From assembly GCA_015370545.1 (NCBI GenBank), contig GCA_015370545.1_3932.1: a DNA stretch of 64,000 nucleotides; one strand, 5' to 3'. The position numbers were made by a program, and so were the translations under genes. Shown piece by piece: positions 1 through 64,000 of this stretch. The stretch comes from a phage. Each line of letters starts with the position of its first letter. Within the stretch, counting starts at the first letter, position 1. Below the pieces are notes generated by a model. It saw only the letters and a program-made list of their open reading frames with translations. It was not told the origin of the DNA and did not search any database.

Positions 1-79
1 GTGCATACGGAGTTATGGCTGAGGTTGCACAAATTGTCAAAGGCAGAAAAGATAAATCACAACAAGAAGGAAATTCTTA

Positions 80-382
80 ATGGCAGTTCTAAATTGGTCT
101 ACAAACGAAGTAGATACTGATGGTAATCAGTTAAAAGTTTTACCACCACCGGAAGTTCAAGAGACAGGTCTTTTAAAGGGTGAGCCTATGGGTAGACAGT
201 GGTTCAACTATATTATCAACTACCTGCTGAATAAAGTAAATGGCACTGTTGGTGAAGTTCGTTCATATGCAACTGAGCAACCAGATTTAGTGGCTAATGG
301 CTGGAACCTCATTAAGTCTGAGACAGGGACTGCATCAACAAGTACAAGAAACCTTTACACATATGAATATGTAGGAGCTTAA
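80..382 (+). CDS. hypothetical protein directly upstream of tail-fibre genes (possibly tail-associated)
   Basis: 100-aa ORF from track; stop 3 nt before the next gene; no recognisable motif. Confidence 0.4.
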
Positions 383-384
383 TA

Positions 385-1560
385 ATGGCAGTAGGTGAAA
401 TTCAAATTAGTGCCTTGCCACAAGCGGCCTTACCAATTGATTTGAGTGATATCTTCCACCTTAAGCAAGGTGTTGAGGATAAAAGATGTACGCTTGAGCA
501 GTTGTTAGCACCTCACGCATCTTTGAGGAATAACCCTCATGGTGTAACTAAATCACAAGTAGGTCTTGATAATGTTATTAACTCTCTTCAATTAGTTGCA
601 GCTAATAACTTGTCAGATGTTGTAAGTGTTGCTGAGGCAAGAGCAAATCTACAAATTATGTCGTCAGAGGAAGTGAATAACTTAATTCAGCAACATATTG
701 ACGACAAAAGTAACCCACACAATACAACGAAAGCACAGGTCGGTTTAAGTAATGTTCAGAACTGGACAACATCCAATCTGTACAATGAAGATGCTGATAA
801 ATATGCTACCGCGAAAGCAGTTAATAATTTATACAAAGCTATCCAAGCGTCATATCCAGTAGGGACTATTCACCTGTCTGTTAACTCTGCTAACCCATCC
901 ACTTACTTACTTTGTGGAGGTACTTGGGAGTTAGTTTCTAAAGGTAGAGCACTAGTTGGTTATGATACAGATTCTAGACCTGTTGGTTCAACGTTTGGTT
1001 CTCAGACTGTAGCATTAACAAATAATAATTTACCAGCACATACACACTCTATCTATTTAACAGGTGGTGGTCACACACACTCTGCAAGCGTATCTATCTC
1101 TAGTTTTGATTATGGTTCAAAAAGTACATCAACTTTTGATTACGGTACAAAAACGACTAATAGTGCTGGTGCTCATACTCACACGTTTAGTGGCACAACA
1201 AGTAATGCTGGTAACCACAACCATAGAGTACCTATGAGGGGTAATGATAGAGGTGGTACAAATGCTATTACTGCATCTGCTGATGCTGGTGTTGGTAATG
1301 CTATGTATACTGATTTAGCTGGTGCTCACACCCATAGCTTCTCAGGCACAACTGCATCATCTGGTGCTCATAGTCATACTGTTGCAATTGGTGCTCATAG
1401 TCACACTGTTAATATTGGTTCACACAGCCATACAGGTACTGTTACTGTTTCTAGCTCCGAGCATACACACTCAGGAACATCTGGTTCTGTTGGTGGTGGT
1501 CAAGCTTTCAGTGTTGAGCAGCCATCTTTTGTAGTGTATGTGTGGCAGAGAACAGCTTAA
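385..1560 (+). CDS. tail fibre protein with His-x-His repeat receptor-binding tip
   Basis: 391-aa ORF; C-terminal third is full of HTHS/HSHT/GAHSHTV repeats like the metal-binding tips of T4-type fibres; C-terminal module shared with the next ORF (ends ...AFSV...W.RTA). Confidence 0.7.
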   Translation: MAVGEIQISALPQAALPIDLSDIFHLKQGVEDKRCTLEQLLAPHASLRNNPHGVTKSQVGLDNVINSLQLVAANNLSDVVSVAEARANLQIMSSEEVNNLIQQHIDDKSNPHNTTKAQVGLSNVQNWTTSNLYNEDADKYATAKAVNNLYKAIQASYPVGTIHLSVNSANPSTYLLCGGTWELVSKGRALVGYDTDSRPVGSTFGSQTVALTNNNLPAHTHSIYLTGGGHTHSASVSISSFDYGSKSTSTFDYGTKTTNSAGAHTHTFSGTTSNAGNHNHRVPMRGNDRGGTNAITASADAGVGNAMYTDLAGAHTHSFSGTTASSGAHSHTVAIGAHSHTVNIGSHSHTGTVTVSSSEHTHSGTSGSVGGGQAFSVEQPSFVVYVWQRTA

Positions 1561-1570
1561 GTTCTTTACA

Positions 1571-1590
1571 GGGGCTTTATAGCCCCTTTT
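1571..1590 (+). terminator. rho-independent terminator
   Basis: GGGGCT-TTAT-AGCCCC hairpin followed by TTTT, just after the stop at 1560. Confidence 0.6.
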
Positions 1591-1606
1591 AAGAGGAAAA
1601 TTCATA

Positions 1607-4156
1607 ATGGCAGATTACAAATTGAGTCAATTAAACTCAATCGACACAATTCGTTCAGAAGACCTATTGCACATCAGAGTTAAGAAAAGACCTGAAATGT
1701 TGGGTGATGAAGACCGTAGAATGACCTATCAAGACTTCTTGGCTTCCTTCAAACTAGAAAGGTTTGTTCAGATTGCTGGAAGCACTATGACTGGGGATTT
1801 AGGTATTGTCAAGTTACTTTACGGTGGAAAGTCTGTATTTGACCCTACAGGCTCTTCTGAGATTACTATTGGGGATATTTTAAAGACTTTTAAAATTAAC
1901 GCAAATGGTCTTAAACTAACTATTGCAGATGCTTCAAGGTCAGCAACTGTTTATCATACTCTGAATAAGCCAAGTCCTAATGAGCTTGGTATGAGAACTA
2001 ATGAAGAGAATGATACAAGATACGCAAGACTTGCTATCACAAACACATTCTCTGGAACTCAAAATATTCAAGGTGATGCTAACTTACTTCGCCTTAGAAA
2101 CCAAAATGCAAATAATGCACAATATATCGAAGGTGTAAACCTAGATGGTTCGGCTAGATGGTGGGTTGGTATTGGTAGTAATGGCTCTGACGAAGTAAAG
2201 CTGTACAATAACAAATACAACTCAGCCTTGACTGTTGCAAGTAATGTCTCTGTTAATAAGTCTTTAGCAATCACTGGTCAAGTTCAACCTTCAGATTTCT
2301 CTAACTTAGATGCTAGATACTTCACTCAGACAGTTGCTAATCAGAGATTTGCACAGTTAGCTGGTAATAACACCTTTACAGGTGCTAACACATTTAGGAC
2401 TATGAGTGTTATCTCAAATGCTGCTGCTATCACACTGCAATGTGCATCAGCAAACGAATCCCTGTATCTACTTGCAAAAGATTATGAAGGTGGAAACTTA
2501 TGGTATCTTGGTAAAGGTAGTTCAGGTGCTGGTGTAACTATCTACAACTATACCACTAACACCTCTTTAGTCTTAGATGCTGCTGGAGTATCAGCAAATA
2601 AAAATGTCAGAATCACTGGTCAAGTTCAACCTTCAGATTGGGCTAACATTGACTCTAGATATATTCCGGCAGCAACATTAAGTACAATTGCAAGAACTAA
2701 TGCACAAAATGCTTTTAATGGTGTACAGAAAGTTGTTACGGATAATGAAGCCCTAATTGTGAAAAACTCTACTCAGAACAGACCATTGTATATCCGTGGT
2801 GTGGACACTGCTAATGTGTCAAGGTGGTGGGTAGGTGTTGGTGGGGCAGATACTAATGATGTAACCCTAAATAACAGTTTTTCTGGCACTCAGTTAGTTC
2901 TCGGGAATACAACATCATACATTAACAAAACATTGACTATTGCTGGACAAGTTCAACCTTCAGATTTCTCTAACTTAGATGCTAGATACTTTACGCAAAG
3001 TGCTAGTGATAGTAGATACCTAAGAATCAGAAGCACTAGCTTCAATGTGGGAAACACTGATAAGTGGGCTAAAATTGCCACTGTTGTGATGCCACAATCA
3101 GCATCCACTGCTGTTATTGAGGTATTTGGTGGGTCAGGTTTTAATATTAATACACCAAACCAAGCAGGTAAATGTGAAATTGTTCTGCGAACTTCAAATA
3201 ACAATCCAAAGGGCTTAAATGTTGTTGCTTGGAGAACATCAGAGAACACCATTGTCAGGGATATTGGTTATGTGAATACTTCTGGAGACACCTATGATAT
3301 TTACTATCTTGCTGGTACGTATCAAAACAGCACAACGACAAGGGTTCAGTCTTCTAGTAATGCAAGTGTACAGTTGTTTGAAGTCCCACAGACATTTGAT
3401 GATGCTCCACAAGGTATTGTGAAGGGTACAATTGCAAAATACTACACAAGTTTGCAAAAACCAACCCCTTCAGATATTGGTGCATACACTAAAGCAGAAA
3501 CTGACCAGAAGATTGCAGAAGCAATTAGTGACTCTACAGACCTGAATAAAATCTATCCAGTAGGTATTGTGACGTGGTTTAACAGTAATGTTAACCCTAA
3601 TACAGCACTTCCTGGTCTAACTTGGACGTACCTGAATAATGGTGTTGGTAGAACTATTAGAATTGCAGCAGCAAACGGTTCAGATGTTGCTACAACTGGT
3701 GGTTCAGACTCTGTAACGTTGTCTGTTGGTAACTTGCCTTCACACACGCACAGCTTCTCTGCTACTACTTCATCATTTGACTATGGTACTAAGACTTCTA
3801 GCACAACTGGTAACCACAACCACAACAGAGGTACTATGGAGATTACTGGTTCATTTGGTTACTTCAGAAGTGACGCTAGTAGCTTCTACACAGCAAGTGG
3901 TGCATTCTACCTCGGTAGTCAGGCAGGTTCTAAAGGGTATACTGGTAACAACTTTACTAATGGTATCCCTGTCAACTTCAACGCATCAAGAAACTGGTCT
4001 GGTGTAACGAATACAACAGGTAACCACAGCCACACTGTTGGTATTGGTGCTCACAGCCACACAGTTAGCGGTAACACAGGTGGTACTGGTTCTGGTTCAG
4101 CATTTAGTGTTACTAACCAGTTCTATAAGTTAATGGCTTGGGTAAGAACTGCTTAA
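1607..4156 (+). CDS. long tail fibre protein
   Basis: 849-aa ORF; threefold internal repeat ITGQVQPSD(F/W)(S/A)N(L/I)D(A/S)RY; C-terminal HxH repeats (HTHSFS, GNHNHN, GNHSHTVGIGAHSHTV) and ending shared with ORF 385..1560. Confidence 0.75.
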   Translation: MADYKLSQLNSIDTIRSEDLLHIRVKKRPEMLGDEDRRMTYQDFLASFKLERFVQIAGSTMTGDLGIVKLLYGGKSVFDPTGSSEITIGDILKTFKINANGLKLTIADASRSATVYHTLNKPSPNELGMRTNEENDTRYARLAITNTFSGTQNIQGDANLLRLRNQNANNAQYIEGVNLDGSARWWVGIGSNGSDEVKLYNNKYNSALTVASNVSVNKSLAITGQVQPSDFSNLDARYFTQTVANQRFAQLAGNNTFTGANTFRTMSVISNAAAITLQCASANESLYLLAKDYEGGNLWYLGKGSSGAGVTIYNYTTNTSLVLDAAGVSANKNVRITGQVQPSDWANIDSRYIPAATLSTIARTNAQNAFNGVQKVVTDNEALIVKNSTQNRPLYIRGVDTANVSRWWVGVGGADTNDVTLNNSFSGTQLVLGNTTSYINKTLTIAGQVQPSDFSNLDARYFTQSASDSRYLRIRSTSFNVGNTDKWAKIATVVMPQSASTAVIEVFGGSGFNINTPNQAGKCEIVLRTSNNNPKGLNVVAWRTSENTIVRDIGYVNTSGDTYDIYYLAGTYQNSTTTRVQSSSNASVQLFEVPQTFDDAPQGIVKGTIAKYYTSLQKPTPSDIGAYTKAETDQKIAEAISDSTDLNKIYPVGIVTWFNSNVNPNTALPGLTWTYLNNGVGRTIRIAAANGSDVATTGGSDSVTLSVGNLPSHTHSFSATTSSFDYGTKTSSTTGNHNHNRGTMEITGSFGYFRSDASSFYTASGAFYLGSQAGSKGYTGNNFTNGIPVNFNASRNWSGVTNTTGNHSHTVGIGAHSHTVSGNTGGTGSGSAFSVTNQFYKLMAWVRTA

Positions 4157-4235
4157 TCCCTTGTTGACTGATTGTTAAGATGGTGTTAATATTCTTTATG
4201 GGTATTCTCACCATCTTGGCTGATGAGGTGATTAA

Positions 4236-4433
4236 ATGCCTACAATCCTAGCAATTCTTCTAAAAAATCTAGGTAGCTTCTTCTGGAAACTCATTTTATC
4301 CCTTCTAAGTGAATACATGATTGAGAAGGTGTTCTTTAAGCTTGCAAGATATCTTGCGAGTAAGACAGACACACCTATTGATGATGAGTTCGTAGATAAC
4401 TTAGAAAAAGCTTTTAAGGGGGAGAATAAATGA
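4236..4433 (+). CDS. hypothetical small protein
   Basis: 65-aa ORF, hydrophobic/amphipathic N-terminus, ATGA overlap with next ORF. Confidence 0.4.
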   Translation: MPTILAILLKNLGSFFWKLILSLLSEYMIEKVFFKLARYLASKTDTPIDDEFVDNLEKAFKGENK

Positions 4434-4801
4434 AGTGGCTAGAGGATGCTTTTAAAAATAATATTGGTGCAATTGTAGTTGGTATTTTTAGTGTTATTGG
4501 GATGTATACCACGATGCAAGTTTCAAGTGGTAAGCAAGAAGTGTCTGTCACAACGAAGTTACAGCAGCTAGATAATTACACCAAAAGTAACTATTCAGCT
4601 ATTCGTGATTTACAGTCTGACATGAGACTCATTCAGTTAGGAATGGAGAACCAGAAAGTTCAGTTAGAGAATGTTAAGGGTGAGAATGCAAAACTTACCA
4701 AAACTCTTGATAAGTTCTCTGACAGTGTAAATAATCTGGCTCAATCAGTATCAGCCCTCCAAGCTATTACTGAGAAGAACACAAAAAGTACTGAAAAATA
4801 A
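4430..4801 (+). CDS. membrane-anchored coiled-coil protein
   Basis: 123 aa; N-terminal hydrophobic segment IGAIVVGIFSVIGMY followed by heptad-like Q/E/K-rich region. Confidence 0.45.
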   Translation: MKWLEDAFKNNIGAIVVGIFSVIGMYTTMQVSSGKQEVSVTTKLQQLDNYTKSNYSAIRDLQSDMRLIQLGMENQKVQLENVKGENAKLTKTLDKFSDSVNNLAQSVSALQAITEKNTKSTEK

Positions 4802-4808
4802 AGTTTAA

Positions 4809-4834
4809 GGCTCCCGTAAAAAGGAGCCTTTTTT
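4809..4834 (+). terminator. rho-independent terminator at convergent junction
   Basis: GGCTCC-CGTAAAAA-GGAGCC followed by TTTTTT. Confidence 0.65.
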
Positions 4835-4838
4835 GTTT

Positions 4839-5738
4839 CTACTTACCTACTGACAAAGGTGCTTCAATCTTTCCTGCATGTTGGTAGTTGTAAATGCCAC
4901 CAATAAAATCACTTGCAGTAAGGTGTTTTAGGTCACTTAGTGTGTTAAGTGGTACACCAATCTCAAAAGTAGGTGCATGGAACTCTTCATTGTTCATCAG
5001 TTCATAAACCTGTTTCATATGGTTCTGATAAATCTGAGTATCTCCAAAGACACCTATCAAGTACCGTGGAGTGTATCCAGTCATCTTACAAAGAACTTCC
5101 AGAATAAAACCGTAAGATGCAATATTAAACGGAAGTCCTAAAAAGGTGTCTACTGAACGTTGATACCACTGTAAGTCAACTTCACCCTCATTAGTGATAT
5201 AAATCTGAAACAGAACATGACAAGGTGCTAAAGCCATCGAGTTGGATGCAATATCTGCTGCATTCCAAGCATTAACAAGCATGTAGCGGTCTGTAATATC
5301 ACCCTTCATCTTCGTTACTAAGGTCTCTAACTGGTCTACAACACAACCATTATGACCTTCAAAGTTTCTCCACTGAACCCCGTAGATTCTCCCACCTGCA
5401 TCCTCTAACCAATCTTGTTCAGAGGAATAATTAGAGCTTAACCAACGTTTAAAATCATCTGACCAGATTGTCCAGCGTTCTCCGTCATTTTCATCCCAAG
5501 TACGGTAACGAAGTTCACCAAGCTTATTCTCACCATTCAGGAACCATAAAGCTTCCCCAATAACTTGCCGTGTAAACACCTGTTTAGATGTCAAGAGTGG
5601 GAAACCAGTTCTCATATCAAAACGAAACTTAGGTGGGGCAAATGCAGAGATAACATCTCCAGTTCGTGTAGTACGCAGTTCACCAACGGATAAAACATGG
5701 CTTAGGATATTTTTGTAACTTGTATCTGCTTGTGACAT
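4839..5738 (-). CDS. td: thymidylate synthase
   Basis: 299 aa; active-site context LAPCHVLFQIY, overall ThyA-like length; uninterrupted ORF. Confidence 0.9.
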   Translation of the reverse strand: MSQADTSYKNILSHVLSVGELRTTRTGDVISAFAPPKFRFDMRTGFPLLTSKQVFTRQVIGEALWFLNGENKLGELRYRTWDENDGERWTIWSDDFKRWLSSNYSSEQDWLEDAGGRIYGVQWRNFEGHNGCVVDQLETLVTKMKGDITDRYMLVNAWNAADIASNSMALAPCHVLFQIYITNEGEVDLQWYQRSVDTFLGLPFNIASYGFILEVLCKMTGYTPRYLIGVFGDTQIYQNHMKQVYELMNNEEFHAPTFEIGVPLNTLSDLKHLTASDFIGGIYNYQHAGKIEAPLSVGK

Positions 5739-5739
5739 A

Positions 5740-6285
5740 TCAAAAGTGTCCTTTTACTTGTGGAACATAAATTTCAAAGGTTGCTTTACCATCCTCTGAT
5801 GGTTTTGACTGTACCTTTGTAAATACACGGTTATCATACAGCTTCTCAAAGAAGTTTTCAAAAGGTAAATACACAGTGGCCTCTTCAGTAACTTTATGGA
5901 AAACTGTATGGAAAACTACATCAGCATACGGTAAAGCATTGACAAGGACACCTGCACCACCAATTACAAAGACATCTTCATCAATAGAGCTATCGAGATA
6001 CTTCAAAAATGCTCCAAAGGATTCTTTGCTGGCCTTAGCATACATTACCTCATCTTTGCCAAAATCTATACCTAAGTATGGTACAGAATTTGTTAAGATG
6101 AGGTTTGCACGTTCTGGTAAAGGTTTACTACCCAGAGTCTTGAAAGTCTCATTCCCCATTACTACTAAGTTGTTTTTAGTGAGCCTCTTAAACTCTTGCA
6201 TATCCTGTTTATGTCGAGGCCACGGCATACCAGTTGGAGTACCAAACTCCCCATTTTCACCACTTGCAAAGATTAATTTAATCAT
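5740..6285 (-). CDS. frd: dihydrofolate reductase
   Basis: 181 aa; N-terminal MIKLIFASGENGEFGTPTGMPWP typical of DHFR; adjacent to thymidylate synthase. Confidence 0.85.
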   Translation of the reverse strand: MIKLIFASGENGEFGTPTGMPWPRHKQDMQEFKRLTKNNLVVMGNETFKTLGSKPLPERANLILTNSVPYLGIDFGKDEVMYAKASKESFGAFLKYLDSSIDEDVFVIGGAGVLVNALPYADVVFHTVFHKVTEEATVYLPFENFFEKLYDNRVFTKVQSKPSEDGKATFEIYVPQVKGHF

Positions 6286-6542
6286 TTTGTAAATCCTTTC
6301 TTAATGAACCAGTTGATAACATTCTTCACAGCTTTATTGCTATGGTAGATTAAGTGTGGTGCAGGTTGGTATGAACCATAGGCCCAGAATGATAGATGTT
6401 CACCACAACCAACACATGTAGTACTTTCTTCAGCTATATGACCATTAACAATCACATGAACTTCACCTTGCAAGTCTGTACTCCCACAATGTGGACAACG
6501 GATAGGTGTTCCATCAGACTCATAGCAGTGTTCAATTTTCAT
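6282..6542 (-). CDS. zinc-ribbon protein
   Basis: 86 aa with CPHCG...CVGCG cysteine pairs; 4-nt overlap with DHFR start. Confidence 0.5.
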   Translation of the reverse strand: MKIEHCYESDGTPIRCPHCGSTDLQGEVHVIVNGHIAEESTTCVGCGEHLSFWAYGSYQPAPHLIYHSNKAVKNVINWFIKKGFTK

Positions 6543-7058
6543 CTATTTAACCTCAAAAACTGGTTCAAGAACCAATATAAAGTCTACACAGTCATCTTCT
6601 TCATCCAGAATACCATCAAAGTTCTTAGGAACGAAGTCGAAGAGGCTCATCACAAAGCAGTCAGAAGTAACCCTGATAGTTCCCCCGATGTTCTCTACAG
6701 TTAATACTGTACGACTTTCTTTTACCTCTCGCAAAAGATTACTCACAAAGTCATCTAAGAAGTACTTCATCAGTGACTTAAAACCTTTAGGGTAATCTGT
6801 GCCAGAGTATGTTTCAATCTGAGGTACAAGCTTAACATTGATACTGGTCTTTGTTAAGAATGTGCTAGAGAACATGCTATCAGGTAGCTTACAAACAGTC
6901 TTTCCAGTACCTTCATGTTCAATCTCAACAAAACCAGCTTCGTCGCCACATGTAACTATTTTAAAAGATGCTTCATTCTCACACTGTGAAGTCATAAACT
7001 TTTTAAGCATCACTTTAAGGAAATCTGCATGAGCATCTTGTAAGTAGATATCAATCAT
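6543..7058 (-). CDS. hypothetical protein
   Basis: 171-aa ORF tightly packed in minus-strand operon. Confidence 0.5.
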   Translation of the reverse strand: MIDIYLQDAHADFLKVMLKKFMTSQCENEASFKIVTCGDEAGFVEIEHEGTGKTVCKLPDSMFSSTFLTKTSINVKLVPQIETYSGTDYPKGFKSLMKYFLDDFVSNLLREVKESRTVLTVENIGGTIRVTSDCFVMSLFDFVPKNFDGILDEEDDCVDFILVLEPVFEVK

Positions 7059-7071
7059 AATTACTCACCTA

Positions 7072-7431
7072 TTATGGGAACAAACATTTAATGTCATCGT
7101 TTTTGAAAACGAAGCTTGTGTAGTTGTGACCGTCAACATCCAGCCAAACAGCCTGAACATCTACACCATCAAGATTTTGGTAAAGCTCTTTGATGAAGTG
7201 GTCTTTCACAATCTGGCTGCTAGTTGTCTCCAGCTTAATGTTTGAGATTGCTGAACCTACAGCCATATAACCCATGACACGTTTCTTCTCAGTATGCTTA
7301 ATCTTACCATCTTTGTAAGCCATAATGAGATTGGAAAGAATCTTCACACCATAATACTTTTCAAGGTGAGTCGGTACACCATAAAAGCCTAATGCGAAGT
7401 TTTCAGAGTGGATAATGTTTTCACGTTTCAT
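7072..7431 (-). CDS. hypothetical protein
   Basis: 119-aa ORF. Confidence 0.5.
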   Translation of the reverse strand: MKRENIIHSENFALGFYGVPTHLEKYYGVKILSNLIMAYKDGKIKHTEKKRVMGYMAVGSAISNIKLETTSSQIVKDHFIKELYQNLDGVDVQAVWLDVDGHNYTSFVFKNDDIKCLFP

Positions 7432-7432
7432 A

Positions 7433-7762
7433 TTAATCTGCCAGCCTTAAATTAAAATTAACACCAAATTTTTCGCATATTTCCAACATATACTCAAGGG
7501 AGACATTACCAGTGAGGTGGATTATGTTGGATACGCGAGCCTGAGAGATACCACAAATTTTAGCAACTTGCTCTTGAGAAAGACCTCTGGATTTAATCTC
7601 TCTCTTAAAACGATGTGCAACGAAGTCTCTCATTTCGTCTACATCCATTGGACAAATATAACTCTCCATTTCAGCCTCTCTGTCAGCCTCCCAATCATCT
7701 TGTGGAGCATAAGGGTCAAAAGTCTCATTCATCTTTCTTCTTCCGTTTGCGTGAAGTGTCAA
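7433..7762 (-). CDS. helix-turn-helix DNA-binding protein
   Basis: 109 aa; LSQEQVAKICGISQARVSNI resembles an HTH motif. Confidence 0.5.
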   Translation of the reverse strand: MTLHANGRRKMNETFDPYAPQDDWEADREAEMESYICPMDVDEMRDFVAHRFKREIKSRGLSQEQVAKICGISQARVSNIIHLTGNVSLEYMLEICEKFGVNFNLRLAD

Positions 7763-7937
7763 TCAATGAATCTATGTTTGTTGCCCTAACCTTTTCACGT
7801 TCATCGTTAAGATAATCGTCAAGAACCTTTTCAATCTGTGAATCATCTTGACAGATAACTGTAAAGACTGTAAAGCCATCTGTATCGTCAATTATCTTAC
7901 CATAACCGCTTCTGGGATGTAACTTTTTAAGAGCCAT
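7725..7937 (-). CDS. hypothetical protein
   Basis: 70-aa ORF with basic C-terminus, overlaps neighbour start. Confidence 0.35.
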   Translation of the reverse strand: MALKKLHPRSGYGKIIDDTDGFTVFTVICQDDSQIEKVLDDYLNDEREKVRATNIDSLIDTSRKRKKKDE

Positions 7938-7938
7938 A

Positions 7939-8322
7939 TCAAATACCTATGCAGCTTCTGTTTTCTAAGAAATACTCAACACCATACATAGCTTTTTGCA
8001 TCAAATCTTCTTTAAACTGGATGCGATGATTGAGCATAGCCTGTACATCAATATCATCATGGTGCTTCTCTTTAATATTTGCAGATTGCAGGAAATACTC
8101 TGCAAGAACGCGATATTGATAGTCAGTCACCTTATCAGTCATCTCTGTTAAAGACTCTTCAGAGATTGGTTTAAGTAGCTCGCCATTAGCTAGAGCAACA
8201 CCTTTAACAATCTGACAAGTGTCTTCTGGAACACCTGATAAGTCCACATTTGGAAGTTCTGTTGCATTGACTGGTAAATTCATTGCCATAACCATTGCAG
8301 CAGCTAATAAAATCTTTTTCAT
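7939..8322 (-). CDS. secreted/periplasmic protein
   Basis: 127 aa; N-terminal signal peptide MKKILLAAAMVMAMNLPVNA. Confidence 0.5.
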   Translation of the reverse strand: MKKILLAAAMVMAMNLPVNATELPNVDLSGVPEDTCQIVKGVALANGELLKPISEESLTEMTDKVTDYQYRVLAEYFLQSANIKEKHHDDIDVQAMLNHRIQFKEDLMQKAMYGVEYFLENRSCIGI

Positions 8323-8754
8323 AATGACCTCAAAGTTATATTAAATTTTGTATTACATTGAGTATAAAAATAAGCTATAACACCTGACTTGTCAACAGAT
8401 TTTATAGCTTATCTGGCAGATTTTTTATAAGGCTACTGCCATCCTTCCATACCAGACCACACCATGCAAAACCAGACTTCACATCGCCTTGCCGTGCAAT
8501 ACATTACTTAAAAACCCTCTTAAAAGACTCTTAAGTGATTCTGGTGAGTACCTGTTGGTTTATGCTGCTCAGTATACTCACCAAATTTTCTATGTCAACA
8601 ACTTTTATATAAAAGTTCTGATAGCTATATGTGTTACAAAACAGAAGATTGTGAACAAGACACCCATTGCAAAGGATGTGTTCAAAAGTTTACTTGTTAT
8701 GTAAGACAATACAAAGACAACTAATGCAAACAGAATGATTGTGCTTAACATAGT

Positions 8755-9855
8755 TTACTCATAATCCCTAATAACTAGCCCAACAGGAAACTGTAAAGAA
8801 CCCTTACGAGTCATCTTCTGGAACTGTACCGTCAAAGGTTTCCCGATAAACTCTTCAGGATGCTCAGCAAGATACTGTTTCTTCTCATGAGTAGTCTTCC
8901 ATGAGACATCTACAAAGACGTTAGGAAGAGTCTCTACAACGAACTTGCCATGACCACGCTTATCAGTCTTTACACCAGTCACTTTAAACTCTTCAGTGTG
9001 CATCTTCTTGTGCTTAATCAAGAAGTATGAACGGTGACAACACTCATAGAAGGAGTCTTCAGAGATTGAACGGTACATTGCACCTTCAAACTTAGCTTCA
9101 ACCCACTTATCATGAGCTTCATCAAACTCTTCCCAAGAATTTACACGGATAGTCTGTACAGGAACAACTCTACAGGTATCCCCAAGCTCAACAATAGGTG
9201 AGTTATCAATAACTTCACGACGTTCAGGCCAAGATTTTGAATTGTCGCAGATATCATACCAGTAGAATTTAAGAAGGTGACGGTCTGGATTGTCAGCATT
9301 CTTAATCATAGACACGATGTCTTCTAAGTCCCAACCATGAGCATAAATCTCTCCATCAAAGTCTTCGACTTGTGGATGCAATTTAAGCAACAAAAGCAAA
9401 TCTGGGATTAGTTCTGCTGGTACATTGTAAACAGTATTCTCACGAGAATAAGCCGTGAAGCTAACTAAATCAGCATCTCTTGAAATTCTACAACGTACAC
9501 CATCAAGCTTCGGTTGAGCATCAGCAGGGAATTTCAGATACTTTGCATGGCTAACCTTTGCAGCATCATGAGCAAGCTGTACACCTACCTTCTCAGTGTT
9601 CTGTGCAGACTCTTTTGTGTAAGCATAACCTTTGCGGTCAACTTGCTTTTTATACTTAGCAGCAACTTCAAAGAGAGCTTGCTGTTCAGCATTACGCTCA
9701 TTCTTTTTACCGATGTTTTTAGGTTCTGCTGTATACTCTTCAAACATCATCTTGCCATTTTCTTTACCGTAGGTTGTAACAACTTTATCACCTACAGCAA
9801 CGCATGACCAAACGTTGAAAGAGCCGTCTTTATTTTGTTTGTATAGAATTGTCAT
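8755..9855 (-). CDS. ATP-dependent DNA ligase
   Basis: 366 aa; nucleotidyltransferase motif I PKLDGVRC (KxDG); size like T7-type ligases. Confidence 0.8.
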   Translation of the reverse strand: MTILYKQNKDGSFNVWSCVAVGDKVVTTYGKENGKMMFEEYTAEPKNIGKKNERNAEQQALFEVAAKYKKQVDRKGYAYTKESAQNTEKVGVQLAHDAAKVSHAKYLKFPADAQPKLDGVRCRISRDADLVSFTAYSRENTVYNVPAELIPDLLLLLKLHPQVEDFDGEIYAHGWDLEDIVSMIKNADNPDRHLLKFYWYDICDNSKSWPERREVIDNSPIVELGDTCRVVPVQTIRVNSWEEFDEAHDKWVEAKFEGAMYRSISEDSFYECCHRSYFLIKHKKMHTEEFKVTGVKTDKRGHGKFVVETLPNVFVDVSWKTTHEKKQYLAEHPEEFIGKPLTVQFQKMTRKGSLQFPVGLVIRDYE

Positions 9856-9860
9856 TCAAA

Positions 9861-10409
9861 TTACCTTAGCATGTGTGATTTTACTGGAATAAAGATACCA
9901 AATTGTGAGACTGCTAAACCAGATAGTGACATACACTGTTCAGGTAAGTACACAAAAGCCCCTGTGTAGAAGTCTATAAAAGAACCATCATCTTGTTTGC
10001 AGGCTAGTTTTCCATAACCATAGTTGTACAACTTTAATGAACCATCATCATACTTTGAGTAGTTCTTGAACTGAACATTAAAAGCATATTCAGAGAACCT
10101 TGTGTACAGGTCATAAAGCAATCCAATACTGTCGTCGACTATTGCTACACCAAACTTTTTACAAATATCCACATAGTTTTTGTATAATTTATTATGATTT
10201 TCAGGTGTTGCAAAGTTTGTATACCAATGTTCTAAGATAGATAACTTAATTGGCTGATTTTTAGAATATTCTAATACCTTCATGTCATACCAAGATTTCC
10301 TAAGTCTGACATCATCTAGCCTTAAATTTTGAGACACTTCACGGAAGTTTTTGATGATTATATTTCTGCGCCTATTGTCAATCATAATCAGCCCTCTGAG
10401 TGATACCAA
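9861..10409 (-). CDS. hypothetical protein
   Basis: 182-aa ORF. Confidence 0.5.
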   Translation of the reverse strand: MVSLRGLIMIDNRRRNIIIKNFREVSQNLRLDDVRLRKSWYDMKVLEYSKNQPIKLSILEHWYTNFATPENHNKLYKNYVDICKKFGVAIVDDSIGLLYDLYTRFSEYAFNVQFKNYSKYDDGSLKLYNYGYGKLACKQDDGSFIDFYTGAFVYLPEQCMSLSGLAVSQFGIFIPVKSHMLR

Positions 10410-10579
10410 GTATTACAAGCATTACATGCGTAAAGCTCTAAGTCATTTTTATCTGGTTTATGAAAACAGTTTGCTCCGCAGTGGCAACGAAACGGCTTTC
10501 CACCAACTGTCAGGATGAAGGATTGAACCTTTCCATCTGGAGTTCGTACAGCATTTTTATGCTTATCTTCTTTGTTCAT
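10388..10579 (-). CDS. small zinc-finger protein
   Basis: 63 aa; CHCGANC...CNACN. Confidence 0.45.
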   Translation of the reverse strand: MNKEDKHKNAVRTPDGKVQSFILTVGGKPFRCHCGANCFHKPDKNDLELYACNACNTWYHSEG

Positions 10580-10782
10580 TTTCTCTTACCACCAATGTCT
10601 ACGTCAATAACTTGAACATCACCAGCAACATCAAACTTATGAATGATGCTTTCCACAGTGTAAGTCCAACCCTCGATTCGAACCAACTCACCTTCTCGTG
10701 GGACGATTGGGTTACGTTGAGCTACGGTTGTAGTGGAGTGAACAACATCATAACAGTAGATATAGTTTACTAGGACTTCCAT
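10576..10782 (-). CDS. hypothetical protein
   Basis: 68-aa ORF, 4-nt overlap with neighbour. Confidence 0.4.
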   Translation of the reverse strand: MEVLVNYIYCYDVVHSTTTVAQRNPIVPREGELVRIEGWTYTVESIIHKFDVAGDVQVIDVDIGGKRK

Positions 10783-10792
10783 CGTAAAAACC

Positions 10793-11050
10793 TCACTCTA
10801 TAACAGTAGTGTGTGATTGACCATTTTTGCCATAGCTATAAGATGTTGTTGTTTGAGAGTTTGGACATCTGACAACAACAATATCTCTGCTTATGGCATC
10901 ACCATGTAACTTATAGACTTTGCAATCTTGCATCTCTGGTGGGAGGCTATAAGAAGCGTTTTTGTCCTCGTAAGAGGGGTTGCAGCCAGATAGAAAAATT
11001 ACTCCAAGTGCAACCATTGCTTTCACACAACTCTTAACCTTATTGTTCAC
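10793..11050 (-). CDS. putative lipoprotein
   Basis: 85 aa; signal peptide with lipobox-like FLSGC. Confidence 0.5.
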   Translation of the reverse strand: MNNKVKSCVKAMVALGVIFLSGCNPSYEDKNASYSLPPEMQDCKVYKLHGDAISRDIVVVRCPNSQTTTSYSYGKNGQSHTTVIE

Positions 11051-11182
11051 GATAGTCTACCTCTCTGTATGTTTTTAAATAGTGAGTAATGAGTTCTGGT
11101 AATTCACTACGTTTAACGTTTGAACGAAGAAGTGTCCAGTCAAAACCTTTACCAACCCTTCCCCAGAGACTGTACATTTTCT

Positions 11183-11416
11183 TCATAGCAACTCCAGAAT
11201 ATCAATACGTTCACCTTTAAGTACTCCAGTACGGTCTTTTGCAAACTTACCGTCAACGATAAGGATGTGTGTAGACCTTAAAGCGTCGTTGTTAAAGGTT
11301 TTTACGAACTTGCTAGGCATGACTACAATGGACATCTCCTGAATTAACTCTGGAGTGTAGCAGTTATCATGAAGTTGCTGAATAACGTCTGCAAGTGTCA
11401 TTTTTGATGTCTCCAA
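11183..11416 (-). CDS. hypothetical protein
   Basis: 77-aa ORF. Confidence 0.4.
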   Translation of the reverse strand: METSKMTLADVIQQLHDNCYTPELIQEMSIVVMPSKFVKTFNNDALRSTHILIVDGKFAKDRTGVLKGERIDILELL

Positions 11417-11607
11417 TATTCAATATCTACAAGTTCTTGTGCAATGCTTTTCAGATTACCTTTCAAGAAAACCTTCTCAGAACCTGAAAGAGATGAATTG
11501 TCAATTAACCTGTTCATTCTCTCAAACAACTTCTGCTTACGATTTTTGATAGTCTCCTTTGAAGCACCTTTCATCATCGCTGCATGGGTTCTTCCACGAT
11601 GGCTCAT
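11398..11607 (-). CDS. hypothetical basic protein
   Basis: 69-aa ORF, K/R-rich. Confidence 0.4.
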   Translation of the reverse strand: MSHRGRTHAAMMKGASKETIKNRKQKLFERMNRLIDNSSLSGSEKVFLKGNLKSIAQELVDIEYWRHQK

Positions 11608-11668
11608 AAGCCCTCCTATATAAGATATAGTATAAGGTACTCTTCCATGAGCACCTTGTCAATACTAA

Positions 11669-14368
11669 TTAGTGTACTTCAAGCCAGCTTTTACCAACCT
11701 TACCAGTACCTGTTACAAGTGTTTCTTTCTTAAGACCTAAGTTCTTAGAAGCTTGTCCATAATACCAGTCAGTAACTGATTTCACTTCTGCCGTCATACT
11801 TTCTGGACATTCCCAGCTTGTTTCATCGTGATATGCACAGAGTAAACGAGCACCAATAGCTGGTTGACGACCATTCAACTTCATCAAACCTTCGTCAATC
11901 ATACGACGACAAGCAAGGTTAATTGCCTCATTTTGAATCTGAGCCTCTGAACCCATCAAAAGATAGTTCAACAGTTTGTGTGGAGATTTACACCACAACC
12001 AAGCTCCAGCAACCTTTACAAAACCCCCTTTAGAGATTGCAGCGGTCTTACCAAACACCTCTTCAAGTGCCTTCTTAGTCGCTTTGTAGTCAGCTTCCAA
12101 GTCATCCAGCAGCTTCTTAATTTTAGGCAAACGAATAAAGTAAGTCTGTTTAGTCAGTGCACCTTCCTGAGTAGTTGCAGCTTTAATTGTCTTAGCAAAC
12201 TTCTCATCACCTGCACCGAACAGCAGTGCATAGATACCATTCTTAGCTTTTTTACGACCCTTACTAATCTCATGGAGAAGATTCTCATCCTGAGTGGCTC
12301 GACAAGTCAAGATATCCTGCTCATCATTCAAGCTAAAGTAAATACTGTTCAGTGTGTGTGCATCAGTCCCTGAATAGACAACGTACAGGTCATTCTCAGA
12401 GTCATAGCGAAGGTACTTATCAATCTCTGGGTTTAGGTACTCATCAAAGTGTTTGCAGTAATAGCGTCCATCTTCTTGACGAATAAACTCAATTTCTTCT
12501 TTACCTTGCGTTACCGCTTTGGTGAAGTCTTTGTCACCCATAAAGTTACAAAGGAGAACTAGCTGGGCTGAGTTCATGTCTACAGAGACAACATTAGTAC
12601 CTTCTTCACAAATCCACACTGCCCTCATTGGCTCCCCATAGACAGCAGCACCAGACGGTACGTTTACAATACCATATTGTGTCATACGTCCAGTTGAAGT
12701 ACCAAATACCATTGCACCAGCACTAAGGCGACCATCTGGACGAATCTGGTTCAGCCAACCTTTCTCGTCATCCTTTGAGTTCTCAATAGTTCTGCGTCGG
12801 TGCATCAAAGTATAGTACTTCGCAATCTTCTGTCCAAGCTCACCTTCAATCGTATCATAAGATGATTCAGTAAGTTTTGGTGAAGTACGGATTAAGCAAG
12901 GCTCAAGCAAATCTGTGTATTTCTTCACAGACCAGTTATGCTCGATGTACTGTACACCTTCATGTTCAACATAACTCAAACCACACCGCTCAACCATTTC
13001 CTGCCACTTAGGATGCTTTGTAATCATCTTTTTATTGTCTTTGAAACGACAAACTTTGACAGGGCGACCATCTGAGTCTTTCTTGTAATTCCAGTCATCT
13101 GGAATCCAACCAACTGATTTCAAGTAGTCTTTAACAACTGCTACCTGAGTCATACGAGAAACTTCAAACTCAATTGGTGTATATGGTGCATCAATCAATC
13201 CTGTGTAGCGACTTGACTCCAGTTCAAAGTGGTTAACAACATGGCTGTTATAGTACTTCACAGTTTTAACAGTTTTTACTGGCTTCCAGTCTTTGCATTT
13301 CTTACCAATCTTTGCATTCAACTCGTTGCAAATTGCACGAGCATCCTTCATTGCTACAAAGCCTTCCTTGTACTCTTCACCAGTTACAGAGTTGGTTGGT
13401 GTATAGCAATTTCTCTTTTCAATGTTAAAAATCTTTGTAGTTGGCTTACCAAATGGCTTGATTTCGTATGTCTGCATCTCACCGTTACGTACCTGCTGAC
13501 GATACTTTGTTTTAGGGTACTTGGTAATTCTCTTCAGTCCATCTGCATGACCGAATGTTTCAACATACTCATTCCAAGCTTTTGCAAACTCTTCTCCAGT
13601 GACTTTACCTTTGGTCTTAATAGTTGGAGGTAGATGTGGTTCAACCTCTGAAGCAAGTTCATTAGTCAATTTGTCAAGTTCCTTTACATGGAACTCCATA
13701 AGCTCTTTATCAGCTTTCCAACCATTGATAGCTTGTTGACTCATCCAGAAAGATGTTTCTTTAGCTCGCATATAGGTTTCATAGGTATCTATGCCACACT
13801 TCTTCAGCTTGAGATATTCATTATCTAGTGCACGTTTAGTTTTGGCGTTAATACGGATATCTTCTACAACACGAGTGAAGATTTCTGCATTCCATACACC
13901 CCAATGTTCAATCTCTGGTTTACGTACACCAACACGAGCACCCCATGCTGCCAAGCCATGAGCACCTTTATAACCTTTTGGAGTTGGTCTATCCATCCAC
14001 TGAACACGAGACTGGATAAGAGAATCCTGAAAGAAATTACTCCACGGCTTACACTTTGGATTATCAAAATTCCACAAATCAGGTGCAATGTGATTGAAAA
14101 CCCACCAGTCATACCCTAAACCATTATGGATGCAAAGTCGTTTTGCCTTTAACGCAAACTCAATACCTTCACGTAAGCCACCCTTAATGTACTTGGTATA
14201 CTTGTGACCGAGGATAGGCTCATCTGTAAAGACCCATACAGGTGGCTCTTCATCGTCAGATTTATAGTCTGCGAAAGCCATTACGTGCACTTTAGTGAAC
14301 TCAAGGAGTAAACCATCAGTTTCTGTATCACCAACTAAATGTAAGTTTTTAAAATCTACGTTTTCCAT
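11669..14368 (-). CDS. DNA polymerase, family A (Pol I-like) with 3'-5' exonuclease domain
   Basis: ORF 11669..14398; exo motif DTETDG; family A motifs DMNSAQL..., RRKAKNGIYALLFGAG and YHDE; start moved to the ATG at 14368 (MENVDF) because GAGGGAG sits just upstream. Confidence 0.9.
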   Translation of the reverse strand: MENVDFKNLHLVGDTETDGLLLEFTKVHVMAFADYKSDDEEPPVWVFTDEPILGHKYTKYIKGGLREGIEFALKAKRLCIHNGLGYDWWVFNHIAPDLWNFDNPKCKPWSNFFQDSLIQSRVQWMDRPTPKGYKGAHGLAAWGARVGVRKPEIEHWGVWNAEIFTRVVEDIRINAKTKRALDNEYLKLKKCGIDTYETYMRAKETSFWMSQQAINGWKADKELMEFHVKELDKLTNELASEVEPHLPPTIKTKGKVTGEEFAKAWNEYVETFGHADGLKRITKYPKTKYRQQVRNGEMQTYEIKPFGKPTTKIFNIEKRNCYTPTNSVTGEEYKEGFVAMKDARAICNELNAKIGKKCKDWKPVKTVKTVKYYNSHVVNHFELESSRYTGLIDAPYTPIEFEVSRMTQVAVVKDYLKSVGWIPDDWNYKKDSDGRPVKVCRFKDNKKMITKHPKWQEMVERCGLSYVEHEGVQYIEHNWSVKKYTDLLEPCLIRTSPKLTESSYDTIEGELGQKIAKYYTLMHRRRTIENSKDDEKGWLNQIRPDGRLSAGAMVFGTSTGRMTQYGIVNVPSGAAVYGEPMRAVWICEEGTNVVSVDMNSAQLVLLCNFMGDKDFTKAVTQGKEEIEFIRQEDGRYYCKHFDEYLNPEIDKYLRYDSENDLYVVYSGTDAHTLNSIYFSLNDEQDILTCRATQDENLLHEISKGRKKAKNGIYALLFGAGDEKFAKTIKAATTQEGALTKQTYFIRLPKIKKLLDDLEADYKATKKALEEVFGKTAAISKGGFVKVAGAWLWCKSPHKLLNYLLMGSEAQIQNEAINLACRRMIDEGLMKLNGRQPAIGARLLCAYHDETSWECPESMTAEVKSVTDWYYGQASKNLGLKKETLVTGTGKVGKSWLEVH

Positions 14369-14428
14369 TTTTACTCCCTCTAAAATCATTAACCTCATAC
14401 ATTACTGCAAAAAATTATAAAAAGCAAG

Positions 14429-14457
14429 TTGACAATGTACTTGACAAGGTGTTAATC
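14429..14457 (+). promoter_or_regulatory. sigma70-like promoter with tandem TTGACA boxes
   Basis: TTGACAATGTACTTGACAAGGTGTTAATC; 17-nt spacing from first TTGACA to TTAATC; same motif recurs at 60374 and 49873. Confidence 0.45.
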
Positions 14458-14625
14458 TTTGCGAAGTGGGTTTTTACTTAAAAGGTCACTTAACAGTTTA
14501 ACTATACAGATACTTTAAAACTCTTAAAAGATTATTTAATAGCTTTTAAAAAGCTTTAAAGTATAACGTATAGAATACGTTAAGATAAAAGATTAAAACT
14601 TAATAGTTACTTAAAAGAGGCTTAC

Positions 14626-15048
14626 ATGCAGAAAATGTTTGTTCACCCAGACATAGCTGACTTTGTTAGAGCTTTGCAGAAGTTGGAAGAACTTGACATT
14701 GCTGCTCAACGGGAATATGCTCACCATCACAGGAGAATGGTTGATATACAACATGAAATAGAGTTGTCTGAAAACTATGAAGATGACTTAAAATGCTCTG
14801 TATTTGAGCATATGAAAGATGTTGCTACAGCTAGACGTAAAGCTAAAGACACAGTTGCTTTACTAGATTCTCTTAAAAAGAGGTTGCAAAGTGGTACAGA
14901 CCTGTGTAATCTAGCGTCACTGATTAACGATGTTGAAACTTCTTGGGATAGGCACTATTATCCACGTTCTGAAAAGACACTTGACTTTTCTTCACCAGAA
15001 AACTTAAAATGTTCTAGAAAGAAACTTAACCAACTGAGAGAGAAATAA
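14626..15048 (+). CDS. hypothetical protein
   Basis: 140-aa ORF, first gene of plus-strand block. Confidence 0.5.
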   Translation: MQKMFVHPDIADFVRALQKLEELDIAAQREYAHHHRRMVDIQHEIELSENYEDDLKCSVFEHMKDVATARRKAKDTVALLDSLKKRLQSGTDLCNLASLINDVETSWDRHYYPRSEKTLDFSSPENLKCSRKKLNQLREK

Positions 15049-15049
15049 T

Positions 15050-15862
15050 ATGAATACTACTGTAGACCAGATGCTTGAAGAAAAAGGTATTGACGAAGCT
15101 TTCTTAATCAATGCCGTAGAAAGCATGGCTATGATTCTTCGTGGAAACAACTACACAGAACAGTTTATGCCTGCAAGCTATAACCTGCCTAAAGACAAGT
15201 CTGATAACGGTGCTTTTGCAGAACAGGTTAATATGATGCTGTGTGACAAAACACTTGCTTTAGCATCTATTGTTGTAGGTGTTGATGCTCTTGCAGAGTT
15301 CATTTTTTATGAGATGCAGAAAAATGACTATATTGCCATGACCTCTGAAGAAAAAGACTCGCTATTGCTCTTAGATAATAATGAGCTAGTTGACCTGTTA
15401 ATTTCGTCAACGAGTGCTGTTATGGCTGCTCTTGAGAAGCGCATGGAAGAGAAGCTGTCACGATATGAAAAACTTGATTGGGGTGTAGAAGAGTTAAACC
15501 CACGAATCAAAGAGATTATCCAGCAAACTAAAGATTCTTTAGAAGAAGCTGTGAAAGATGATTCTGTAGCTGATGTAGAACCACTACAGGTGAAGGTTGC
15601 TCTGATGATTCCAGCTATTTCTACAATGATGAATATCGTTGCACTAATCCAACTTTCTCAGATGTTGGGAGTAACCATTGAGTTCGTTGAGGAAATGACT
15701 GGCGGTGTGAGTATGCAAGCAATCAATGATGTTTTGGTAAGCATCGGTGCTTCAATCATTGAAGAGAAGCTTCGCATTAACTTCGGTGATGATTTTGTTA
15801 AGCAAATCTCAGCTATGGCTGAAAAAGAACACTCACAGATTAATACTAACCAACTGCACTGA
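15050..15862 (+). CDS. hypothetical protein
   Basis: 270-aa ORF. Confidence 0.5.
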   Translation: MNTTVDQMLEEKGIDEAFLINAVESMAMILRGNNYTEQFMPASYNLPKDKSDNGAFAEQVNMMLCDKTLALASIVVGVDALAEFIFYEMQKNDYIAMTSEEKDSLLLLDNNELVDLLISSTSAVMAALEKRMEEKLSRYEKLDWGVEELNPRIKEIIQQTKDSLEEAVKDDSVADVEPLQVKVALMIPAISTMMNIVALIQLSQMLGVTIEFVEEMTGGVSMQAINDVLVSIGASIIEEKLRINFGDDFVKQISAMAEKEHSQINTNQLH

Positions 15863-15880
15863 GTTTTTATAAATCTTACA

Positions 15881-15904
15881 AGCCTCCTTAGTTGGGGGCT
15901 TTTT
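15881..15904 (+). terminator. rho-independent terminator
   Basis: AGCCTCC...GGGGGCT hairpin followed by TTTT. Confidence 0.55.
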
Positions 15905-15923
15905 AGTAATTAAGGGAGATAAA

Positions 15924-16667
15924 ATGAGTAATATTATCGCATTTACTGGAAAGGCACGTTCTGGAAAAGACACCTCATGTTCTATTGTGAAGAACATCTT
16001 AGAGGATGAGTATGGCTACAATGTTGCTGTAATGGCCTTTGCAGACAACCTTAAACTATCTGCATCAAAGATATTTGACTTGACTTGGAATGACCTGTAC
16101 GGTGAAACTAAAGAGACTCCACAGGTTTTTGACTTATCATATCCTGAACTGATGTTTAAAGTTACGGAAGCTATGGAGTTCACCTTCAGAGATGAACGTT
16201 ACCATATGGACTTCAAGCTTATGTCAGAGTTAACCGGACGATTAATCATGGAGCTTAAGAAGGTTGCTAAACCGACTCTATTGACACGTCTGGGGTTTAG
16301 CAAAAAGTATAAATTCTCATCAAGACAAATTCAACAGATTTGGGGTACTGAAGTTGTCCGTAAAGTAATGGGCGACAAGTTCTGGTCTAAAGACCTTGAA
16401 AAAAGAATGGTTAGATTCCATGAAATGTGCTCACTTAGAAATCAATATGGTTTTGTCTTAATCAGTGATTTAAGATTTGACTCTGAAGCTGAATGGTTGA
16501 GTAGATTTGCACACCAAACTATTGAAGTAAAAAGAGACAATGTGGACAAAGTTTCATCACATGTTTCAGAAAATGGGATTTCTACAAAATATGAGCGTGA
16601 CATTATTCATAATAATGGTACTCTTGCAGACCTTGAGAACAAGCTAAGAGCCATCATTAAAGTTTAA
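15924..16667 (+). CDS. deoxynucleoside monophosphate kinase-like P-loop kinase
   Basis: 247 aa; N-terminal P-loop FTGKARSGKDT as in T4 gp1-type dNMP kinases. Confidence 0.6.
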   Translation: MSNIIAFTGKARSGKDTSCSIVKNILEDEYGYNVAVMAFADNLKLSASKIFDLTWNDLYGETKETPQVFDLSYPELMFKVTEAMEFTFRDERYHMDFKLMSELTGRLIMELKKVAKPTLLTRLGFSKKYKFSSRQIQQIWGTEVVRKVMGDKFWSKDLEKRMVRFHEMCSLRNQYGFVLISDLRFDSEAEWLSRFAHQTIEVKRDNVDKVSSHVSENGISTKYERDIIHNNGTLADLENKLRAIIKV

Positions 16668-16675
16668 AAGAGATA

Positions 16676-16876
16676 ATGAAGATGAGAGTAAAAGACAATT
16701 TTAAAGTTATTGACCACCGTTTAGTGGAACTCTCATCTCTTTCCAATGAGGTAATGATTGAACGTCTTAAGAGAGTTGAATCACGAAGGGAAGAGATTGC
16801 AGATGAAATTCATGAACTGGACAAGATTGAAAATGGATTGAAGGCAGAACTACAACGAAGAGGTGCTAATGTCTAA
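16676..16876 (+). CDS. hypothetical small protein
   Basis: 66-aa ORF, charged/coiled. Confidence 0.4.
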   Translation: MKMRVKDNFKVIDHRLVELSSLSNEVMIERLKRVESRREEIADEIHELDKIENGLKAELQRRGANV

Positions 16877-18854
16877 AGGTCGTAAATTGAAAGAGGCTGG
16901 TCAGTTTATTGGTCATTGTGCATGTCCACGTTGTGGTTCATCAGATGCTGGTTCCATCTATCATCATGACGATGATTCTTATTCGATGACTTGCTTTAGT
17001 TGTAACAAAGGTTTCCCAGAGTGGGATTTTGATAAAGGACAAATCGTGAGCACTTATTCTACTGGTCCAGACAATAAAAACCGTACTTTCCGTGGAATGG
17101 ATTTAGACGATGTAAAAGAAAACCTTGAAGCAATGGACTTAAAAGACAGGAAGATTCCTGCAAAAGTTCTTGAGCGTTTGGGTATCAAGGTTGACATTGA
17201 CAGTGACGGTGAAATTGACGCACATTTCTACCCAACTTACAAACGCAATGAAGATGGCAAGCTAGAGCATGTTGGCTACCGTGTTCGTCACCGTTACCCA
17301 GAAGACCATCCAAAAGAACACCTACGAGGTAAGCTAAAAGACTTTTCTGGTGGTGTTGGAGACATTAAAGGTGAACTGGCAATGTTCGGCTCATGGATTG
17401 CTCCAGAAGGTGGTAACCGTCTATTCATCTGGGAAGGTGAGATGGAATGTGCGACAGCAATCTACATGACTTCTTTGGCGATTAAAGATAAGTCTCGTCG
17501 TAAGAATTACTGTCACGTATCTGTTCCGTCAGGTGCAAACATTAAGTCTATCAAAGATAACTATCAGTACATTACATCATTTGATGAAATTTACTTGTGC
17601 TTTGATAACGATGAAGCAGGTGCTAAAGCTACCAAAGAGGCTGCTGGTATCCTACCTATTGAGAAGGTTCGTTTATTCCAGTATCCAGAGGGTGTAAAAG
17701 ACCTAAACGAATGGTGGACAAAGTTCTATAAAGAGAAAGATACAGTTCTGGAAGGATTTAAGCAGCGTATCTACAACGCACCTCGTTATTGCCCTGCTGG
17801 TATCAAGAACTTTGCAGATGGTTTTGAGGCAATGAAGAATCGTGGTCAGATTCCTTTGATTCCTTTCCCAGAATCTTTCGGGGATTTGAACAGACTAACT
17901 TACGGTGGTTATGGTTTAGGAGAGATTACAACTCTGGCAGCACCATCTTCAGTAGGTAAATCAGCTTACACTCGTGAGATGATTTATTCAGCTTGGAAGG
18001 AAACCGATTACAATATTGGTGTAATTCCGGTAGAAGATACCTATGAAGAGTTGATGGAGATGCTCTGTGCAATTCACCTGAGCAAACAGATTTCTGAGAT
18101 TCCTTATGACGAACGTGATTGGGATGAATTAAAGGAAGCACACGCAGAACTATCTAAAGGTCGTCGTATCCACATCGTAGACCATCAAGGGGCGATTGAC
18201 CAAGACAACCTGCTGGAATTTGTTGACTATCTTGTTAACAGTTTAGACTGTAAGATTATTATTCTTGACCCTATTACGTTGGCTCTGTCACGTTCAGATA
18301 CGGATGAAGAGGAAGTTTTGTCTGAGCTATTGCGTCGTTGCAAACGCTACCAGTATGCACAGGTTAACGTCTGTCACGTTCGTAAGAGTGCAGGTGGTCA
18401 GAAAGCCAACTCTGAAGGTGGAGACATCTCTGAAGAGGATATTAAAGGCTCTGGTGCGTATTTCCAGATTTCCATGAACAACATTCTGTTAATGCGTAAC
18501 AAGGTTGACCCAGACCCTGTTAAGAAAAACTTGACAAAAATAAAGTTAACTAAGTGTCGTCGTCATGGTAAGTCAACAGGTATTGCTGGTCATACTTGGT
18601 ACAATCCAGACACAGGGCGTCTTATCAAAGCTTCTGGGTGTGGTGTTGACATTGATGGTGCAGCAGAAAATATCCGTCAACAGTTTGGTATTGGTGAAGC
18701 TGAAGACCATTATGACGACTCTTTACCTCATTATGAGGATGAAGTGTTTGACCGTGAGACTGGTGAAGTCTATACTGAAGAACAGCGTCAAAGCTCAATG
18801 ATTCCACCTGTATTAAGCGAGGATGCAGATGACTGCCCATTCGAAACTGAGTGA
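16863..18854 (+). CDS. bifunctional primase-helicase (T7 gp4-like)
   Basis: 663 aa; N-terminal zinc ribbon CACPRCGS...CFSCN, TOPRIM-like centre, DnaB-type Walker A APSSVGKS. Confidence 0.85.
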   Translation: MLMSKGRKLKEAGQFIGHCACPRCGSSDAGSIYHHDDDSYSMTCFSCNKGFPEWDFDKGQIVSTYSTGPDNKNRTFRGMDLDDVKENLEAMDLKDRKIPAKVLERLGIKVDIDSDGEIDAHFYPTYKRNEDGKLEHVGYRVRHRYPEDHPKEHLRGKLKDFSGGVGDIKGELAMFGSWIAPEGGNRLFIWEGEMECATAIYMTSLAIKDKSRRKNYCHVSVPSGANIKSIKDNYQYITSFDEIYLCFDNDEAGAKATKEAAGILPIEKVRLFQYPEGVKDLNEWWTKFYKEKDTVLEGFKQRIYNAPRYCPAGIKNFADGFEAMKNRGQIPLIPFPESFGDLNRLTYGGYGLGEITTLAAPSSVGKSAYTREMIYSAWKETDYNIGVIPVEDTYEELMEMLCAIHLSKQISEIPYDERDWDELKEAHAELSKGRRIHIVDHQGAIDQDNLLEFVDYLVNSLDCKIIILDPITLALSRSDTDEEEVLSELLRRCKRYQYAQVNVCHVRKSAGGQKANSEGGDISEEDIKGSGAYFQISMNNILLMRNKVDPDPVKKNLTKIKLTKCRRHGKSTGIAGHTWYNPDTGRLIKASGCGVDIDGAAENIRQQFGIGEAEDHYDDSLPHYEDEVFDRETGEVYTEEQRQSSMIPPVLSEDADDCPFETE

Positions 18855-19110
18855 TAGTTATAAAAGAGAGGGGCTTATACCCTTCTTTGAAGAAAAAAGT
18901 TTAAATGAATTTCAGGAAGAGTGTTTGACAAAGGTTGATAGGTTCTATAGAATGCTCTACATGAAATGTGATGGAGGCGTTGAGGTAGAAGAAAAGTTCC
19001 ATCACAGCATAATCACAGTCACTATTACTATACCTAAACATAATATTGGTTGGCTGTTTGTAATAAAAGAAAATGTGTTTGAATATCAAGTATATCGGAG
19101 AATATCATGA
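18823..19110 (+). CDS. hypothetical protein (doubtful)
   Basis: 95-aa ORF overlapping primase-helicase 3' end; weak support. Confidence 0.25.
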   Translation: MQMTAHSKLSDSYKREGLIPFFEEKSLNEFQEECLTKVDRFYRMLYMKCDGGVEVEEKFHHSIITVTITIPKHNIGWLFVIKENVFEYQVYRRIS

Positions 19111-19328
19111 AACACTCTAAAGCATTTGAAAAAGTTTTTGGGGATTCCTTAAAAGCCACTGCTGGAAAACCAGCAAAATACTATGAAGAGAAGCGTGTAA
19201 GAACTGGAAAAACTGCACGTAAAGCAGCTTCTAAAGATAAGCACAACTTCCAGTAATTAATGTTTGACAATAGAGTATCAACAAACTAGAATTGGTACTC
19301 TTCATAAATTGAGATAGAGGTTTAAATA

Positions 19329-20186
19329 ATGTCTAAAGTTGTTAAAATGAAAGCTCCGGTAGAGAAATACAATGGCACTGAACGCCAAACTCTGCGATAC
19401 CTGCTGAAAGATGTCTGGTTTTATTACCTGAACACTTCACCACGTCCGGGAAAAGGTAAGTCTATTGATAAGAAATTCCCAGGCAAAGACTGTAACTACA
19501 GCGTATCAATTCTGGCAGAAGACGGTAACAAACTGTTTAAAGAGTTTACTAAGTCTAAGAAAAATCCAGAAGGTTGGGATAAAGTCACTACTGAAGCAGT
19601 TGATGCAGACGACTTCGAAGAGAAGTTTGGTTGTAAACCACCTTTTGAAGCAGACACTTACTACATCTTGAAAGTAAGTCGTGCAGCAGCTTATAAAGAT
19701 GGTGCTGTATGGACAGCTAAACAGTCATTCCCTGTTATGCTTATTGAAGAAGTAAATGGTAAGCGTGTAGCTGTTAAGCAGCCGATGAAGAAAATCAAAG
19801 CTCAAGCATCTGATAAACATGAAGATGATAAGAACTATGATGTAATTCATCCAGATATTGCAGTTGGTAACGGTTCTTTTGGTAGTGTGATTCTTTCTAC
19901 TCACTTCTACACTTTTGAGAACAATGTTCTGACAAAACCTATTCAGGAACAGTTTATCATTGATACTCTTGTACCTTACACTGGTGGTAACGGTGCTAAC
20001 GGTGAACCTGAACTGGATGAAGACGAACTGGCTATGCTTGGTCTTGATGGTGTCGAAGATAACGGTGAAATCACTGAAGAAGACGCAACAGACCATAAAT
20101 CTTCGAATGAGTCTGATGATGGTGATGATGAAGATTTGCCAGACCCAGATGACGAAGAAGATGAAGACTTCGATACAGAAGACTAA
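19329..20186 (+). CDS. putative ssDNA-binding protein
   Basis: 285 aa; strongly acidic C-terminal tail DDGDDEDLPDPDDEEDEDFDTED as in T7 gp2.5-type SSBs; sits in replication module. Confidence 0.5.
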   Translation: MSKVVKMKAPVEKYNGTERQTLRYLLKDVWFYYLNTSPRPGKGKSIDKKFPGKDCNYSVSILAEDGNKLFKEFTKSKKNPEGWDKVTTEAVDADDFEEKFGCKPPFEADTYYILKVSRAAAYKDGAVWTAKQSFPVMLIEEVNGKRVAVKQPMKKIKAQASDKHEDDKNYDVIHPDIAVGNGSFGSVILSTHFYTFENNVLTKPIQEQFIIDTLVPYTGGNGANGEPELDEDELAMLGLDGVEDNGEITEEDATDHKSSNESDDGDDEDLPDPDDEEDEDFDTED

Positions 20187-20204
20187 TCTCTAAAAGTTAC
20201 TTTA

Positions 20205-20233
20205 AAGCCCTGTACTTAGTATGGGGCTTTTTC
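20205..20233 (+). terminator. rho-independent terminator
   Basis: AGCCC...GGGGCT hairpin followed by TTTTT. Confidence 0.5.
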
Positions 20234-20248
20234 ATATGGAGAGCCATA

Positions 20249-21289
20249 ATGGAGAAGTACACATTAACAAAGCTTCCCGATTCAGTTACACATGTTTTTA
20301 TTGACTCTGACAGTATTGCCTATAAAGGTGCTTGTGTAGTTGAGAAAGCAAAATATAAATACGTCAATAAACTCACAGCAGAAGAGTCTGAGCCATTTGA
20401 TAATGCGAAAGATGCTGCAAGATGGTTAGCAGACCAGAGAATCCTTGTGGAAGAACTTGGCCTGACATTTGATGAAGATGAATGGGAAAGACAGACTTGG
20501 AAAGAAGCTAAGAGTGAAAAAGAAGCTATCATGGCTACTCAACAGGTGCTTCAGGAATGGCTTAAGATTGTTGGTAAAGAGAGAACTTGGGTAGGTTATT
20601 TAACAGAGAAAGGTGTGCATAAACATAAAGACATTAAAGGTCTTGAGCACCAATATCAAGGTAACCGTAAAGATGCTGTCACGCCAACACACTTAGTCGC
20701 TTGTCGTGAATACCTTCTGTCAAGACCAGAGTTCAAACTCTTAAAGGGAGGATTCGAAGCCGATTCAATCGTAATTGCTAAAGCTGAAAAGATGGGTAAG
20801 AAGGCTGCTCTTATGAGTATTGACAAAGACCTTCGACAAGCTGAAGGAACTTATTGTATTGATATGACTTATGAAAAATCACCACTAATCTTTATCGCTG
20901 ATAACAATGTTGGTGATATCTGGGATTGTCCTATCAAGTCAAAACCAAAAGCTGCAAAAACAGTTGGTGTAGGTTTTAAATTCTTGTGCTATCAGGCTGT
21001 TGCTGGAGATAATGCAGACAACTACTTCGGCCTTAAAGGTGCTGGAAAAGTAGCTGTGATGAATGCTTTAGATGGTAAAGAGACCTATAAAGAGTGTCTT
21101 GACGCTATCTATGAACTCTATGCTAAAAAAGACTCTTATACCTATGTATCATGGGATGGACAGACTGTTACAAAGACACCGTTAGAGCTAATGGAACAGC
21201 ATTTCTGGATAGCATATCAAGAGAGAAATCCAAAAGATAATTTCTCTTTCAAGAAATATAATTGGGAGCCGTGTATGAATGAAGATTAA
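20249..21289 (+). CDS. 5'-3' exonuclease / flap endonuclease (RNase H-like)
   Basis: 346 aa; N-terminal FIDSDSIAY and helix-3-turn-helix-like GDNADNYFGLKGAGKVA. Confidence 0.7.
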   Translation: MEKYTLTKLPDSVTHVFIDSDSIAYKGACVVEKAKYKYVNKLTAEESEPFDNAKDAARWLADQRILVEELGLTFDEDEWERQTWKEAKSEKEAIMATQQVLQEWLKIVGKERTWVGYLTEKGVHKHKDIKGLEHQYQGNRKDAVTPTHLVACREYLLSRPEFKLLKGGFEADSIVIAKAEKMGKKAALMSIDKDLRQAEGTYCIDMTYEKSPLIFIADNNVGDIWDCPIKSKPKAAKTVGVGFKFLCYQAVAGDNADNYFGLKGAGKVAVMNALDGKETYKECLDAIYELYAKKDSYTYVSWDGQTVTKTPLELMEQHFWIAYQERNPKDNFSFKKYNWEPCMNED

Positions 21290-21776
21290 AGGATTTGGCA
21301 ATTGCCCCACCTATGGTCATTGGGTGTCTTTATGTGGGGAAGTTGACCCCACTAAACATTTTGGTTTTGTCTATTTAGTACACTGTAAGAAAACCGGACA
21401 ATATTATATCGGAAAGAAACAGCTTAATAGTGTGACTAAAAGAAAAGTTGCTGGCAAGACTCGGAAGAAGGTAGTCACTAAGGAGAGTGATTGGATGACT
21501 TATGAAACTTCTTCTGAGTATATTAAAAAAGATATTGAGAGCTTTGGAAAAGAATTTTTTGACTTTTACATTATCCAGACCTACTACACAAAAGGTGGTC
21601 TAGTCTATGGTGAAGCAAACCTTCAACATAAATTCGATGTAATGACAAAAAGGATTGACTCTAAGCTCAGACTCTTCTACAATGCCAATATTGCAGCAAT
21701 TAAGTTTATTACTAAAGAAACTTATGAAGATGCTGAAAAAAGAATCCATAAGGTAATGAAAGCAAACTGTGCTTGA
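21279..21776 (+). CDS. putative GIY-YIG-like endonuclease
   Basis: 165 aa; FVYLVHCKKTGQYYIGKK fits GIY..YIG spacing; weak. Confidence 0.35.
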   Translation: MKIKGFGNCPTYGHWVSLCGEVDPTKHFGFVYLVHCKKTGQYYIGKKQLNSVTKRKVAGKTRKKVVTKESDWMTYETSSEYIKKDIESFGKEFFDFYIIQTYYTKGGLVYGEANLQHKFDVMTKRIDSKLRLFYNANIAAIKFITKETYEDAEKRIHKVMKANCA

Positions 21777-21782
21777 TAACTA

Positions 21783-22046
21783 TTGAGAGAGAATAAAATG
21801 TTTAATAAAAGCAAAGCTGTGAGTCATGTAGCAAAAGTTGACAGTAAGATTGAAGAACTTGAGCGCATTCTTGCAAATGCTAGAGAGTCGATAATTAAAG
21901 AAGTTGAAGCTGTTGAATCTCAAATGCAGCACCTAATGCTTAAACGCCAAGAGCTACGTGAACATCTGGAATATATTGAAACACGAGAGCTAAAGGTTAA
22001 CAGATATTTTAAGGAGTCCGAATGTTTAACTCAAGAGAATCAGTAA
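21783..22046 (+). CDS. hypothetical coiled-coil protein
   Basis: 87-aa ORF. Confidence 0.45.
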   Translation: MRENKMFNKSKAVSHVAKVDSKIEELERILANARESIIKEVEAVESQMQHLMLKRQELREHLEYIETRELKVNRYFKESECLTQENQ

Positions 22047-22777
22047 AAAACTGGAATCTTCGTTGCGGAAAAACTCAAAAACAACCATACAGTAATGAGT
22101 ATTGGGAGTCTTTGAAATCTCAATCTCTGTGTATGCTTGAAGAAGCAAAAGAGCTTGTAAAAGCAATTGAAGAGAAAGACCCCATTGAGACACTGGATGC
22201 TCAGGCAGATTTGCAATATGTTCTTGACGGTTTGATTTACCTGTCACAACATGACCATAATGGTGCTATGAAAGCTGTTTGTCATAATAATGACCTGAAA
22301 TACACAGACGATTATGAAGAAGCTTTAAAACGTCTTGCAGATATTGAGAAGCGTACTGGTCAAGATTGTATTGTCAGAATGTCAGTAGTTGATGGTAAAG
22401 AGTGGTACGCAATTGTTCGTGTAGCCGATGGGAAGATTATGAAGCAATCGAATCTCCCAAAAGTACAGCTTGGTGAATACATTGTAGAACTTGAAAGCCA
22501 AGAACTTTTTGTGGTAGTATCTGATACATGCGTTATCTGCAAAGGTATTGTAGGTAGCTTAAAGGATTTGGGTGTAGATGGTTTTGTAGAAGTTAATCCA
22601 ATTACCTCTAAAGCAGATAAAGATTTCTGTAAAGAGAACGGACTATGGATTGCAGATATTGTCTACTATGATGGTGAGCAGTTCCATGTAACCTCATACC
22701 CGAAACTGAATTATGATGCTAATAACCTGAAGTGCTGGTTAAAAGGGGTTGGTTATAATGGATTCACAGAACATTAA
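22022..22777 (+). CDS. hypothetical protein
   Basis: 251-aa ORF. Confidence 0.5.
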   Translation: MFNSRESVKNWNLRCGKTQKQPYSNEYWESLKSQSLCMLEEAKELVKAIEEKDPIETLDAQADLQYVLDGLIYLSQHDHNGAMKAVCHNNDLKYTDDYEEALKRLADIEKRTGQDCIVRMSVVDGKEWYAIVRVADGKIMKQSNLPKVQLGEYIVELESQELFVVVSDTCVICKGIVGSLKDLGVDGFVEVNPITSKADKDFCKENGLWIADIVYYDGEQFHVTSYPKLNYDANNLKCWLKGVGYNGFTEH

Positions 22778-23081
22778 TAAAGAAGGTGTGGCTCAGAAGA
22801 GCCACTTCTCAAACTATAATATTTCTATGACGGTGTTTATGTATGACCCGTTACTTGAGAAGTATGGTGAGACTCCAGATACACTTCTGGATAATGAACA
22901 AGTTTTAAAAGCAGTCCTGTACAAATACGGGATTGACATTGAGAAAGAGTATTCTTTTGAAATCTGCCAACACAGGAATACTTTCGGTAAAGTTGTGATG
23001 GCTCCGCTCTTTATGGGTGTAGAAAGGACTGACTATGGTTGGCTGTATCTGAAAAGAAACTTGGAGAAATACCGTGTTTAA
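22749..23081 (+). CDS. hypothetical protein
   Basis: 110-aa ORF. Confidence 0.45.
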   Translation: MVIMDSQNINKEGVAQKSHFSNYNISMTVFMYDPLLEKYGETPDTLLDNEQVLKAVLYKYGIDIEKEYSFEICQHRNTFGKVVMAPLFMGVERTDYGWLYLKRNLEKYRV

Positions 23082-23409
23082 AGCAAAAAAGCTATCTTAT
23101 GATGATATCATTTCTGGCGCTAAATTAGGTGTTGACAGTCTCGGACAAGACGTTAAACACGGAGACACAGTGATGTACTGTGATGACCGAAGAGGAAGAA
23201 GTGCAATCTTGTTTGGAAAAGTTGTATGTAAAATACGCGGTAATTATGTTGTTTCAGATATGGATGTCAACGTCGCACAAAAGCTCAAAACAATCATGGA
23301 TAGCAAGATTTCATCATGGCTCTTAAATTGTATGCACGCATCGTCAATCACAAAGGTAAGTGATAAGTTTTACGATATGTGGCAGAATGAGCAAATTTTC
23401 AAGATTTAA
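23074..23409 (+). CDS. hypothetical protein
   Basis: 111-aa ORF. Confidence 0.45.
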   Translation: MFKAKKLSYDDIISGAKLGVDSLGQDVKHGDTVMYCDDRRGRSAILFGKVVCKIRGNYVVSDMDVNVAQKLKTIMDSKISSWLLNCMHASSITKVSDKFYDMWQNEQIFKI

Positions 23410-23414
23410 ACTAG

Positions 23415-23437
23415 GGAGCCTCTTCGGAGGCTCTTTT
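23415..23437 (+). terminator. rho-independent terminator
   Basis: GGAGCCTC-TTCG-GAGGCTC followed by TTTT. Confidence 0.65.
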
Positions 23438-23455
23438 CATCTGTAGGATTTAAAA

Positions 23456-25690
23456 ATGATTAAGACAATTAAAAAATCAAACGGTACAGTAGTAAGCTTT
23501 GACCCAGAAAGACTGAATAAATGGGCATCATGGGCAGATAAGCGTGGAATTATCTGGTCAGAAGTCACTATGGAAGCTATGAAACGTGTCTATGAAGGTT
23601 GCACCACAAAAGAGATGCACCAAGCCATGATTGATGTTTGTGTTGATAAACAAACTCAAGAGTACTCAGACATGGCTGGACGGCTACTTCTGGGGATTAT
23701 CTACAAAGAAGCCTTTGGAGGCTTTACTAAGGTTCCTACACTGATTACCTTCGTTAAAAATATGGAGAGAGCAGGACTTTGGGAGAAGATGGATTATTCA
23801 CAGGAAGAGCTTGAATACCTGCAAGGTTACATCGTGCACTCAAAAGATATCTCTTACGGTTATGCAGTCTTGAAACAGTTCAGAGACAAGTATGGCATCC
23901 GTGATATTAAAACGGGAAGACTTTTTGAGTCACCACAATTTATGTTCATGGGTATGGCTATGAAAGCCTTTGAGAAGCAACCAAAGCACCGTAGACTGCA
24001 AGATGTTATCAAGCTGTACACTTACCTATCTGACCTAAAGATTAACGCTCCTACGCCCTATTTAAACGGTTTAAGAGCAACTAAATCGGGCTATGCGTCA
24101 TGCTGTTTGATTAAGGCAAATGATACTGCTGAATCACTTGGTATTGCTGCAAAGGTTGCTTATGATATGACTACAAAGCAAGCTGGTATTGGTATGCTGA
24201 TGGAGACTCGCACTATTGGTGATGGTATCCGTCAAAATACGATTGAGCACATGGGTAAGCTACCTTATTACAAGCTTGTACGTTCATCTGTAGAGGCAAA
24301 TAAACAGAAGAGTCGTGGTGGTTCAGCTAATAACTTCTACACTGCTCTAGACCCGCAGATTGAAGATTTACTGCGTTTGAAGCACCCTACAACGGTTCCT
24401 TCTAAACGTATTAATGAGATGGACTACTCATTCGGTACAAACGATTATTTCTGGCAGTGTGTTCAGTATGATACAGATTGGTTGCTATTCTCTTACAAAG
24501 ATGCACCAAAACTCTATGACATGTTCTACACAGCATCTGCTGATGAGTTTGCTATGGCAGTTGGTCACGCAGTACATTCAGGAGTTAAGCACAGACGAGT
24601 CAAGGCTCGTGAAATTGCTAAGCTGTTTATTCAACAGCGTTATGCTACAGGTCGTGTGTATCCATTCTTCACTAACAATGCAAACACACATACACCATTT
24701 AAAGAACCATTGAAGATGTCAAATCTTTGTATGGAAATTGTATTGCCAGTGTATGGTTTTGAGAAAGAGACAGACCTTTACAGAGACGATGCTGTGAAAG
24801 AGGATGGTGAGGTTGCTCTTTGCTTCCTAGCTAGTTTGGTTGCAGGGAGAATTTCAGAAGATGAATACGCTGACGTTGCTTATTATGCTCTTGCAATGGT
24901 TGACTCCGTTATTGACCTTATGGATTATCCGTATCCGTCGATGCGTAACCATGTTCAGAAGCGTCGTTCTGTTGGGATTGGCCTTACAAATGTGGCTCAC
25001 TACCTTGCGAAGAACTACGTGAACTACTCTTCACGAGCAGGTAAAACGAAGCTTCATGAGCTTGCTGAAATGCACTCTTACTACTTACACGAAGCTTCTT
25101 TAAGACTTGCTAAAGAACGTGGTGTGCCTGAGTATATGCAGTTCACTAAGTATCCTGAAGGATGGGTTCCTCCAAAGACAGCTAACAGGAAGATTGATGA
25201 GAAGCATGATGCAAAGCTAAGATATGATTGGGATGACTTAGCACAACGTATCAAAGAGAACGGTGGAATCCGTAACTCTGTATTAGAGGCTTACATGCCT
25301 AATGAGAGTTCTTCTCTGGCGACTAATACAACTAACGGCTTGTACCCAATTCGTGACTTTATTTTAACTAAAAAGTCTGCAACTGGTAACGTACTGTTTA
25401 TTGTTCCAGATTATGAAGAGTTGAAGTATGTATATGAAATTGCTTGGGATATTGATACCTTTGACCTGATTGATTGTTATGCAATTGTTCAAAAGTTCAC
25501 TGGTCAAGCTATCTCTTCAGACTTCTATGTTGACTATGCAAAGTCTAAGAAGGTATCATTGGCTCAAGCTCTGAAGTATATGATTTATGCCAACTCGGTA
25601 GGTATGAAAACCATGTACTACCTTAACAGTCGCATCGGTGTAGGTAAGTCTGCACTGCAAGATGCTTATTGCGAGGGCTGTGGTGTTTAG
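23456..25690 (+). CDS. nrdA: ribonucleotide reductase large subunit (class I)
   Basis: 744 aa; ATP-cone-like N-terminus, active-site SNLCMEI, C-terminal CEGCG tail. Confidence 0.85.
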   Translation: MIKTIKKSNGTVVSFDPERLNKWASWADKRGIIWSEVTMEAMKRVYEGCTTKEMHQAMIDVCVDKQTQEYSDMAGRLLLGIIYKEAFGGFTKVPTLITFVKNMERAGLWEKMDYSQEELEYLQGYIVHSKDISYGYAVLKQFRDKYGIRDIKTGRLFESPQFMFMGMAMKAFEKQPKHRRLQDVIKLYTYLSDLKINAPTPYLNGLRATKSGYASCCLIKANDTAESLGIAAKVAYDMTTKQAGIGMLMETRTIGDGIRQNTIEHMGKLPYYKLVRSSVEANKQKSRGGSANNFYTALDPQIEDLLRLKHPTTVPSKRINEMDYSFGTNDYFWQCVQYDTDWLLFSYKDAPKLYDMFYTASADEFAMAVGHAVHSGVKHRRVKAREIAKLFIQQRYATGRVYPFFTNNANTHTPFKEPLKMSNLCMEIVLPVYGFEKETDLYRDDAVKEDGEVALCFLASLVAGRISEDEYADVAYYALAMVDSVIDLMDYPYPSMRNHVQKRRSVGIGLTNVAHYLAKNYVNYSSRAGKTKLHELAEMHSYYLHEASLRLAKERGVPEYMQFTKYPEGWVPPKTANRKIDEKHDAKLRYDWDDLAQRIKENGGIRNSVLEAYMPNESSSLATNTTNGLYPIRDFILTKKSATGNVLFIVPDYEELKYVYEIAWDIDTFDLIDCYAIVQKFTGQAISSDFYVDYAKSKKVSLAQALKYMIYANSVGMKTMYYLNSRIGVGKSALQDAYCEGCGV

Positions 25691-25745
25691 TTTTAATAAC
25701 TATGAGGGTCGTAAAAGACCCTCTAAAATTAACTTTGGAGAGACT

Positions 25746-26003
25746 ATGAAAGACTTAATAGCAAATCACGAGTGGCCTATATACTTGCTCCACAAACCTC
25801 GAAAAACGCTGTACTATGTGAGTAGCACAGATATGATGATAAAACAAAATGATGACTCATGGGTCGCTGGTGTCTCTTACATCTCTACAGCAGATGGTAA
25901 AATCTATGCAAGACCTTATGACATGTTTAATAAAGAAAATTGGGAAGTTTTAGACAGAAAACAAGCCTTAGAGATGATAAAGAAAGGAGAAATCACATTA
26001 TGA
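25746..26003 (+). CDS. hypothetical small protein between nrdA and nrdB
   Basis: ORF 25662..26003 trimmed to the internal ATG at 25746 (GGAG upstream); ATGA overlap with nrdB start. Confidence 0.4.
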   Translation: MKDLIANHEWPIYLLHKPRKTLYYVSSTDMMIKQNDDSWVAGVSYISTADGKIYARPYDMFNKENWEVLDRKQALEMIKKGEITL

Positions 26004-27073
26004 TTAACCAACACCCAATCTTTTTAGGTGGTGAGAGAAAGACATTTGACTCACTTAACAAGCACTACCCAAAAATCTTTGAGCTATATAAACAACAAAA
26101 AGCGCAAGACTGGTCAGAAGATGAGTTCCCTTTTGAACAATCACGTCTTGATTTTGAAAGTGTGCCAGCATCAATGTCAGGTGTAATGCTTGAGATTCTT
26201 AAGTGGCAGTGGGAAGCAGATACCCAAGTTGCTAAAAGTTTAGCGTTTGCTTTTGCACCATTCATCTCTGATGACATTTATGCAACTGCAATTATGAAGC
26301 AGTCTGAGATTGAAAACCTACACGCCCTGACTTACTCGGAGATTGTAAGGCAATGTATTAAAAATCCTGAAACAATCTTAGATGAGATTAACCAGAACAT
26401 TGCTGTACAAGACCGATTAAAAACTGTGAATCGTGTTCTTGAAGAATTGCTGGATGAAGGTATAAACTATCGACTGAGTTATGTCCGTGACTCACTTCTG
26501 GACAAAGACCCTTTACACTTCCATAAAGTGATTCTGAAAGGTCTATTTGCAGTGACTGCACTGGAAGGTATATCTTTTATGGCATCCTTTGCATGTACTT
26601 TTGCACTTGATGCTCAAGATAAATTTCAGGGTATTGCTCAAGCTGTGCAGAAGATTATGCTTGATGAAATCCTTCACACTAAAATTGATATTGAAGTTTT
26701 AAAAGAAACTTTAAGAGATGACGAGTGGCAGAAAGCTTTTCAACAAATTCTTCCAGAGATTAAAGTAATCTTAGATGAAGTAGTTGAAAGTGAAGAGAAA
26801 TGGTCGTATTATATCTTCTCTGAAGGACGTGCTGTAGTTGGGTTAAATACAAAACTTCTTCATGAGTGGGTTTACTATAATGCTGCCCCACTGTATGATA
26901 TGTTTGGCATTCCCAGAGATTTTGTAGCTCCTAAAGAACCACCTTTGAAGTACATGATTAAGAAGATGGAAATTGATAAAGAGCAGAATGCTAATCAGGA
27001 GCAACAGAACGGTGCGTACCTATTGAATACTGTTGTAGATGATTTGAATAGTGGATTTTTAGAGGTTCCTTAA
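26000..27073 (+). CDS. nrdB: ribonucleotide reductase small subunit
   Basis: ORF 25940..27073; start placed at the in-frame ATG at 26000 preceded by AAAGGAG; ferritin-like di-iron protein, follows nrdA. Confidence 0.8.
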   Translation: MINQHPIFLGGERKTFDSLNKHYPKIFELYKQQKAQDWSEDEFPFEQSRLDFESVPASMSGVMLEILKWQWEADTQVAKSLAFAFAPFISDDIYATAIMKQSEIENLHALTYSEIVRQCIKNPETILDEINQNIAVQDRLKTVNRVLEELLDEGINYRLSYVRDSLLDKDPLHFHKVILKGLFAVTALEGISFMASFACTFALDAQDKFQGIAQAVQKIMLDEILHTKIDIEVLKETLRDDEWQKAFQQILPEIKVILDEVVESEEKWSYYIFSEGRAVVGLNTKLLHEWVYYNAAPLYDMFGIPRDFVAPKEPPLKYMIKKMEIDKEQNANQEQQNGAYLLNTVVDDLNSGFLEVP

Positions 27074-27315
27074 TGACTTATGTAATTTACTCCAAAACTG
27101 GATGCCCTCAGTGTGAGACCGCAAAGAATTTTGCAAAAGCTCGTGGTATTGACCATGTTGTGAGAATGTTAGGGTATGACTATGAGCTATCAGACCTGAT
27201 GGATATTGCACAGATGCCAGTTCGTCAGATGCCATTCATCATGAAAACTGATGGACAAAACCTAAAACCTGTTGGAACGCTACAGAATTTTATGGCAGAG
27301 GTGAATAATGCTTAA
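27073..27315 (+). CDS. glutaredoxin/NrdH-like redoxin
   Basis: 80 aa; CPQC active-site motif near N-terminus; follows nrdB. Confidence 0.6.
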   Translation: MTYVIYSKTGCPQCETAKNFAKARGIDHVVRMLGYDYELSDLMDIAQMPVRQMPFIMKTDGQNLKPVGTLQNFMAEVNNA

Positions 27316-27514
27316 ACGCCTTTGGGAAGGTTTGGTTGTTGATGCACCAGCCATTGTGATTGGTATGCTTGTTGTTAACCTATTTACTGATTTTGAACAA
27401 GGTTCATTGTTTGGGGCCATGCTATTATGGGTTATCTTTGAAATATTAGAGATACAGCTAGGCATCACTGAAAAACTAAGAAAACTCGTTTCAAAGTTTT
27501 CTAAAAAGATTTAA
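27308..27514 (+). CDS. small membrane protein
   Basis: 68 aa, two hydrophobic segments. Confidence 0.4.
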   Translation: MLKRLWEGLVVDAPAIVIGMLVVNLFTDFEQGSLFGAMLLWVIFEILEIQLGITEKLRKLVSKFSKKI

Positions 27515-27521
27515 AATGAAA

Positions 27522-27543
27522 GGGTCTCTTCGGAGACCTTTTT
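27522..27543 (+). terminator. rho-independent terminator
   Basis: GGGTCTC-TTCG-GAGACC followed by TTTTT. Confidence 0.65.
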
Positions 27544-27562
27544 AGCATGTAAAGGGGCAATA

Positions 27563-29707
27563 ATGAACAAAGTACAGATTATTAAAAAGAATGGCTCACT
27601 TGAAGAACCTGATATCAAAAAAGTTTTAGCAGCAGTAACTAAGTCAGCTAACAGGGTTGGGTATAAAGAACTTCCACCAGATGTTACCCAAGCTCTTGAG
27701 TCAGCATTCATGAGGATTCTGGTGAAGTCCACTAAGCAGAATAATTTGCTCATCTCGGTAAATGACATTCACAGTATTGTTGAGGGTGCTTTGGCAGAAG
27801 TCAATCACGAGATTTACGAGTCTTACTCAACATATAGAAATTACCGTAAAGAGGTTGCTCAAAATTGGGATGAGCTTTACCAAAAGACTAGAGACACACT
27901 CTTCTTAGGTGACCGTGAAAATGCCAACTTTGACAGCAGTTTAATTTCTACAAAAGGTTCAATTATTCGTGGTTATCTGACTAAAGAAATCTTTAAACAA
28001 TACCATTTAACACCAGAGGAACTTGAAGCCATTGAAAAAGGGTTTATCTACATCCATGACTTAAGAGACTTAATTTTTGGTGGTATTAACTGCTGCTTGT
28101 TTGACATTGGTAAAGTACTGAAAGGTGGCTTTGAAATGTCTGGCATCGAATACTGTGAACCGAAGTCTGTACTGTCAGCCTTACAGGTTATTGGTGACGT
28201 AGTACTTTCAGCAACTGCACAGCAATTTGGTGGTTTTACTTTAGCAGAGATTGATAAGGTACTTGTACCGTATGCTAAGAAGTCTCTACGCTATCATGCT
28301 GAGAAAGCATCATCTTATGGTATTCCTAAAGAGCATTACCACAATTATGTAATGGAGCAGTTACAAATTGAACTGACTCAGGGTTTTCAGTCACTTGAGA
28401 TGAAACTAAATACCGTACCTTGTAGCCGTGGTGATTTTGCATTCACAACTTTAACATTTGGTTTACTTGACTCAGATATGTCTAATGAGGATAATCGACT
28501 CCAATACATGATTGCAAGTACTCTCCTAGATGTTCGTATGAATGGACAAGGCAAGAGCAAAAAACCTGTTGTATTCCCTAAACTGGTTTATATTTATGAC
28601 CAGAAGAGACATGATGAAAATATCTGTCAAGGCCACCTGTACAGTAAAGCTATCGAGTGTTGCTCTAAAGCGATGTATCCAGATTTCTTAAGTGTGTCTG
28701 GTCATGGTGCTGTAGCAGAGGCTTTTGAGCGTTCTGGTAAGGTAATTTCACCGATGGGTTGCAGAGCCTTTTTATCTCCATATCTTAATGAGGGTGGAGA
28801 AGAGTTCTACGTTGGTCGTGCTAACATTGGTGCTGTATCTTTGAACTTACCAATGATTTACCAGTATTCTAAAGAGAATGGTTTAGATTTCTGGAAAGAG
28901 CTTGATAAGTACCTAGAGATGATTCGTAGTTTCCATAAGAAACGCTACGAAATGATTGCTAATATGCCAGCAAGTTCTAACCCTCTTGCATTCACACAAG
29001 GTGGTCTGTACAAAGGAACTAAGAAACCTACTGACAAGGTTGGTTGGGATATTGTGAAGTCCTTCACAGCTTCTTTTGGTGTTACTGCGCTTGATGAGTT
29101 GTCTGTTCTTGCTGAAGGTAAACGACTTCATGAAGTTGGAAGCTATAGTTTTGCATATGATGTTCTGGCATACATCAACATGAAAACCGAAGAGTTTAAA
29201 AATGAAGATGGCTTCTTATATGCCGTCTATGGTACTCCAGCAGAATCACTATGTGGGACTCAGCTAAAACAGTTCAGAGATATGTTTGGCGTTATCAAAG
29301 GTGTTTCTGACAAGGAATACTTTACAAACAGTTTCCATATGAATGTTGCAGCAGACATCTCACCATTTGAGAAGCAGGACTTAGAAGAACCATTCTTCCA
29401 TATCTGTAGAGGCGGTAGAATCCAGTATGTAAGAGTAGCTAACCCAGAAAACTTATCAGCACTTAAAAGTTGTATTACAAGAGGGATGTTGAAAGGTTTC
29501 TATCAGGGACTTAACTTTGACTTAGCAATCTGTGAGCATTGTGGTAACAGACCAAAGGCTGATGTTGAAGAATGTGAGGTTTGCCATTCACATGATATCT
29601 CTGTGATTAACAGGGTGTGTGGGTATCTTGGATGGACTAAGATTAAAGGTGAATCCCGAATGAACGATGCAAAAATCGCTGAGATTCGTGACAGAGTTTC
29701 TATGTAA
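27563..29707 (+). CDS. nrdD: anaerobic ribonucleoside-triphosphate reductase
   Basis: 714 aa; C-terminal Cys cluster CEHCG...CEVCH and glycyl-radical motif RVCGYLG. Confidence 0.85.
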   Translation: MNKVQIIKKNGSLEEPDIKKVLAAVTKSANRVGYKELPPDVTQALESAFMRILVKSTKQNNLLISVNDIHSIVEGALAEVNHEIYESYSTYRNYRKEVAQNWDELYQKTRDTLFLGDRENANFDSSLISTKGSIIRGYLTKEIFKQYHLTPEELEAIEKGFIYIHDLRDLIFGGINCCLFDIGKVLKGGFEMSGIEYCEPKSVLSALQVIGDVVLSATAQQFGGFTLAEIDKVLVPYAKKSLRYHAEKASSYGIPKEHYHNYVMEQLQIELTQGFQSLEMKLNTVPCSRGDFAFTTLTFGLLDSDMSNEDNRLQYMIASTLLDVRMNGQGKSKKPVVFPKLVYIYDQKRHDENICQGHLYSKAIECCSKAMYPDFLSVSGHGAVAEAFERSGKVISPMGCRAFLSPYLNEGGEEFYVGRANIGAVSLNLPMIYQYSKENGLDFWKELDKYLEMIRSFHKKRYEMIANMPASSNPLAFTQGGLYKGTKKPTDKVGWDIVKSFTASFGVTALDELSVLAEGKRLHEVGSYSFAYDVLAYINMKTEEFKNEDGFLYAVYGTPAESLCGTQLKQFRDMFGVIKGVSDKEYFTNSFHMNVAADISPFEKQDLEEPFFHICRGGRIQYVRVANPENLSALKSCITRGMLKGFYQGLNFDLAICEHCGNRPKADVEECEVCHSHDISVINRVCGYLGWTKIKGESRMNDAKIAEIRDRVSM

Positions 29708-29861
29708 AACTTGACATGGTGGTGTGAGTCTTGATAGGCTTACATCACCTTTTTTATTGGATGTTAGATATGGCAGAGAGTATTATTGGGTTGTTCATAG
29801 GTTCTGTCTTACTAGGGTTCTTTTTAGGACTCTCTTATTGTGAATTAAGAGGCAAGTTAAA

Positions 29862-30062
29862 ATGTTTAAAATATCAAAAGCGTTGATATACATTCTCCAC
29901 ATTCTAATCTTCTTCTTTGGGGTTAGTGTTATGGTATGGGGTTTTTCAGACCCACAATGGAGTTTCGCATATCAGGGTCAGATGGATTTATGGTCATGCT
30001 TCAAACCATTTTTAGGGTTAGTCATAGCATTCAGTGCATTGCCAACTAAGGTGAAATTATGA
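29862..30062 (+). CDS. small membrane protein
   Basis: 66 aa, hydrophobic. Confidence 0.4.
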   Translation: MFKISKALIYILHILIFFFGVSVMVWGFSDPQWSFAYQGQMDLWSCFKPFLGLVIAFSALPTKVKL

Positions 30063-30454
30063 TTAAGTTGAACAAAAAACAGTTAGAGTGGATTAAAGAT
30101 TATGCCTCAGAGTGTGGCTCTTGCGAAAAGAATCACGTAAGATATTCAACATTCCATACGACCTTCACATTGTACATCAGCGACAACGTTCTAAGTGATT
30201 CCGTAGAAGATGGTGTAGCGTTACCTAATGAATTGCTTGACAAATTAGCTGTAGTCTCTGGAACTTGGTCTGAAGAAGACGGTCATGAATTATCTAACGA
30301 TGTTGTCTTCTACACTCTTGAAAATATTATGAATCCAGAGTACATTATGCTAATGACTTGTGCACAAGATTGTGTGCCATTACAAAACTTCATTAAAGAA
30401 CACTGCGAAGAATTTATTACTAAACAGGTTCCTTGTCAGGTGGTGTTTGAATGA
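30059..30454 (+). CDS. hypothetical protein
   Basis: 131-aa ORF, Cys-containing. Confidence 0.45.
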   Translation: MIKLNKKQLEWIKDYASECGSCEKNHVRYSTFHTTFTLYISDNVLSDSVEDGVALPNELLDKLAVVSGTWSEEDGHELSNDVVFYTLENIMNPEYIMLMTCAQDCVPLQNFIKEHCEEFITKQVPCQVVFE

Positions 30455-30750
30455 GTAAAACAATTCGAAGAAAAGGTTTAAAGAACGTTCATGGACTCTA
30501 TGAGTGGAGAAATGAGGTACGTAACAGAGAAAATGCTTCAGATGTCTACTTCCATTCTGATATGATGTCCAGAAAAGGTGGCTCTTACGACTTCACAAGC
30601 CAGCCTTGTAGAGAGATTAAGAAGGCCACTAAACGTCTTACAAGAACACAAATAAGGCAGCTTTCTAAGACATCCTTCTTAGATGAAGATTTTGATATTG
30701 ATAGCAAGTCTCCAAAGAAAGCCGCTAAGAACACTTATATGTATTGGTGA
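30451..30750 (+). CDS. hypothetical basic protein
   Basis: 99-aa ORF. Confidence 0.45.
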   Translation: MSKTIRRKGLKNVHGLYEWRNEVRNRENASDVYFHSDMMSRKGGSYDFTSQPCREIKKATKRLTRTQIRQLSKTSFLDEDFDIDSKSPKKAAKNTYMYW

Positions 30751-30759
30751 GGTAACTAG

Positions 30760-31245
30760 ATGAATTACATGGAGATTCGACCATTTGACACAGCTAATGG
30801 TGAAGGGGTTCGTGTAAGCCTCTTCGTAGCTGGTTGTAAGCATCACTGTGAAGGTTGCTTTAATAAGGAATCTTGGAAGTTTAATGCTGGTAAAGAGTTC
30901 ACTTATGCAAACCTTTATGGCATCATTAAGTTAATGAATGATAATGCCATCAGTGGGCTGTCAATACTTGGTGGAGAACCTCTGGATGATAGAAACATTC
31001 AAGAGGTTACCAACATATGCAAACGTATTAAAACCGTTTACCCAGAAAAATCTATCTGGCTCTGGACAGGTTTTCAGTTACACGAAAAAATTCACCTAGA
31101 TGTGATGAAATATATTGACGTGGTGATTGATGGTAAGTATGATTCATCTAAACCAACAGTTAAACCATATCGTGGTTCTGATAACCAAAACCTCTGGAGA
31201 AAAGAGTATGGGTGGCAAGGTGATTGTCAGTGGCGAGCCGAGTAA
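30760..31245 (+). CDS. nrdG: anaerobic ribonucleotide reductase activating protein (radical SAM)
   Basis: 161 aa; CKHHCEGC (CxxxCxxC) cluster near N-terminus; downstream of nrdD. Confidence 0.75.
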   Translation: MNYMEIRPFDTANGEGVRVSLFVAGCKHHCEGCFNKESWKFNAGKEFTYANLYGIIKLMNDNAISGLSILGGEPLDDRNIQEVTNICKRIKTVYPEKSIWLWTGFQLHEKIHLDVMKYIDVVIDGKYDSSKPTVKPYRGSDNQNLWRKEYGWQGDCQWRAE

Positions 31246-31369
31246 GTCTCGTCGTAAAGTAGGTTATCGGTAAAGGCCACTTTACAATGTTCTACAGAAC
31301 AAACTTAACCGTTTTGGTGTCACTGAAGAGCAACTTAAAACCTTTTGTGAAAAGATTGAGAGATATGAA

Positions 31370-31627
31370 ATGGGACTTTGGAATAGTTTTAAATTAAAAG
31401 TAAAAGCAGCACTAGCTTCATTAGGTATGCTCACTGGTGTTGATGTGACTCATCTTATGCAGAATTTTAAGATGGATGAGAGGCTGGCTAATGAGATTAT
31501 GGAAAGTATCTATGTAGGCCGTGGCAAAGGTGGTAAGAAACAAGCCCACCGCCAATCCGGTGCAGCAGCTATTAAACGAGCAGCTAAGAAAGCTCGTAAC
31601 CGTAAACGTAACAAGAAGGTTAAATAA
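31370..31627 (+). CDS. hypothetical basic protein
   Basis: 85 aa, K/R-rich C-terminus. Confidence 0.4.
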   Translation: MGLWNSFKLKVKAALASLGMLTGVDVTHLMQNFKMDERLANEIMESIYVGRGKGGKKQAHRQSGAAAIKRAAKKARNRKRNKKVK

Positions 31628-31629
31628 CC

Positions 31630-31950
31630 ATGAGCAAAGTTTATAACACTCGTAAATTACAGATTTTCGTACTGTGCCAGTTTATGGCTAAAGAATACAA
31701 CTTCTACTATTGTGGTACAGGTTTTATTAGTGATGATGATGGCTCATACCTCCCATTCAAAGAGGCTGTAAAACTCTTCAATGAAGAGAAAAGCTCTAAG
31801 AAAGATATTGAAAAGGTTAAGCTAACCTACAGCAAGAGAGATAAGAAGATTATCTGCCTAGATAACTTTGTGAAAGTTACTGGAGAAGCAAAAGAGTTTA
31901 TGGATGAGAGTGAGATTTCATTCACAAGCATCTTGAAAGTAGCTCAGTAA
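31630..31950 (+). CDS. hypothetical protein
   Basis: 106-aa ORF. Confidence 0.45.
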   Translation: MSKVYNTRKLQIFVLCQFMAKEYNFYYCGTGFISDDDGSYLPFKEAVKLFNEEKSSKKDIEKVKLTYSKRDKKIICLDNFVKVTGEAKEFMDESEISFTSILKVAQ

Positions 31951-32001
31951 ACAGATACTATAAGGGGACTGTAAAGGTTCCCTTTTTATTTTGGAGATAA
32001 C

Positions 32002-32517
32002 ATGTATCTGTCAAATCTGAAACGTTCGGCTGCAATGTCAGTTCTAAGACTCAGCTTTGAGGAACGTCAAGAGTTCATTGACTCCCACCAATACGACCCT
32101 TCTAACTCAAATCACATGATTCTCTGGAATCGTGAGAGCACTCGTGAAAGAGCACTATTCCGCTATTACCCACACTACACTATAGATAATTTGTATGAAT
32201 GTTTTGTTGTGAAGAACACCATTACAGTTCTCAATAAACTTTGCAGATACACAGATAGTCAATCCTTCACATTAGGTCACCACAAGCCTGTTACAAAAGG
32301 TGGTGAACATCACTGTGCAAACTGGTTTATTCAGACTAAAGCTGATAATCAAAAGCAAGGAGATAGCCTTCTAAGCACTCCCAAGATGACCTATGAAGAG
32401 CAAGAGAAATATATCAAAAATAATATGCCAGATGTGCTTGACAACAACTATACAGATTTGGCAATATCTCTCCTGTTGAAGTTCGAGACAGTTTATAGGG
32501 CAACTTACAATGGCTAA
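32002..32517 (+). CDS. putative HNH-family endonuclease
   Basis: 171 aa; LGHHKPVTKGGEHHCANW resembles an HNH core; weak. Confidence 0.4.
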   Translation: MYLSNLKRSAAMSVLRLSFEERQEFIDSHQYDPSNSNHMILWNRESTRERALFRYYPHYTIDNLYECFVVKNTITVLNKLCRYTDSQSFTLGHHKPVTKGGEHHCANWFIQTKADNQKQGDSLLSTPKMTYEEQEKYIKNNMPDVLDNNYTDLAISLLLKFETVYRATYNG

Positions 32518-32788
32518 AGAAAAGTGGGAGATTTTACCACTAGTCAGTGAGGGTGGTAATGGTTGTGAAATGTACATGATACGTGGTCATGTCCCAGAAC
32601 CAATTGCACTTGAGATGGTAAACAATTTTACAGATGGCTCTTACAAAGACTTGGGAGAACCAACTGTCAAGCAACAATGGGTTAAACCTGTACCAGACAG
32701 CACAGGTAACTGTAGTGTACTTTATCACGTTGTAGACCCTGCAAAATGCAAATCTGCAATGGCAGTAACAAACGTAACTTTTGATTGA
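32510..32788 (+). CDS. hypothetical protein
   Basis: 92-aa ORF. Confidence 0.4.
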   Translation: MAKEKWEILPLVSEGGNGCEMYMIRGHVPEPIALEMVNNFTDGSYKDLGEPTVKQQWVKPVPDSTGNCSVLYHVVDPAKCKSAMAVTNVTFD

Positions 32789-32803
32789 GAGAGAGAGAAA
32801 ACT

Positions 32804-33268
32804 ATGATTTTTTGCAATTCCCAGAAGCATGTAATAGAGATTCTATATAAGGAGTTTGGTACAGAGAACACCTTTGACTCAAATGAAGCAATTGATGTAC
32901 TAAGAGAAAAAAGCCTCTTTATAAGAGGTCAATCAATTAACAATGCTCGTGGCTACCTAACAGTGCTAAGGCAATCCGGTGTACTGATAACTGTAGGCCA
33001 AATAAAAAGTAAGGGGAGACTAAGCATCAACCAGATTAACCGAGCTTTTATGGAGAAACACCCACAACTATCACGAATGTTAGATGATGGACATGGGGAG
33101 GTAAAGAGCCTTCAAAAAACAACCTCGACCGATGTTAATTCAGTTGACATACAACCAGATGTTAGGTATTTTATTGAGGATGTGATGTTTAAAACAATGG
33201 ATGAAGCAGTTGAACACTGTAAAAAACATCTGATTAAAGTTAAACGTGCAAAGATTGTTTGGGAATAA
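32804..33268 (+). CDS. hypothetical protein, tandem paralogue A
   Basis: 154 aa; shares EILYKEFGT..FDSNEAI...PQLSR(M/L)LD...(V/A)KYFI(E/D)...AVE(H/Y)CKK..IK.KR.KI.WE with next ORF. Confidence 0.5.
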   Translation: MIFCNSQKHVIEILYKEFGTENTFDSNEAIDVLREKSLFIRGQSINNARGYLTVLRQSGVLITVGQIKSKGRLSINQINRAFMEKHPQLSRMLDDGHGEVKSLQKTTSTDVNSVDIQPDVRYFIEDVMFKTMDEAVEHCKKHLIKVKRAKIVWE

Positions 33269-33301
33269 TACTTCAAAAACTTCTATTGAGAGAAAAAGAA
33301 C

Positions 33302-33754
33302 ATGTTAAGTTCATTTTACATAGCACTGACTGAGATTCTATATAAAGAATTTGGTACAGATACCATCTTTGACTCTAATGAGGCTATAAAAGCTCTCAGA
33401 AGTGGAAGTGACTGCCTAAGTAAAAGCCCTATAGCAAACATTCGGTATTACTTGACCACAATGCGTAAAATGGGGCTACTGATGGCTGTAAGTCAGGGAA
33501 CAAAAGACTGTGCTTCTCTATACCTAAACCAACTAAATAAAATGATGATAGAGAGCGACCCACAACTATCAAGACTACTTGATAGTGTTGACAAAACTAA
33601 TAGGAATACAAGAACATCAAAACCAAAAGGTGAGTTCCTCCCTGATGCAAAATACTTTATTGATGAACTAATGTTTGATACCATAGAAGATGCAGTTGAG
33701 TATTGCAAAAAGAATATTATTAAGTTGAAAAGAAAGAAAATTATTTGGGAATAA
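33302..33754 (+). CDS. hypothetical protein, tandem paralogue B
   Basis: 150 aa; paralogue of 32804..33268. Confidence 0.5.
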   Translation: MLSSFYIALTEILYKEFGTDTIFDSNEAIKALRSGSDCLSKSPIANIRYYLTTMRKMGLLMAVSQGTKDCASLYLNQLNKMMIESDPQLSRLLDSVDKTNRNTRTSKPKGEFLPDAKYFIDELMFDTIEDAVEYCKKNIIKLKRKKIIWE

Positions 33755-34662
33755 AACTACCATTATCGAGAGAGAAAACTATGAAAACATCTATCCGTGT
33801 TACAGTTCATTCACCAACTAAAGGAACTCATGAAGAAGAGTTTAACATCATCCAATTTCCTTCTGGTGAGATTGGTGGACACTTTTCGCCAGAGTTTGTT
33901 GATTTCACTGCTTATGCAGCATCATCCATCAACAATGTGATTATGATTGTAAAAGGTTATGATAAGGATACATTGTTTGCTGTGGCACTTGCTAAAGAAG
34001 CAATTGATGATTTAATTCCTCATGGTTATGCTTTAAAGACTGTCATCTTTTACTACTTACCAAATGCACGTTATGACCGTCACATGTTTAAAGGCGACGC
34101 AGCAGCTTTAAAGGTTTTTGCTAAACAGGTAAATGCAATGGGATTTGGTGCAGTCTGTGCAGTTGACCCTCACAGCTATGTACCAGATAACCTGTTTAAC
34201 TGCTTCCAGAGTATTCCTCAAAAGGAAATTGCAGTCCACTATGCAAATGACCCACTGATTGATTACTTAGTAGCCCCAGATGCAGGTGCTGCTAAGAAGA
34301 TTGCAGAGACTGCTAAAGAGGTGGATAAACCATATATCACAATGTCTAAAGTACGCAACCTTAAGACTGGTGAAATTACTGGTATGCGAATCCTTGATGA
34401 TGTTGATTTGACAGATAAAACCGTCATGATTCTGGATGATATCTGTGATGGTGGTCGAACCTTCATAGAAGCAGCTAAACATCTTCGTGAAGCAGGTGCA
34501 AAACGTGTGGAACTCTATGTAACACACGGTATCTTCTCTAAAGATGTTGAAAACCTTCTTGACAATGGCATTGACCACATCTACACTACAAACTCTTTAG
34601 GGGAAGCTAAAGACCGTGGCTTAACACATTATGGTCAAGTTACTGTAGCAAACCTTGATTGA
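33745..34662 (+). CDS. ribose-phosphate pyrophosphokinase-like (PRPP synthetase fold) protein
   Basis: 305 aa; type I PRTase-type PRPP-binding loop VMILDDICDGGRT; divergent N-terminus; immediately upstream of NAMPT-like gene. Confidence 0.75.
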   Translation: MGIKLPLSREKTMKTSIRVTVHSPTKGTHEEEFNIIQFPSGEIGGHFSPEFVDFTAYAASSINNVIMIVKGYDKDTLFAVALAKEAIDDLIPHGYALKTVIFYYLPNARYDRHMFKGDAAALKVFAKQVNAMGFGAVCAVDPHSYVPDNLFNCFQSIPQKEIAVHYANDPLIDYLVAPDAGAAKKIAETAKEVDKPYITMSKVRNLKTGEITGMRILDDVDLTDKTVMILDDICDGGRTFIEAAKHLREAGAKRVELYVTHGIFSKDVENLLDNGIDHIYTTNSLGEAKDRGLTHYGQVTVANLD

Positions 34663-34671
34663 AACTTTATA

Positions 34672-34692
34672 GGGGCTTAAAAGCCCCATTTT
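34672..34692 (+). terminator. hairpin/partial terminator between PRS-like and NAMPT-like genes
   Basis: GGGGCTT-AAA-AGCCCC followed by ATTTT. Confidence 0.55.
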
Positions 34693-34707
34693 GAGAGAGA
34701 TTAAAAG

Positions 34708-36489
34708 ATGACTAAATCACTTTATGCAGTACCAGCAGGTTTAAACGCAGATGCTTACAAATCTGGTCATGTTTACCAGTACCCTAGTGCAACAGAGTAC
34801 TTGATGTTCAACCTGACACCACGTAGTGACAAATGGTTTAACAGCCCCTTAGCAATTGATGGTGTAGTAGCTTTTGGTATTCAACGTTTCGTTAAAGATT
34901 ACTTGATAGACCACTGGAACGCCACTTTCTTTGAACGTGATAAAAAAGAAGCCATTGATGAAATCTTAGAAGTCATGAATGGTGTTCTGGGTAAAGATGC
35001 TATCGGTCGAGAGCATTGGGAAGCACTTCACGACTTAGGTTATCTACCAGTTGAAGTATACGCTGTAGAAGAAGGTACAGTTGTTCCTATGCGTGTACCA
35101 ATGATTGTCTTCCAGAACACTGTTTCAGGTTTCCATTGGGTAGCGGGATATCTGGAAGATGCTTTCTCTGCTGAGATTTGGAAGGCTTGTACCATTGCAA
35201 CTATTGCATTGCATTATAAACGCATCTGTAAGAAGTGGGCTGACCTTACTTGCGACAATGACTTACATTTACCTTATCAGTGCCATGACTTTGCTATGCG
35301 TGGTATGTCCGGCTTTACTGATGACGCATTTAACGCTGTAGGCCACTTAACCAGCTTTAAAGGGACTGATAGCTTCCCTGCTGTATATACAGCTAAACGC
35401 ATCTACGGACAGTCTTACCAAGTCTCTGATATTGGTGGTTCTGTACCAGCCACTGAACACTCTGTAATGTGTGCAAACATTGCTTGGGAAGGTGGTAATG
35501 AGTTGGTTGAAGAAGAAAGACGCTTTAAAGGTGAGTTACAAACCTTCCGTCGTTTCTTAACAGAAACTTACCCAACGGGTATTGCAAGTGTTGTTTCAGA
35601 TACTTATAACTTCTGGAGAACTGTGTCAGAAATCTTACCAGCACTCCGTAAAGAAATTATGGAACGTGATGGCAAACTGGTAATTCGTCCTGACTCTGGA
35701 GACCCTGTACACATTGTCACAGGTTATAAAACAATCCACTTAGAGTGTGCTAAAAAGGCTTATTACGAGCACCTAAGTAAGCTGGAAGCCAGTGACGCAA
35801 TGCTGAATGCTGTTCTGAACATGAAGCTTGAAAACATCAGCTATGGTATTGCTGGATGGCTACTGTCAGAAGGCTACGAAATGGTTGTTGACAGAGAAGA
35901 CTTTGAAGTTGCTGATACAGTGCTGTTGAAGAACGCTTATATGGTTGGCTCTGCAAACGTTGTAACACGCCCTGTAGCAGAGATTGATGGAGCTATTAAG
36001 ACCTTGTATAACATCTTTGGAGGAACTATCAACTCTAAAGGTTTTAAGGTACTGGATGAGCACATTGGACTTATCTATGGTGACTCTATCACGTTGGAAC
36101 GTGCAAACGAAATCCTGAAGCGTCTGTATGAAATGGGGTTTGCAAGCTCTAACGTGGTGTTTGGTGTAGGCTCTTACACTTACCAGTACATGACTCGTGA
36201 CACCTTTGCATTTGCTGTCAAAGCAACTCTTGCAAGCATTGGTGGCAAAGAGATTATGCTTGCAAAAGACCCTAAAACAGATAGTGGTGTTAAGAAATCT
36301 GCCTTTGGTGGTGTAGCACCTATGTGGGATGGTGAGAATTTGAAAGCTGTAGATGGCTACGGATTCCAGAGCTTTGCAGATGCACTTGACCACCCAGCTT
36401 GTGCTTTACGTTTAGTCTTTAGCAACTCTGAGCAGTTCGGTTACACATCTCTTGGTGATATTCGAAATAATATTGACAAGCAGCTTTAA
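34708..36489 (+). CDS. nicotinamide phosphoribosyltransferase (NAMPT) family protein
   Basis: 593 aa; HLTSFKGTDS and GLIYGDSITLERANEIL...VVFGVGSYTYQ correspond to conserved NAMPT active-site regions. Confidence 0.85.
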   Translation: MTKSLYAVPAGLNADAYKSGHVYQYPSATEYLMFNLTPRSDKWFNSPLAIDGVVAFGIQRFVKDYLIDHWNATFFERDKKEAIDEILEVMNGVLGKDAIGREHWEALHDLGYLPVEVYAVEEGTVVPMRVPMIVFQNTVSGFHWVAGYLEDAFSAEIWKACTIATIALHYKRICKKWADLTCDNDLHLPYQCHDFAMRGMSGFTDDAFNAVGHLTSFKGTDSFPAVYTAKRIYGQSYQVSDIGGSVPATEHSVMCANIAWEGGNELVEEERRFKGELQTFRRFLTETYPTGIASVVSDTYNFWRTVSEILPALRKEIMERDGKLVIRPDSGDPVHIVTGYKTIHLECAKKAYYEHLSKLEASDAMLNAVLNMKLENISYGIAGWLLSEGYEMVVDREDFEVADTVLLKNAYMVGSANVVTRPVAEIDGAIKTLYNIFGGTINSKGFKVLDEHIGLIYGDSITLERANEILKRLYEMGFASSNVVFGVGSYTYQYMTRDTFAFAVKATLASIGGKEIMLAKDPKTDSGVKKSAFGGVAPMWDGENLKAVDGYGFQSFADALDHPACALRLVFSNSEQFGYTSLGDIRNNIDKQL

Positions 36490-36504
36490 AAGTATATGAT
36501 AAGA

Positions 36505-36525
36505 GGCTCCTACGGGAGCCTTTTT
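36505..36525 (+). terminator. rho-independent terminator
   Basis: GGCTCC-TACG-GGAGCC followed by TTTTT. Confidence 0.65.
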
Positions 36526-36542
36526 AATTTCTGGAGAAGATT

Positions 36543-36878
36543 ATGAAAATCAAAGAGATGAACATCAACATTGTCTTAGAAGAACGTTGGGAGAATATTA
36601 AGAAACCTGAAGATGGTAAAAAGCTCCTTAACAAAATTTTAGTAGCAGCTAAAGAAGAACTGAATGGCAAGATTGCAGCAGCAGTCACAATAAAAGTTTG
36701 TGTAAAAGGTCTTCCAGACAACCACCAATTTGCGCTTGACGAGTTTAAAAAAAGCTTCTACAATCCAAACAAACAGATGCTTGAAAGTAACTTTGCAGTA
36801 TCTACAAGTATCGTCCATGACAGAAGCTTTATCCTTTACAAAAATATGAGAGGTGAGTCATGCAAGCATATTGGATAG
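36543..36878 (+). CDS. hypothetical protein
   Basis: 111-aa ORF. Confidence 0.45.
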   Translation: MKIKEMNINIVLEERWENIKKPEDGKKLLNKILVAAKEELNGKIAAAVTIKVCVKGLPDNHQFALDEFKKSFYNPNKQMLESNFAVSTSIVHDRSFILYKNMRGESCKHIG

Positions 36879-37064
36879 AAATTTTACTGTCACTTGGTAG
36901 CGTAGCAGTGTTTGTTTACCTTCTTTGCAAGTACTTTGCAGAACACAAGAAGTGTGACTACTGTAACGGAGAAGGGTATACAAGAGCAGGTTGTTGCCCT
37001 ATGTGTGGCGGTTCTGGTAAGATGTTTAATAAGTAATTTAACAGTAAACTAAGAGGAAAGTATT

Positions 37065-39431
37065 ATGCGCATGGTAAATGACCACGCAGAAGTGATTAAG
37101 AGTTCGACTTCTTTAGAGACGTCTCAAGCACAGATTACAATGACACCTGAGATGTTCAGCCTTTTGAGTTCTGGTGTATATACATTTAAAGAAAGGGCAG
37201 TGATTCGTGAACTGTCATGTAACGCAGTAGATGCTCAGAAAGAAGCTGGAAAAGAGAAAATCCCATTCCATGTGCATTTACCTACTCGTTTTGAGCCTTA
37301 CTTCGAAGTTCGTGATTTTGGAACTGGATTGACTCATGATAAAGTTATGAGTTTGTACCTAAACTACGGGGCTTCTACGAAGAATGACTCTAATGACTAC
37401 ATTGGTGCAATGGGTATCGGCTCAAAGTCACCATTTGCAATTGCTCAGTCATTCACAGTATCTAGCTATGTTGACGGTGTTGTTAATAAGTACTCTGTTT
37501 ATCTTGAGAATGGTATCCCTCAAGTAACTAAGCTGACAACTAACCCAACAAAAGAACCTAATGGTTTAGCTGTACGTGTGGCAGTTGCTGACCACCGTAT
37601 CTCAAAGTTCTTTGAAGAAGCTGGGAATGTGTACTCATACTTCACTGTAAAACCAGAAAGTAATATTGAGTACGACGATGTATTAGCAGATATGAACGTC
37701 ATTGCCCGTGAAGAAGGTGTTTATGATGCCATGATTCATAAGCAAAGCTGGCGTTCTGGCGCTAACAGAACAGAGTTTAATGTGGTGATGGGTAACATTG
37801 CCTACCCTGTTAACATGGAAGCATTACTTGGAGATGATTTCTTCAAAGTATTGCCAGAATTTTTCCGTAGGAGCGTAGACCTTGTAAACATCTACATGCC
37901 TATTGGTTCAGTTGCTATTGCAGCTTCTCGTGAAGCATTGCAGATGAATGACACGACAAAAAATGTTATCATCGAGGCTACTAAAAAGATAACTGAAGCA
38001 ATTACAAAGGATGTTATCAAGAAAGTTAATAGTCAACCTACACTCATGGATGCTGCACAGGCTTATGCTGAGTTACGCTTGAACTCACGAGAGATGTTTA
38101 ATGCTGTGTGTCCAAAGCTAGAGTGGGGAGGCGTTAAGCTTGATTCTCTGGAAGAAGAATTACTAAACATTCGTCGTGGAATTATCTACGCAGAAGACGG
38201 CTCAGTTATTTATGAACGTGATGGTAAAGGTAATATTAAGGTTGATAGGAACGGAAACAACATCCCTAAAGTAGATTATCTTTATAATCCAGTTGCTTAT
38301 GTTAAGTTCAACTCTTTAGAAAGTAAGATTCGTGCAACAGCACTTTCCTACACTCAAGAGGCAAGTATGTTCAATATCTTTGGCGTAATGCGCAAAAGCC
38401 AAATTGAACAGTTTTTGTTTGTTATCAATGACCGTCGCAATAAAAATGGTACTGAGAAGACTGTAGGACGCAACCAAATCTTGCGTGGTGCATGTCGAGA
38501 CTATGCCAGTGAGTCAAGTCTGTTTCACAGATATAATGGTATTGTCTTTGTATTCCCTAATGAGGAAGAGCTAGATGATTTAATCAATCTGCACAAACTT
38601 GATAAAAGCTTGTTAAAGATTGTGAAGATGTCTGATAAGGAACACCATTACCAGCGTAAAGAAGCTGTAAGAGGTGTTGTAAAACTCTGGAAAGCTGTTC
38701 CAGCAGAAGGTGTAGCTTCCTATAAAGAGGTTTCAGAAGACTTAGATACGATTGAAGAGCCTCAACTTTATATTAAGGCAGTAGGTGACACAGTTGATGG
38801 CGAATGTTTTTGCTCATCTCCAGAAGATGTAGCTAAGTCAGTTGCCAATGTCATTGAAAAGACAGTCTATGTTTTCCGAAAAGCAAATTGGAAAAAGATA
38901 CCAGAAGACTGGATTGAAGTAGATGAGAAGCTCTTGAACGACAGCTTAACTGATGTTCACTGGATTAATCATAACAGGTATATGACACGTATCTATATGA
39001 ATGGTGTCCTAGACCTTACAAGCAGTTGGATTATTGCCAGAAACTTTACGTTCAATAACAGGAAGATTTCTCGCGGTTATTGCTATTCACGAGACACAAA
39101 CAAAACTATCTTCTTAGAAGGTAATGAAGATGCTGTTGAGGCAATGTTTGGTAAAATCCAATACGTTGCTGCACCGTTTGCATACACTTACACTATTAGT
39201 CGGTTGCAAACTTTGAAAGAGTGCCTTGACAACGATACAAAGCTGTACAAGAAAATTAAGAAAGCTGGTGACCGTATGGTCATTAAGGTGACAAACTATC
39301 TTTCAAAAAGAAAACAAGAAAACTTCTTGCTTTCTCATTTAGATTGGAATAAAGTGTCACCCATCGAAGTGAGTAAGTTCTTAGGCTTTGATGTGAAGTG
39401 TGTTCCAGAAGGGACTACAATTTACGATTAA
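37065..39431 (+). CDS. rIIA: rIIA-like protein (GHKL ATPase domain)
   Basis: 788 aa; N-terminal RAVIRELSCNAVDAQ...RDFGTGL...DSNDYIGAMGIGSKSPF matches the histidine-kinase-like ATPase region of T4 rIIA. Confidence 0.75.
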   Translation: MRMVNDHAEVIKSSTSLETSQAQITMTPEMFSLLSSGVYTFKERAVIRELSCNAVDAQKEAGKEKIPFHVHLPTRFEPYFEVRDFGTGLTHDKVMSLYLNYGASTKNDSNDYIGAMGIGSKSPFAIAQSFTVSSYVDGVVNKYSVYLENGIPQVTKLTTNPTKEPNGLAVRVAVADHRISKFFEEAGNVYSYFTVKPESNIEYDDVLADMNVIAREEGVYDAMIHKQSWRSGANRTEFNVVMGNIAYPVNMEALLGDDFFKVLPEFFRRSVDLVNIYMPIGSVAIAASREALQMNDTTKNVIIEATKKITEAITKDVIKKVNSQPTLMDAAQAYAELRLNSREMFNAVCPKLEWGGVKLDSLEEELLNIRRGIIYAEDGSVIYERDGKGNIKVDRNGNNIPKVDYLYNPVAYVKFNSLESKIRATALSYTQEASMFNIFGVMRKSQIEQFLFVINDRRNKNGTEKTVGRNQILRGACRDYASESSLFHRYNGIVFVFPNEEELDDLINLHKLDKSLLKIVKMSDKEHHYQRKEAVRGVVKLWKAVPAEGVASYKEVSEDLDTIEEPQLYIKAVGDTVDGECFCSSPEDVAKSVANVIEKTVYVFRKANWKKIPEDWIEVDEKLLNDSLTDVHWINHNRYMTRIYMNGVLDLTSSWIIARNFTFNNRKISRGYCYSRDTNKTIFLEGNEDAVEAMFGKIQYVAAPFAYTYTISRLQTLKECLDNDTKLYKKIKKAGDRMVIKVTNYLSKRKQENFLLSHLDWNKVSPIEVSKFLGFDVKCVPEGTTIYD

Positions 39432-39510
39432 AGTGTTTGACAAGGGGCTTCAAAGCCCCTTAGAATAGCCTCACAAATTGATTGATTAACTAGCAAGAGA
39501 GAGTAATAAG

Positions 39511-40620
39511 ATGACTACTAAAACTAAAGCACAGATTGACGCAGAAATTTACAAACTGGTAAAAGAAGGTAAGCTGACCAAAACAGCTATTGCACAGAAA
39601 TTTAACACTTCAACCCGTTCAGTTGGTCGTGCTGTAGAGCGTCATGAAGCAACCCTAAAAGGGAATAAAAAGGCAACTTCTACACCAGCTACGAAGACTT
39701 TGAAACAAGTTGCTAAGACTTTTAAAAAGAAAGCTGGCAAACAAGTTGAAAAGGTCGTTAAAGACACTGTACAGAAAGCTCCAGTAAATAAACTGCACGA
39801 AGCTATGCAGAAAGATGACAAGATTGAGTACATGATTACTGGTGATTCTGTAATTATGACTTATGGTTCAGAATCTGAAATTGTTGAGTCTACTCATCCG
39901 AACTATCAAGAGATTGTAGTTCATGTTGTGAAAGGTGAGTTCAAGAAAGCATTTGAACTGATGAACATTCGTAAGTCTATCGAAAACTTCACTCAGGGTG
40001 CTATCACAATCAAAGGCGACAAGCTATTCTACGGTGCTGTTGAGATGCGTTCTACTCTGGTTGACCGTATTCTTCACATGATGAAAACTGGTGATAAAGG
40101 TTTTGAACGACTTGTAATGTTCTTCGAAAAACTGATGGAAAACCCATCTAAAGATTCTGTAGAACAACTTTGGGGATTTGTATCTCACCTTGATGTTGAA
40201 ATTGATGAAGAAGGTTACATCATTGGTTGGAAGAAAGTCTCTACTCGTGAAGGAAAGCTGGTTGACTCTCACACCTACAAAGTGCCTAATGATTTGGGTA
40301 ACATTGTAGAAATGCCACGTTGGATGGTTGATAATAACCGTAACGTAACTTGCTCTCAAGGTCTTCATGTTGGCGCTTGGGATTATGTTCGTTGCTTCTC
40401 AGGTGATACCATCCTGAAGGTTCGTGTCCATCCACGAGATGTTGTATCCGTACCAACTGATTACAACGATATGAAGATGCGTTCCTCTCGTTATGAAGTT
40501 GCAGCAATCGTTGATAATCAACGTAAAGTGCTGGAAGCATGGGACGGTAAGACTGAAGCTTTGCATGTCATCGTTGGCACTGCTGGTGAACTCATCTCTC
40601 AACGTAAACGTGAAATCTAA
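39511..40620 (+). CDS. rIIB: rIIB-like protein
   Basis: 369 aa directly downstream of rIIA; call rests mainly on synteny and size. Confidence 0.55.
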   Translation: MTTKTKAQIDAEIYKLVKEGKLTKTAIAQKFNTSTRSVGRAVERHEATLKGNKKATSTPATKTLKQVAKTFKKKAGKQVEKVVKDTVQKAPVNKLHEAMQKDDKIEYMITGDSVIMTYGSESEIVESTHPNYQEIVVHVVKGEFKKAFELMNIRKSIENFTQGAITIKGDKLFYGAVEMRSTLVDRILHMMKTGDKGFERLVMFFEKLMENPSKDSVEQLWGFVSHLDVEIDEEGYIIGWKKVSTREGKLVDSHTYKVPNDLGNIVEMPRWMVDNNRNVTCSQGLHVGAWDYVRCFSGDTILKVRVHPRDVVSVPTDYNDMKMRSSRYEVAAIVDNQRKVLEAWDGKTEALHVIVGTAGELISQRKREI

Positions 40621-40636
40621 TAAGTAATTTCTTAAA

Positions 40637-40660
40637 AGGCTGCTTCGGCGGCCTTTTTTA
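40637..40660 (+). terminator. rho-independent terminator
   Basis: AGGCTGC-TTCG-GCGGCCT followed by TTTTTTATTT. Confidence 0.65.
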
Positions 40661-40720
40661 TTTGTATTTTGTGCAGAGTGCTGTATAATTGTTGTCACGA
40701 TAAACTAAACAGGAGAACCA

Positions 40721-41269
40721 ATGAAGAAATTGATTCTAGGTTTGTGCTTAATGTTTACAGCACACTTATCTTATGCAGTTGACTGCCCAGAGCTATCAAT
40801 TAGCCAAAAAGTGAACATGTTAAAAGCTTACCAGTATGGTGAGAATAACATGGGTAAAGGTTGGGGTATCACTCTAGCAGCTATAGCCTTACAAGAGTCA
40901 GAGTTAGGTCTGAAGGTAGAAAATAAAAAGACCCATGACTATGGTATCTTCCAGAATCACTTGAAGACTGTTGTAAAGCGTAACAAAATTAGTCCTAATG
41001 TTGCTAAAAAGAAACTCTTAAAAGATTTTGACTATGCCGCAAAAGAAACACATAAAGAGCTTGAGTTTTGGACGAAGGTACATGGTCAGCCAAAGTCAAA
41101 GAAGACTTTACAAAAAGTTTTAGCATCATATAATGCTGGGTATTCGTACAAAATCCCTAAAGCTAAGAAATACTCTCAAGATGTCTATAACAATATGAAA
41201 GTTATCGCTCAATGTGAATTTGCAACAAACATTTCTAAGGTAAATCATGAAAAAATTAAGAAAGTCTGA
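40721..41269 (+). CDS. secreted lytic-transglycosylase-like protein
   Basis: 182 aa; signal peptide MKKLILGLCLMFTAHLSYA; AIALQESELG and DYGIFQN resemble SLT-domain motifs. Confidence 0.5.
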   Translation: MKKLILGLCLMFTAHLSYAVDCPELSISQKVNMLKAYQYGENNMGKGWGITLAAIALQESELGLKVENKKTHDYGIFQNHLKTVVKRNKISPNVAKKKLLKDFDYAAKETHKELEFWTKVHGQPKSKKTLQKVLASYNAGYSYKIPKAKKYSQDVYNNMKVIAQCEFATNISKVNHEKIKKV

Positions 41270-41942
41270 TGAAGTCCTGTGCCACGCTTATGACTTGCAT
41301 CCTCATGAGTTAGGTCTTGATTCCTGTGTATGGACTCCAGAACAGTGCAGGGATTTTGAAGACACTGCAAGAGAAGTTGTATGTTCACTGGAAGAGTTCC
41401 ACACATCAGAACCAATTGTGAACGTTGTGGACAAAGAGACTGGACAAACTATAGGTGTAAGGCGTGATAGTTTAGTCATAGTCAATAAAGACCTTGTAGA
41501 AAAAGGTAACCTCATCTTAGCAGATATTGATGGTGTTCTTACAAATTTTAATCACGAAGATTGCTCAACGGAATTGACTGATGGGTCATTCTCACAGTAC
41601 ACTAATCTTCTTGACTCTGTAAGAGCAAAACCAACATATGTTTTTAGTATTATTGATGCAATTGCTAGTCATGCTGCCATTGGACTCTTGACAGCGAGAG
41701 GTGAATCTCAGAGAATACCTACTGAGATGTTTTTAAGGCATAACATAGAGCATGATTACATGCTTTTTATGCGTGGTTTTGGAACTAACTCTATAAGTGC
41801 AGAAAGTTTAAAAGTGAGGATGATTCAGTCTTGCATTCTTCCTTATTTTAATATAGTATGCTTTATAGAAGATACAGAGAAGAATGTTCAGAAGGTTAAC
41901 AGAATCCTTCCACACATTAAAACCATGTTAGTTAAACATTGA
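41247..41942 (+). CDS. hypothetical protein with HAD-like DxDG motif
   Basis: 231 aa; LADIDGVLTNF resembles HAD phosphatase motif I; weak. Confidence 0.35.
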   Translation: MKKLRKSDEVLCHAYDLHPHELGLDSCVWTPEQCRDFEDTAREVVCSLEEFHTSEPIVNVVDKETGQTIGVRRDSLVIVNKDLVEKGNLILADIDGVLTNFNHEDCSTELTDGSFSQYTNLLDSVRAKPTYVFSIIDAIASHAAIGLLTARGESQRIPTEMFLRHNIEHDYMLFMRGFGTNSISAESLKVRMIQSCILPYFNIVCFIEDTEKNVQKVNRILPHIKTMLVKH

Positions 41943-42418
41943 GAGAAAAACTTATGAACAATATCATTACGGTAGCACTGGACGATACGGCAAACAAATC
42001 TGAAGTAGTTCGTAAAATGATTCAAGGTAACTTTGAAGGTAAAATTTTCCGTGCTGTTAATGTAAAAGCTGATGGTAGTATTCGTGAATATCGTGCATTG
42101 TTGAATGTTAAAAAGCACGTAAAAGGTGCTGGTTCAACGACTGCACACAAAGAAAACCTGATGACTATCTATGATATGGGTAAGGCTTCAGAGTTAGGTG
42201 CTGAAGGTATCGTTAAAGAAGGTGCTCCGTATCGCTCTTTCAATCTGGAAACTACTCTTATGCTTTCCTTTACAAGTGGTTCTAAAACAATCACTTATCT
42301 CTTTACTGATGCTGCAACGGTATCTGCTATTAAGGATAGCACTGTCAAAGCTGGCGTAGTTGCTGCTGCAAAAGCTTCTTCGATGGCTGCAAATATCCTT
42401 GCTAAAGTCCTCGGTTAA
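41939..42418 (+). CDS. hypothetical protein
   Basis: 159-aa ORF. Confidence 0.45.
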   Translation: MREKLMNNIITVALDDTANKSEVVRKMIQGNFEGKIFRAVNVKADGSIREYRALLNVKKHVKGAGSTTAHKENLMTIYDMGKASELGAEGIVKEGAPYRSFNLETTLMLSFTSGSKTITYLFTDAATVSAIKDSTVKAGVVAAAKASSMAANILAKVLG

Positions 42419-42430
42419 GGTTAAGATACA

Positions 42431-42451
42431 GGCTCCTTCGGGAGCCTTTTT
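42431..42451 (+). terminator. rho-independent terminator
   Basis: GGCTCC-TTCG-GGAGCC followed by TTTTT. Confidence 0.65.
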
Positions 42452-42470
42452 CATTTCAGGAGATTGTTAA

Positions 42471-42818
42471 ATGACATTTAAAGAGTTCTGTCAAGCTACT
42501 TTCATAATTGTTTTCTTAGTTGGGGCAGGTGTCTGGGGAGGATACTCTTACAGAGACTACCAAGTTGCTGAAGCTGAGTTAAGCAATGAGAAACTAATAA
42601 GTGTTGCTAAAGATGCTTATCAGGAAGGTTTAGCCACACTCAGCACCAATTACAAAAATGATTTGAAAGATGTGCTTGCTAAGAATAAGCATACAAAAGA
42701 GGTACTAACATATGAAAAAACTAAGCCAGAGTTTTATAATGTTTGTGTTACTGATAATTATGTCAGGGTGTTCAACGAACAAAGTGAACAGTACATTCAA
42801 AAACTCCCAAGTAAGTGA
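42471..42818 (+). CDS. i-spanin-like protein
   Basis: 115 aa; N-terminal TM segment then charged periplasmic region; overlaps lipoprotein ORF in another frame. Confidence 0.4.
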   Translation: MTFKEFCQATFIIVFLVGAGVWGGYSYRDYQVAEAELSNEKLISVAKDAYQEGLATLSTNYKNDLKDVLAKNKHTKEVLTYEKTKPEFYNVCVTDNYVRVFNEQSEQYIQKLPSK

Positions 42819-42981
42819 GAGTGACAAGTACACTCAAGAAGAGTCAAGATTCACTGTCAAAGGTAATACTGGTAGTGATGTGGCAGCAGCCCTTGAGTTT
42901 TATCGTGATGGTTTTTACCAGTGCACAATCAAAGCTAATAACCTTATTGATATGATTTTATTAGGAAACAAACAGCAATGA
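42712..42981 (+). CDS. o-spanin-like lipoprotein
   Basis: 89 aa; signal peptide with lipobox IIMSGC; starts inside the 3' end of the upstream gene in a different frame. Confidence 0.45.
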   Translation: MKKLSQSFIMFVLLIIMSGCSTNKVNSTFKNSQVSESDKYTQEESRFTVKGNTGSDVAAALEFYRDGFYQCTIKANNLIDMILLGNKQQ

Positions 42982-43247
42982 CAGAGAATGAAGACACTTT
43001 CTATGTAGAAGGGTACTTACTGCTACCACGACCAAAAGAAACTTATATGCGGGTTGATTTCTCACCAACCATTATGGATAATGTGATGTGTCATATCTTT
43101 ATGCAAGGTGTCACAGCACAGCTTAAGCACGTTGGTAAAGAGTGCAAAATAAAGGTTGACACTCATCCAGAAATCAAAGAGAATCACTACACATGGTTCT
43201 TACCAGATTCTAAAGAAATCTTAGCAGTTCTTAAAACGAGGAAATGA
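42978..43247 (+). CDS. hypothetical protein
   Basis: 89-aa ORF. Confidence 0.4.
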   Translation: MTENEDTFYVEGYLLLPRPKETYMRVDFSPTIMDNVMCHIFMQGVTAQLKHVGKECKIKVDTHPEIKENHYTWFLPDSKEILAVLKTRK

Positions 43248-43558
43248 TTATGCAATTCCAGCCAACCAATCGTGGATTTTCTTATGCAGAATTTAAAGAT
43301 GCTAAAGGGGAAATTTGTACTTTACAAGAGAGTTCATCATATGAACCATGTATTTGGTTAGGTGCTAAAGAGGTCTCTGTTCAGTACCTAGATGGTGGCT
43401 GGAAAACACTTGATATCCCAGCATTAGTAGGCAAAGATTTTGTAGGTAACCAAAGAATGAAACTCAACCAAGAACAGGTGAAAGAGTTATTGCCATACCT
43501 TCAGTACTTTGCTGAAAATGGTGAATTACCAACAGAGGAACTTACAAATGCAGATTAA
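43244..43558 (+). CDS. hypothetical protein
   Basis: 104-aa ORF. Confidence 0.4.
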   Translation: MIMQFQPTNRGFSYAEFKDAKGEICTLQESSSYEPCIWLGAKEVSVQYLDGGWKTLDIPALVGKDFVGNQRMKLNQEQVKELLPYLQYFAENGELPTEELTNAD

Positions 43559-43874
43559 TGGAAGAGACTTTGTAGCCGTTTACTACGAGAAAGATAAAGA
43601 AGTTGGCGTAGCACAAGTATCTTATGGTAATGGTAAGTGGTTGTATGGGACAATCGCAGTAGTCGGAACAAGAAGTGATACAAAAACTTTTAAAGATTGT
43701 GTTGACCTCCTTGAAGAATCCATTCAGAATCATTGGTGTCTGATATGGATGACTGACAACGAAGTGATAGAACGCTTCAAAAAGATTGATATCAACATTG
43801 ATAGTATTGAGCATGTTGATTTATATGAGCTAACTGAGAAGGTAAACTATGAGAGTAATTCTAGCCAGAGATAA
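43548..43874 (+). CDS. hypothetical protein
   Basis: ORF 43509..43874 trimmed to internal ATG at 43548 (MQINGRDF) preceded by AGAGGA. Confidence 0.4.
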   Translation: MQINGRDFVAVYYEKDKEVGVAQVSYGNGKWLYGTIAVVGTRSDTKTFKDCVDLLEESIQNHWCLIWMTDNEVIERFKKIDINIDSIEHVDLYELTEKVNYESNSSQR

Positions 43875-44076
43875 AAAGACACGGAAACTCATCCGGTCAG
43901 CAGTATTCATTGGAAGAAATGAAGTCATCCCGTTTACAGCAAACGATGTGATAGCCTACAGGAAAAACTTAGTGTTTAGTGATTGCTTGCGTGGCTTCAT
44001 CTCCCAACCGTTGGAAGACTTTAAAAGCCGTTGTGGTAAAGGTATCATCATTCAAGAGGCAATTATCAATGGCTGA
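43849..44076 (+). CDS. hypothetical protein
   Basis: 75-aa ORF. Confidence 0.35.
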   Translation: MRVILARDKKTRKLIRSAVFIGRNEVIPFTANDVIAYRKNLVFSDCLRGFISQPLEDFKSRCGKGIIIQEAIING

Positions 44077-44269
44077 CTTCTGCAAAGACTGTTCTATCGA
44101 AATGTTCGGACGTGATACAGGTGACTTAAAAGGTCTTATCACTGAAGATGACTTTAAAGCTGGTTATGCAATGCCAGTAATCTGTGAAGGTTGTGGGTGC
44201 ATCTGGGTAGACCACGAAGGACAACGTGTAAAACCTTCAGAAGACAAAGAATCTTGGGAGAGATGTTAA
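44069..44269 (+). CDS. small zinc-ribbon protein
   Basis: ORF 43979..44269 trimmed to ATG at 44069; CKDCS...CEGCGC. Confidence 0.35.
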   Translation: MADFCKDCSIEMFGRDTGDLKGLITEDDFKAGYAMPVICEGCGCIWVDHEGQRVKPSEDKESWERC

Positions 44270-45055
44270 ATGGGTATTGTAAAAATAATTAATGGTGATA
44301 TCTTTGCCGCATTTGATAAAGGTAAGTTTGACATCATCGGTCACGGTTGCAACTGTATGAATTTAATGAGTGCAGGTATCGCTGACAAGATTTCTAAACT
44401 TTACCCAAAAGCATATGAGACCGATACAGAAGTTTATCTGTATGCAGGTGGTATAGGACACAAACCCTGTGAAAATTTACTAGGTAATTTCTCTGTAGCA
44501 CGTTTAAAACAAGGTCGTATAGCTAATCTTTACACTCAGCTTAAGACTGGTAAAGATGCCCGATACAGTGCTTTAGAGTCATCTTTGAAACAGCTTAACA
44601 GATACTGTGAAGTTAATCAGTTGAAGAAAGTTGGGTTACCTATGATTGGTGCAGGTATCGGTGGACTTGACCCTCAAGCCGTTACCGTTATCATTAATCA
44701 GGTGATGAAGAGTGTAGATGTGTATCTGTATGTCTACGAAGGAGAGATGTACCACAAGTTACGCTCAGGTTGGAATAACTACTGCGAACCAGAATACTTT
44801 GCAGGTGTAGTAACGTTCACAGACAATGCAGTTACCCTCTTCAGACGAAGAAAAGGTAAGATACATCAAAGTAACCCTCCGGTTGAAAAGATGTCTCTAA
44901 GTAACGCTCTAGTTACCCACCTGTCGAAGAGCAATCACAGAATTGCAGTAACATTTGGCAGTGATGCAGACACATATATCTATGCAAGGACTGATGAAGA
45001 TATCGAGGAGATTTTCTCATCACAAGAAGTTACCTTCTTAGACGCAAAGAACTAA
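44270..45055 (+). CDS. macro-domain-like (ADP-ribose binding/processing) protein
   Basis: 261 aa; N-terminal GDIF...DIIGHGCNCMNLMSAGIA and glycine-rich VGLPMIGAGIGGLDP fit the macro-domain pattern; extra C-terminal region. Confidence 0.5.
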   Translation: MGIVKIINGDIFAAFDKGKFDIIGHGCNCMNLMSAGIADKISKLYPKAYETDTEVYLYAGGIGHKPCENLLGNFSVARLKQGRIANLYTQLKTGKDARYSALESSLKQLNRYCEVNQLKKVGLPMIGAGIGGLDPQAVTVIINQVMKSVDVYLYVYEGEMYHKLRSGWNNYCEPEYFAGVVTFTDNAVTLFRRRKGKIHQSNPPVEKMSLSNALVTHLSKSNHRIAVTFGSDADTYIYARTDEDIEEIFSSQEVTFLDAKN

Positions 45056-45085
45056 TAAACTCTGTAGAATATTCACAATAGATTA

Positions 45086-45130
45086 AGCCTTCCTTATCTG
45101 GTAAATTTTTCAGGTAAGGAAGGCTTTTTT
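45086..45130 (+). terminator. rho-independent terminator
   Basis: 10-bp stem GCCTTCCTTA/TAAGGAAGGC followed by TTTTTT. Confidence 0.6.
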
Positions 45131-45320
45131 ATTTCAAGATTGTGCAGGTAGAGTTCTGTAGAGAAATCTGTAGAGAAAATTTTGAACTCCAAAGAGAAAA
45201 TTCATTTTCAAACTGTGCAGGTAATCTCCAAAGAGCTTTTTCATTTTCAAAACGTGCAGACCCCGCTCAGGTCGGGCAAGAAAAATCATTTTAGAATTGT
45301 GCAGGTAGGTGGATGCAGGT
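45120..45320. repeat. four direct repeats of TTTTCAAAnTGTGCAGGTA-type unit in ORF-free DNA
   Basis: copies near 45125, 45205, 45245 and 45290; flanking CTCCAAAGAG also repeats. Confidence 0.5.
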
Positions 45321-45484
45321 GGGGATGTCGCCATTTCTCACAAGGCTAACACATCTGGAAATAAAAGTCAACAGAAAAATTTGTAGCGGATTGAAAAATA
45401 ATTCTTGATTGTAGTTCTGTTTTGTGGTAGTCGCGTGCGCCCGTTTCATTACAATTTTTGCAAAAATATTTTTAAAATTCCTAT

Positions 45485-45575
45485 TGACTCTTTGAGTATG
45501 GTTATCTAATATTTGCATCAACGGGGAGGGAATGACCTTCCCCACTAAGTAAAGTCCTAAACTGGAGATTCTAAA
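45485..45575 (+). promoter_or_regulatory. promoter + conserved 5' hairpin leader + RBS
   Basis: TTGACT-17 nt-TAATAT, then CAACGGGGAGGGAATGACCTTCCCC hairpin, then AAACTGGAGATTCTAAA ATG. Confidence 0.55.
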
Positions 45576-45956
45576 ATGGCATACCGTGCACCTAAATTCA
45601 TCAACAAAGACAACTTCCGCAACGCACTGGAGAAGTCACTTGATGAAAAATTTAACGGCAAATTGATTGTTGTTCACGCATTCAATTTTAAGTATGATAT
45701 TAACGGGAATAAAATCAACCATTACACGGCAACCATGTTAGATGGTACGCTATCAAGTGAAAAAGCCGTACTGAATGCACTTGCAGGACGTGGTAAAAAC
45801 CTGATAAGCTGCAATAAGAGACGTTATCAAGGTGGCGCATATGGTTATGATGATGCTGTTTACCATCTTGAAAATATGGGCTATTCAGTGGAGAAAGCTG
45901 GAGCGTCTCAAATAATTGGTAGTGATGGTTATGTGACAATCTTCAAAATTAAATAA
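45576..45956 (+). CDS. small cassette protein 1
   Basis: 126-aa ORF behind conserved leader. Confidence 0.55.
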   Translation: MAYRAPKFINKDNFRNALEKSLDEKFNGKLIVVHAFNFKYDINGNKINHYTATMLDGTLSSEKAVLNALAGRGKNLISCNKRRYQGGAYGYDDAVYHLENMGYSVEKAGASQIIGSDGYVTIFKIK

Positions 45957-46042
45957 AAGTACTTTACAAGGGGCTTATAGTTCGATAAAGTAAGCCCCAG
46001 ATAAAGAGCTTTATCACTCAATCCTAAATTGGAGATTCAAAA
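45957..46042 (+). promoter_or_regulatory. conserved intergenic cassette (hairpin + palindrome + RBS)
   Basis: AAGTACTTTACA-GGGGCTTA...TAAGCCCC-AGATAAAGAGCTTTATC-...TGGAGATTCAAAA; one of four near-identical units. Confidence 0.55.
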
Positions 46043-46300
46043 ATGGCTATTATCAAAAACGTTGTAGTTCCTGCAAAAACTCGTGATGACGCTCGCATCA
46101 TGGCGAAAAAGTTAGGCGGGAAAGTGGTTGACAACGGAAAACAATCTGCTGTAAGATGGAGCGTGAAGGCTGATAAGCAACTAACCTTAAAACGCAGTTC
46201 AAACAATCTTTTTAAAGGTGTAAAATCACTCGGTAAAGTGAACGTGTTTACCAAAAAAGGCTATAAAATGCACTTATCATTAACTGGCAATTTAATCTGA
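46043..46300 (+). CDS. small cassette protein 2 (basic)
   Basis: 85-aa ORF behind conserved leader. Confidence 0.55.
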   Translation: MAIIKNVVVPAKTRDDARIMAKKLGGKVVDNGKQSAVRWSVKADKQLTLKRSSNNLFKGVKSLGKVNVFTKKGYKMHLSLTGNLI

Positions 46301-46390
46301 TAAAGTACTTTACAGGGGGCTTAAAAGCTGATATCTTAAGCCCCAGATAAAGAGCTTTACCACTCAATCCTTAAACTAGGAGATTCAAAA
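46301..46390 (+). promoter_or_regulatory. conserved intergenic cassette
   Basis: same unit as 45957..46042. Confidence 0.55.
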
Positions 46391-46903
46391 ATGAAAACTG
46401 TAGAAGCTACCTTTGAAGTTGTAAAAGAAAAATTTTCCATCATTTACGAAGCTGTTAATTGCTTTGAAGCAAGCCATAACCTTGATAATTGGGAGTTTAC
46501 AGATGACCATCAAGGCGGCGTGACTATTAAAAACCCCAACTGTCAGCGTAATGATTTTAAATATGCAATCCCTTTACATTACAGCCTTAAACAGCTTTCA
46601 AGTGACTATGCAAAACAAGGCCGGGAAAATCCATCAAAAGAGGCTTACATAAGCTTACAGAAAGAACTAGAAAGAGATTTAGAGGCTTCAGAATACAACC
46701 TTGCCGCGAAAGTTGTCGATGCAAATGGTCAAACAATTTTAGATAGTTTTTATATTGGTTACGCTTTCGATTGGTGCTATAGTGACGGCGATGATTTAGA
46801 GGATAGACTAAAAGAAGAGGTGAGCAATTCAGACGCAGAATCTGAAGTATTAGAACGCTTGGAAGCATTAAAAGATTCAGTGATGAATATCTTTAAGAAC
46901 TAA
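46391..46903 (+). CDS. small cassette protein 3 (acidic C-terminus)
   Basis: 170 aa; D/E-rich C-terminal region. Confidence 0.55.
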   Translation: MKTVEATFEVVKEKFSIIYEAVNCFEASHNLDNWEFTDDHQGGVTIKNPNCQRNDFKYAIPLHYSLKQLSSDYAKQGRENPSKEAYISLQKELERDLEASEYNLAAKVVDANGQTILDSFYIGYAFDWCYSDGDDLEDRLKEEVSNSDAESEVLERLEALKDSVMNIFKN

Positions 46904-46990
46904 ATAGATTTCTTTACACGGGGCTATCAAGCTGATAAGATAGCCCCAGATAAAGAGATTTATCAACTATCCTAAACTGGAGATTCAAAA
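46904..46990 (+). promoter_or_regulatory. conserved intergenic cassette
   Basis: same unit (GGGGCTATCAAGCTGATAAGATAGCCCC hairpin variant). Confidence 0.55.
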
Positions 46991-47287
46991 ATGAAATTAT
47001 CAAATAAAGTCCGTGAAAATCTAAGCAAGTTACTCAACAAAATTGATTTTATCGAGACATCAAGGAATAGTCATGATGTTATGGAATGGTTACACGGAAA
47101 AATCAAAGGCCGTCGTGTAGTGATTTGCTTATGGAATAGTTGCAGGGAATATAAAAAACCTGTATTACAAGTCAATATCTATGATGATACTTTTAAAAGC
47201 CCTGTAAAGTCTAAAAGTGATTTATTAGAATCCTATGAGATAACTGTAAATGGCAAAGTATCAAGTAAAGAGGAAACACCATGTTAA
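46991..47287 (+). CDS. small cassette protein 4
   Basis: 98-aa ORF. Confidence 0.5.
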   Translation: MKLSNKVRENLSKLLNKIDFIETSRNSHDVMEWLHGKIKGRRVVICLWNSCREYKKPVLQVNIYDDTFKSPVKSKSDLLESYEITVNGKVSSKEETPC

Positions 47288-47613
47288 TGACTGGTATCAC
47301 TGCAATCATTGCCATTTTCGCGCTATATAAGGCATATAAAGCCTATAATCTAGCAAATAAGGCAATCACACAGCAGGTTAGCAATAGCCTTGTAGAAAGC
47401 TTTCTAGGGCGTCTCAGTGATGAGCAAATAAAGCGGTTAGAAATGAGCTTCAGATTCAAAGCGAAAACCTATCAGATAAGTGACATCTTCAAGGATGATT
47501 TCCAGTTAGTCGATGATTATAATTCTCTGATAAATGCTTTAAATATCAGTGACTTAAAAGACTACTACGCTGTAATTGTTCAAGAGTTGAGCAAACGAAA
47601 ACAAAACTGTTGA
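47281..47613 (+). CDS. small cassette protein 5 (membrane anchor)
   Basis: 110 aa; N-terminal hydrophobic segment ITAIIAIFALY; overlaps previous stop. Confidence 0.5.
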   Translation: MLMTGITAIIAIFALYKAYKAYNLANKAITQQVSNSLVESFLGRLSDEQIKRLEMSFRFKAKTYQISDIFKDDFQLVDDYNSLINALNISDLKDYYAVIVQELSKRKQNC

Positions 47614-47702
47614 CACTGATTTTTAGATAGATTAAATTACACATCAACGGGGAGGGAACAACCTTCCCACTAAATAAAGTCCTTAAACTAGGAGATTCTA
47701 AA
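47610..47702 (+). promoter_or_regulatory. promoter + conserved 5' hairpin leader + RBS
   Basis: TTGACA-17 nt-TAAATT, CAACGGGGAGGGAACAACCTTCCC hairpin, TAGGAGATTCTAAA ATG. Confidence 0.6.
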
Positions 47703-47975
47703 ATGTATACTACTAACAATGGCCTCACTTTGAACGTCACACTACGTCACTATGTAGATGGTGTCATGCACTTTGAAGATTTACAAGCTGAACAACATAT
47801 CTTAGATTGGCAAGTCGCAGGACTCCAAAAAACTGCTACGGGATACGGTAAAAAGATTCCAACTAGTTGGAAAGTTCACTATGAAGGACGTTTGCGCAGA
47901 ATTTATCAAGATGTGCAAAGCAATAGCGCATCGAGTTACATTATAGTAAAAGGTGAAAAACTGCATTTAGTATAA
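47703..47975 (+). CDS. small cassette protein 6
   Basis: 90-aa ORF. Confidence 0.55.
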   Translation: MYTTNNGLTLNVTLRHYVDGVMHFEDLQAEQHILDWQVAGLQKTATGYGKKIPTSWKVHYEGRLRRIYQDVQSNSASSYIIVKGEKLHLV

Positions 47976-48060
47976 AGTACTTTACATGGGGTTTAAAAGT
48001 TGGTATCTTAAGCCCCAGATAAAGAGCTTTACCCCTAAATCCTAAATTGGAGATTCAAAA
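47976..48060 (+). promoter_or_regulatory. conserved intergenic cassette
   Basis: same unit as 45957..46042. Confidence 0.55.
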
Positions 48061-48465
48061 ATGGCTATTAATAATCGTGAGTTATCAATCTTAAAAGCAC
48101 GTTTAACCGTTAATCGAATCAATGTTATCACGTCATCAGCACCAGACGAGACATTACACAACATTATCGGGAAGATTCAAGGTGTTATCTTAGACGTTGA
48201 GAATGTAAAAAACTCATTAGCAGACGTTGCAGCAGGTGTTACACTAGACGGCGCACAATATGAAATGATTGACATGTTAGGCAAATCAAAGGTTATGAAT
48301 AAAGAGTTAGACTTAAAAATGTTTCGATTTGCCGTGAAAGTATGGCTATCTGTCGAGTATGATGCTAATTTTGCAATTGCTGATTTCTTTGCCACTTGGT
48401 TGCAACGTAACTTAACAAATCATGATTTTCGTGATATCTGTGATGCAATTTACGCAGAACTTTAA
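48061..48465 (+). CDS. small cassette protein 7
   Basis: 134-aa ORF. Confidence 0.55.
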   Translation: MAINNRELSILKARLTVNRINVITSSAPDETLHNIIGKIQGVILDVENVKNSLADVAAGVTLDGAQYEMIDMLGKSKVMNKELDLKMFRFAVKVWLSVEYDANFAIADFFATWLQRNLTNHDFRDICDAIYAEL

Positions 48466-48473
48466 AAATTTTA

Positions 48474-48565
48474 TTGACACTGATTTTTAGATAGACTAAA
48501 TTACACATCAACGGGGAGGGAACAACCTTCCCACTAAATAAAGTCCTTAAACTAGGAGATTCAAA
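48474..48565 (+). promoter_or_regulatory. promoter + conserved 5' hairpin leader + RBS
   Basis: TTGACA-17 nt-TAAATT; near-identical to 47610 copy. Confidence 0.6.
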
Positions 48566-49108
48566 ATGAAATGCTTTCACGGTACTACTCAAGAAAACTT
48601 TATCAACCTGATTAATAACGGTGATAAACCATCAGGTGTATGGAATTGTTCGGATATGGACGGCAATTTTTACGTGTACCCAGAAAATAAACTCTATGGT
48701 GATGATGAGGAAGAGATAGCATCGGAAGGTATCCAGCAAGCTCTAGGAAATGCCACTATCACGGCAGCTTTTCAGATGAAAACTCAAAATATTGTTATCT
48801 TAGAACTTGACATTCCAGAGGATGAGCTAAATGATGATTATTCTTGTGATAACATGTCAAATATAGCAAGCTTTACAGAGTACTTTGATGTAAATTGGAT
48901 TAAAAAGGTCTATACAACAGAGTTCAACGCTATGTATTCACCTTTTTGTCTCCCTTCACTGGATAACCCAAATTTGAATTATCTTGATGAAACATTGGAG
49001 CTACTTGCTAAAAGTATCCAACAATCCGACAGTATTCAGGTTTTTTGTGACATCATGGATACACTGACAGAAAACATTGTAGAGAGTGATTTAAAGGTCT
49101 TTTTCTAA
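48566..49108 (+). CDS. small cassette protein 8 (highly acidic)
   Basis: 180 aa; very D/E-rich with almost no Arg. Confidence 0.55.
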   Translation: MKCFHGTTQENFINLINNGDKPSGVWNCSDMDGNFYVYPENKLYGDDEEEIASEGIQQALGNATITAAFQMKTQNIVILELDIPEDELNDDYSCDNMSNIASFTEYFDVNWIKKVYTTEFNAMYSPFCLPSLDNPNLNYLDETLELLAKSIQQSDSIQVFCDIMDTLTENIVESDLKVFF

Positions 49109-49142
49109 AAACCTATACATTCACCTTATAAACACTGATTAA

Positions 49143-49160
49143 CCCCTTACAGGGGCTTTT
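49143..49160 (+). terminator. rho-independent terminator
   Basis: CCCCT-TACA-GGGGC followed by TTTT. Confidence 0.5.
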
Positions 49161-49174
49161 AGAGGGCTTAAATC

Positions 49175-49408
49175 ATGCTTACAACCATTTATCTCATCCT
49201 TTCTATCTGTAACGGTCATTCATGTGACTTTAAAGGGCTTGAAGAGTTTACAGGAAGTAAAGAAAATGCTATTCAGGTTTGCCAGATAGCAAGACAAGAC
49301 TATCCCGCCAGTGACGACATTCAATGCTACTTTAAGACAGAAGATGAAGACGGCATCTATTTTGACAGCGTTGACGGTCAATATGAAATTATCATTGAAA
49401 AAGACTAG
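49175..49408 (+). CDS. small cassette protein 9
   Basis: 77 aa; hydrophobic N-terminus, acidic body. Confidence 0.5.
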   Translation: MLTTIYLILSICNGHSCDFKGLEEFTGSKENAIQVCQIARQDYPASDDIQCYFKTEDEDGIYFDSVDGQYEIIIEKD

Positions 49409-49499
49409 ACAAGCCTGATAAAAGTCTGTAAATTGTCAATCAACGGGGAGGGAATGACCTTCCCCACTAAATAAAGTCCTTAAACTAGGAGATTCAAAA
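49406..49499 (+). promoter_or_regulatory. promoter + conserved 5' hairpin leader + RBS
   Basis: TAGACA-17 nt-TAAATT then CAACGGGGAGGGAATGACCTTCCCC hairpin. Confidence 0.55.
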
Positions 49500-49841
49500 A
49501 TGGCTTATGTAACCGTAATTACCGATAAAGCTGGCTCATCTTGGTCAACTCAGGTTAGTGATAAGATGTCGCCTATGCAGTGCCTAAAATACTTTGAGCA
49601 GTGGAACAAAGGCGAGGATGTAAGCCCCTTTCAAGTGATGCAAATCATCCATACAGATAACGAAGGGAATAAAACGACCTTGAACAGTGAATACTACGCA
49701 AGCCGTTTTGAAACGAGAAGTAAAACAATGAAGCTTTTACGTGAATCCGGCTATTCTCATATTGCCGCGCTAATCTGGGATGACCTGCTAAAAAGCCAGC
49801 GTATCAGCTATGTAAAACCTGAAAAAATATTCATCAGTTAA
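49500..49841 (+). CDS. small cassette protein 10
   Basis: 113-aa ORF. Confidence 0.55.
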   Translation: MAYVTVITDKAGSSWSTQVSDKMSPMQCLKYFEQWNKGEDVSPFQVMQIIHTDNEGNKTTLNSEYYASRFETRSKTMKLLRESGYSHIAALIWDDLLKSQRISYVKPEKIFIS

Positions 49842-49872
49842 TCAATAACTTACAAAAAACTTTTAAAAAAGT

Positions 49873-50062
49873 GTTGACAATACCCCTTGACATTGGTAAC
49901 TTTGTTCGAGGGGGTTTATCTAAAAGGGATTCACTTAATAGATTCTTTATAGATAAACTTAAAAAATTGCTTGCAAAGGCAAATCAAAACAAGTAAATTA
50001 CTAATCAACGGGAAGGGATTAACCTTCCCACTAAGTAAAGTCCTTAAACTAGGAGATTCAAA
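49873..50062 (+). promoter_or_regulatory. tandem promoters + conserved 5' hairpin leader
   Basis: TTGACAATACCCCTTGACA at 49873, then TTGCAA-17 nt-TAAATT at 49971, then CAACGGGAAGGGATTAACCTTCCC hairpin. Confidence 0.5.
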
Positions 50063-50593
50063 ATGAACAAGTTTCAAGCTATCAACTATATTCGCTCATC
50101 CAACGTTATGACTAAGCCCGTTAAAGATACCTTCGAATTTCGTTGCAACGGTGTACACTTTGCAACTATCACTAAATCAGAAAACGGGGCTTATTATATA
50201 CATCGTCGTAATGCCTCTACTGTTGTAGTCTCTCACTTTATGCAAGCTGTAGCAGAACTGTTACCGCTATTCTTAGGTATTTACTTAGATGAGTGCAAAA
50301 ACGTTCGCAACCACGTTAAAGACCTTTTAAATGGTTATAAAATGGCTTATGAACGTTCTATCAAGAATCTTAACAAGTTCTATAAAGCCCCTGAAAATAC
50401 TGTTTCAATGGCTTACAGTGTAAGCGGTGAGTTGGTTAGCCTCTTTGAAGTGGAAGAAATCGCGTTGCATGACTTACGCCCTAGCGGTTACTCTAAGACA
50501 CTAGAGGAAGGTTTAACGTTCAATATCAAGAACTTAGAAAAAACTTTAAAAGATATTGAAAAAGATATTGACGAGACAATCAAAAATCTGTAA
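50063..50593 (+). CDS. small cassette protein 11
   Basis: 176-aa ORF. Confidence 0.55.
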   Translation: MNKFQAINYIRSSNVMTKPVKDTFEFRCNGVHFATITKSENGAYYIHRRNASTVVVSHFMQAVAELLPLFLGIYLDECKNVRNHVKDLLNGYKMAYERSIKNLNKFYKAPENTVSMAYSVSGELVSLFEVEEIALHDLRPSGYSKTLEEGLTFNIKNLEKTLKDIEKDIDETIKNL

Positions 50594-50655
50594 ATTGTCA
50601 ATCAACGGGGGATAACCTCCCCCACTAAACAAAATCCTAAACTGGAGTTATCAAG
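50566..50655 (+). promoter_or_regulatory. promoter-like + conserved 5' hairpin leader
   Basis: TAAATT box at 50591 then CAACGGGGGATAACCTCCCCC hairpin; -35 uncertain. Confidence 0.45.
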
Positions 50656-50919
50656 ATGGAAAACGTAGAATTAACCACACTTTTACAAATTGCAACCGAC
50701 AAAGAAGATGTAGCATTATTCCACCGTATCGAAAGCGATTTGTTCAATGGTGAAATCATTAAAGAATCTTACGAAGTTGTCGGATTCAAAGATGGTAAAG
50801 CATTTGGCTTTTTTGACCTCGACAAAAGCAAAGCGGTTACAATGTACGATGTTCTATCTTGTGAAATTCTGACAAAATACAACGAAAAAAGGCTTGCAAC
50901 CTACGCCAATATGCAGTAA
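50656..50919 (+). CDS. small cassette protein 12
   Basis: 87-aa ORF. Confidence 0.55.
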   Translation: MENVELTTLLQIATDKEDVALFHRIESDLFNGEIIKESYEVVGFKDGKAFGFFDLDKSKAVTMYDVLSCEILTKYNEKRLATYANMQ

Positions 50920-50986
50920 ATTACTAATCAACGGGGAGGGAATGACCTTCCCACTAAACAAAGTCCTAAACTGGAGAATCTAAATT
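50894..50986 (+). promoter_or_regulatory. promoter + conserved 5' hairpin leader + RBS
   Basis: TTGCAA-18 nt-TAAATT then CAACGGGGAGGGAATGACCTTCCC hairpin. Confidence 0.5.
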
Positions 50987-51235
50987 ATGTCAACTATCCG
51001 CGTAACTGTTAATGCTTATGGCTGCCACAAACTTGATGCAAAATTCGATATCGGTGGAACAGATAACACCTTTGACCTTATCAAAATGCTGATTCAGCAG
51101 GTGATACCAGATTATAACCCTACTGATGACTTCTGGAAAGATGCCGTAAAAGAAGCCATAAACGAGGAATCTCACTACCATTATTGGGGTGACTTGATTG
51201 TCTCTCTATACTACAGCAAACAAGGCTACAACTAA
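50987..51235 (+). CDS. small cassette protein 13
   Basis: 82-aa ORF. Confidence 0.55.
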   Translation: MSTIRVTVNAYGCHKLDAKFDIGGTDNTFDLIKMLIQQVIPDYNPTDDFWKDAVKEAINEESHYHYWGDLIVSLYYSKQGYN

Positions 51236-51273
51236 TCGACGCAACGGGGCTAAATAGCCCCAGATACCTTTAC

Positions 51274-51296
51274 AGCCCCTTAAATGGGGCTTTTTT
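51274..51296 (+). terminator. rho-independent terminator ending the cassette array
   Basis: AGCCCC-TTAAAT-GGGGCT followed by TTTTTT; preceded by a second GGGGCTAAATAGCCCC hairpin. Confidence 0.65.
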
Positions 51297-51299
51297 ACG

Positions 51300-52860
51300 T
51301 CTATCGAATCCTTATACAATCCCTTTCCCTTTCCTTTCTAGAATCTTATCAGACCTTAAAAAGCAATAACTCTATAGTCTACTCTATAACCTCTTATCAA
51401 ATCAACTTAAATATAAGCCAATAACCCCAGAAAGGGGATGGCCCATTAAAACGCTCTATAAAGCTCTATAACAGCCTTATCAACCTAACTTAAGCAATCA
51501 TATTAACCCACTCTAAAAAGCCCTTTATAGAGCTTCCCAGAGCCTTAAAAGAATCTTATAAGGGTGAAAGCTTATAGGCTGGCTAGTATCTTGTGAATAA
51601 CTAAACAATCCCCTTGATAGTCACTAAAAAGCATGTTATAGGGGCTATAAAGTTACTTCAAAGTAACGTAAAAAAGGCTATAAAGTTACGTAAATGCTAG
51701 CCCCCTTAACATTTTCTTAACAATTTCTTAACAATCCCTACATAGTTATGCTTGTTAGAGACTTGTTAGCCCCTTGTTAAATCTCTGTTACAACCATGTA
51801 AAAGCCTTGTAAGAACCTTTGACATAGCCTTAAAAGCCCTGTAAAGCCCTATAAAGAGCTATCCATACAGTTGGGCTGTAGTTACTAGGGAGAGACTTAA
51901 AAGGGGCTATACAGAGCTATAGAGGGCTTTTAAGAGGTATGTTTAAAGAATCACTAAGAATCAAAGGGAACGATAAGAAAAGAGATAGTGACCATGTTAA
52001 TAGCTTGTTAAAAAGATTAAACACTTGTTAGAAACTTGTTAATTATCCCTACAAAATAACTCTTTAAAATTAACTTGTTAGCTCTTGTTAGTCATCTGTT
52101 AAGACTCTGTAAAGACTATTCAGCACTTGTTAGAAAACTGTTAAGTTCTTGTTAGTTCTGTTAAGAAACTGTTAAGACCTTTGGAGAGTTGTTAAGAGCT
52201 TGAGAGAGTTGTTAAGAGATTGTTAAGGATATTTTAAAATTCTGCAAAGTACTTGTAAGGGAGCTGTTAAGGGCTACCAAGCAGATATACATCTTCTACA
52301 GATATTTTTCAGTTCCTTCAAAGACCCTAAAAAATGACTTGATAGCCCTATTTTATAAAAATTTTAAAATTCTGAATAATTACCTAGACAGTCTTTTAAA
52401 AATACAGGTAGAAACAGGCTTATAAGATACCTTGTTAGTACCGTGTTAGACCTTGTGAGATAAGGTCTGTGAAGATATTCCTGTTAAGTTTGTTAAAACA
52501 GTCTATATAGAGGCTTAGTAGTACCTAGTGAACATCTATAGAGGGTATCATAGCTAACCTAGAGATTAAGAGGTGTATAGGGGCTTCTAAGAGGGTATAG
52601 AGAGATGGTTAAGGTGATTGTATAGGTTGTTAAGAAGGATTGTTAGAAGAGTGTTTAGAGGGCTATTTAGAAGGGTTATACAGAGGGCTATTAAGACCAC
52701 TAGATAGTTACTAAGATACTATATAGTACTATATAACTATATAGAGAGTAAGATTAAGAAGGTTGTTAAGAAGGATAGATATCTTATTCACATATGATGG
52801 TGACCCAGAGGTTGGGACAACCGATAAAATTTTATAAAAATATAAATTTCGTAAATTTTA
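51300..52860. repeat. ORF-free iteron-rich region (candidate origin or packaging/regulatory locus)
   Basis: no ORF of 60 aa or more; dozens of (C/T)TGTTA(A/G) units at about 10-11 bp spacing (densest 52010-52260); repeated TATA(A/C)AG(A/C)GCTAT and GGCTATAAAGTTAC units; ACTATATA triple near 52720. Confidence 0.6.
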
Positions 52861-52901
52861 CTCAATAAAAAGCCCCCAATTAAGGAGGCTCTTAAGATAT
52901 T

Positions 52902-53525
52902 TTAAATCAGTGTTTCCAGAACTGTTTTTAGTGATGACTTGGTTGTCTGATAAAAATGAGTAAAGCCGTTGTTGTTATCAAATACCTGCATCATGATATC
53001 ATCTCCCTTGATTGGGTACACTCGGATATCATAGTGAAAACCATTAAAGACACAAGAGCCATTACAGAATGCACTAAAGTCATCCACTGAGATATACTCT
53101 TCATGTCCTGTGATTTTTATACAGATACCTTTACTCGGTCTCTTAGGATTAATATCTTCCATCACAGACATATTCTGTCCGCCAAGAGATACCATAGTGA
53201 CCACTTTACGGTTCTTCTGTCTAAAGTACATTTTAACTTTCTGCAAAGTGTCTTCATAGAACGGATAAGACTTCTCTACAAAGATTCCTTCAAGTGGCTC
53301 TTTACCATTTTCAACTTCTCTGTTATGCCGTACTGCAAAGATAATTTGTTCGAACCAGTCAAGATTTTCTTCGGAGAGTGCTTCTCGAATATCCTTCCAG
53401 TCAAGGACTAGATAGTTACCTTCAACTTCTTTTAAGTTATCTTTTTCCATGTTTATCACACCATTATCGTAAAACTTGATATTCTGGTACTGCGAATTTA
53501 TTACTGTTGTTCTTGATGAGGTCAT
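52902..53525 (-). CDS. hypothetical protein
   Basis: 207-aa ORF. Confidence 0.45.
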   Translation of the reverse strand: MTSSRTTVINSQYQNIKFYDNGVINMEKDNLKEVEGNYLVLDWKDIREALSEENLDWFEQIIFAVRHNREVENGKEPLEGIFVEKSYPFYEDTLQKVKMYFRQKNRKVVTMVSLGGQNMSVMEDINPKRPSKGICIKITGHEEYISVDDFSAFCNGSCVFNGFHYDIRVYPIKGDDIMMQVFDNNNGFTHFYQTTKSSLKTVLETLI

Positions 53526-53928
53526 CTTCTGAAACTAAAAATGTAATCCCACATAAGTGTCTGTAACGACTATCATACTCGAATATCTTAAACAGATATT
53601 TACCATCATGATAAACCTGTTGCACTTCACCTTCTGCAACAATCTCGCCTGTAATAAAATTTTTTAGTTTATACACATTACCAACTTTAGGTACTGTTTT
53701 CATCTCAGGCTCTTTTAGTGCTACATCTATTTTTGCATCACTGAGTAGATGAGAACTCTCAAAAGCTACGTGTTTCATATAAGCTTCTGAACATTCCCAG
53801 ATAAAACAATGTACAAGAACCTTAGCAGCATGTCTTGAACAGTTCAACTTATCACAAATTTCTGTGTACATCTCATCTTTAGTTGAGTTGTCAAGCATTG
53901 CTTTTCGAACTGTTTCTTTAATTTTCAT
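53464..53928 (-). CDS. hypothetical protein
   Basis: 154-aa ORF. Confidence 0.45.
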   Translation of the reverse strand: MKIKETVRKAMLDNSTKDEMYTEICDKLNCSRHAAKVLVHCFIWECSEAYMKHVAFESSHLLSDAKIDVALKEPEMKTVPKVGNVYKLKNFITGEIVAEGEVQQVYHDGKYLFKIFEYDSRYRHLCGITFLVSEDDLIKNNSNKFAVPEYQVLR

Positions 53929-54340
53929 AAGCTCTCCGAATAACCCTATTAAGCATCTCTAAAGTCAGCTTTCCAGATTCTAAATGCGGCATAACAAGCT
54001 TTAAAGCTTTTTCAACATCATGCACAATATCAATTATACCTTCTTCATAGGCTTCTACGAGGATATCTTTTACACCAATATAGCCTTCATTGATAAGGAT
54101 TTGCATATCAAAATCTTCTGATTGCTTGTTTAACTTACCTCTCCAATACCCATCAGCATTAAAAGATATCACTTCACACTCTTTAAAATCCATATCATCT
54201 GCATGGAATGGAGTAATTATTGTGCATTGGATTGGGTACTCTACACCAGTGGTGTCAACATCAAAGACCTTCACAGAAGTAAGTGGTTTCTTTGTTTTAG
54301 AGCAGTAAACTGTCAATCTTTTACCAATAAGCTCTTTCAT
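53918..54340 (-). CDS. hypothetical protein
   Basis: 140-aa ORF. Confidence 0.45.
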   Translation of the reverse strand: MKELIGKRLTVYCSKTKKPLTSVKVFDVDTTGVEYPIQCTIITPFHADDMDFKECEVISFNADGYWRGKLNKQSEDFDMQILINEGYIGVKDILVEAYEEGIIDIVHDVEKALKLVMPHLESGKLTLEMLNRVIRRAYEN

Positions 54341-54393
54341 TTCGCTACCTTCTAAGTTTCTACAAAGGGGCTATCAAGTAACCCCTCAAGTTA

Positions 54394-54618
54394 TTACTCA
54401 GACTTTTCAGTCTTCTTGTCGGATTTCTTACTAGTCTTCTTCTCAGCTTTCTGCTCAGGCTCCTTCTCAGAAGTTGCCTTAATAACCATATCAAGAAGCT
54501 CTGATAAGTCACTCTTCAGCAAAGTAACAGGCTGCTCATTGTAGAAGTTTTTGTCAAGATAAACTTTGAACTCTTCTATAGAAGGAAATCCAAAAATTGG
54601 TACAGGTGTCTTAATCAT
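54394..54618 (-). CDS. hypothetical protein
   Basis: 74 aa, K/E-rich C-terminal tail. Confidence 0.4.
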   Translation of the reverse strand: MIKTPVPIFGFPSIEEFKVYLDKNFYNEQPVTLLKSDLSELLDMVIKATSEKEPEQKAEKKTSKKSDKKTEKSE

Positions 54619-54694
54619 TACTTAGTTTCTCCATAGGCATCTTTCAAGATTGCCTTGTTAATCATTTCAGCGATTGCAAAACGAACACATACAG

Positions 54695-55228
54695 CTATAA
54701 TTGTAGGTTGCATTCTTTACTTACCTCTTCAAGTTTAACCTCAGAATCCTTAAGTCGCTTCTTATGAACTCTGAATCTTAGTAGTGAGATGATGATACCA
54801 ACTAAAGGAGCAGCATACAAGTACCAAACATCATATACCTTTGCAGTAATCTGTGTAATTGTTAAATCTTGAGCTATGTAGCTGATTGCTGATACGGCTA
54901 GTAATGTTGCTAAGAAGAAAACCAGTATCATAGCAATATTCAGACAACCTCTGGCATGGTATTCATTCTTAATGCACTTATTCTTCTCTTCAACAACTCT
55001 GTTGTAGTCATTTGTAAAGTCTCTGTAGAAAGCTTTCAAGTATTCTTGACTGTAGCCTTCAAAGCAACCTGTACCGTACCAATAATCACCACCGAAATGT
55101 GCTATGATACCAGTATCTCCGTTTGGTTTTGTTACTCTTAGGGAGACATGATGACCAGTCTTCTGGTAATCTATCTTGTATCTTTCTTCGTAAATCATTT
55201 TCCAATCCCTCTCAATCGTTTGTTCCAC
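54695..55228 (-). CDS. membrane protein
   Basis: 177 aa; central TM segment(s) NIAMILVFFLATLLAVSAISYI. Confidence 0.45.
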   Translation of the reverse strand: MEQTIERDWKMIYEERYKIDYQKTGHHVSLRVTKPNGDTGIIAHFGGDYWYGTGCFEGYSQEYLKAFYRDFTNDYNRVVEEKNKCIKNEYHARGCLNIAMILVFFLATLLAVSAISYIAQDLTITQITAKVYDVWYLYAAPLVGIIISLLRFRVHKKRLKDSEVKLEEVSKECNLQL

Positions 55229-55413
55229 TCAAGGTCAACAAGTCTTTGTAGTACTTTGCCTCTAGGTGTTACACCTTTTAAATCTGCATCGTAACAATGG
55301 TAAAAGTCACCTTCAGCGTGTTTACCATAGCATTTTCTGATATTCTGGCTTCTGCGATACTGTTCTAACAAGGACAGTTTGTAGTAATCTTCAACTGTAG
55401 TTAGTCTTTTCAT
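55195..55413 (-). CDS. hypothetical protein
   Basis: 72-aa ORF. Confidence 0.4.
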   Translation of the reverse strand: MKRLTTVEDYYKLSLLEQYRRSQNIRKCYGKHAEGDFYHCYDADLKGVTPRGKVLQRLVDLEWNKRLRGIGK

Positions 55414-55496
55414 TCTTTCACCGTAGTGTTTGTCTAGAAACTAAAAAGGGAACTACCTCTCGATAGCTCCCATCATAATCAATGTTGTATACTCGG

Positions 55497-56078
55497 TCAA
55501 GAGTATTTTTTAGGCAGTAATGCACTGCGCTTGTTGCTCTCTTCACTCAATAGTGCGATAAATTCATCACCTTTGCCTTTCCACGGGCTAAATGTAGGGA
55601 TGTGTTCTCTGATAGCCTCAATCACTGTCTTCAGTGCGTTATTCTTTAACCACCAATCAGATACTGCCGATGCTACAACATAGTAAGCACCATCATCTGT
55701 GAAGATTGGCTCAGAGATACATGGTGAAATCATGGTAGTGATGATTGAGCCATTATTCATGTAATATGTTCTTTTTTCAACCTTATCAAGAAGCTTATGA
55801 AGGTCTGCAAAGAGACTCACCACCTCTTTATGGTCAATATCTTTTTCAAGATTTGCTCTGTACTTTAATAGTGCAGCATCAACCTCTTTATCATTGAATT
55901 TGAAGTACTGGACTTCTTCATTCACACATACACTGATATTGTTGGTGTTTATCGTCAATTTGCACAGTTTGACTGGAGAATTGATGTTGGTTTGAAAAAG
56001 TGCTACACAGCCTTCTACATTTCCGAAATGTTTTACTAATGTAACTTCTGGTTGGATATGCTCATGTTCTTCTGACAT
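55497..56078 (-). CDS. hypothetical protein
   Basis: 193-aa ORF. Confidence 0.45.
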   Translation of the reverse strand: MSEEHEHIQPEVTLVKHFGNVEGCVALFQTNINSPVKLCKLTINTNNISVCVNEEVQYFKFNDKEVDAALLKYRANLEKDIDHKEVVSLFADLHKLLDKVEKRTYYMNNGSIITTMISPCISEPIFTDDGAYYVVASAVSDWWLKNNALKTVIEAIREHIPTFSPWKGKGDEFIALLSEESNKRSALLPKKYS

Positions 56079-56422
56079 TACAGTTTCCTCATTAAATACT
56101 TTTTAAGTTGTGTGTTAGGTTTCTCAAAAACTTCTATAGAAGATATCTTAACAGACTCACCACGCATACCAGTATGTTTGAATATGTAGTACTCTAGCAT
56201 CCCTATGTACTTTGCTGGTAAGTCATGCTTGACATATACCGTCACAGAATCTTCAAACTCAACAACCTTTGTACCATCTTTGTAGTTAAACTCTTTAGGA
56301 TGGTTGTAGTTGTCTATGTCATACATTAAAAAGAGTCTTTTACGTTGTAAGTCAAGCTTATTTGTTAAAGACTCTTTGATATCTGAGAAGTTTTTGTATA
56401 CTGTGACATGGAGCTTACTCAT
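56078..56422 (-). CDS. hypothetical protein
   Basis: 114-aa ORF. Confidence 0.45.
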   Translation of the reverse strand: MSKLHVTVYKNFSDIKESLTNKLDLQRKRLFLMYDIDNYNHPKEFNYKDGTKVVEFEDSVTVYVKHDLPAKYIGMLEYYIFKHTGMRGESVKISSIEVFEKPNTQLKKYLMRKL

Positions 56423-56708
56423 CGTTAAACTCTCTGACGAAGAAATAGTTGACTTTGTTATTACCTACCATAAGGTCAAAGCAGGTATTTTCAAAAGGCT
56501 TGTTGTAGGCATCATATGAAGTATATGTATCAGCTACTTGTTTAGTGTTGAGCTTTTTACTTGATGGATTTAAGAGGCCACCATACAGCTTCTTGATAGC
56601 CTCTTCTACAACAGACCAGATAATTTCGTCAGTAATTTCTTCGTACAGGTCAAGTTCACGCTCTAGTGAGAAGTCACAAATAGGGAAAACAACCTGTACT
56701 TTACTCAT
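56415..56708 (-). CDS. hypothetical protein
   Basis: 97-aa ORF. Confidence 0.45.
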   Translation of the reverse strand: MSKVQVVFPICDFSLERELDLYEEITDEIIWSVVEEAIKKLYGGLLNPSSKKLNTKQVADTYTSYDAYNKPFENTCFDLMVGNNKVNYFFVREFNDE

Positions 56709-57106
56709 TAACGGATAACCTGTGAGACTTGAATTGCTTCGGTTACTGACAAGTCACCTACTTTCTCTTCTTTGATAAAGGTGAAGGTAAGTTCAACAGG
56801 TTCTTGCTTTTCTTGCTCAACTGGAATGCCATTAAGCTCATCACGGATTGATTGAGTTGTCCAGTCTTCTCCACCATCTGGATAATGGATGGCGTAAAGA
56901 GGGAACTCCATATCATACCAGCCAAATACAGGGCAGCCATCTGCATCATCTCGCATCCTACGTAGTGTGCTACCTGAGCCTGTAAAACGAAGGCAGATAT
57001 TACCATTACACTCAAAGATTACTGCATCAGCAAGACCAGCGTCTTCACGGCCATCATGCCCAAACGTGTCAACTTTTACTTGAATATCTCTAACATCTTT
57101 ATTCAT
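56708..57106 (-). CDS. hypothetical protein
   Basis: 132-aa ORF. Confidence 0.45.
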   Translation of the reverse strand: MNKDVRDIQVKVDTFGHDGREDAGLADAVIFECNGNICLRFTGSGSTLRRMRDDADGCPVFGWYDMEFPLYAIHYPDGGEDWTTQSIRDELNGIPVEQEKQEPVELTFTFIKEEKVGDLSVTEAIQVSQVIR

Positions 57107-57497
57107 AAAAACCTCTCTCTGCTTGTTCGATTTTTGCTCTTAAAGTTTCGCAATGCTGTAAATGGTAGTTAGCTTCTTGTTCATGTGTTGCTAACTGCCT
57201 TTCAAGAACAGTTTTATAGTAACCTGCAAGTTGCTCTTTTGTCAATGGGTGCTCTGAAATAATATCAAGTCCACTTTCACCAAGAGGATTGAATTGTCCA
57301 TACTCATTGACATTGTAAGTCTCAAACTTGAACATACCATTGTTCACAGACTCAATAGGTGACAGTTCAACAAGCTCTACAGTAAACCGTGTATACACCT
57401 TGTCGCCTCTTGAAACTACATTGTTTCCAATGATGCGTACAAGCGAACCATTACGAGTGTATTTAAAAGTCCCAAAATCACTAGCCCAAAGCTTCAT
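57099..57497 (-). CDS. hypothetical protein
   Basis: 132-aa ORF. Confidence 0.45.
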   Translation of the reverse strand: MKLWASDFGTFKYTRNGSLVRIIGNNVVSRGDKVYTRFTVELVELSPIESVNNGMFKFETYNVNEYGQFNPLGESGLDIISEHPLTKEQLAGYYKTVLERQLATHEQEANYHLQHCETLRAKIEQAERGFYE

Positions 57498-57512
57498 AGT
57501 TTTCTCCTTAGA

Positions 57513-57538
57513 AAATAAAAAAGGCTCCCGAAGGAGCC
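57513..57538 (-). terminator. rho-independent terminator downstream of endolysin
   Basis: minus-strand reading GGCTCC-TTCG-GGAGCC followed by TTTTTTATTTT. Confidence 0.6.
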
Positions 57539-57548
57539 TATGAAGATA

Positions 57549-58013
57549 TTACTTTGGATATACACTGTCAAGATAAATGTCAGCTTCCATTCTACGTCTG
57601 TTTTTCAGACCGTTTGAAGTGACCTTCTTACCTTTGACTGTAACCTTGTTCCACCACTGCATAGCTTCTGCACAACCTACCTTATTACCAGCATTGTGGC
57701 GCTTGATAAATGTGGAATCCTGCATAGCTGTGATACCGATGTTGTATGTTTCACTTACAAGTGCATCGAACTCATTCTGAGTAGTTGGAACCTTGATAGC
57801 TTTGTTCACTGCTGCAACAAACTTCTCAACATCCGCGAGAAGATACTGTTCAGCTTGTTCAGCGGTGATTTTCATTCCCATCTTAACAGGTTTTCCGTCA
57901 ATACGGATTGTACCATACCCGATTGTTGGGATTCCGGCAGAGTCTTCGTAAGCCTCTAACTCCAGACCTTCGAAGAACTTAATAGCTTCTAAACCTTTTC
58001 TTGAGAGTTGCAT
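57549..58013 (-). CDS. endolysin, lysozyme (GH24 / T4-lambda lysozyme family)
   Basis: 154 aa; FEGLELEAYEDSAGIPTIGYGT catalytic-region pattern. Confidence 0.85.
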   Translation of the reverse strand: MQLSRKGLEAIKFFEGLELEAYEDSAGIPTIGYGTIRIDGKPVKMGMKITAEQAEQYLLADVEKFVAAVNKAIKVPTTQNEFDALVSETYNIGITAMQDSTFIKRHNAGNKVGCAEAMQWWNKVTVKGKKVTSNGLKNRRRMEADIYLDSVYPK

Positions 58014-58897
58014 TATGCCTCCCCTGCTGGGTTAACTGTAACTGTTGCCGCATTAGATGTTACAGAGCCACCTGCACCAGTAACTACACAAGTGTAGCTT
58101 CCTGCATCAGAAGCAGTTGCACCTTCTTTGGTGTAAGTTGCAGCAGTTGCGTCTGGGATGACTTCCTCACCTTTCTTCCACTGATAACCTGTTGCACCAG
58201 TTGCAGTCACTGCTAAATTGATGTTTCCACCTTCATTAATGGTCTGATTAGAAGGTTGCTGTGTAATCACAGGCAGCGCGTTCACAGTAACTGTTGCTGC
58301 ATCTGAGGTGACACTTGTTCCACCATCTCCAGATACAACACAAGTGTATGAACCAGCGTCAGAAGGTGCTACGGATTGTTTTGTGTAAGTTGCAGAAGTG
58401 GCACTAGAGATGTCCTCACCATCTTTCTTCCACTGATAACCAGTGGCATTAGATGCAACAACACTCAGAGTAAGAGTTCCACCTTCATTGACTGTTTGGT
58501 TTGTTGGTTGCTGAGTGATTGATGGTGGTGTGATGGCATCTTTCAACTTAGCATTCAACATTGAGAACGGCTTAACTCTTGCCAACCATTCACAGTAAAT
58601 TGTGTCAACATCTTTACCGTTGATGATTGCATACTGTAAATCCATGAAGAAATCAGCAGTTCTCATCTGTGCACCAACACTGTAAAGGAGTTCATCACTA
58701 AAAGGAACTTTGTAGTCTGGTTTGTAGTCAAACTTCTTAACTTCTGCGATATCAGCTTCAGGCCAATATGAGCTATAGGTGAGTGGTAAAATAGCTTCTT
58801 GATATGTTCTAAAATCATATCTCTTACCAGCCTTTACATTTGCGATGAAGCCCTTCACAAATTCTTTGAAGTCTGGGTAAGTCTTTGCTTTAATCAT
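58013..58897 (-). CDS. protein with two Ig-like domains
   Basis: 294 aa; N-terminal domain paralogous to next ORF; two tandem repeats TQQP(T/S)NQT(V/I)NEGG..L.V.A...TGYQWKK...AGSYTCVV.G. Confidence 0.55.
   Translation of the reverse strand: MIKAKTYPDFKEFVKGFIANVKAGKRYDFRTYQEAILPLTYSSYWPEADIAEVKKFDYKPDYKVPFSDELLYSVGAQMRTADFFMDLQYAIINGKDVDTIYCEWLARVKPFSMLNAKLKDAITPPSITQQPTNQTVNEGGTLTLSVVASNATGYQWKKDGEDISSATSATYTKQSVAPSDAGSYTCVVSGDGGTSVTSDAATVTVNALPVITQQPSNQTINEGGNINLAVTATGATGYQWKKGEEVIPDATAATYTKEGATASDAGSYTCVVTGAGGSVTSNAATVTVNPAGEA

Positions 58898-64000: not shown

Follow-up and report, generated by a model that had tools for sequence, protein, structure and literature searches.

The fibre locus of a Felixounavirus

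We analysed a phage DNA window (the whole stretch under study, 64,000 nt, one strand), the source of which is a Felixounavirus with 94–96% DNA identity to the E. coli O157 phages KEP3 and wV8. By homology, we assign the region 385–4156 to a Felix O1/wV8-like phage of E. coli, as its short tail fibre (STF) and long tail fibre (LTF) genes. A sequence-only reading had placed two tail-fibre genes here, which is confirmed both by the ORFs (391 and 849 aa) and by their PHROG tail-fibre families (E = 1e-138 and E = 0). The locus comprises the following features.

80..382, + strand: LTF platform protein, 100 aa (full-length phmmer match to PDB 9NDY chain S, E = 9.9e-59)
385..1560, + strand: STF, 391 aa, orthologue of wV8 gp82, Bas63 gp26 and Sf14 gp52 (phrog_2097 tail fibre, E = 1e-138)
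1570..1587, + strand: intergenic hairpin AGGGGCT-TTAT-AGCCCCT, then TTT, then the LTF ribosome-binding site (read off the sequence)
1607..4156, + strand: LTF, 849 aa, orthologue of wV8 gp83, Bas63 gp27 and Sf14 gp53 (phrog_4277, E = 0, full length)

PDB 9NDY chain S is the 'LTF platform protein (gp025)' of phage Bas63, and the position of the platform gene is kept in all 12 annotated relatives compared; its product is the predicted baseplate attachment point of the long fibre. The gene order wedge, platform, STF, LTF, two small ORFs and convergent td/frd is matched by the window ORFs in 12 of the 12 annotated relatives, the wedge genes lying upstream of the window start and being seen in the relatives only. 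The annotation of wV8 has a Rho-independent terminator at the site equivalent to the 1570..1587 hairpin, which a consensus terminator scan did not flag owing to its short T-run.

Sequence identity of STF to wV8 gp82 is 99.5%; for LTF it is 98% with the KEP3 protein and ~93% with the wV8 protein, and LTF is matched over its full length in 190 phage records. Felixounavirus and Mooglevirus have orthologues with this gene order (Bas63 gp26/gp27, Sf14 gp52/gp53, wV8 gp82/gp83, and VpaE1 gp74/gp75); these published fibres share the N-terminal baseplate-binding domain, five LTF shaft domains, and T4 gp37-like tips, and the allele combination alone differs. wV8 gp83 (PMC2674420) and Sf14 gp52/gp53 (PMC11821841) were detected in the virion by mass spectrometry, and the Bas63 fibres were seen on the baseplate by cryo-EM, with an architecture exactly as found here (PMC12609058). 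The fibre architectures of Sf14 (PMC11821841) and VpaE1 (PMC4690856) are likewise published, and the mosaic pattern was described for wV8 (PMC2674420). The fibre pair, the tip type, and the mosaicism are already known from wV8 (2009), VpaE1 (2015), and the cryo-EM of Sf14 and Bas63 (2025); the sequence-only reading of the locus is correct and ordinary, with nothing new in it.

Architecture of the short tail fibre

385..804, + strand: aa 1–140, conserved N-terminal baseplate-binding and shaft part (83–99% identity, 12 relatives)
805..1038, + strand: aa 141–218, collar domain (Pfam PF21939 Gp10_C, E = 3.7e-18)
1039..1224, + strand: aa 219–280, ascending needle strand (His-x-His at 219, 230, 264, and 278)
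1225..1326, + strand: aa 281–314, head, hypervariable cassette, predicted receptor-contacting tip (position of the T4 gp37 head)
1327..1557, + strand: descending needle strand and conserved C-terminal AFSV…WQRTA (His-x-His at 315, 329, 338, 347, and 360)

The N-terminal part, to which the Bas63 paper (PMC12609058) assigns a baseplate-binding role, carries the motif NPHxxTKxQVGL twice (aa 50 and 110). The collar scores 67.3 bits against Gp10_C (Pfam cut-off 27) and aligns with the C-terminal domain of T4 gp10 (2FKK, 5HX2) and with the collar of 2XGF. Identity in the head falls to 15–36% in most relatives, compared with 58–77% in its flanks.

Architecture of the long tail fibre

1607..2026, + strand: aa 1–140, conserved N-terminal baseplate-binding part and first shaft domain, ending KPSPNELG (74–96% identity in relatives)
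2027..2335, + strand: module 1, aa 141–243, variable core 141–220, junction ITGQVQPSDFSNLDARYFTQ (PF20744, E = 4.3e-33)
2336..2677, + strand: module 2, aa 244–357, variable core 261–335, junction ITGQVQPSDWANIDSRYIPA (PF20744, E = 3.1e-17)
2678..3004, + strand: module 3, aa 358–466, variable core 361–440, junction IAGQVQPSDFSNLDARYFTQ (PF20744, E = 6.6e-30)
3005..3466, + strand: aa 467–620, fourth variable domain, ending KPTPSDIGAY (phrog_3299, phrog_21552, phrog_22609)
3467..3742, + strand: aa 621–712, collar domain (Pfam PF21939 Gp10_C, E = 8e-6)
3743..3823, + strand: aa 713–739, ascending needle strand (His-x-His at 713 and 737)
3824..4024, + strand: aa 740–806, head, large aromatic-rich cassette, predicted receptor-contacting tip (10 allele types)
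4025..4153, + strand: descending needle strand and conserved C-terminal AFSVTNQFYKLMAWVRTA (His-x-His at 807 and 816)

A motif repeated three times had been noted in LTF as though its copies were identical. We found the three copies, beginning at aa 222, 336, and 445 (GQVQPSD at 224, 338, and 447); copy 1 is ITGQVQPSDFSNLDARYFTQ and copy 3 is IAGQVQPSDFSNLDARYFTQ, but copy 2, ITGQVQPSDWANIDSRYIPA, has diverged. In the DNA, the motif is a direct repeat of three copies (2253–2328, 2595–2670, and 2922–2997), with an exact run of 44 nt between copies 1 and 3. The short motif is the conserved end of a ~110-aa module that occurs three times, the module pairs giving local-alignment z-scores of 19–30 against shuffles. 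Against PF20744 (gp37_trimer) the whole LTF scores 257.7 bits in three stretches, and modules 1, 2, and 3 score 113.6, 62.8, and 103.4 bits, respectively (cut-off 21.7). All 28 relatives have three modules and only the cores are swapped; the triplication is ancient and its number fixed.

The fourth variable domain shows 31–46% identity to part of the interior of T-even gp37, and other relatives (e.g., KMM2) swap it for a PF12604-type domain. The LTF collar aligns with that of STF and scores 27.2 bits against Gp10_C, which is barely at the cut-off of 27. In the Bas63 paper, the LTF repeats are regarded as the counterpart of the T4 gp34 rod (PMC12609058). The rod domains of the T4 proximal fibre gp34 (PDB 5NXH) and the C-terminal fragment of T7 gp17 are likewise repeated trimeric shaft domains with short junction elements, a link in fold that comes from published models; a PDB sequence search gave no significant sequence similarity between T4 gp34 and LTF, and module 2 matched the C-terminal fragment of T7 gp17 (4A0T) weakly (E = 0.011).

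His-x-His motifs and the T4 gp37-type tip

STF has nine His-x-His motifs and LTF has four, far above chance expectation (means of 1.4 and 0.1, maxima of 7 and 3, in 5000 composition-preserving shuffles). The C-terminal ends, QAFSVEQPSFVVYVWQRTA and SAFSVTNQFYKLMAWVRTA, have the motif AFSV…W.RTA in common, and the two tips align end to end by profile–profile comparison (hhalign 99.9%, E = 1.9e-35), so that the proposed likeness of the two His-rich C-termini holds and extends to homology. Both tips are also homologous to the T4 gp37 tip 2XGF (STF aa 145–362, E = 1.8e-26; LTF aa 707–828, E = 5.8e-7), and BLASTP against T4 gp37 gave 49% identity over 121 aa for STF and 41% over 103 aa for LTF. The remainder of both fibres is unrelated to T4 gp37, save LTF aa ~470–637, which resemble a domain inside the gp37 of some T-even phages.

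The T4 tip (2XGF; Bartual et al. 2010) is built from the same collar–needle–head unit and has a hydrophobic C-terminal motif ending R-x-A, and in its crystal structure iron is bound by the His-x-His motifs (PMC12609058). The STF motifs fall into two clusters (4 + 5) that fill seven of the seven T4 positions. Those of the ascending strand pair with T4 gp37 His 883, 915, and 929, and those of the descending strand with His 966, 980, 989, and 998, leaving two extra collar-proximal motifs (aa 230 and 360) which T4 gp37 does not have. The alignment with T4 gp37 785–1026 runs from end to end and takes in the terminal motif (the STF C-terminus pairing with T4 …IAFNYIVRLA), which is consistent with a chain that doubles back. 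In the fitted models of Bas63, the chain doubles back at the head and the C-terminus returns to the collar (PMC12609058). The LTF motifs, also in two clusters (2 + 2), fill only four of the seven T4 positions, and the head (67 aa) is about twice as long as that of T4, so that the geometry of the LTF tip may differ from that of T4. The Bas63 paper reported seven di-histidine motifs in STF and six plus HHxH in LTF, compared with nine and four here; the published Bas63 densities did not suffice for modelling side chains in the fibres (PMC12609058), and our PDB sequence search turned up no Felixounavirus STF or LTF of solved structure.

From the T4 homology and the Bas63 cryo-EM model, we infer that the His-x-His runs form a six-stranded needle shaft, with the head as a hypervariable insert between the His clusters, and that the terminal AFSV…W.RTA returns to the collar and hence is probably not the distal tip. 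The earlier proposal of a shared metal-coordinating receptor-binding tip stands, with a refinement: both fibres have the 2XGF homology, and the His runs are assigned to the shaft, with receptor contact predicted at the head insert. T4 gp37 requires the helpers gp38/gp57A for folding. Unlike in T4, the fibre genes here lack a gp38-type chaperone gene downstream, and family profile searches, which covered the flanking ORFs, recognised no gp38/gp57A-like chaperone. In the Sf14 genome, no Mu-type chaperone homologues were reported (PMC11821841).

Mosaicism among relatives

We compared 28 fibres segment by segment. The five variable LTF segments (the cores of modules 1, 2, and 3, the fourth domain, and the head) have 9, 15, 16, 12, and 10 allele types, respectively, compared with 1–3 types in five of the six conserved segments, the sixth being junction 3 with nine types. 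Among the conserved segments, aa 1–140 has two allele types only, junction 1 has three, the typing segment from collar to ascending needle (aa 621–735) has three with 59–100% identity, and the descending strand and C-terminus is of a single type in 28 of the 28 fibres. Identity in the head, in contrast, drops to a minimum of 6%. Conservation along the fibres is low in the heads and cores and high at the junctions that bound them, and DNA identity steps from 95–100% to ~50–55% at the junctions, with sharp edges, within single modules. The LTF of wV8, for instance, departs from that of the window in module 2 only (42% aa and ~55% DNA identity, against 95–100% in the flanks). A total of 23 allele combinations occur among the 28 fibres. 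The module cores, the fourth domain, and the heads are thus very probably swapped as cassettes between conserved junctions, and the variation of modules among relatives that was to be expected of such fibres is seen in the cores, at a constant module number.

LTF head type A is common to the O157 phages wV8, KEP3, D4, and HY02. Five phages isolated on E. coli O157:H7 have the same LTF head and STF and differ in their module-1, -2, and -3 alleles, which is indicative that the modules are not needed to define that host. Within the sample, the E. coli O157 host is tracked by head type and not by module type. The suggestion that modular fibres of this kind are hotspots of host-range switching is therefore borne out as regards the strong mosaicism among relatives, but not as regards the modules as the seat of host range.

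Tétart et al. reportedly described mosaicism of T-even distal fibres and adhesins by recombination at conserved 'His boxes' of gp37 and glycine-rich motifs of gp38. In those mosaics, short conserved motifs flank hypervariable segments as crossover points through which adhesin specificity is exchanged, and the His-box strands and junctions are similarly placed here; unlike in the T-even adhesins, three shaft modules remote from the head are shuffled as well.

Interpretation

With the observed ORFs, homologies, motif mapping, and cassette pattern taken together, the locus very probably encodes a side-fibre pair with metal-stapled collar–needle–head tips of the T4 gp37 type, mosaic by cassettes across the genus; no observation made here conflicts with this. 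The trimer, the metal binding, the chain topology, and the contact of head and receptor are modelled on T4 and on the published cryo-EM of Bas63 and Sf14. Each fibre would be a homotrimer docked on the baseplate by its conserved N-terminus, and the C-terminal ~230–250 residues would form the receptor-binding unit, in which a collar of the T4 gp10/gp12 type is followed by a needle whose chains run out and back, with a small head at the turn. His-x-His motifs on the outgoing and returning strands of three chains would supply six inward histidines per site for one metal ion (Fe2+ in T4), and such sites, nine predicted in the short fibre and four in the long, would staple the needle. The head between the His clusters would touch the host surface (LPS or an outer-membrane protein), the chain end being back at the collar. 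The LTF shaft comprises five domains, among them the three PF20744 modules, and every domain ends in a short conserved junction of the PSD type. Across the genus, conserved junctions and His-box needle strands flank the divergent cores, and homologous recombination very probably exchanges these cores as cassettes, which yields combinatorially mosaic fibres in which the heads, and hence host specificity, can be swapped.

That the His-x-His runs are themselves the receptor-binding surface at the extreme C-terminus, as in a metal-dependent adhesin, is hardly credible. The motifs do cluster in the last ~170 residues of STF and ~140 of LTF, and the metal-binding chemistry of histidine would fit, but among phages of different hosts no part of the tip is better conserved than the motifs and AFSV…RTA, the C-terminus is of one allele type in 28 fibres with the hypervariable part lying between the His clusters, and the motifs match those of T4 gp37 one-to-one. 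A recent tandem duplication of the STF and LTF tips within the lineage, as the two adjacent and co-oriented genes with the same collar–needle–head unit and terminal motif might suggest, is also very unlikely. The needle and head of STF are nearer to T4 gp37 (49% over 121 aa, 99 bits) than to the LTF tip (32% over 221 aa, 70 bits), and Felixounavirus and Mooglevirus both have the two genes, with one and the same architecture, so any duplication would be old and overwritten by T-even-like horizontal exchange.

The variability of the modules could instead be ordinary divergence under relaxed constraint, with junctions that are merely structurally constrained and no exchange of cassettes. Beta-helical shaft domains tolerate substitutions, the motifs at the junctions probably serve folding or registration, and module number never varies; nevertheless, the sharp drops in DNA identity within single modules, the departure of wV8 in module 2 only, the free reassortment of alleles, and 14–25% aa identity inside genes with >90% identical ends, which is beyond drift, make this highly improbable. 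A less remote alternative, still unlikely, is that the PF20744 modules and the fourth domain are additional exchangeable binding sites for host glycans, which would give each LTF several specificity determinants. The core diversity of 9–16 types, down to 14% identity beside near-identical flanks, suggests diversifying or balancing selection, the variability was called unexpected by the Bas63 authors, and the weak resemblance of module 2 to the T7 gp17 fragment points in the same direction. Against it stand the five O157:H7 phages with the same LTF head and STF and different module alleles, the equivalent T4 gp34 rod domains, which are regarded as structural (PMC12609058), and the Pfam-type profile searches, in which the modules matched no lectin-type or carbohydrate-binding family. 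Metal-stapled tips with cassette mosaicism remain our preferred reading of the fibre pair.

Significance

The locus is a practical handle and not a discovery. Felix O1/wV8-like phages serve in Salmonella typing and in the biocontrol of E. coli O157, and their host range is set in the two fibres. The segment map, with its junctions, His-box strands, and variable heads and cores, marks where chimeric fibres could be joined without damage to the fold. The shaft modules, remote from the head, match the head in polymorphism. We consider it doubtful that the module cores and the fourth domain are exchangeable ligand-binding surfaces (for secondary glycan receptors, or as decoys for host or immune factors) and not inert spacers. 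If true, ligand-binding module cores would explain why deeply divergent old alleles persist and are reshuffled among near-identical phages.

Identity of the two tail-fibre genes

Over its first 9 kb, the window is 94-96% identical to Felixounavirus phages of E. coli O157 (KEP3, O157 typing phages, and wV8), and 264 phage records match this stretch. Two fibre ORFs proposed by a sequence-only reading were both found where it had placed them, downstream of a third, smaller gene:

80..382, +, LTF platform protein, 100 aa; near-identical to chain S of PDB 9NDY, the phage Bas63 "LTF platform protein (gp025)" (E=1e-58)
385..1560, +, short tail fibre (STF), 391 aa; 99.5% identical to wV8 gp82
1607..4156, +, long tail fibre (LTF), 849 aa; 98% identical to its counterpart in KEP3 and about 93% to wV8 gp83

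The gene order was constant in 12/12 annotated relatives: baseplate wedge genes, 100-aa ORF, ~390-aa fibre, ~780-850-aa fibre, two small ORFs, and convergent thymidylate synthase and dihydrofolate reductase genes. By the platform match, the gene order, and the orthologue identities, the two proteins are the STF and LTF described for Bas63 (gp26, gp27) and Sf14 (gp52, gp53). The platform ORF is labelled "hypothetical protein" in all relatives fetched.

A shared T4-type receptor-binding tip

Runs of His-x-His, reported for both fibres by the sequence-only reading, are well above chance in same-composition shuffles: nine motifs in the STF (aa 219, 230, 264, 278, 315, 329, 338, 347, and 360; shuffle average 1.4) and four in the LTF (aa 713, 737, 807, and 816; average 0.1). 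The proteins end in QAFSVEQPSFVVYVWQRTA (STF) and SAFSVTNQFYKLMAWVRTA (LTF). Profiles of the two tips, built from 32 STF and 28 LTF distinct sequences, align end to end including this terminal motif (99.9% probability, E=1.9e-35), and both tips are similar in sequence to the receptor-binding tip of T4 gp37 as crystallized in 2XGF (STF aa 145-362, E=1.8e-26; LTF aa 707-828, E=5.8e-7), which upholds the earlier proposal of a shared tip. Both fibres carry the Gp10_C collar domain (Pfam), and STF aa 145-362 is also similar to the C-terminal domain of T4 gp10. When the two tips are aligned with T4 gp37 785-1026, each of the seven T4 motifs (His 883, 915, 929 / 966, 980, 989, 998) falls on an STF motif. 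The STF has two further motifs, one on the collar side of each strand (aa 230 and 360), whereas the LTF keeps 4/7. The counts of nine and four motifs here compare with 7 and 6+1 di-histidine motifs in Bas63.

The description of a "His-x-His repeat tip" holds for the unit as a whole, but the His runs are probably not its contact surface. In T4 gp37, iron is coordinated along the needle by di-histidine motifs and the chain turns back at the head, and the Bas63 paper gives the same collar-needle-head unit for both Felixounavirus fibres (PMC12609058). By this topology, taken with the published AlphaFold 3 and cryo-EM models, the His runs would form the shaft of the tip, the predicted contact surface would be the stretch that separates the two His clusters (the head; STF aa 281-314, LTF aa 740-806), and the conserved terminal AFSV…W.RTA, aligned with …IAFNYIVRLA of T4 gp37, would sit back at the collar. 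A recent tandem duplication as the source of the STF/LTF pair was rejected because the STF needle and head are nearer to T4 gp37 (49% over 121 aa) than to the neighbouring LTF tip (32% over 221 aa).

Shaft modules of the long fibre

The triplicated motif noted earlier in the 849-aa protein does occur three times (aa 222, 336, and 445), but copy 3 is nearly the same as copy 1, and copy 2 has diverged (ITGQVQPSDWANIDSRYIPA). This 20-residue motif is the conserved end, or junction, of a ~110-aa module present three times (pairwise z-scores 19-30), and Pfam PF20744 "gp37_trimer" matched modules 1, 2, and 3 with E=4e-33, 3e-17, and 7e-30. In the DNA, the motif is a three-copy direct repeat in which copies 1 and 3 (2253-2328 and 2922-2997) share a 44-nt exact run with zero synonymous differences. 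The corresponding runs are 44 nt in KEP3, 43 nt in BPS15S6, and 9-32 nt in other relatives. This pattern suggests intragenic gene conversion; neither deletion nor duplication variants turned up.

Five junction-like motifs (aa 122, 227, 341, 450, and 619) are consistent with the five shaft domains of the Bas63 LTF (PMC12609058). Nevertheless, neither the N-terminal shaft domain (aa 30-140) nor the fourth domain (aa 467-640) resembles the three modules detectably in sequence (z<=3.2), and these two domains have in common the short junction-like motif alone (z=6.4), which indicates that just three of the published "five repeat domains" are recognizable as sequence repeats. The fourth domain (3005-3466, aa 467-620) shares 31-46% identity with an internal stretch of gp37, the distal fibre, in many T-even phages, and an unrelated PF12604-type domain takes its place in other Felixounaviruses. 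It is a cassette that different phage families have in common.

Cassette exchange among relatives

Of the STFs and LTFs in GenBank, which has ~190 full-length LTFs, we aligned 13 each, and the addition of IMG/VR loci brought the set to 28 distinct full-length LTFs. The variation of the STF is concentrated in the head (15-36% identity in most relatives, with flanks at 58-77%), and the rest of the protein is conserved. The LTF is a series of alternating conserved and variable blocks.

Allele types (>=80% identity) along the LTF among 28 fibres
aa 1-140, N-terminus: 2
aa 141-220, module-1 core: 9
aa 221-260, junction 1: 3
aa 261-335, module-2 core: 15
aa 336-360, junction 2: 3
aa 361-440, module-3 core: 16
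aa 441-470, junction 3: 9
aa 471-620, fourth domain: 12
aa 621-735, collar: 3
aa 740-806, head: 10
aa 807-849, C-terminus: 1

The 28 fibres show 23 different combinations of the five variable segments, and DNA identity changes in abrupt steps, in line with the modular variation anticipated from the sequence. Against wV8, the LTF DNA is 95-100% identical except for aa ~258-340, where identity falls to ~55% with abrupt edges, a swap of a single module core; D4, XTG1, BPS15S6, and REP11 each give different block patterns. We infer that the mosaic arose by cassette exchange, with recombination at the conserved junctions and the His-box strands. Mosaic distal-fibre/adhesin genes of T-even phages, recombining at conserved gp37 "His boxes", were reportedly described by Tétart et al.; our literature search for "His box" recombination retrieved no paper with the phrase.

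An alternative source of variation, change in module copy number via unequal crossing-over at the 44-nt repeat, was found in none of the 28 distinct full-length LTFs, in agreement with the Bas63 paper, where shaft domains show no copy-number change (PMC12609058). The presence of three modules in every LTF examined indicates that the triplication is ancient. Replacement of the tip by another tip with a chaperone gene was considered for Citrobacter phage KMM2 (596-aa fibre, then a 189-aa ORF) and rejected; the KMM2 LTF is a split gene because the 189-aa ORF matches phrog_4277 positions 610-780 (E=6.5e-77) and so encodes the C-terminal portion of that fibre. Relatives matching LTF aa 1-472 alone, which had raised the same suspicion, are fibres whose fourth domain is divergent and of PF12604 type. 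The LTF frame is interrupted in three relatives, namely KMM2 (L010; 596+189 aa) and L023/L030 (453 aa and 541 aa), which are either sequencing errors or truly broken long fibres.

Neighbouring elements in the window

The following elements were also observed:

1570-1587, hairpin AGGGGCT-TTAT-AGCCCCT then TTT, past the STF stop codon and ahead of the LTF ribosome-binding site (by eye)
4164-4192, promoter-like TTGACT-17-TAATAT, 3' of the LTF stop and just upstream of the 65-aa ORF
4177-4185 / 4209-4217, 9-bp inverted repeat AAGATGGTG / CACCATCTT, overlapping and adjoining the promoter-like element
4236..4433, +, 65-aa membrane ORF, hydrophobic N-terminus
4430-4801, +, 123-aa ORF, hydrophobic N-terminus and coiled coil; "holin" in several relatives
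62557-63972, +, eight tRNAs (Pro, Glu, Met, Asn, Tyr, Asp, Lys, Met) at the window end

The hairpin was unflagged in a consensus terminator scan of 1-5000; in wV8, the equivalent site carries a Rho-independent terminator annotation. The hairpin could reduce read-through into the LTF gene. Felix O1-like genomes carry 22-23 tRNAs, and the terminal cluster is typical of them. Sf14 gp55, the homologue of the 123-aa ORF, is listed among the proteins that mass spectrometry found in virions (PMC11821841, Table 1), which is odd for a holin and might hint at a fibre-associated role.

Relation to the published record

All elements of the fibre finding have already been published: an unusual mosaic pattern in the long fibres of wV8 and Felix O1, gp83 having been detected in the virion (PMC2674420, 2009); homology of both VpaE1 fibres to T4 gp37 (PMC4690856, 2015); two Sf14 fibres, 430 and 630 Å long, that lie folded along the tail (PMC11821841, 2025); and, in Bas63, di-histidine collar-needle-head tips, five shaft repeat domains, and variability of the tips and, unexpectedly, of the shaft domains too (PMC12609058, 2025). 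The detail added here is the one-to-one His-motif mapping, the segment-wise allele counts, and the single-module difference from wV8. With the topology corrected, the interpretation of the sequence-only reading is essentially right.

Which segment follows the host

Modular, repeat-rich fibres had been regarded as hotspots of host-range switching by recombination. The fibres are indeed mosaic, but it is the head rather than the module type that follows the host in our small sample: the sampled E. coli O157:H7 phages wV8, KEP3, D4, and HY02, together with the window, all carry LTF head type A with a near-identical STF, and differ in the alleles of modules 1, 2, and 3. This argues against the modules as primary host-range determinants and fits the T4 paradigm, in which specificity is set by the head. 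The shaft module cores vary as much as the heads do; a ligand-binding role for them is a less likely reading, which the O157 phage comparison does not favour. REP11 (L002) and VpaE1 (L008) have an LTF head and needle almost identical to the T4 gp37 ones, which implies that the receptor-binding head, the putative determinant of specificity, has probably been exchanged directly between Ounavirinae and Tevenvirinae.

Follow-up and report, generated by a model that had tools for sequence, protein, structure and literature searches.

The 64,000-nt stretch analysed here (the window) is a segment of a Felixounavirus (Felix O1/wV8-like) genome. A 3-kb portion around the element at 14.4 kb matched 257 phage records, nearly all of them from Felixounavirus (Felix O1, wV8, VpaE1 and others), and the best match was Escherichia phage Pr103Blw (MW481326) at 98.6%. 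The complete Pr103Blw genome (88,421 bp, with direct terminal repeats of 581 bp) opens at its left end with a leftward block, followed by a divergent junction and a long rightward block that carries the gp41-like gene, tRNAs, terminase, structural genes and holin. A middle leftward block, from thymidylate synthase through DNA polymerase, leads to a second divergent junction, after which the last rightward block (primase/helicase, nucleotide metabolism, rIIA/B and many small genes) runs to the right end. The site at 14.4 kb in the window is the polymerase junction, corresponding to Felix O1 genes 96/97, and the site at 60.4 kb is the other divergent junction, corresponding to genes 40/41. By synteny with MW481326, as opposed to base-by-base alignment, the physical genome ends should fall inside positions 51236–52901, a 1.67-kb non-coding stretch between the end of a rightward block and the start of a leftward block that is dense in short repeats (e.g. 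CTTGTTAG and TGTTAAGA). The two divergent gaps are 227–228 bp long:

14399–14625: gap between the DNA polymerase gene (11669–14398, minus strand) and the ORF at 14626 (plus strand)
60295–60522: gap between the ORF at 60112–60294 (minus strand) and the ORF at 60523 (plus strand)

Each gap carries on its plus strand a copy of a 24-mer built around two TTGACA hexamers, TTGACAATGTACTTGACAAGGTGT at 14429–14452 and TTGACAAAGTACTTGACAAGGTGT at 60373–60396. The copies differ solely at one position, which an earlier sequence-only reading had written as n. That reading had placed the second copy at 60374 and a related tandem TTGACA at 49873; both are there, each one base away from the position given (60373 and 49874). 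Allowing up to three mismatches, the 24-mer has two matches in the window against 0.00 expected from 100 dinucleotide-preserving shuffles, and the looser pattern TTGACA-N4-8-TTGACA occurs three times (14429, 49874 and 60373) against 0.13 expected. The proposed search of a complete phage genome gave the same picture: Pr103Blw (MW481326) contains two exact tandem sites, at the two junctions and nowhere else, and its third site reads TTGACG...TTGACA. The observation is real and non-random. Beyond the 24-mer the two gaps resemble each other only in scattered motifs, such as ACTTAAAAGGT approximately 30 nt downstream.

We refer to the upstream hexamer as copy 1 and to the downstream hexamer as copy 2. 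The polymerase junction contains the following features:

14409–14428, plus strand: A-rich tract AAAAAATTATAAAAAGCAAG, directly upstream of the putative -35 and apparently UP-element-like
14429–14434, plus strand: copy 1, TTGACA, the putative -35 of a rightward promoter for the gp97-like operon
14441–14446, plus strand: copy 2, TTGACA, located in the spacer 6 nt before the -10 and invariant across genera
14450–14458, plus strand: TGT followed by the putative -10 TAATCT (hexamer at 14453–14458), N18 from copy 1, with TG at -15/-14
14465–14625, plus strand: predicted untranslated leader of ~160 nt, counted from a predicted start site, with no ORF of at least 20 aa
14399–14427, minus strand: candidate leftward promoter for the DNA polymerase gene, with TTGCTT (14427–14422), N17 and TAATGT (14404–14399)

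In Mooglevirus the rightward -10 reads TAGTCT, and the geometry of the leftward candidate is retained as TTGCTT-N17-TAGGGT. The AAAAAGCAAG portion of the A-rich tract is invariant across genera, which would be explained by the candidate leftward -35 lying 1 bp from copy 1. The predicted leader holds three CTTAAAAG motifs and a hairpin at 14566–14582 (ACGTATAGAATACGT), in which two base pairs are changed on both sides in other lineages; two of the three Mooglevirus sequences have ATGTATAACATACAT.

The arrangement recurs at the gp41 junction and, in a looser form, at a third site:

60360–60372, plus strand: A-tract GTTAAAAAAGTTG, upstream of the -35
60373–60378, plus strand: copy 1, TTGACA, the putative -35 of a rightward promoter for the gp41-like (DUF5681) operon and the equivalent of 'P41' of Felix O1
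60385–60390, plus strand: copy 2, TTGACA, 5 nt before the -10 and invariant across genera
60396–60401, plus strand: weak putative -10 TAGGCT, N17 from copy 1, without TG at -15/-14
60319–60347, minus strand: candidate leftward promoter TTGACT-N17-TACCAT, which would serve the minus-strand block
49874–49902, plus strand: third, looser copy, with TTGACA (49874–49879), 7 nt, TTGACA (49887–49892), TGG and TAACTT (49897–49902)

At the gp41 junction the -10 reads TAGCCT in Suspvirus and Mooglevirus and TAAGTT in the IMG/VR lineage L037, and the stretch surrounding the candidate leftward promoter is invariant across genera. The leader, from a predicted start near 60407, is ~115 nt long and has no ORF. 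The second gene of the gp41 operon (60976–62391) encodes a 471-aa protein with DUF2828 and DUF7788 domains; Yersinia phage P778 has a homologue with the annotation 'RNA-binding protein'. The third site precedes the ORF at 50063, near the right genome end and not at a junction. Its TAACTT lies N17 from copy 1 with TG at -15/-14, and its copy 2 lies 4 nt before the -10; in relatives this copy 2 is invariant, and copy 1 is either TTGACA or TTGACG. All three sites have in common an A-tract followed by copy 1 and a weak putative -10 of the form TAnnYT located 17–18 nt after copy 1. The two junction leaders fold only modestly better than shuffles (z = -1.7 and -2.8), and an Rfam scan of the whole window returned tRNAs and no other known RNA family.

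Identity of the two gaps reaches at least 99% in 148 of 259 and 187 of 253 records, compared with mostly 90–99% for the 3-kb stretch that spans the 14k gap and its flanking genes, which indicates that each whole gap is constrained. Within this background the alignments of Felixounavirus, Suspvirus and Mooglevirus show a distinct pattern: at both junctions the two hexamers, together with the C that precedes copy 2, do not vary, and the bases between the hexamers vary in four of six columns at 14k and five of six at 60k (Fisher p = 0.005 and 0.0007 compared with the hexamer columns). The intervening sequences include ATGTA, ATTCA, AAGCA, AATCA and AACTG at 14k, and AAGTA, AAGGA, AATGA, TTCTT, TTCCT and AGCCT at 60k. 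A -10 candidate is found 17–18 nt from copy 1 in every lineage and only its inner positions vary, the variants by group being TAATCT/TAGTCT, TAGGCT/TAGCCT/TAAGTT, TAACTT/TACATT/TAATGT and, in the Hafnia phage, TATTGT and TACTCT. Altogether the promoter geometry is retained in at least seven phage lineages, including the following other relatives:

Hafnia phage Zyzzx, polymerase junction: TTGACAgaacTTGACA, then TATTGT, N17 from copy 1; hexamer offset 10 bp
Hafnia phage Zyzzx, gp41 junction: TTGACAaacacTTGACA, then TACTCT, N17 from copy 1; hexamer offset 11 bp
Erwinia phages Hena2 and SunLIRen, polymerase junction: single hexamer, TTGACA-N17-TACATT
Yersinia phage P778, polymerase junction: single hexamer, TTGACA-N17-TAATGT
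Yersinia phage P778, gp41 junction: single hexamer, TTGACA-N17-TAAAGT
IMG/VR lineages L043 and L044, gp41 junction: single hexamer, TTGACT-N17-TACCCT and TTGACG-N17-TAAGCT, respectively

The most stringent comparison is with the distant phage Zyzzx: its genome (85,869 bp), in which the neighbouring DUF5681 protein is 58% identical, contains exactly two exact tandem sites and these lie at the same two junctions; its offsets from hexamer to hexamer (10 and 11 bp) compare with 12, 12 and 13 bp in the window. The tandem site is absent across the whole 90,106 bp of Yersinia phage P778. In the Erwinia relatives a second TTGACA sits downstream of the -10 at the gp41-side junction. In four lineages both junctions were examined, and the spacer tandem was present either at both (Felixounavirus and the Hafnia phage) or at neither (the Yersinia and Erwinia phages). 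Because the single-hexamer relatives keep the same geometry, copy 1 is the positional homologue of an ordinary -35, and copy 2 is, on this comparison, an addition present in some lineages.

The sequence-only reading had taken the elements to be strong early promoters recognised by host RNA polymerase. Recognition by the host enzyme agrees with the sigma70-type anatomy, the orientation into the rightward blocks and the conserved geometry, a basis consisting of sequence and comparison only. The -35 is a perfect six-of-six TTGACA at 14429, 60373 and 49874, and each exact copy stands at the head of a plus-strand block at a divergent junction. The putative -10 hexamers, TAATCT (N18), TAGGCT and TAACTT (both N17), each match the consensus at three of six positions, retaining T-12, A-11 and T-7; since the threshold of the consensus scan was four of six, none of the three was called. 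The label 'strong' was therefore not borne out. The label 'early' did not gain support either: in end-point RT-PCR on Felix O1, a coarse measure, the timing was mixed, with genes 41, 42, 96, 97 and 98 maximal at 25 min after infection and genes 21 and 22, located behind the third site, peaking at 5 min. A search of the literature for start-site mapping or RNA-seq on Felix O1-like phages returned nothing usable.

On balance we think that the element is probably the -35-to-spacer core of a conserved host sigma70 promoter module. Such a module would head the rightward unit at both divergent junctions, namely the gp97-like replication/nucleotide-metabolism block and the gp41-like/tRNA/structural block, and a third paralogue would lie near the right genome end. 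Copy 1 would be the working -35, positioned after an UP-element-like A-tract and 17–18 nt before a weak -10, with TG at -15/-14 at two of the three sites. Transcription would start ~7 nt past the -10, near 14465, 60407 and 49909, leaving long untranslated leaders. We note that at the third site copy 2 is more conserved than copy 1, which counts against this reading.

Other assignments of the hexamers were considered and rejected. For sigma32 (CTTGAAA...CCCCATnT), sigmaE (GAACTT-N16-TCTGA) and sigma54 (GG-N10-GC), either spacing or conservation failed. An upstream rightward promoter, which would place the tandem inside a transcript, would have to use a TATAAA at 14416 that is without a -35 and not conserved. 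The reverse complement TTGTCA could serve as a leftward -35 only for copy 1 at 60k (TTGTCA-N18-AATAGT) and not at 14k, and so would not be a function common to both junctions.

The promoter reading is well supported by the sequence comparisons and was partly anticipated by existing annotation. For Felix O1, Whichard et al. 2010 (PMC3185647) predicted a promoter P41, TTGACA-N15-TATAGG, which is the 60k element; there Felix O1 and Pr103Blw read GGTATAGGCT and the window reads GGTGTAGGCT. The same paper states that, apart from P41, the 40-41 and 96-97 gaps hold no obviously homologous promoter-like sequence, and that the temporal control of Felix O1 transcription is not understood. Two GenBank records carry 'promoter' features at positions equivalent to 14429–14458 (KR014248, AYO145A) and 14429–14456 (MZ726792, ASO1B) of the window. 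All three predictions are in-silico pattern matches that occupy the same positions as the element and use the upstream TTGACA as -35. The tandem hexamer, the shared 24-mer and the cross-genus conservation are absent from the P41 paper and from both GenBank records; there appears to be no earlier description of a conserved second -35 hexamer at the two divergent junctions, and a literature search turned up no precedent for tandem -35 hexamers.

The role of copy 2 is less straightforward. Judging from the alignments, it is under selection of its own. Our best guess, held with low confidence, is that copy 2 is a docking and tuning site for sigma region 4: located 4–7 nt before the productive -10 and without a -10 of its own, it would offer sigma70 region 4 a second docking site that competes with or feeds the productive register and thereby tunes the promoter. 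We lean towards sigma docking because the two copies share only the six bases read by sigma and because their offset floats over 10–13 bp, which a dimeric regulator would not easily accommodate. Against tuning, a built-in decoy is an odd target for selection.

The main rival is a regulator operator, in which the hexamer pair would be bound by a phage regulator, or by a lineage-specific host regulator, that switches the three promoters off or on. We regard this as unlikely. The direct repeats fall on the -35 and the spacer, where repressors usually act, and both hexamers are under selection; the temporal control of Felix O1 is unexplained, and the occurrence of the spacer tandem at both junctions or neither in the four lineages would also fit a lineage-specific trans-acting reader. 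Moreover, the phage encodes a 109-aa HTH_3 (Cro/C1-type) protein (7433–7762, minus strand), the homologues of which were found by tblastn in Felixounavirus, Suspvirus and Mooglevirus. However, what the two copies share is no more than the sigma70 consensus hexamer, and the offset varies within a single genome (12/12/13 bp here and 10/11 bp in the Hafnia phage). By tblastn the HTH_3 protein had no match in an Erwinia, Hafnia or Yersinia phage, yet the Hafnia phage keeps its tandem sites, and an HTH domain was found in none of the nine Hafnia phage ORFs scanned (the polymerase-side block and the junction). Fixed half-site spacing, conservation beyond the polymerase-contact bases and co-occurrence of site and gene were not found for the tandem and the HTH_3 protein. 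Nor did the shared regulator site ACTTGACAAGGTGT that the earlier reading had proposed stand up to comparison: the only bases fixed across genera are those of the two hexamers and the C that precedes the second one, the GTAC varies, and at 60k AAGGTGT becomes AAGCTGT or AACGTGT in other genera. This 14-mer is not enriched in the window (15 matches with up to three mismatches against 9.8 expected), and for the HTH_3 protein, the one recognisable HTH protein of this phage, tblastn gave no match in the Hafnia phage, which retains the tandem sites. The palindromes AAGTACTT and CTTGnCAAG were set aside, since their bases vary or they are too short to be read by a dimeric HTH protein. Separately, the HTH_3 protein shows a sub-threshold match to sigma70 region 4, and it is the sole obvious DNA-binding protein among the ten scanned.

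A related and quite improbable alternative is that the two hexamers provide two registers for one -10 and so switch the timing of both divergent hubs of the Ounavirinae. Host polymerase, when unmodified, would work from the distal TTGACA at N17-18, and a phage factor would reposition sigma region 4 to the proximal TTGACA at N4-7; in a variant of this reading, the proximal hexamer would be recognised by a phage protein that resembles sigma region 4. Lambda Q and the Thermus phage protein gp39 reposition sigma region 4.

It is very unlikely that the hexamers belong to two overlapping promoters offset by 12 bp, with each hexamer acting as the -35 for a separate start. There are indeed two perfect -35 hexamers, and the form of copy 2, CTTGACAAGGTG, resembles the -35 regions of the single-hexamer promoter candidates at 29711 (N18 TAGGCT) and, on the minus strand, 11662 (N17 TACCTT). 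We looked for a -10 belonging to copy 2 at 15–19 nt downstream of it at all five sites (three in the window and two in the Hafnia phage), but no TAnnnT was found; furthermore, the indel at 60k in Suspvirus and Moogle shifts everything downstream with no compensating change.

Both the conservation pattern and the Hafnia phage speak against chance or neutral duplication, which would leave the second hexamer functionless, and we would give this reading very little credence. Because the gaps are highly conserved overall, invariance of the hexamers alone is weak evidence of function. The variable positions, however, cluster exactly between the hexamers, and the Hafnia phage, at 58% identity in the neighbouring protein, has the tandem at both junctions with other offsets.

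It is highly improbable that the tandem acts at the level of DNA, for instance as an iteron of a replication origin that may be transcription-primed, as the origins of T7 and T4 are. The gap beside the polymerase gene is AT-rich and GC skew switches at 14 kb and at 60 kb, but the skew tracks the direction of transcription anyway, there are just two repeat units, these units are a -35 consensus at promoter geometry, and the third copy lies away from any junction. Finally, the opposite strand, TTGTCAA-N5-TTGTCAA, could be viewed as an OmpR/PhoB-type (Pho-box-like) site that controls the leftward promoters, a Pho box consisting of two CTGTCAT-like 7-mers with an 11-bp period about 10 bp upstream of the -10. 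The TGTCA core does recur at 11 bp at the gp41 junction of the Hafnia phage, and at the 14k junction a minus-strand TATAAT follows 9 nt after the repeat; this reading is nevertheless extremely unlikely, as the two junctions of the window have a period of 12 bp and the Hafnia polymerase junction one of 10 bp, the TATAAT at 14k is not conserved outside Felixounavirus, and the distance to the leftward promoters differs by ~25 bp between the junctions.

Compared with known systems, the tandem element is a modest but clean variation on known promoter architecture. Sigma70 promoters that combine an UP element with a consensus -35 include E. coli rrnB P1 and the early promoters of coliphages T5 and T7. 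The element shares with these the A-tract, TTGACA, a 17–18 nt spacer, A-11 and T-7, and the predicted use of host polymerase; it differs in that its -10 is just TAnnYT and that a second perfect -35 hexamer occupies the spacer. At lac P1/P2 and gal P1/P2 each register is served by a -10 of its own, and CRP switches between them. There too a second element recognised by polymerase overlaps the productive promoter as a potential competitor, although copy 2 is without a -10 and has no known switching factor.

In the Q-engaged paused complex at the lambda late promoter PR', sigma region 4 binds a second -35-like hexamer, TTGACT. This resembles the tandem in placing an extra -35-like hexamer near a -10-like hexamer within one promoter region; the extra hexamer of PR' lies at the start site and acts after initiation, whereas copy 2 precedes the -10. 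An even closer parallel to lambda PR' and its sigma-dependent pause site is the gp42 promoter of Erwinia phages: in phage phiEa21-4 (L014 630-690) and in L040 it reads TTGACA-N16-TAGAAT, 6 nt, CTTGACA, one base and AAGAAT, and in Erwinia phage M7 AATGTT takes the place of AAGAAT. Short direct repeats also straddle the -35 of phage promoters that set timing, as with the lambda CII site, TTGC-N6-TTGC with a fixed 10-bp period, and the T4 MotA box at -30. The tandem element is like these sites in arrangement but differs from them in sequence, and no homologous factor was found in this phage. PMC4837284 also mentions the P22 C1 motif.

Felix O1-type phages are widely used in the typing, detection and biocontrol of Salmonella and E. 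coli. The gene 97 block gains a predicted promoter where the Felix O1 genome paper could find none, and both divergent hubs carry one common predicted module. The conserved second -35 hexamer poses a small, well-defined puzzle of promoter architecture; if copy 2 only tunes, the finding amounts to a useful annotation and no more.

The other promoter candidates in the window have one TTGACA, and most have a better -10 (TAATAT, TAGAAT, TATACT, TAAATT or TAAAGT), examples being those at 62410 and 62501. The suggestion that TTGACAATGTG opens a promoter at 62410 was confirmed, the site having the canonical form:

62410–62438, plus strand: single-hexamer promoter TTGACA-N17-TAATAT, ahead of the tRNA cluster and in a terminator-like hairpin; outside the tandem class

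Its TTGACA lies in the loop of a hairpin (62402–62438) that is listed as terminator t42 in Felix O1, and TAATAT follows the stem. At 39437–39466 a GGGGCTTCAAAGCCCC hairpin fills the spacer of TTGACA-N18-TAGAAT. Two further single-hexamer candidates, TTGACATGGTG...N18 TAGGCT at 29711–29740 and TTGACAAGGTG...N17 TACCTT at 11662–11634 on the minus strand, have the same TTGACA(A/T)GGTG start and TAnnYT -10 as the tandem sites.

The 8-mer CTTAAAAG occurs 25 times in the window against 5.7 expected, with three copies in each junction leader (14477, 14523 and 14610; 60422, 60484 and 60493) and four in the terminal non-coding region (51544–51934). As some copies coincide with terminator loops or ribosome-binding-site contexts, the 8-mer may not be one signal.

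Several longer repeats are found elsewhere in the window. Between 45528 and 50993 at least seven small ORFs are preceded by a repeated leader module, ATCAACGGGGAGGGAAnnACCTTCCC(C)ACTAAATAAAGTCCTTAAACTAGGAGATTCAAAA, that runs up to the start codon, with copies at, for example, 47610–47702, 48474–48566, 49407–49499, 49971–50063 and 50894–50986. It holds a GGGGAGGG/CCTTCCCC hairpin, and two copies are preceded by a TTGACA-N17-TAAATT promoter; part of the module was listed as 39-bp repeats by Whichard 2010 (PMC3185647). A second intergenic module of ~97 nt, CTTTACAnGGGGCTTAAAAG...AAGCCCCAGATAAAGAGCTTTACCACT...GGAGATTCAAAAATG, is located at 45956–46052, 46302–46398 and 47974–48070, and corresponds to the 57-bp repeats reported for Felix O1. 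In a gene-free gap of 520 bp, three tandem-like copies of ~34 nt ending in TGTGCAG (CTCCAAAGAG...CATTTTCAAAnnGTGCAG) occupy 45187–45304.

Follow-up and report, generated by a model that had tools for sequence, protein, structure and literature searches.

Two tandem genes, ORF1 and ORF2, lie directly upstream of the anti-defence operon NARP1 in a 64,000-nucleotide stretch of phage DNA (the window, meaning the whole stretch that was analysed), and comparison with related phages suggests, with a probability of roughly 0.45, that they are an optional, recombination-mobile pair encoding nucleic-acid-binding accessory proteins that would be co-transcribed with NARP1. The pair (the cassette) is neither a new kind of system nor a component of NARP1. 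The window is a Felix O1-like myovirus of the genus Felixounavirus. Identity across the region is 94-100% to Escherichia phage vB_EcoM-Pr103Blw and, outside the two genes, 97-99% to SP22 and wV8. Features of the locus are listed in Table 1.

Table 1. Features at and around the cassette, with positions in the window.
Feature	Position (nt)	Strand	Remarks
Sigma-70-like promoter match TTGAAA-17-TACTAT	31933..31961	+	Directly before gp133 homologue; predicted unit start
Terminator-like hairpin and T-run	31962..31984	+	Closes upstream unit; conserved across genera
gp133 homologue	32002..32517	+	phrog_3500, HNH-like motif; first gene of the unit, in all relatives
gp134 homologue	32510..32788	+	phrog_4726; left neighbour of cassette
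Left copy, 17-nt perfect direct repeat GAGAGAGAAAACTATGA	32791..32807	+	Ribosome-binding region and ATG of ORF1
ORF1, type A paralogue	32804..33268	+	154 aa
ORF1 winged helix (predicted)	32816-33028		~aa 5-75; linker at aa 95-118
ORF1 conserved basic C-terminal mini-domain	33158-33265		aa 119-154
ORF2, type B paralogue	33302..33754	+	150 aa
ORF2 winged helix (predicted)	33311-33526		~aa 4-75; linker follows
ORF2 beta-hairpin plus helix (model)	33644-33751		aa 115-150
Right copy, 17-nt perfect direct repeat GAGAGAGAAAACTATGA	33768..33784	+	Ribosome-binding region and ATG of adps
adps, PRS-like ADPR-pyrophosphate synthetase of NARP1	33781..34662	+	Pfam Pribosyltran and Pribosyl_synth; right neighbour of cassette
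namat, NAMPT-like nicotinamide ADPR-transferase of NARP1	34708..36489	+	Pfam NAPRTase and NAMPT_N
Terminator-like hairpin	36501..36524	+	After namat; end of predicted unit

The two genes downstream of ORF2, which the earlier note had called an NAD module, occur in the same order as in Bas63 (JohannRWettstein). Bas63 genes 79 and 80 were shown by experiment to constitute NARP1, a two-gene operon in which Adps pyrophosphorylates ADP-ribose and Namat adds nicotinamide, so that NAD+ is rebuilt and NAD-depleting defence systems are countered (bioRxiv 10.1101/2024.02.11.579819). Because of their homology to these genes, the two window genes are read as the anti-defence operon NARP1 and not as a PRPP/NMN salvage pair, and the ribose-phosphate pyrophosphokinase and nicotinamide phosphoribosyltransferase labels that databases attach to 33781-36489 are functionally misleading. 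The gain for annotation is that the downstream genes become NARP1 (Adps/Namat), with the two upstream genes outside the NAD pathway. The start of the PRS-like gene is most likely ATG 33781, as in relatives, rather than TTG 33745, and ORF2 therefore does not overlap adps. The Adps allele is mosaic, the window product being 100% identical at the amino acid level to that of SP22 and just 79% identical to that of Bas63 gene 79, and Namat is 97-98% identical to both (97% to gene 80).

All genes of the locus lie on the same strand, with spacers of 15, 33 and 26 nt around ORF1 and ORF2, and purine-rich ribosome-binding regions are present upstream of each ATG. At the start of the predicted unit the promoter-like site abuts the hairpin, and an 18-nt gap then leads to gp133. 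This promoter-hairpin-RBS unit is conserved in nine Ounavirinae and is the same whether the cassette is present or absent, the -35 element being invariant. No terminator-like site was found in the plus-strand spacers around ORF1 and ORF2, between the two hairpins. One weak plus-strand match with three G-C pairs (33872-33892) lies inside the adps coding sequence, and the hairpin after namat is predicted to be the only convincing downstream plus-strand site. Mordin and Moogle both annotate terminators at the matching place upstream of gp133, and Mordin also after namat. The predicted transcription unit is thus gp133-gp134-(cassette)-adps-namat. The shared promoter-hairpin-RBS unit, the lack of a plus-strand terminator in the spacers and the conserved terminators make co-transcription of ORF1 and ORF2 with NARP1 plausible, in agreement with the co-expression with the NAD module that the earlier note had supposed. 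No cassette-specific operator was visible at the operon promoter in the nine Ounavirinae compared, the inverted repeats within and around the cassette are weak ones only, and no Rfam families were found in 31500-37000.

The compact terminator/promoter unit at 31933-31991 (promoter-like site, hairpin, T-run and RBS) is conserved in both Felixounavirus and Mooglevirus and is reminiscent of promoter-stem-loop elements in T4-type phages. The gp133 homologue that follows it carries an HNH-like motif (GHHKPVTKGGEHHCANW) with weak PHROG matches to HNH endonucleases (E 6e-4), and is kept in all relatives, unlike typical free-standing homing genes.

That ORF1 and ORF2 are clear paralogues, as proposed from the sequence at the outset, is borne out by BLASTP (68/146 identities, 47%, E 4e-38) and by full-length matches of both proteins to a single PHROG profile. 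ORF1 matched phrog_29478 end to end (E 6.1e-70, aa 1-154 on profile 1-150), as did ORF2 (E 6.2e-58, aa 1-150 on profile 2-150), and both are accordingly members of PHROG 29478. The blocks EILYKEFGT, FDSNEAI, PQLSR.LD and AVE.CKK..IK.KR.KI.WE, singled out in the earlier note, recur in both proteins; KYFI is RYFI in ORF1. The divergent centre described there is also real, and in structural models it maps to the H2-H3 loop, the wing and chiefly a linker of ~25 residues with pLDDT below 50, regions in which least constraint is expected. The further suggestion that one copy is diversifying did not survive, as purifying selection acts on both types and the A/B split is older than the split between Felixounavirus and Mooglevirus. 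In orthologue comparisons dN/dS ranged from 0.04 to 0.22, with values of 0.04-0.06 when type A of the window was compared with ESCO49 or fBSPA4 and of 0.16 when type B was compared with Mordin, and purifying selection was seen on both domains of every paralogue type. These comparisons show that both are real genes, an old pair of paralogues kept by purifying selection. An HMM search of all six-frame ORFs found no further paralogue in the window.

PHROG 29478 is a very small family that, on present sequence records, is restricted to Ounavirinae phages. Its members include Mordin_7/8, Pr103Blw_00123/124 and ESCO49_00091-94, all annotated 'hypothetical protein', and identity to the Pr103Blw proteins is 100% for ORF1 and 99% for ORF2. 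Of 50,697 phage records searched with tblastn, 16 contained the family, corresponding to 14 distinct phages, and all carriers are Felixounavirus or Mooglevirus with two or four copies each. The NARP1 region was matched by 237-258 records against these 16, and the cassette is absent from >90% of Ounavirinae and from every NARP1 phage outside the Ounavirinae. A search of 5.8 billion proteins returned 17 clusters, and an exhaustive HMMER scan of 1.84 billion representatives gave three true relatives and one spurious match, P0009, which was rejected as an unrelated low-complexity repeat protein. Pattern scans detected no relatives in 185,579 bacterial and archaeal species genomes (GTDB) or in IMG/VR, and only two loci, both in the same context, in JGI metagenomes. 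Protein P0008 is identical to ORF2; it is recorded as a hypothetical protein from both Shigella flexneri and Escherichia coli, and the contigs concerned reach 89.6 kb. Some bacterial assemblies probably hold Felixounavirus genomes.

In all 13 complete cassette contexts (the window and 12 loci) the genes have gp134 or its remnant on their left and adps on their right, and a partial locus (L014) agrees with this placement. The contexts examined show this one fixed position and no second insertion site. In cassette-less phages, among them wV8, JLBYU32, SP22, Bas63, Moogle and Sf18, adps directly follows the gp134 homologue. These loci show the cassette to be optional and inserted between the gp134 homologue and adps. 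The co-occurrence with PRS/NAMPT pairs that the earlier note had put forward as a check is therefore seen from one side only: the family adjoins adps in every case, but most NARP1 phages lack the family. As the carriers form one syntenic phage lineage, the constant adjacency is weak, and not independent, evidence of a functional link. In fBSPA4 (locus L001, ~3090-3123) the gp134 homologue is cut to a remnant of ~9 codons (MAVTNVTFD-stop) just before the cassette, apparently after an in-frame deletion bounded by short ATGGC repeats, and gp134 is therefore also dispensable.

Three arrangements of the paralogues were distinguished. A-B (154 + 150 aa) occurs in the window, Pr103Blw and Mordin, and probably in Henu11 and KMM2, which have two copies each. 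C-D (151 + 131 aa) occurs in metagenomic contigs with a more distant backbone. C-D-A-E occurs in ESCO49, fBSPA4 and a further locus (L018), and presumably in the other four-copy records such as finno and JN01. Clustering placed a "long" clade (A, C and B) apart from a "short" clade (D and E), and the cassette unit is always a pair, with one or two pairs per locus.

Divergence within the cassette does not match that of its flanks. Between type A of the window and of ESCO49 synonymous sites are saturated (pS 0.71), whereas flanking genes of the same genome pair show pS of 0.12-0.23. The window cassette is 100% and 99.6% identical at the nucleotide level to that of Pr103Blw, of which the flanks are only 94-95% identical, and the window adps is 99.9% identical in nucleotides to that of the cassette-less SP22. 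Backbones with just ~75% identity carry C and D genes that are 85-91% identical. These mismatches show a cassette history separate from that of the backbone, with old allelic lineages exchanged by recombination. The cassette is bounded by direct repeats of the translation-initiation region, which in the window form the 17-mer of Table 1, in Mordin a perfect 37-mer that takes in the last gp134 codons, and in other cassettes 9-24 nt; if the repeats recombined with each other, the product would be precisely the junction of the cassette-less wV8. GC content is slightly lower in the cassette (35.3%) than in its flanks (38.5-41.3%). The locus thus offers a clean case of optional gene pairs in virulent Felix O1-like phages, swapped between backbones within a conserved operon. 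The window and Pr103Blw with the cassette and SP22 without it are natural near-isogenic phages, in which a phenotype would be easily testable.

AlphaFold2 models of ORF1 and ORF2 were built on shallow alignments of 9 and 17 sequences. Both contain an N-terminal winged helix (H1, short strand, H2, H3 and a two-stranded wing; pLDDT ~80-88) with the wHTH topology H1-b1-H2-H3-b2-wing-b3, followed by two more helices and the low-confidence linker. The C-terminal module was modelled at low confidence (pLDDT 30-72 across models), ending in a beta-hairpin plus helix in ORF2 (pLDDT 52-72) and in a helix only in ORF1. The predicted layout of each protein is thus a winged helix at the N-terminus, then a flexible linker and a basic C-terminal module of ~35 residues. 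Foldseek searches of the PDB returned only winged-helix DNA-binding domains (PerR/Fur, BpsR/MepR (MarR), MecI, forkhead and ORC), with probability ~1.0 and weak E-values (best 6.5e-3). Roquin ROQ and cullin WHB domains were also among the fold matches, and winged helices can bind RNA or proteins too. In BFVD the matches were a family member and generic viral wHTH proteins. Residues invariant in all five paralogue types are mostly core residues, R56 and G59 after H3, and a C-terminal pattern F..F..A...C....I..K.....WE. The first 95 residues of ORF2, within which its winged helix lies, are not basic (pI 6.15, against 9.30 for ORF1).

Neither protein had an above-threshold match in Pfam, NCBIfam, PADLOC or the PDB sequences. 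No curated wHTH family of Pfam or NCBIfam (MarR, Fur, PadR, AbiEi and others) exceeded its cut-off, AbiEi_4 being matched only at E 0.22 in 2/17 members. The lack of family membership at the sequence level, the weak Foldseek E-values, the failure to find a candidate operator, the non-basic N-terminal part of ORF2 and the ability of winged helices to bind RNA or proteins argue against DNA binding. The family is already present in databases as hypothetical proteins, with neither a function nor a fold assigned. No published work on PHROG 29478 was found, nor any linking Felixounavirus to these genes, to a winged helix or to PRS/NAMPT, and the NARP3 and RES papers do not mention the neighbouring genes.

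Several other identities were considered and rejected. In a PDB profile search the C-terminal block matched NCK1/2 SH2 domains in their bD-aB region, but below threshold (E 0.13-0.31), with 'YCIGQRKFSTMEELVEHYKK' aligned against 'YFIeelMFdTleeAVEHCKK'. Since a 35-residue module is too small for an SH2 domain and the E-value is non-significant, this is taken as a local strand-strand-helix resemblance. An HNH or beta-beta-alpha-Me nuclease is not indicated, as conserved catalytic residues are absent, the C-terminal invariants are limited to F, F, A, C, I, K, W and E, and ORF2 and several other members have Tyr in place of the His of 'VEHC'; no catalytic-looking motif was found in either protein. 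A NARP1 component by homology was rejected because there is no Pribosyltran or NAPRTase domain and the PHROG differs from those of adps and namat. Nor is the cassette present wherever the pathway functions, given its absence from Bas63 and its 16 records against 237-258. An NAD-responsive regulator of the NrtR, NiaR or NadR kind was also rejected, as there is no Nudix, 3H or NMNAT/RNK domain, only the C-terminal module.

Known systems resemble the pair in part. Fur/PerR, MarR/MepR, MecI/BlaI and SarX are small bacterial repressors in which a winged helix is combined with a C-terminal dimerisation module. The paralogues differ from them in having no detectable sequence homology, no metal- or ligand-binding residues and an unrelated C-terminal module, and in being encoded by tandem phage genes. 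STIV F93 (PDB 2co5) and SSV1 F-93 (PDB 1tbx), which are among the fold matches, are likewise stand-alone viral winged-helix proteins; however, these archaeal-virus proteins are single-domain, disulfide-linked dimers that lack sequence similarity and do not occur as paired paralogues. Aca-type autoregulators are small proteins of the helix-turn-helix class that share an operon with counter-defence genes, as is predicted for ORF1 and ORF2, and AcrIIA1 also joins a DNA-binding N-terminal domain to a second, C-terminal functional domain. Aca genes are consistent companions of their anti-defence genes and lie downstream of them, whereas >90% of the NARP1 operons of this lineage lack the pair, which lies upstream. 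No homology was identified for the pair, and no operator inverted repeat at the operon promoter is tied to the presence of the cassette. With respect to NARP1 as defined (Adps + Namat), the paralogues are no part of the two-gene operon and are absent from Bas63.

In the preferred reading, that of an optional accessory pair, the winged helix of each protein would bind nucleic acid, most likely DNA. The conserved C-terminal module would, purely by conjecture, serve association into homodimers or into heterodimers of the two partners of a pair, and dimerisation between partners would explain why the genes always occur in twos. The proteins would be made early, alongside nucleotide-metabolism and NARP1 genes, and would be neither enzymes nor cofactors of the NAD pathway. 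They may instead form a dispensable regulatory or host-interference factor, of help only in some hosts or conditions, and recombination at the junction repeats, whether homologous or microhomology-based, would spread or remove the cassette.

A less likely explanation is that the two are stand-alone anti-defence proteins, inhibiting a host immune system through its protein or nucleic-acid parts and residing in a hotspot beside NARP1. Counter-defence cargo typically shows the patchy presence, variable copy number and movement between backbones seen here, the adjoining NARP1 is a proven anti-defence operon, the GC content of the cassette departs slightly from that of its flanks, and indels occur at nearby gene boundaries (an HNH gene in Moogle and a 114-aa gene after namat). 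However, neither PHROG nor PADLOC gave any similarity to known anti-defence or defence proteins, and the strong purifying selection carries no sign of an arms race; where the target is nucleic acid, this explanation overlaps with an accessory pair that binds nucleic acid.

The earlier note had seen the pair as possible regulators or accessory factors, and in this the regulator-like nature fits the predicted winged-helix fold, but a dependence of the NAD module on the pair does not hold: NARP1 does not need the cassette, since Bas63, in which NARP1 is proven, and the near-identical backbone of SP22 both lack it. It is accordingly rather improbable that the proteins are NARP1-specific, whether tuning adps and namat in an Aca-like manner, sensing ligands derived from NAD or ADPR, or assisting the enzymes. 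Their place directly upstream of adps in every context, the shared predicted transcript and a fold typical of small-molecule-responsive repressors would suit such a role. Yet Bas63, >90% of Ounavirinae and all NARP1 phages outside them do without the cassette; the 100% identical Adps of SP22 leaves no co-adapted allele; cassette-bearing and cassette-less phages have identical promoter regions; Nudix, 3H and NMNAT ligand-binding domains are all absent; and single-lineage synteny accounts for the adjacency. A bolder version, in which the pair is a functional extension of the NARP1 locus, acting as a heterodimeric winged-helix sensor or regulator of NAD-breakdown products or as an inhibitor of a NARP1-resistant host defence, would account for the confinement of these genes to this locus and for their constant pairing, and is similarly doubtful. 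Should the pair prove to be an anti-defence factor or a NARP1 modulator, one more component would be added to phage NAD counter-defence.

It is very unlikely that the cassette is a selfish element of no benefit to the phage, which recombination or gene conversion would maintain in a region with many homing-endonuclease-like genes. The flanking direct repeats, the history discordant with the flanks and the HNH-type genes nearby (the weakly HNH-like gp133, the Moogle HNH gene and HNH_3 after nrdD in one locus, L011) would fit. Against this, the proteins have no nuclease, recombinase or transposase motif, the cassette occupies a single fixed position, and both domains are under purifying selection in every paralogue type. 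That the ORFs are functionless, being decaying duplicates or mis-called frames, might be thought from their narrow distribution and lack of a known function, but is hardly credible given ORFs intact in all carriers, dN/dS far below 1 even with saturated synonymous sites, purine-rich ribosome-binding regions before each ATG and a two-domain pattern conserved across five paralogue types.

Other parts of the neighbourhood also vary. The gp132 homologue (31630-31950) is labelled 'putative HNH endonuclease' in many records, but its only match is to Pfam DUF7390 (E 2e-16), and its amino acid identity among relatives is sharply variable (48-99%), which suggests allele replacement. In Moogle (L007, 3831-4322) an HNH endonuclease gene lies between adps and namat and splits the NARP1 operon, showing that the boundaries between genes in this operon are recurrent insertion points. 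The gene of 114 aa is found after namat in Pr103Blw, JLBYU32 and Bas63 (L006, 7749-8093; L010, 6053-6397) and is lacking from the window (~36490-36543). In other relatives the same place holds a DUF7279 gene of ~71-73 aa, making it a second variable slot beside NARP1.

Follow-up and report, generated by a model that had tools for sequence, protein, structure and literature searches.

The window analysed here, 64,000 nucleotides (64 kb) of a phage genome of ~87 kb, is a segment of a Felixounavirus genome, that of a Felix O1-like E. coli phage. A megablast search with the locus matched 252 phage records, essentially all of the Felixounavirus/Ounavirinae type and from hosts in Escherichia, Salmonella, Shigella and Citrobacter; the top match was SP22 (98.8%). 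Genes of nucleotide metabolism (nrdA/B/D/G, thymidylate synthase and DHFR) surround the locus, which, as in Bas63, follows the nrdG-proximal block and precedes rIIA. Two open reading frames on the + strand, 33745..34662 (305 aa from a TTG, PRS-like) and 34708..36489 (593 aa, NAMPT-like), had been described there and were confirmed. They are adjacent, co-oriented and 45 nt apart. The features of the locus are as follows.

33781..34662, + strand: adps, putative ADP-ribose pyrophosphate synthetase (Prs family), 293 aa from its likely start; ORF, PF00156 and PF14572, identity to Bas63_0079
34672..34687, + strand: intergenic hairpin GGGGCT-TAAA-AGCCCC; sequence, RNA fold, conserved stem
34688-34692, + strand: AUUUU after the hairpin; sequence
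34693-34699, + strand: namat ribosome-binding site GAGAGAG; sequence
34708..36489, + strand: namat, putative nicotinamide ADP-ribose transferase (Nampt family), 593 aa; ORF, PF04095 and PF18127, identity to Bas63_0080
36501..36524, + strand: intrinsic-terminator-like hairpin with a 10-bp stem and a T-run; terminator scan
44270-45055, same strand as adps and namat: Adpp-like Macro-domain gene, 261 aa; Pfam Macro

The length of 305 aa first given for the PRS-like protein holds for the maximal ORF but not for the likely protein. The TTG at 33745 overlaps the preceding ORF, whose stop is at 33754. The start of adps is likely the ATG at 33781, which is preceded by a likely ribosome-binding site, GAGAGAGA, at 33768-33775. 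The resulting 293-aa protein begins with MKTSIRV, and its N-terminus agrees with those annotated for the orthologues in Bas63, wV8, SP22 and Felix O1. Directly upstream of adps is an insert of ~1 kb that contains two rare winged-helix paralogue ORFs, represented by only 3 protein clusters in a set of 5.8 billion proteins. The AF2 model, built on a 4-sequence alignment, is confident for aa 1-95 only, and its Foldseek matches are weak (E of at least 0.015) and uniformly winged-helix regulators. More tentatively, this variable slot might house regulators particular to a lineage, or accessory genes for anti-defence.

The short hairpin reported between the two genes is present in the 45-nt spacer, followed by AUUUU and then by the namat ribosome-binding site. 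Its RNA fold has an energy of -13.8 kcal/mol (z = -2.9). The stem is invariant and the loop variable in Bas63, finno and Mordin, and with an invariant stem no covariation could be counted in these phages. The terminator scan did not call this hairpin, which has only 4 T in its tail; we infer that it could act as an attenuator or an mRNA-stabilising element. The top-listed site of the same scan was the hairpin at 36501..36524, located 12 nt past the namat stop, and a terminator is annotated at the corresponding place in phage Mordin. This second hairpin is probably the 3' end of the adps-namat transcription unit.

Curated families place the two proteins in general terms. In the PRS-like protein, the PRPP-binding-loop motif VMILDDICDGGRT is present as quoted before, and matches were found to Pribosyltran (PF00156, 9.5e-12), Pribosyl_synth (PF14572, 5.1e-10) and phrog_619 (9e-97). 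The 593-aa protein contains the HLTSFKGTDS and GDSITLERANEIL...FGVGSYTYQ motifs and matched NAPRTase (PF04095, 8.9e-35), NAMPT_N (PF18127, 2.3e-5) and phrog_448 (1.5e-202). The generic Prs and Nampt names assigned by Pfam, PHROGs and NCBIfam match the labels of the pair in deposited genomes, ribose-phosphate pyrophosphokinase and nicotinamide phosphoribosyltransferase, and would fit ordinary NAD salvage. In such a pathway, a true Prs makes PRPP, NadV/Nampt makes NMN and the host NadR or PncC/NadD complete NAD+, providing nucleotides and NAD for replication rather than counter-defence. The nucleotide-metabolism genes around the locus are also in keeping with salvage. However, curated families were rejected as a means of separating Namat from Nampt: the window Namat, the Namat of Bacillus phage SPbetaL1 and a KVP40-like Nampt all pass the model NF006629 alike. 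Because these families do not discriminate, residue motifs and orthology were used as the test of membership.

The scores of the Adps protein argue against a true Prs. Among the NCBIfam models, the broad subfamily model TIGR01251 alone is passed (121.6 bits, cutoff 113), and no Prs equivalog model is, the best scoring 103.5 bits against a cutoff of 296. With NF002320, the window Adps scores 90.5 bits and E. coli Prs 532.6 bits. Overall, its NCBIfam scores are 90-122 bits compared with 533 for E. coli Prs, a pattern also seen for the validated SPbetaL1 Adps. The protein is 79% identical to Bas63_0079 over the full length (231/293), 99.7% to SP22 and 98.3% to wV8; the identity falls to 30% for SPbetaL1 Adps and 25% for E. 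coli Prs (b1207). Given the identities to Bas63, wV8 and SP22 and the SPbetaL1-like NCBIfam scores, Adps appears from its sequence to belong to the phage Adps clade, apart from cellular Prs. Its K190-V-R192 aligns with the catalytic K162-Q-R164 of SPbetaL1 Adps (K190 with K162 and R192 with R164), and published work equates SPbetaL1 K162 with B. subtilis Prs K197. The MAFFT register against the DKRR of E. coli Prs is off by one, and the correspondence to the Prs lysine was taken from the published paper.

A divergent N-terminus of the PRS-like protein had been considered a sign of a specialised role. The N-terminal half indeed has no Pfam match (E <= 0.01), but phmmer aligns residues 23-286 to the solved Prs 4twb. 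A PDB search for a solved Adps returned Prs relatives only, with 4twb the best (2e-18), and a literature search found no published Adps specificity determinant or solved Adps structure. The divergence is typical of the clade and no published specificity determinant maps to it, and it is not diagnostic of function. Over 33830-34229, in the part that encodes the N-terminal half, adps is a different allele from that of Bas63 (64-76% nucleotide identity).

The Namat protein carries the more informative residues. It is 97% identical to Bas63_0080 over the full length (577/593) and 47% identical to SPbetaL1 Namat. Published work describes for Namat a ‘selectivity clamp’ for ADPR-PP, with a helix (SCH) and a loop (SCL). 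The SCH motif reads GSXphiXphiXphiTRD, and its positions 3 and 7 are aromatic. The SCH helix of the window Namat, GSYTYQYMTRD (G488-S-Y490-T-Y-Q-Y494-M-T496-R497-D498), fits this motif, and its Y490 and Y494 correspond to F392 and Y396 of SPbetaL1. The third phi position is Met, not the usual Asn/Val, and is Met in Bas63 too. The equivalent helix in true Nampt enzymes reads GGxLLQxxDRD (GGALLQKVDRD in Xanthomonas, GGGLLQQLDRD in the KVP40-like enzyme). In the published SCL rule, the loop supplies a residue that stacks on the adenine: its third residue is Arg, Lys or Tyr, and with Lys or Tyr there, the fourth residue does the stacking; Bas63 is the example cited for the Lys type. The SCL of the window Namat, TPRSDK42W43F, is identical to that of Bas63, and K42-W43 would follow this rule. 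The adenine clamp is absent from true Nampt enzymes, and its presence speaks against ordinary salvage. The Nampt-like catalytic core is fully kept: D15, Y17, F195, R198, D221, H251, R327 and D329, for the reference positions D13', Y15', F189, R192, D215, the catalytic His, R306 and D308.

The AF2 model of Namat (pLDDT 93) has the Namat crystal structures 9w5x/9w5w as its top Foldseek matches (E 6e-54, TM 0.95), with HdNadV and mammalian NAMPT ranking behind them. The extra length of the protein, previously thought to favour a specialised role, is due to two folded insertions, at aa ~340-427 and ~258-278. Length does not mark that role: the validated SPbetaL1 Namat (491 aa) has no such insertions. 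The markers of specialised function are the SCL/SCH clamp and the adjacency of Adps.

The preliminary description had proposed that the pair matches the phage NAD+ reconstitution pathway. The orthology to Bas63 genes 79-80 and the Namat signature bear this out, and adps and namat are almost certainly the NAD+ reconstitution pathway 1 (NARP1) operon of a Felixounavirus. NARP1 is recognised by a Namat gene within 10 genes of Adps, and here the two are neighbours. The system is already known from a phage of the same genus: it was discovered in Bas63 (JohannRWettstein), genes bas63_0079-0080 (Osterman et al., bioRxiv 10.1101/2024.02.11.579819). Deletion of genes 79-80 made Bas63 ~20-fold more sensitive to SIR2-HerA, and ADPR-PP was detected only with wild-type Bas63 plus defence (Osterman et al., bioRxiv 10.1101/2024.02.11.579819). 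The supplementary tables of that study include the orthologues from Felix O1, SP22 and wV8, either as Prs/Adps that have a Namat no more than 10 genes away or as Namat labelled ‘Adps-associated’ (Osterman et al., bioRxiv 10.1101/2024.02.11.579819). Those of wV8 and SP22 are 98-99.7% identical to the window proteins.

Published assays of the enzyme activities (ADPR + ATP to ADPR-PP; ADPR-PP + nicotinamide to NAD+) are confined to the homologues from SPbetaL1, P. foliorum and DyoEdafos. For Bas63, the authors state that the protein ‘did not purify well’, and the biochemistry rests on the SPbetaL1 homologues. The adps and namat alleles of the window presumably behave like these published homologues. 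In the proposed mechanism, an NAD-depleting defence, such as SIR2-HerA/Nezha, DSR1/2, type I Thoeris, SEFIR and similar systems, would cleave NAD+ into ADP-ribose and nicotinamide. Adps would then move the pyrophosphate from ATP onto the free ribose of ADPR, producing ADPR-pyrophosphate and AMP in parallel to the Prs reaction on ribose-5-phosphate. Namat would exchange the pyrophosphate of ADPR-PP for nicotinamide by Nampt-type chemistry, giving NAD+ directly. The adenine-binding clamp (SCL K42/W43; SCH Y490/Y494) would give the enzyme its preference for ADPR-PP over PRPP. The pathway would cost a net one ATP per NAD+ and be active only once the defence supplies its substrates. The reactions in this scheme come from the SPbetaL1 homologues, and the anti-defence phenotype and the in vivo ADPR-PP from Bas63. 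The presence of the genes, their Bas63 orthology, the retained catalytic and specificity residues, the fold and the operon anatomy come from the present analysis.

The published experiments also bear on ordinary salvage. The Bas63 operon partly restored NAD+, also when the host had neither pncC nor nadR (Osterman et al., bioRxiv 10.1101/2024.02.11.579819). In published assays, SPbetaL1 Adps gave no product in a Prs-type control reaction, and Namat, given ADPR-PP and PRPP together, produced NAD+ as its sole product. A Pfam census of the 64-kb window covered all ORFs of 50 aa or more and detected neither an NMNAT nor a Nudix gene (no CTP_transf_like or NUDIX match). Ordinary salvage as the function of the pair is highly improbable in the face of these results. 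Namat itself may still make some contribution to salvage, because published work has found that enzymes of the Namat type can still form NMN from PRPP in vitro. The lack of an Nmnat in the window (64 of ~87 kb), together with the Namat-type aromatic clamp and the adjacent Adps, also speaks against the second pathway, NARP2 (Nampt + Nmnat).

Operon-embedded accessory genes (Macro/Adpp, RyR/RyDEP) were also considered as additions to the NARP1 core, and none was found next to it. No Macro gene was detected within two genes of the core (E <= 0.1; six upstream and three downstream ORFs), and no RyR-domain glycosidase (RyDEP) gene next to the operon or anywhere in the window census. An unlinked Macro-domain gene lies 7.8 kb downstream of the operon, at 44270-45055. 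The Macro domain of its 261-aa product scores 29.5 bits, where Pfam requires 22. Over its whole length the product aligns with Adpp of Vibrio phage Gary, which has been validated by experiment (27% identity, E 8e-13). The two share the motifs GH(G/Q)CNC and LP(M/L)IG(A/C)G, and the window protein has a C-terminal extension of ~100 aa. Bas63 retains the gene as 0095, a ‘putative phosphatase’.

Felixounaviruses, including Bas63, could conceivably possess a three-enzyme NARP1-AP with dispersed genes, in which the Macro protein turns ADPR-1''-phosphate or other blocked ADPR derivatives into ADPR for Adps and Namat. ADPR-1''-phosphate is the product of RES-type NAD+ phosphorolysis. This would extend NARP1 and not compete with it. 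The Pfam score, the full-length alignment to Gary Adpp, the strand shared with the operon at a distance of 7.8 kb and the conservation in Bas63 are consistent with it. The published survey was restricted to a distance of two genes from NARP1, and its table lists no Escherichia or Salmonella phage. However, the Macro family is found in 2771 phage records, including the Tk.4 ‘phosphatase’ locus of T4-like phages, and is so widespread that chance alone would be expected to bring it together with NARP1 in one genome. Among curated models, the protein matches the DarG antitoxin macrodomain best (4e-11, short of the cutoff), and its best PDB matches are OARD1/TARG1 (4e-5) and not Poa1p (0.08-0.15). 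These matches make de-ADP-ribosylation of DNA or protein an equally plausible activity. In view of this and the missing operon linkage, we consider the dispersed version doubtful. If true, it would make these phages resistant to RES-type NAD+ phosphorolysis (aRES), and a survey confined to two genes would have overlooked it.

The NARP1 assignment itself adds no new biology, as NARP1 was described in 2024 in a phage of the same genus and near-identical wV8/SP22 orthologues are catalogued. Its practical value is in annotation. Almost every deposited Felixounavirus genome keeps ‘ribose-phosphate pyrophosphokinase’ and ‘nicotinamide/nicotinate phosphoribosyltransferase’, and curated HMMs cannot tell Namat from Nampt. 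The test that identifies the pathway is the GS-aromatic-x-aromatic...TRD motif plus an adjacent Adps. Therapeutic Felix O1-like phages that carry NARP1 are predicted to escape NAD-depleting defences of the SIR2, TIR and DSR types.

Among known systems, Bas63 is the closest. It shares with the window the genus, gene order, 45-nt spacer, hairpin stem and all clamp and catalytic residues, in addition to the full-length identities of both proteins. The two differ in the 5' half of adps, which is a divergent allele in the window, in the ~1 kb with the two winged-helix ORFs, which Bas63 lacks, and in a small extra gene after namat (0081), which is found in Bas63 only. The SPbetaL1 pair (Adps WIT26982, Namat WIT26983; PMC12774641), whose Namat crystal structures are 9w5w/9w5x (NAR 2026, PMC12774641), has the same two-gene architecture. 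The Namat fold, the catalytic residues, the catalytic Lys of Adps and the type of SCH (GSFTYQYNTRD in SPbetaL1, GSYTYQYMTRD in the window) are all shared. The sequences are, however, far less similar than those of Bas63, the SCL stacker is R40 in SPbetaL1 and K42/W43 in the window, and the window Namat has the extra folded insertions. The SPbetaL1 genes abut, sharing one base (36130), without an intergenic hairpin.

NARP1-AP of Vibrio phage Gary (Adps-Adpp-Namat; bioRxiv 10.64898/2026.01.28.702374) has the same Adps and Namat core, and the window genome also encodes an Adpp-like Macro protein; the Macro gene is inside the operon in Gary and 7.8 kb away in the window. NARP2 of Vibrio phage KVP40 (Nampt + bifunctional Nmnat) likewise uses a Nampt-family enzyme against NAD depletion, and this enzyme passes the same NCBIfam equivalog model as the window Namat. 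In contrast, identity to the KVP40-type Nampt (PVA23 orthologue) is 30%, and where the window Namat has the aromatic clamp, that enzyme reads GGGLLQQLDRD; NARP2 also needs Nmnat and uses PRPP. Canonical bacterial Prs (E. coli b1207) and NadV/Nampt have superfamilies, folds and catalytic chemistry in common with the window pair, whereas published biochemistry shows the substrate specificity of NARP1 to have moved to ADPR and ADPR-PP.

Two adjacent open reading frames carry the motifs quoted in the preliminary description and lie where it had placed them:

33745-34662, + strand: PRS-like ORF (adps), maximal form, 305 aa from TTG
34708-36489, + strand: NAMPT-like ORF (namat), 593 aa

The adps product belongs to the phosphoribosyltransferase and PRPP-synthetase families (Pfam PF00156, 9.5e-12; PF14572, 5.1e-10) and the namat product to the NAPRTase/NAMPT families (PF04095, 8.9e-35; PF18127, 2.3e-5), consistent with their PHROGs assignments (phrog_619, 9e-97; phrog_448, 1.5e-202). 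The 305-residue frame of adps exists, but its start required correction. A frame begun at TTG 33745 runs over the end of the ORF before it, and initiation at the ATG at 33781, with GAGAGAGA just 5' of it, yields a 293-residue protein (MKTSIRV...) whose N-terminus agrees with the Adps orthologues of phages Bas63, wV8, SP22 and Felix O1. ATG 33781 is the likely start.

A megablast search with the locus returned 252 phage records, nearly all Felix O1-like myoviruses, with Escherichia, Salmonella, Shigella and Citrobacter as hosts; the closest match is SP22 (98.8%). The G+C content is ~38-40% along the whole window. The neighbours of adps and namat are the usual Felixounavirus early and middle gene set, including genes for nucleotide metabolism (nrdA/B/D/G, glutaredoxin, thymidylate synthase, DHFR and dNMP kinase) and replication (family-A DNA polymerase, primase-helicase and ligase), with rIIA and rIIB downstream. 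The window also contains a tRNA cluster, in which six of the genes reach the Rfam gathering score:

62557-63972, + strand: eight tRNA genes by ARAGORN (Pro, Glu, Met, Asn, Tyr, Asp, Lys, Met)

A ~1.5-kb stretch (51425-52901), within the part of the window where G+C is lowest, holds no ORF longer than 37 aa and is the site where genes switch from the + to the - strand. Short, degenerate repeat units crowd it in both direct and inverted orientation, some of the TTGTTAAG/TTGTTAGA kind and others resembling CTATAAAGAGC. Over 200 Felixounavirus genomes conserve the stretch at 80-93%; it is annotated as 'repeat_region' in phage bumzen and may be a replication origin or regulatory region.

NAD+ reconstitution pathway 1 (NARP1) was defined from genes 79-80 of the BASEL phage Bas63 (Felixounavirus JohannRWettstein, MZ501086) (Osterman et al., bioRxiv 10.1101/2024.02.11.579819). 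Deletion of the operon lowered plating on SIR2-HerA cells ~20-fold, and ADPR-pyrophosphate (ADPR-PP) was seen only with wild-type phage and the defence system (10.1101/2024.02.11.579819). The enzymology in that study is that of the homologues from Bacillus phage SPbetaL1: Adps converts ADPR and ATP to ADPR-PP, a Prs-type control giving no product, and Namat converts ADPR-PP and nicotinamide to NAD+, preferring ADPR-PP over PRPP (10.1101/2024.02.11.579819).

Namat is set apart from Nampt by an adenine-binding 'selectivity clamp', described in a 2026 structural study of SPbetaL1 Namat (PMC12774641). In the clamp helix, the motif GSXphiXphiXphiTRD is aromatic at its third and seventh positions; one further stacking residue comes from a clamp loop that varies (PMC12774641). 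The helix in the window Namat reads G488-S-Y490-T-Y-Q-Y494-M-T-R-D498, similar to GSFTYQYNTRD in SPbetaL1 Namat, whereas GGALLQKVDRD stands at this position in Xanthomonas Nampt and GGGLLQQLDRD in a KVP40-like Nampt of NARP2. The loop, TPRSDK42W43F, is the same in Bas63, which is the published example of the 'Lys then stacker' loop class (PMC12774641). The catalytic core (D15, Y17, F195, R198, D221, H251, R327 and D329) is fully conserved. An AlphaFold2 model built from a 30-sequence alignment (pLDDT 93, pTM 0.91) matches best, by Foldseek, the Namat crystal structures 9w5x/9w5w (E 6e-54, TM 0.95), with H. ducreyi NadV and mammalian NAMPT ranking below. The extra length of the protein had been taken as a mark of a specialised role. 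These ~100 residues are insertions at aa ~340-427 (35725-35988) and ~258-278 (35479-35541), for which the model confidently predicts a small alpha/beta subdomain (pLDDT 92-96); they differ in length and sequence among Namat homologues and are not mentioned in the text of the structural paper (PMC12774641). Nampt enzymes and the crystallised, active SPbetaL1 Namat (491 aa) lack them, and the extra length is therefore not a marker of specialised function.

In Adps, K190 aligns with K162 of SPbetaL1 Adps, mutation of which inactivates that enzyme (10.1101/2024.02.11.579819). Both proteins score far under every Prs equivalog cutoff in NCBIfam. On the broad model TIGR01251 they reach 121.6 bits (window) and 106 bits (SPbetaL1), compared with 423-533 bits for E. 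coli Prs on TIGR01251 and NF002320. Judged by these profile scores, the window Adps and the validated SPbetaL1 enzyme are similarly distant from real Prs. The divergent N-terminus noted earlier is real, in that the N-terminal half has no Pfam family match, but it is not an established determinant of substrate choice; we found no solved Adps structure in the PDB and no published Adps specificity determinant in the literature.

Databases annotate the gene pair as ordinary salvage, in which Prs would be followed by NadV and then host NadR. This pathway is contradicted by the partial restoration of NAD+ by wild-type Bas63, seen also in a host lacking pncC and nadR (10.1101/2024.02.11.579819), by the SPbetaL1 enzymology and by the clamp motif in the window Namat. 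In addition, neither NMNAT nor Nudix turned up when all window ORFs of at least 50 aa were surveyed with Pfam. NARP2, which consists of Nampt and Nmnat, is excluded on the same grounds, including the clamp motif and the lack of both families among the window ORFs.

The surroundings of adps and namat contain the following features:

31962-31984: terminator-like hairpin, upstream of the pair
32804-33268 and 33302-33754, + strand: tandem paralogous ORFs, 154 and 150 aa (phrog_29478)
34672-34687: hairpin GGGGCT-TAAA-AGCCCC in the 45-nt spacer, followed by AUUUU and the RBS GAGAGAG
36473-36500, + strand: sigma-70-like promoter match TTGACA-16-TATGAT (11/12), best in the region
36501-36524: strong terminator-like hairpin, 12 nt past namat

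The spacer hairpin folds at -13.8 kcal/mol (z = -2.9); Bas63, finno and the Mooglevirus Mordin all have its stem unchanged (GGGGCT-NNNN-AGCCCC) but vary in the loop. This suggests that the hairpin and AUUUU (34672-34692) could form a conserved attenuator or mRNA stabiliser, which may set the Adps:Namat ratio. The promoter match overlaps the last namat codons just 5' of the terminator hairpin, and may serve rIIA and the small genes that lie downstream. The tandem paralogues are 47% identical to each other and rare (16 of 50,697 phage records; three clusters in 5.8 billion proteins). In each of three further genomes inspected, the pair lies directly 5' of adps, a position at which Bas63 has nothing and finno has four small ORFs. 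AlphaFold2 predicts a winged helix for their first ~95 residues, and weak Foldseek matches to PadR, MarR and SarX suggest a PadR/MarR-like domain.

NARP1 has also been described in two extended forms: NARP1-AP, in which the operon includes a Macro phosphatase, Adpp (10.64898/2026.01.28.702374), and RyDEP-associated NARP1 (10.64898/2026.05.28.727677). In the strict sense neither applies, because the six upstream and three downstream ORFs contain no Macro or RyR domain. A Macro gene is present 7.8 kb downstream on the same strand:

44270-45055, + strand: Macro-domain protein, 261 aa (PF01661, 29.5 bits against a cutoff of 22; phrog_335 'phosphatase')

Its product is the orthologue of Bas63_0095 ('putative phosphatase') and can be aligned over its full length with the Adpp of Vibrio phage Gary, a validated ADPR-1''-phosphate phosphatase (27% identity, E 8e-13), sharing the GHxCNC and LPxIGxG motifs. 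A dispersed NARP1-AP with an unlinked Macro gene is conceivable, because the published survey covered a radius of two genes from NARP1, and phages of Escherichia and Salmonella are absent from its list (10.64898/2026.01.28.702374). We consider it unlikely, however: the Macro family is very widespread, with 2771 phage records that take in the Tk.4 locus of T4-like phages, and the best curated and PDB matches of the protein are DarG (the best curated match) and TARG1-type macrodomains. A C-terminal extension of ~100 aa is found only in Ounavirinae-like phages.

The closest comparison is with Bas63 itself. The window DNA is at least 90% identical to that of Bas63 across most of the region in pairwise alignment, the differences being ~1 kb directly 5' of adps (~32790-33780), made up of the tandem paralogues, that Bas63 lacks, the divergent 5' end of adps, and an extra small gene past namat in Bas63. 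The two genes follow in the same order in both phages, 45 nt apart, and ungapped alignments give 577/593 identical residues (97%) between Namat and Bas63_0080 and 231/293 (79%) between Adps and Bas63_0079. Namat is conserved despite divergence at the 5' end of adps, which exists in Felixounaviruses as a wV8/SP22 type (the window) and a Bas63 type. The two alleles share 64-76% nucleotide identity in the 5' half (33830-34229; first ~450 nt) and ~90% in the 3' half. Felix O1 Adps is a chimera of both, and recombination has therefore taken place within adps. SP22 and wV8 have Adps proteins with 99.7% and 98.3% identity, respectively, to the one in the window. Proteins of SP22, wV8 and Felix O1 are in the supplementary tables of the NARP1 study, as Prs/Adps homologues with Namat at most 10 genes away or as 'Adps-associated' Namat (10.1101/2024.02.11.579819), so the window lineage is already catalogued as NARP1. 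The NAD+ reconstitution pathway proposed in the preliminary description is supported by Bas63 orthology, the Namat clamp, the catalytic residues and the fold. Together, these sequence comparisons support the assignment of adps and namat to NARP1, a system already known, and known in the same phage lineage.

Follow-up and report, generated by a model that had tools for sequence, protein, structure and literature searches.

Background

DarTG systems are widespread in E. coli, Salmonella and mycobacteria. Phage macrodomains that defeat DarTG2 were demonstrated only in 2025-2026, in T4 and in nucleus-forming jumbo phages. In the T4 report, a transposon screen on a DarTG2-expressing host returned tk.4 as its sole significant gene, and a clean deletion of tk.4 made the phage sensitive to DarTG2, for which reason Tk.4 was named AdfM (10.1101/2025.11.20.689424). 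The evidence for T4 AdfM is genetic only, and DNA de-ADP-ribosylation is assumed by the authors (10.1101/2025.11.20.689424). In the jumbo phages, ADP-ribose that DarT2 had placed on DNA was stripped off in vitro by PhiKZ gp104, a macrodomain that protects chimalliviruses (PMC13309987). This protein is also called AdfM, but the name was given independently, and PhiKZ AdfM is a lineage separate from the family that holds Tk.4 and the protein described here.

The nearest structural and profile relatives of the latter protein, namely DarG, TARG1 and SCO6735, all take ADP-ribose off thymidine in ssDNA (PMC9411070). The second domain of DarG binds DarT2 (PMC11825919). SCO6735 carries a glutamine, Gln85, at the position of DarG K80 and TARG1 K84 and is without the aspartate of the TARG1 dyad (PMC9411070). 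The enzyme is efficient in releasing ADP-ribose linked to thymidine in DNA and gives Streptomyces protection from DarT, its activity is abolished by either Q85A or Q85E, and a water-mediated, substrate-assisted mechanism has been proposed for it (PMC9411070). Here we describe a macro-domain gene in a phage DNA stretch of 64,000 nucleotides, referred to below as the window, and compare its product with these enzymes.

Results and discussion

The macro gene and its transcription unit

The source phage is a Felixounavirus, a FelixO1-like myovirus of the Ounavirinae. Over 2.5 kb around the macro gene, the window shares 93-95% nucleotide identity with vB_EcoM-Ro111lw, VpaE1 and JohannRWettstein/Bas63, and more than 190 Felixounavirus records hold a protein that is 93-98% identical to that of the window. 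GenBank labels these near-identical proteins 'putative macro domain protein', 'phosphatase' or 'O-acetyl-ADP-ribose deacetylase'. A search of the literature for experiments on Felixounavirus macro proteins found none. The features of the locus are as follows.

44069-44269, + strand: 66-aa Cys-rich gene (CxxC...CxxCxC; PHROG 2210), its TAA abutting the macro ATG (sequence, PHROGs)
44256-44262, + strand: Shine-Dalgarno-like GGGAGAG, 7 nt 5' of the macro ATG (read from the sequence)
44270-45055, + strand: complete ORF from ATG to TAA, macro domain plus C-terminal domain, 261 aa, 29 kDa
44270-44737, + strand: macro domain, aa 1-156, ALC1/TARG1/DarG-like class (Pfam, AF2, Foldseek, hhalign, BLASTP)
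44351-44353, + strand: codon of Asn28 in the HGCNC motif, equivalent to DarG N22 and PhiKZ AdfM N23 (BLASTP, hhalign, MAFFT)
44537-44539, + strand: codon of Gln90 in the NLYTQ motif, at the catalytic-Lys position of DarG K80, TARG1 K84 and PhiKZ K78 (alignments)
44645-44674, + strand: glycine-rich phosphate-binding loop IGAGIGGLDP, aa 126-135 (TARG1 alignment)
44738-44785, + strand: linker, a short helix at aa 158-166 followed by low-confidence aa 167-172 with pLDDT <50 (AF2 full model)
44786-45052, + strand: C-terminal beta-rich domain, aa ~173-261, found in Ounavirinae macro proteins only
45053-45055, + strand: TAA stop codon of the macro ORF (read in the sequence)
45085-45126, + strand: intrinsic-terminator-like hairpin, a 17-bp stem followed by a T run, 30 nt past the macro stop

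Because its ATG abuts the upstream TAA and the hairpin stands behind its stop codon, the macro gene is the last of a tightly packed unit. Besides the macro gene, this unit (42471-45055) includes the two genes for the i- and o-spanins, a number of small ORFs and the gene of the 66-aa Cys-rich protein, and another terminator-like site at 42430-42447 precedes it. The initial annotation had placed the macro gene just upstream of a small-gene island, and it is indeed the last gene before that island, where the small genes have repeated leaders. The 66-aa Cys-rich gene was considered as a dedicated partner of the macro gene and rejected, since it is present in 836 phage records that include T5-like and rV5-like phages; it is a co-transcribed neighbour and probably not a dedicated partner.

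Identity of the macro domain

The N-terminal part of the protein, about 150 aa, had been proposed as a macro domain on the basis of sequence motifs. The quoted motifs are present, with GDIF at aa 9-12, DIIGHGCNCMNLMSAGIA at aa 21-38 and IGAGIGGLDP at aa 126-135. An HMM search found a significant match of Pfam Macro (PF01661) to aa 25-141 (E 7.7e-7, profile positions 2-117 of 118), and the score of 29.5 bits exceeds the gathering cut-off of 22 bits. The AF2 model of the full protein, built with 21 homologues, has a mean pLDDT of 85 (mostly 85-96 across aa 11-130) and supports a three-layer alpha/beta/alpha macro fold with the boundaries that had been claimed. A Foldseek search of the PDB with this model returned 244 matches at E<=1e-3, and the 50 listed are all macrodomains or designed enzymes on the macro fold. 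The best match was the T. aquaticus DarG macrodomain with ADP-ribose (E 5e-10), followed by TARG1 and Poa1p; the TM scores of the top matches, normalised to the target, are 0.80-0.85, that of T. aquaticus DarG being 0.80.

Comparisons at the sequence level gave the same result. Alignment of the family to the T. aquaticus DarG macrodomain by hhalign reached a probability of 98.3%, and a search of the PDB sequences with the family profile matched TARG1 (E 3e-16), Poa1p (3e-16), M. tuberculosis DarG (2e-15), SCO6735 (6e-15) and T. aquaticus DarG (7e-13). When the window protein was used as a single query against the PDB sequences, TARG1 was again the best match (E 4e-5). The loops MSAGIA and GAGIGG, which are of the glycine-rich ADP-ribose-binding type, are kept in the family alignment. 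The window protein belongs to the ALC1/TARG1/DarG-like class of macrodomains.

Active-site residues

To evaluate conservation of the putative active site, 80 family members were gathered from IMG/VR through the motif patterns HGCNC and GAGIG. Residues N86, Y88 and Q90 lie outside these collection patterns and are invariant in 80 of the 80 relatives. N28 is likewise invariant in all 80, but lies inside a pattern used for the collection, and P124, G127 and G129 are invariant in a loop that itself served as a collection pattern. Purifying selection on the macro domain is strong, with a dN/dS of 0.065 among 21 Felixounavirus alleles. The alignments to TARG1, PhiKZ AdfM and T. aquaticus DarG concur on the positions of N28 and Q90, and the same correspondence of glutamine to lysine emerged when a Gln-type bacterial homologue, encoded on a Paenarthrobacter plasmid, was compared directly with both DarG structures.

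Comparison of the catalytic residues with those of DarG demonstrates that the asparagine is kept (N28) and that Lys80 is not (Gln90). The Lys84/Asp125 dyad of TARG1 is also absent, with Q90 in place of the lysine and G131, according to the TARG1 alignment, at the position of Asp125. The missing catalytic lysine is no argument against activity, because SCO6735 is active with a glutamine there (PMC9411070). SCO6735 (Streptomyces coelicolor, PDB 5E3B) resembles the window protein both in this glutamine, an equivalence that comes from transitive alignment through TARG1 and DarG together with the statement in PMC9411070, and in the missing TARG1 aspartate (G131 in the window protein); it differs in being a cellular single-domain protein. 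T4 Tk.4, the bearer of the DarTG2 phenotype, likewise has NLYTQ.

Relationship to T4 Tk.4, DarG and other macrodomains

Family membership was established directly. Both the window protein (E 8e-111) and T4 Tk.4 (E 7e-66) fall in PHROG 335, and BLASTP aligned aa 3-157 of the window protein with the entire Tk.4 (E 2e-23) at 34% identity, a level which does not fix the substrate specificity of a macrodomain; Poa1p matches the family profile as well as TARG1 and DarG do. The signatures of the Tk.4 family (HGCNC, MGAGIA, NLYTQ and P-x-IGAGIG) are all present in the window protein, and the motifs HGCNC, MGxG(I/V)A, NLYTQ and P-x-IGAGIG are identical between it and T4 Tk.4. Both are stand-alone phage genes, and a toxin neighbour is absent in both. 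They differ in length and in location. T4 Tk.4 is a macro domain of 155 aa and nothing more, whereas the window protein adds a linker of ~16 aa and a C-terminal domain of ~90 aa; T4 tk.4 lies in the tk/vs region, whereas the window gene lies at the end of the spanin and small-gene unit. The anti-DarTG2 phenotype has been demonstrated for T4 alone, and a corresponding role of the window protein is suggested by their sequence relationship. A tblastn search detected macro-domain relatives in 2771 phage records, mainly from large myoviruses.

DarG (DarG2; PDB 5M3E, 5M31 and 5M3I) is the best structural match, with a target-normalised TM of ~0.8. The two proteins share the asparagine (Asn22 in DarG, N28 in the window protein) and an arrangement in which the macro domain comes first and a C-terminal extension comes after it, but DarG has the catalytic Lys80 where the window protein has Gln90, and it has a darT neighbour where the window gene has none: the neighbours of the latter are small phage genes, the spanins and the 66-aa Cys-rich protein. 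Among the 5027 defence-system models of PADLOC, DarG was the sole match of the window protein (E 1e-11), through the macro part alone, and Tk.4 and three other family members likewise matched DarG alone through this part. The DarG model of NCBIfam (NF048014) was the best NCBIfam match, yet it scored 42.7 bits against an equivalog cut-off of 250. The aligned spans of the DarG profiles are positions 4-152 of 338 (NCBIfam) and 19-146 of 329 (PADLOC), and the C-terminal domain alone matched nothing in NCBIfam or PADLOC. A search of plasmids for annotated DarG returned stand-alone macro proteins only.

The remaining macrodomains differ further from the window protein. PhiKZ AdfM is also an orphan macrodomain of a phage, and its Asn23 aligns with N28 (MAFFT); it differs in its low identity to the window protein (23%, E 0.002), its Lys-type site (K78) and its import into the phage nucleus, and it is much nearer to DarG (E 9e-25 to 5M3I). 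Human TARG1/OARD1 shares the ALC1-like macro class but has the K84/D125 dyad where the window protein has Q90 and G131. Yeast Poa1p shares the ALC1-like class and an HxCNC motif and differs in that Ser takes the place of Q90 and Cys that of N86.

Proposed function

Considering these relationships, we propose that the window protein is probably an orphan-antitoxin-like enzyme of the Tk.4/AdfM type, which would strip DarT2-added ADP-ribose from thymidines in phage ssDNA through a Gln-type, lysine-independent site. The initial annotation had suggested that the protein could reverse ADP-ribosylation imposed by host defence or toxin systems, and this is the best-supported reading, given the action of T4 Tk.4/AdfM against DarTG2 and the activities of the relatives DarG, TARG1 and SCO6735; the DNA substrate, the anti-DarT2 role and the chemistry are what we infer from them for the window phage. 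Upon infection of a DarTG2 host, DarT2 would spend NAD+ to ADP-ribosylate thymidines in phage ssDNA and thereby block phage replication. The phage macrodomain would grip the ADP-ribose through its MxAGIA and GAGIGG loops and hydrolyse the ribose-thymine bond, so that normal DNA is regained. Catalysis may be lysine-independent, Gln-assisted and water-mediated, as proposed for SCO6735; N28 and Q90 would then keep the distal ribose in place. Several points count against the anti-DarT2 reading: the gene shares a transcription unit with spanin genes and may thus not be expressed early, its product scores far under the cut-off of the DarG equivalog model and lacks the DarG lysine, and PhiKZ AdfM, the phage enzyme of this kind with biochemical proof, is a distant protein of the Lys type.

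The initial annotation had also connected the macro domain with an NAD+ module. The genes of this module, for NAMPT (34708-36489) and the ribose-phosphate pyrophosphokinase Prs (33745-34662), were verified by Pfam, so that its presence stands. The connection has no support beyond the co-occurrence of genes in separate units and a common link to NAD+/ADP-ribose chemistry, the NAD+ genes lying 7.8 kb upstream of the macro gene with rIIA, rIIB, other genes and at least one terminator-like site between. In the curated Felixounavirus Bas63, many genes of which are hypothetical, no ADP-ribosyltransferase, NADAR, RNA ligase or Tpt1 is annotated; therefore, a host-derived modification is the likelier substrate, and the Bas63 annotation speaks against two other roles, one in a modification cycle internal to the phage and one in handling by-products of RNA repair. 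A Pfam search for ADP-ribosyltransferases in eight neighbouring ORFs of the window (40721-44269, spanin pair excluded) likewise gave no match.

Other activities of a macrodomain have to be weighed against DNA de-ADP-ribosylation. The protein might hydrolyse small ADP-ribose derivatives, acting as an ADP-ribose-1''-phosphate phosphatase, as an O-acetyl-ADP-ribose deacetylase or as a destroyer of an immune signal or toxic metabolite; candidate signals are gcADPR or His-ADPR of Thoeris and ADPr-1''P from RES-type toxins. Poa1p matches the family profile as well as TARG1 does (E 3e-16) and shares HxCNC and GxGIA, but it has Cys and Ser in place of the invariant N86 and Q90. [quoted passage not shown] The label polynucleotide kinase (PHROG 3970) is attached to a gene found 2.3 kb upstream of the macro gene, and a single distant relative carries a fused cREC domain, which processes cyclic phosphates. 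The kinase label is without Pfam support, and Bas63 has no annotated RNA ligase or Tpt1/KptA-type enzyme that would make Appr>p, so a link to RNA repair through this gene was rejected. Overall, we regard a small-molecule substrate as unlikely.

A reversal of protein or RNA ADP-ribosylation by other host toxins (CmdT-type acting on mRNA, ParT or Tre1-like) would draw on the versatility of macrodomains (PMC9503650), on the ability of TARG1 and SCO6735 to strip Glu/Asp-linked ADP-ribose from proteins as well (PMC9411070) and on the position of TARG1 as the best PDB match at the sequence level. The Lys84/Asp125 dyad that TARG1 uses for protein substrates is replaced by Q90/G131, however, the one phenotype of the family concerns a DNA-modifying toxin, and Bas63 has no annotated phage ADP-ribosyltransferase whose product would need reversal; we consider this activity quite improbable. 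In the least probable alternative, to which we assign very little weight, the protein would bind ADP-ribose without any catalysis, either to sequester a signal or to guide its C-terminal domain to targets that bear ADP-ribose. Certain macrodomains are indeed readers only (PMC9503650), and the canonical Lys and Asp of TARG1 are missing here, but the glutamine is essential in SCO6735 (PMC9411070). Furthermore, the invariance of Q90, N28, N86 and Y88 in the 80 relatives suits an active site better than a mere binding pocket, and the low dN/dS of the macro domain (0.065) also speaks against an inert protein.

Much of this is already known, as GenBank carries the macro and 'phosphatase' annotation and the T4 relative was recently characterised. 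The macro gene is thus a sound, largely expected anti-defence candidate and not a new type of system, and the only parts with room for novelty are the C-terminal orphan domain and the exchange of alleles described below. If the DarT2 reading is true, anti-DarT2 macrodomains would be standard in the FelixO1 group, another large group of Enterobacteriaceae phages used in therapy and typing, of which more than 250 genomes have been sequenced, and host-range prediction against DarTG2-carrying strains would be aided. The family may also offer a natural set of putative lysine-free, Gln-type DNA ADP-ribosyl hydrolases with which to probe the water-mediated mechanism of SCO6735.

The C-terminal domain

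The C-terminal extension had been estimated at roughly 110 aa. We found about 105 aa. Every Ounavirinae homologue examined has this extension, the PHROG 335 profile extends over it, and it is under purifying selection. In the full AF2 model the C-terminal domain consists of six strands and one helix with pLDDT 69-90, and when modelled alone it reached a mean pLDDT of 76. A Foldseek search of this model against BFVD retrieved the SUSP2 homologue only; because that homologue superposes poorly, the predicted fold is not secure. The two-domain anatomy is seen in proteins of Felixounavirus, Mooglevirus (Mordin, 64% identity), SUSP-like phages and Kolesnikvirus; for the Kolesnikvirus Panisse protein, of 260 aa, BLAST aligns the macro part only. 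Beyond these groups, all the more distant relatives either consist of the macro domain by itself, at ~150-185 aa, or end in short tails unrelated to this one.

Searches for relatives of the C-terminal domain led back to the family itself. A Pfam scan of nine family members assigned it to no family, a comparison with PHROGs returned nothing beyond its own family, and the PADLOC models gave no match. A C-terminal profile searched against 1.84 billion representative proteins recovered family members and two repeat-rich eukaryotic artefacts only, a retrotransposon polyprotein and a WSC-repeat protein. Nor was a relationship with the DarT-binding domain of DarG detected, because the DarG profiles align with the macro part alone.

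The tail evolves under purifying selection, with a dN/dS of 0.18 versus 0.065 for the macro domain among the 21 Felixounavirus alleles. Between lineages it changes much faster than the macro part, with 23-52% identity for the tail against 52% for the macro part of the most divergent allele. A general nucleic-acid-binding role of the tail was considered and is weakened by the range of its pI between lineages (4.6-8.9) and by an RRRKGK patch that is not kept in the 41% allele described below. We view the C-terminal domain as an accessory module, for which toxin binding and targeting are candidate roles. That the tail is a toxin-binding module, making the protein a convergent two-part mimic of DarG whose tail blocks DarT2 or another host ADP-ribosyltransferase, seems doubtful to us; if the tail did bind a toxin, the divergent swapped alleles would match different toxin variants. 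Together with allele replacement, the domain would provide a handle on whether orphan antitoxins of phages also evolve toxin-binding modules.

Allelic replacement at the macro locus

A Felixounavirus contig from a public run (L004) shares ~96% nucleotide identity with the window across rIIB and the small genes. Its neighbouring proteins are 97-100% identical to those of the window, including 100% for the upstream 66-aa protein, whereas its macro protein is only 41% identical. In the nucleotide comparison, similarity is lost over 44413-45240 of the window and then restored. The macro locus undergoes allelic cassette replacement. Cassette-like replacement is common at counter-defence loci, and the replacement observed here is circumstantially in keeping with a counter-defence role. 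The 41% allele was also recovered from IMG/VR, on two contigs with lengths of 84 and 94 kb.

Relationships of the macro family

A metagenomic protein of 339 aa (P0016) is a distant relative of the macro family and carries a fused cREC_REC domain (PF20274), whose predicted role is cyclic-phosphate/ADPr>p processing. This macro-cREC_REC fusion therefore indicates that the macro family gained differing C-terminal modules more than once. Stand-alone macro proteins of the Gln-type, with glutamine (Q90 in the window protein) at the catalytic lysine position of the antitoxin DarG, are carried by bacterial plasmids and display the pattern HGVNC...NLASQ...PLIGAGIGG. They comprise L090 and other plasmid matches:

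276495-276947 of Paenarthrobacter plasmid pYJN5-1: Gln-type macro protein L090, adjoined by a DEAD/DEAH helicase gene

The plasmid proteins align well to DarG and form a bridge between DarG and the phage macro family.

Genomic surroundings of the macro gene

The following genes lie upstream of the macro gene (44270-45055, + strand).

41247-41942: 231-aa protein labelled 'polynucleotide kinase' (PHROG 3970)
42471-42981: i-spanin/o-spanin pair, in which an 89-aa lipoprotein-like ORF overlaps that of a 115-aa protein bearing a transmembrane segment at its N-terminus
44069-44269: 66-aa Cys-rich, zinc-ribbon-like protein, CxxC...CxxCxC (PHROG 2210)

The 'polynucleotide kinase' label looks weakly founded; other polynucleotide kinase PHROGs match the protein weakly and no Pfam family was found at E<=0.1. 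The spanin pair shares one tightly packed unit with the macro gene and is distant from the endolysin gene, the position of which was taken from the annotated relative Bas63. Conservation of the Cys-rich protein is extreme, with 100% identity in many Felixounaviruses, and the protein occurs in 836 phage records, among them those of T5-like and rV5-like phages and of some phages of Pseudomonas and Stenotrophomonas.

Comparison of the window with L004 (Logan SRR18206799) and L037/L038 (IMG/VR) revealed a cassette-like allele replacement at 44413-45240. No nucleotide similarity is left over this interval, and the macro alleles share 41% protein identity against a backbone of ~96% nucleotide identity. 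A counterpart of gene 43244-43558 was absent from L004.

Immediately 3' of the macro gene's terminator, three imperfect tandem repeats of ~40 nt each (45128-45307; core TTCATTTTCAAAcTGTGCAGGTA) overlap a short ORF on the minus strand; relatives have this ORF annotated, with a length of 156 nt in Ro111lw. These repeats are possibly a regulatory or binding-site array.

Within the downstream island (45528-50993), a repeated leader of ~60-95 nt lies 5' of each small gene, and at least two types occur:

Type one: TTGACA...TAAATT and hairpin GGGGAGGGAA..ACCTTCCC
Other type: TTTACA and hairpin GGGGCTTA...TAAGCCCC

Both end 3' in the conserved ribosome-binding region TCCTAAAyTrGAGATTCAAAAATG, and the leaders look like a promoter/hairpin/SD cassette copied along the island.
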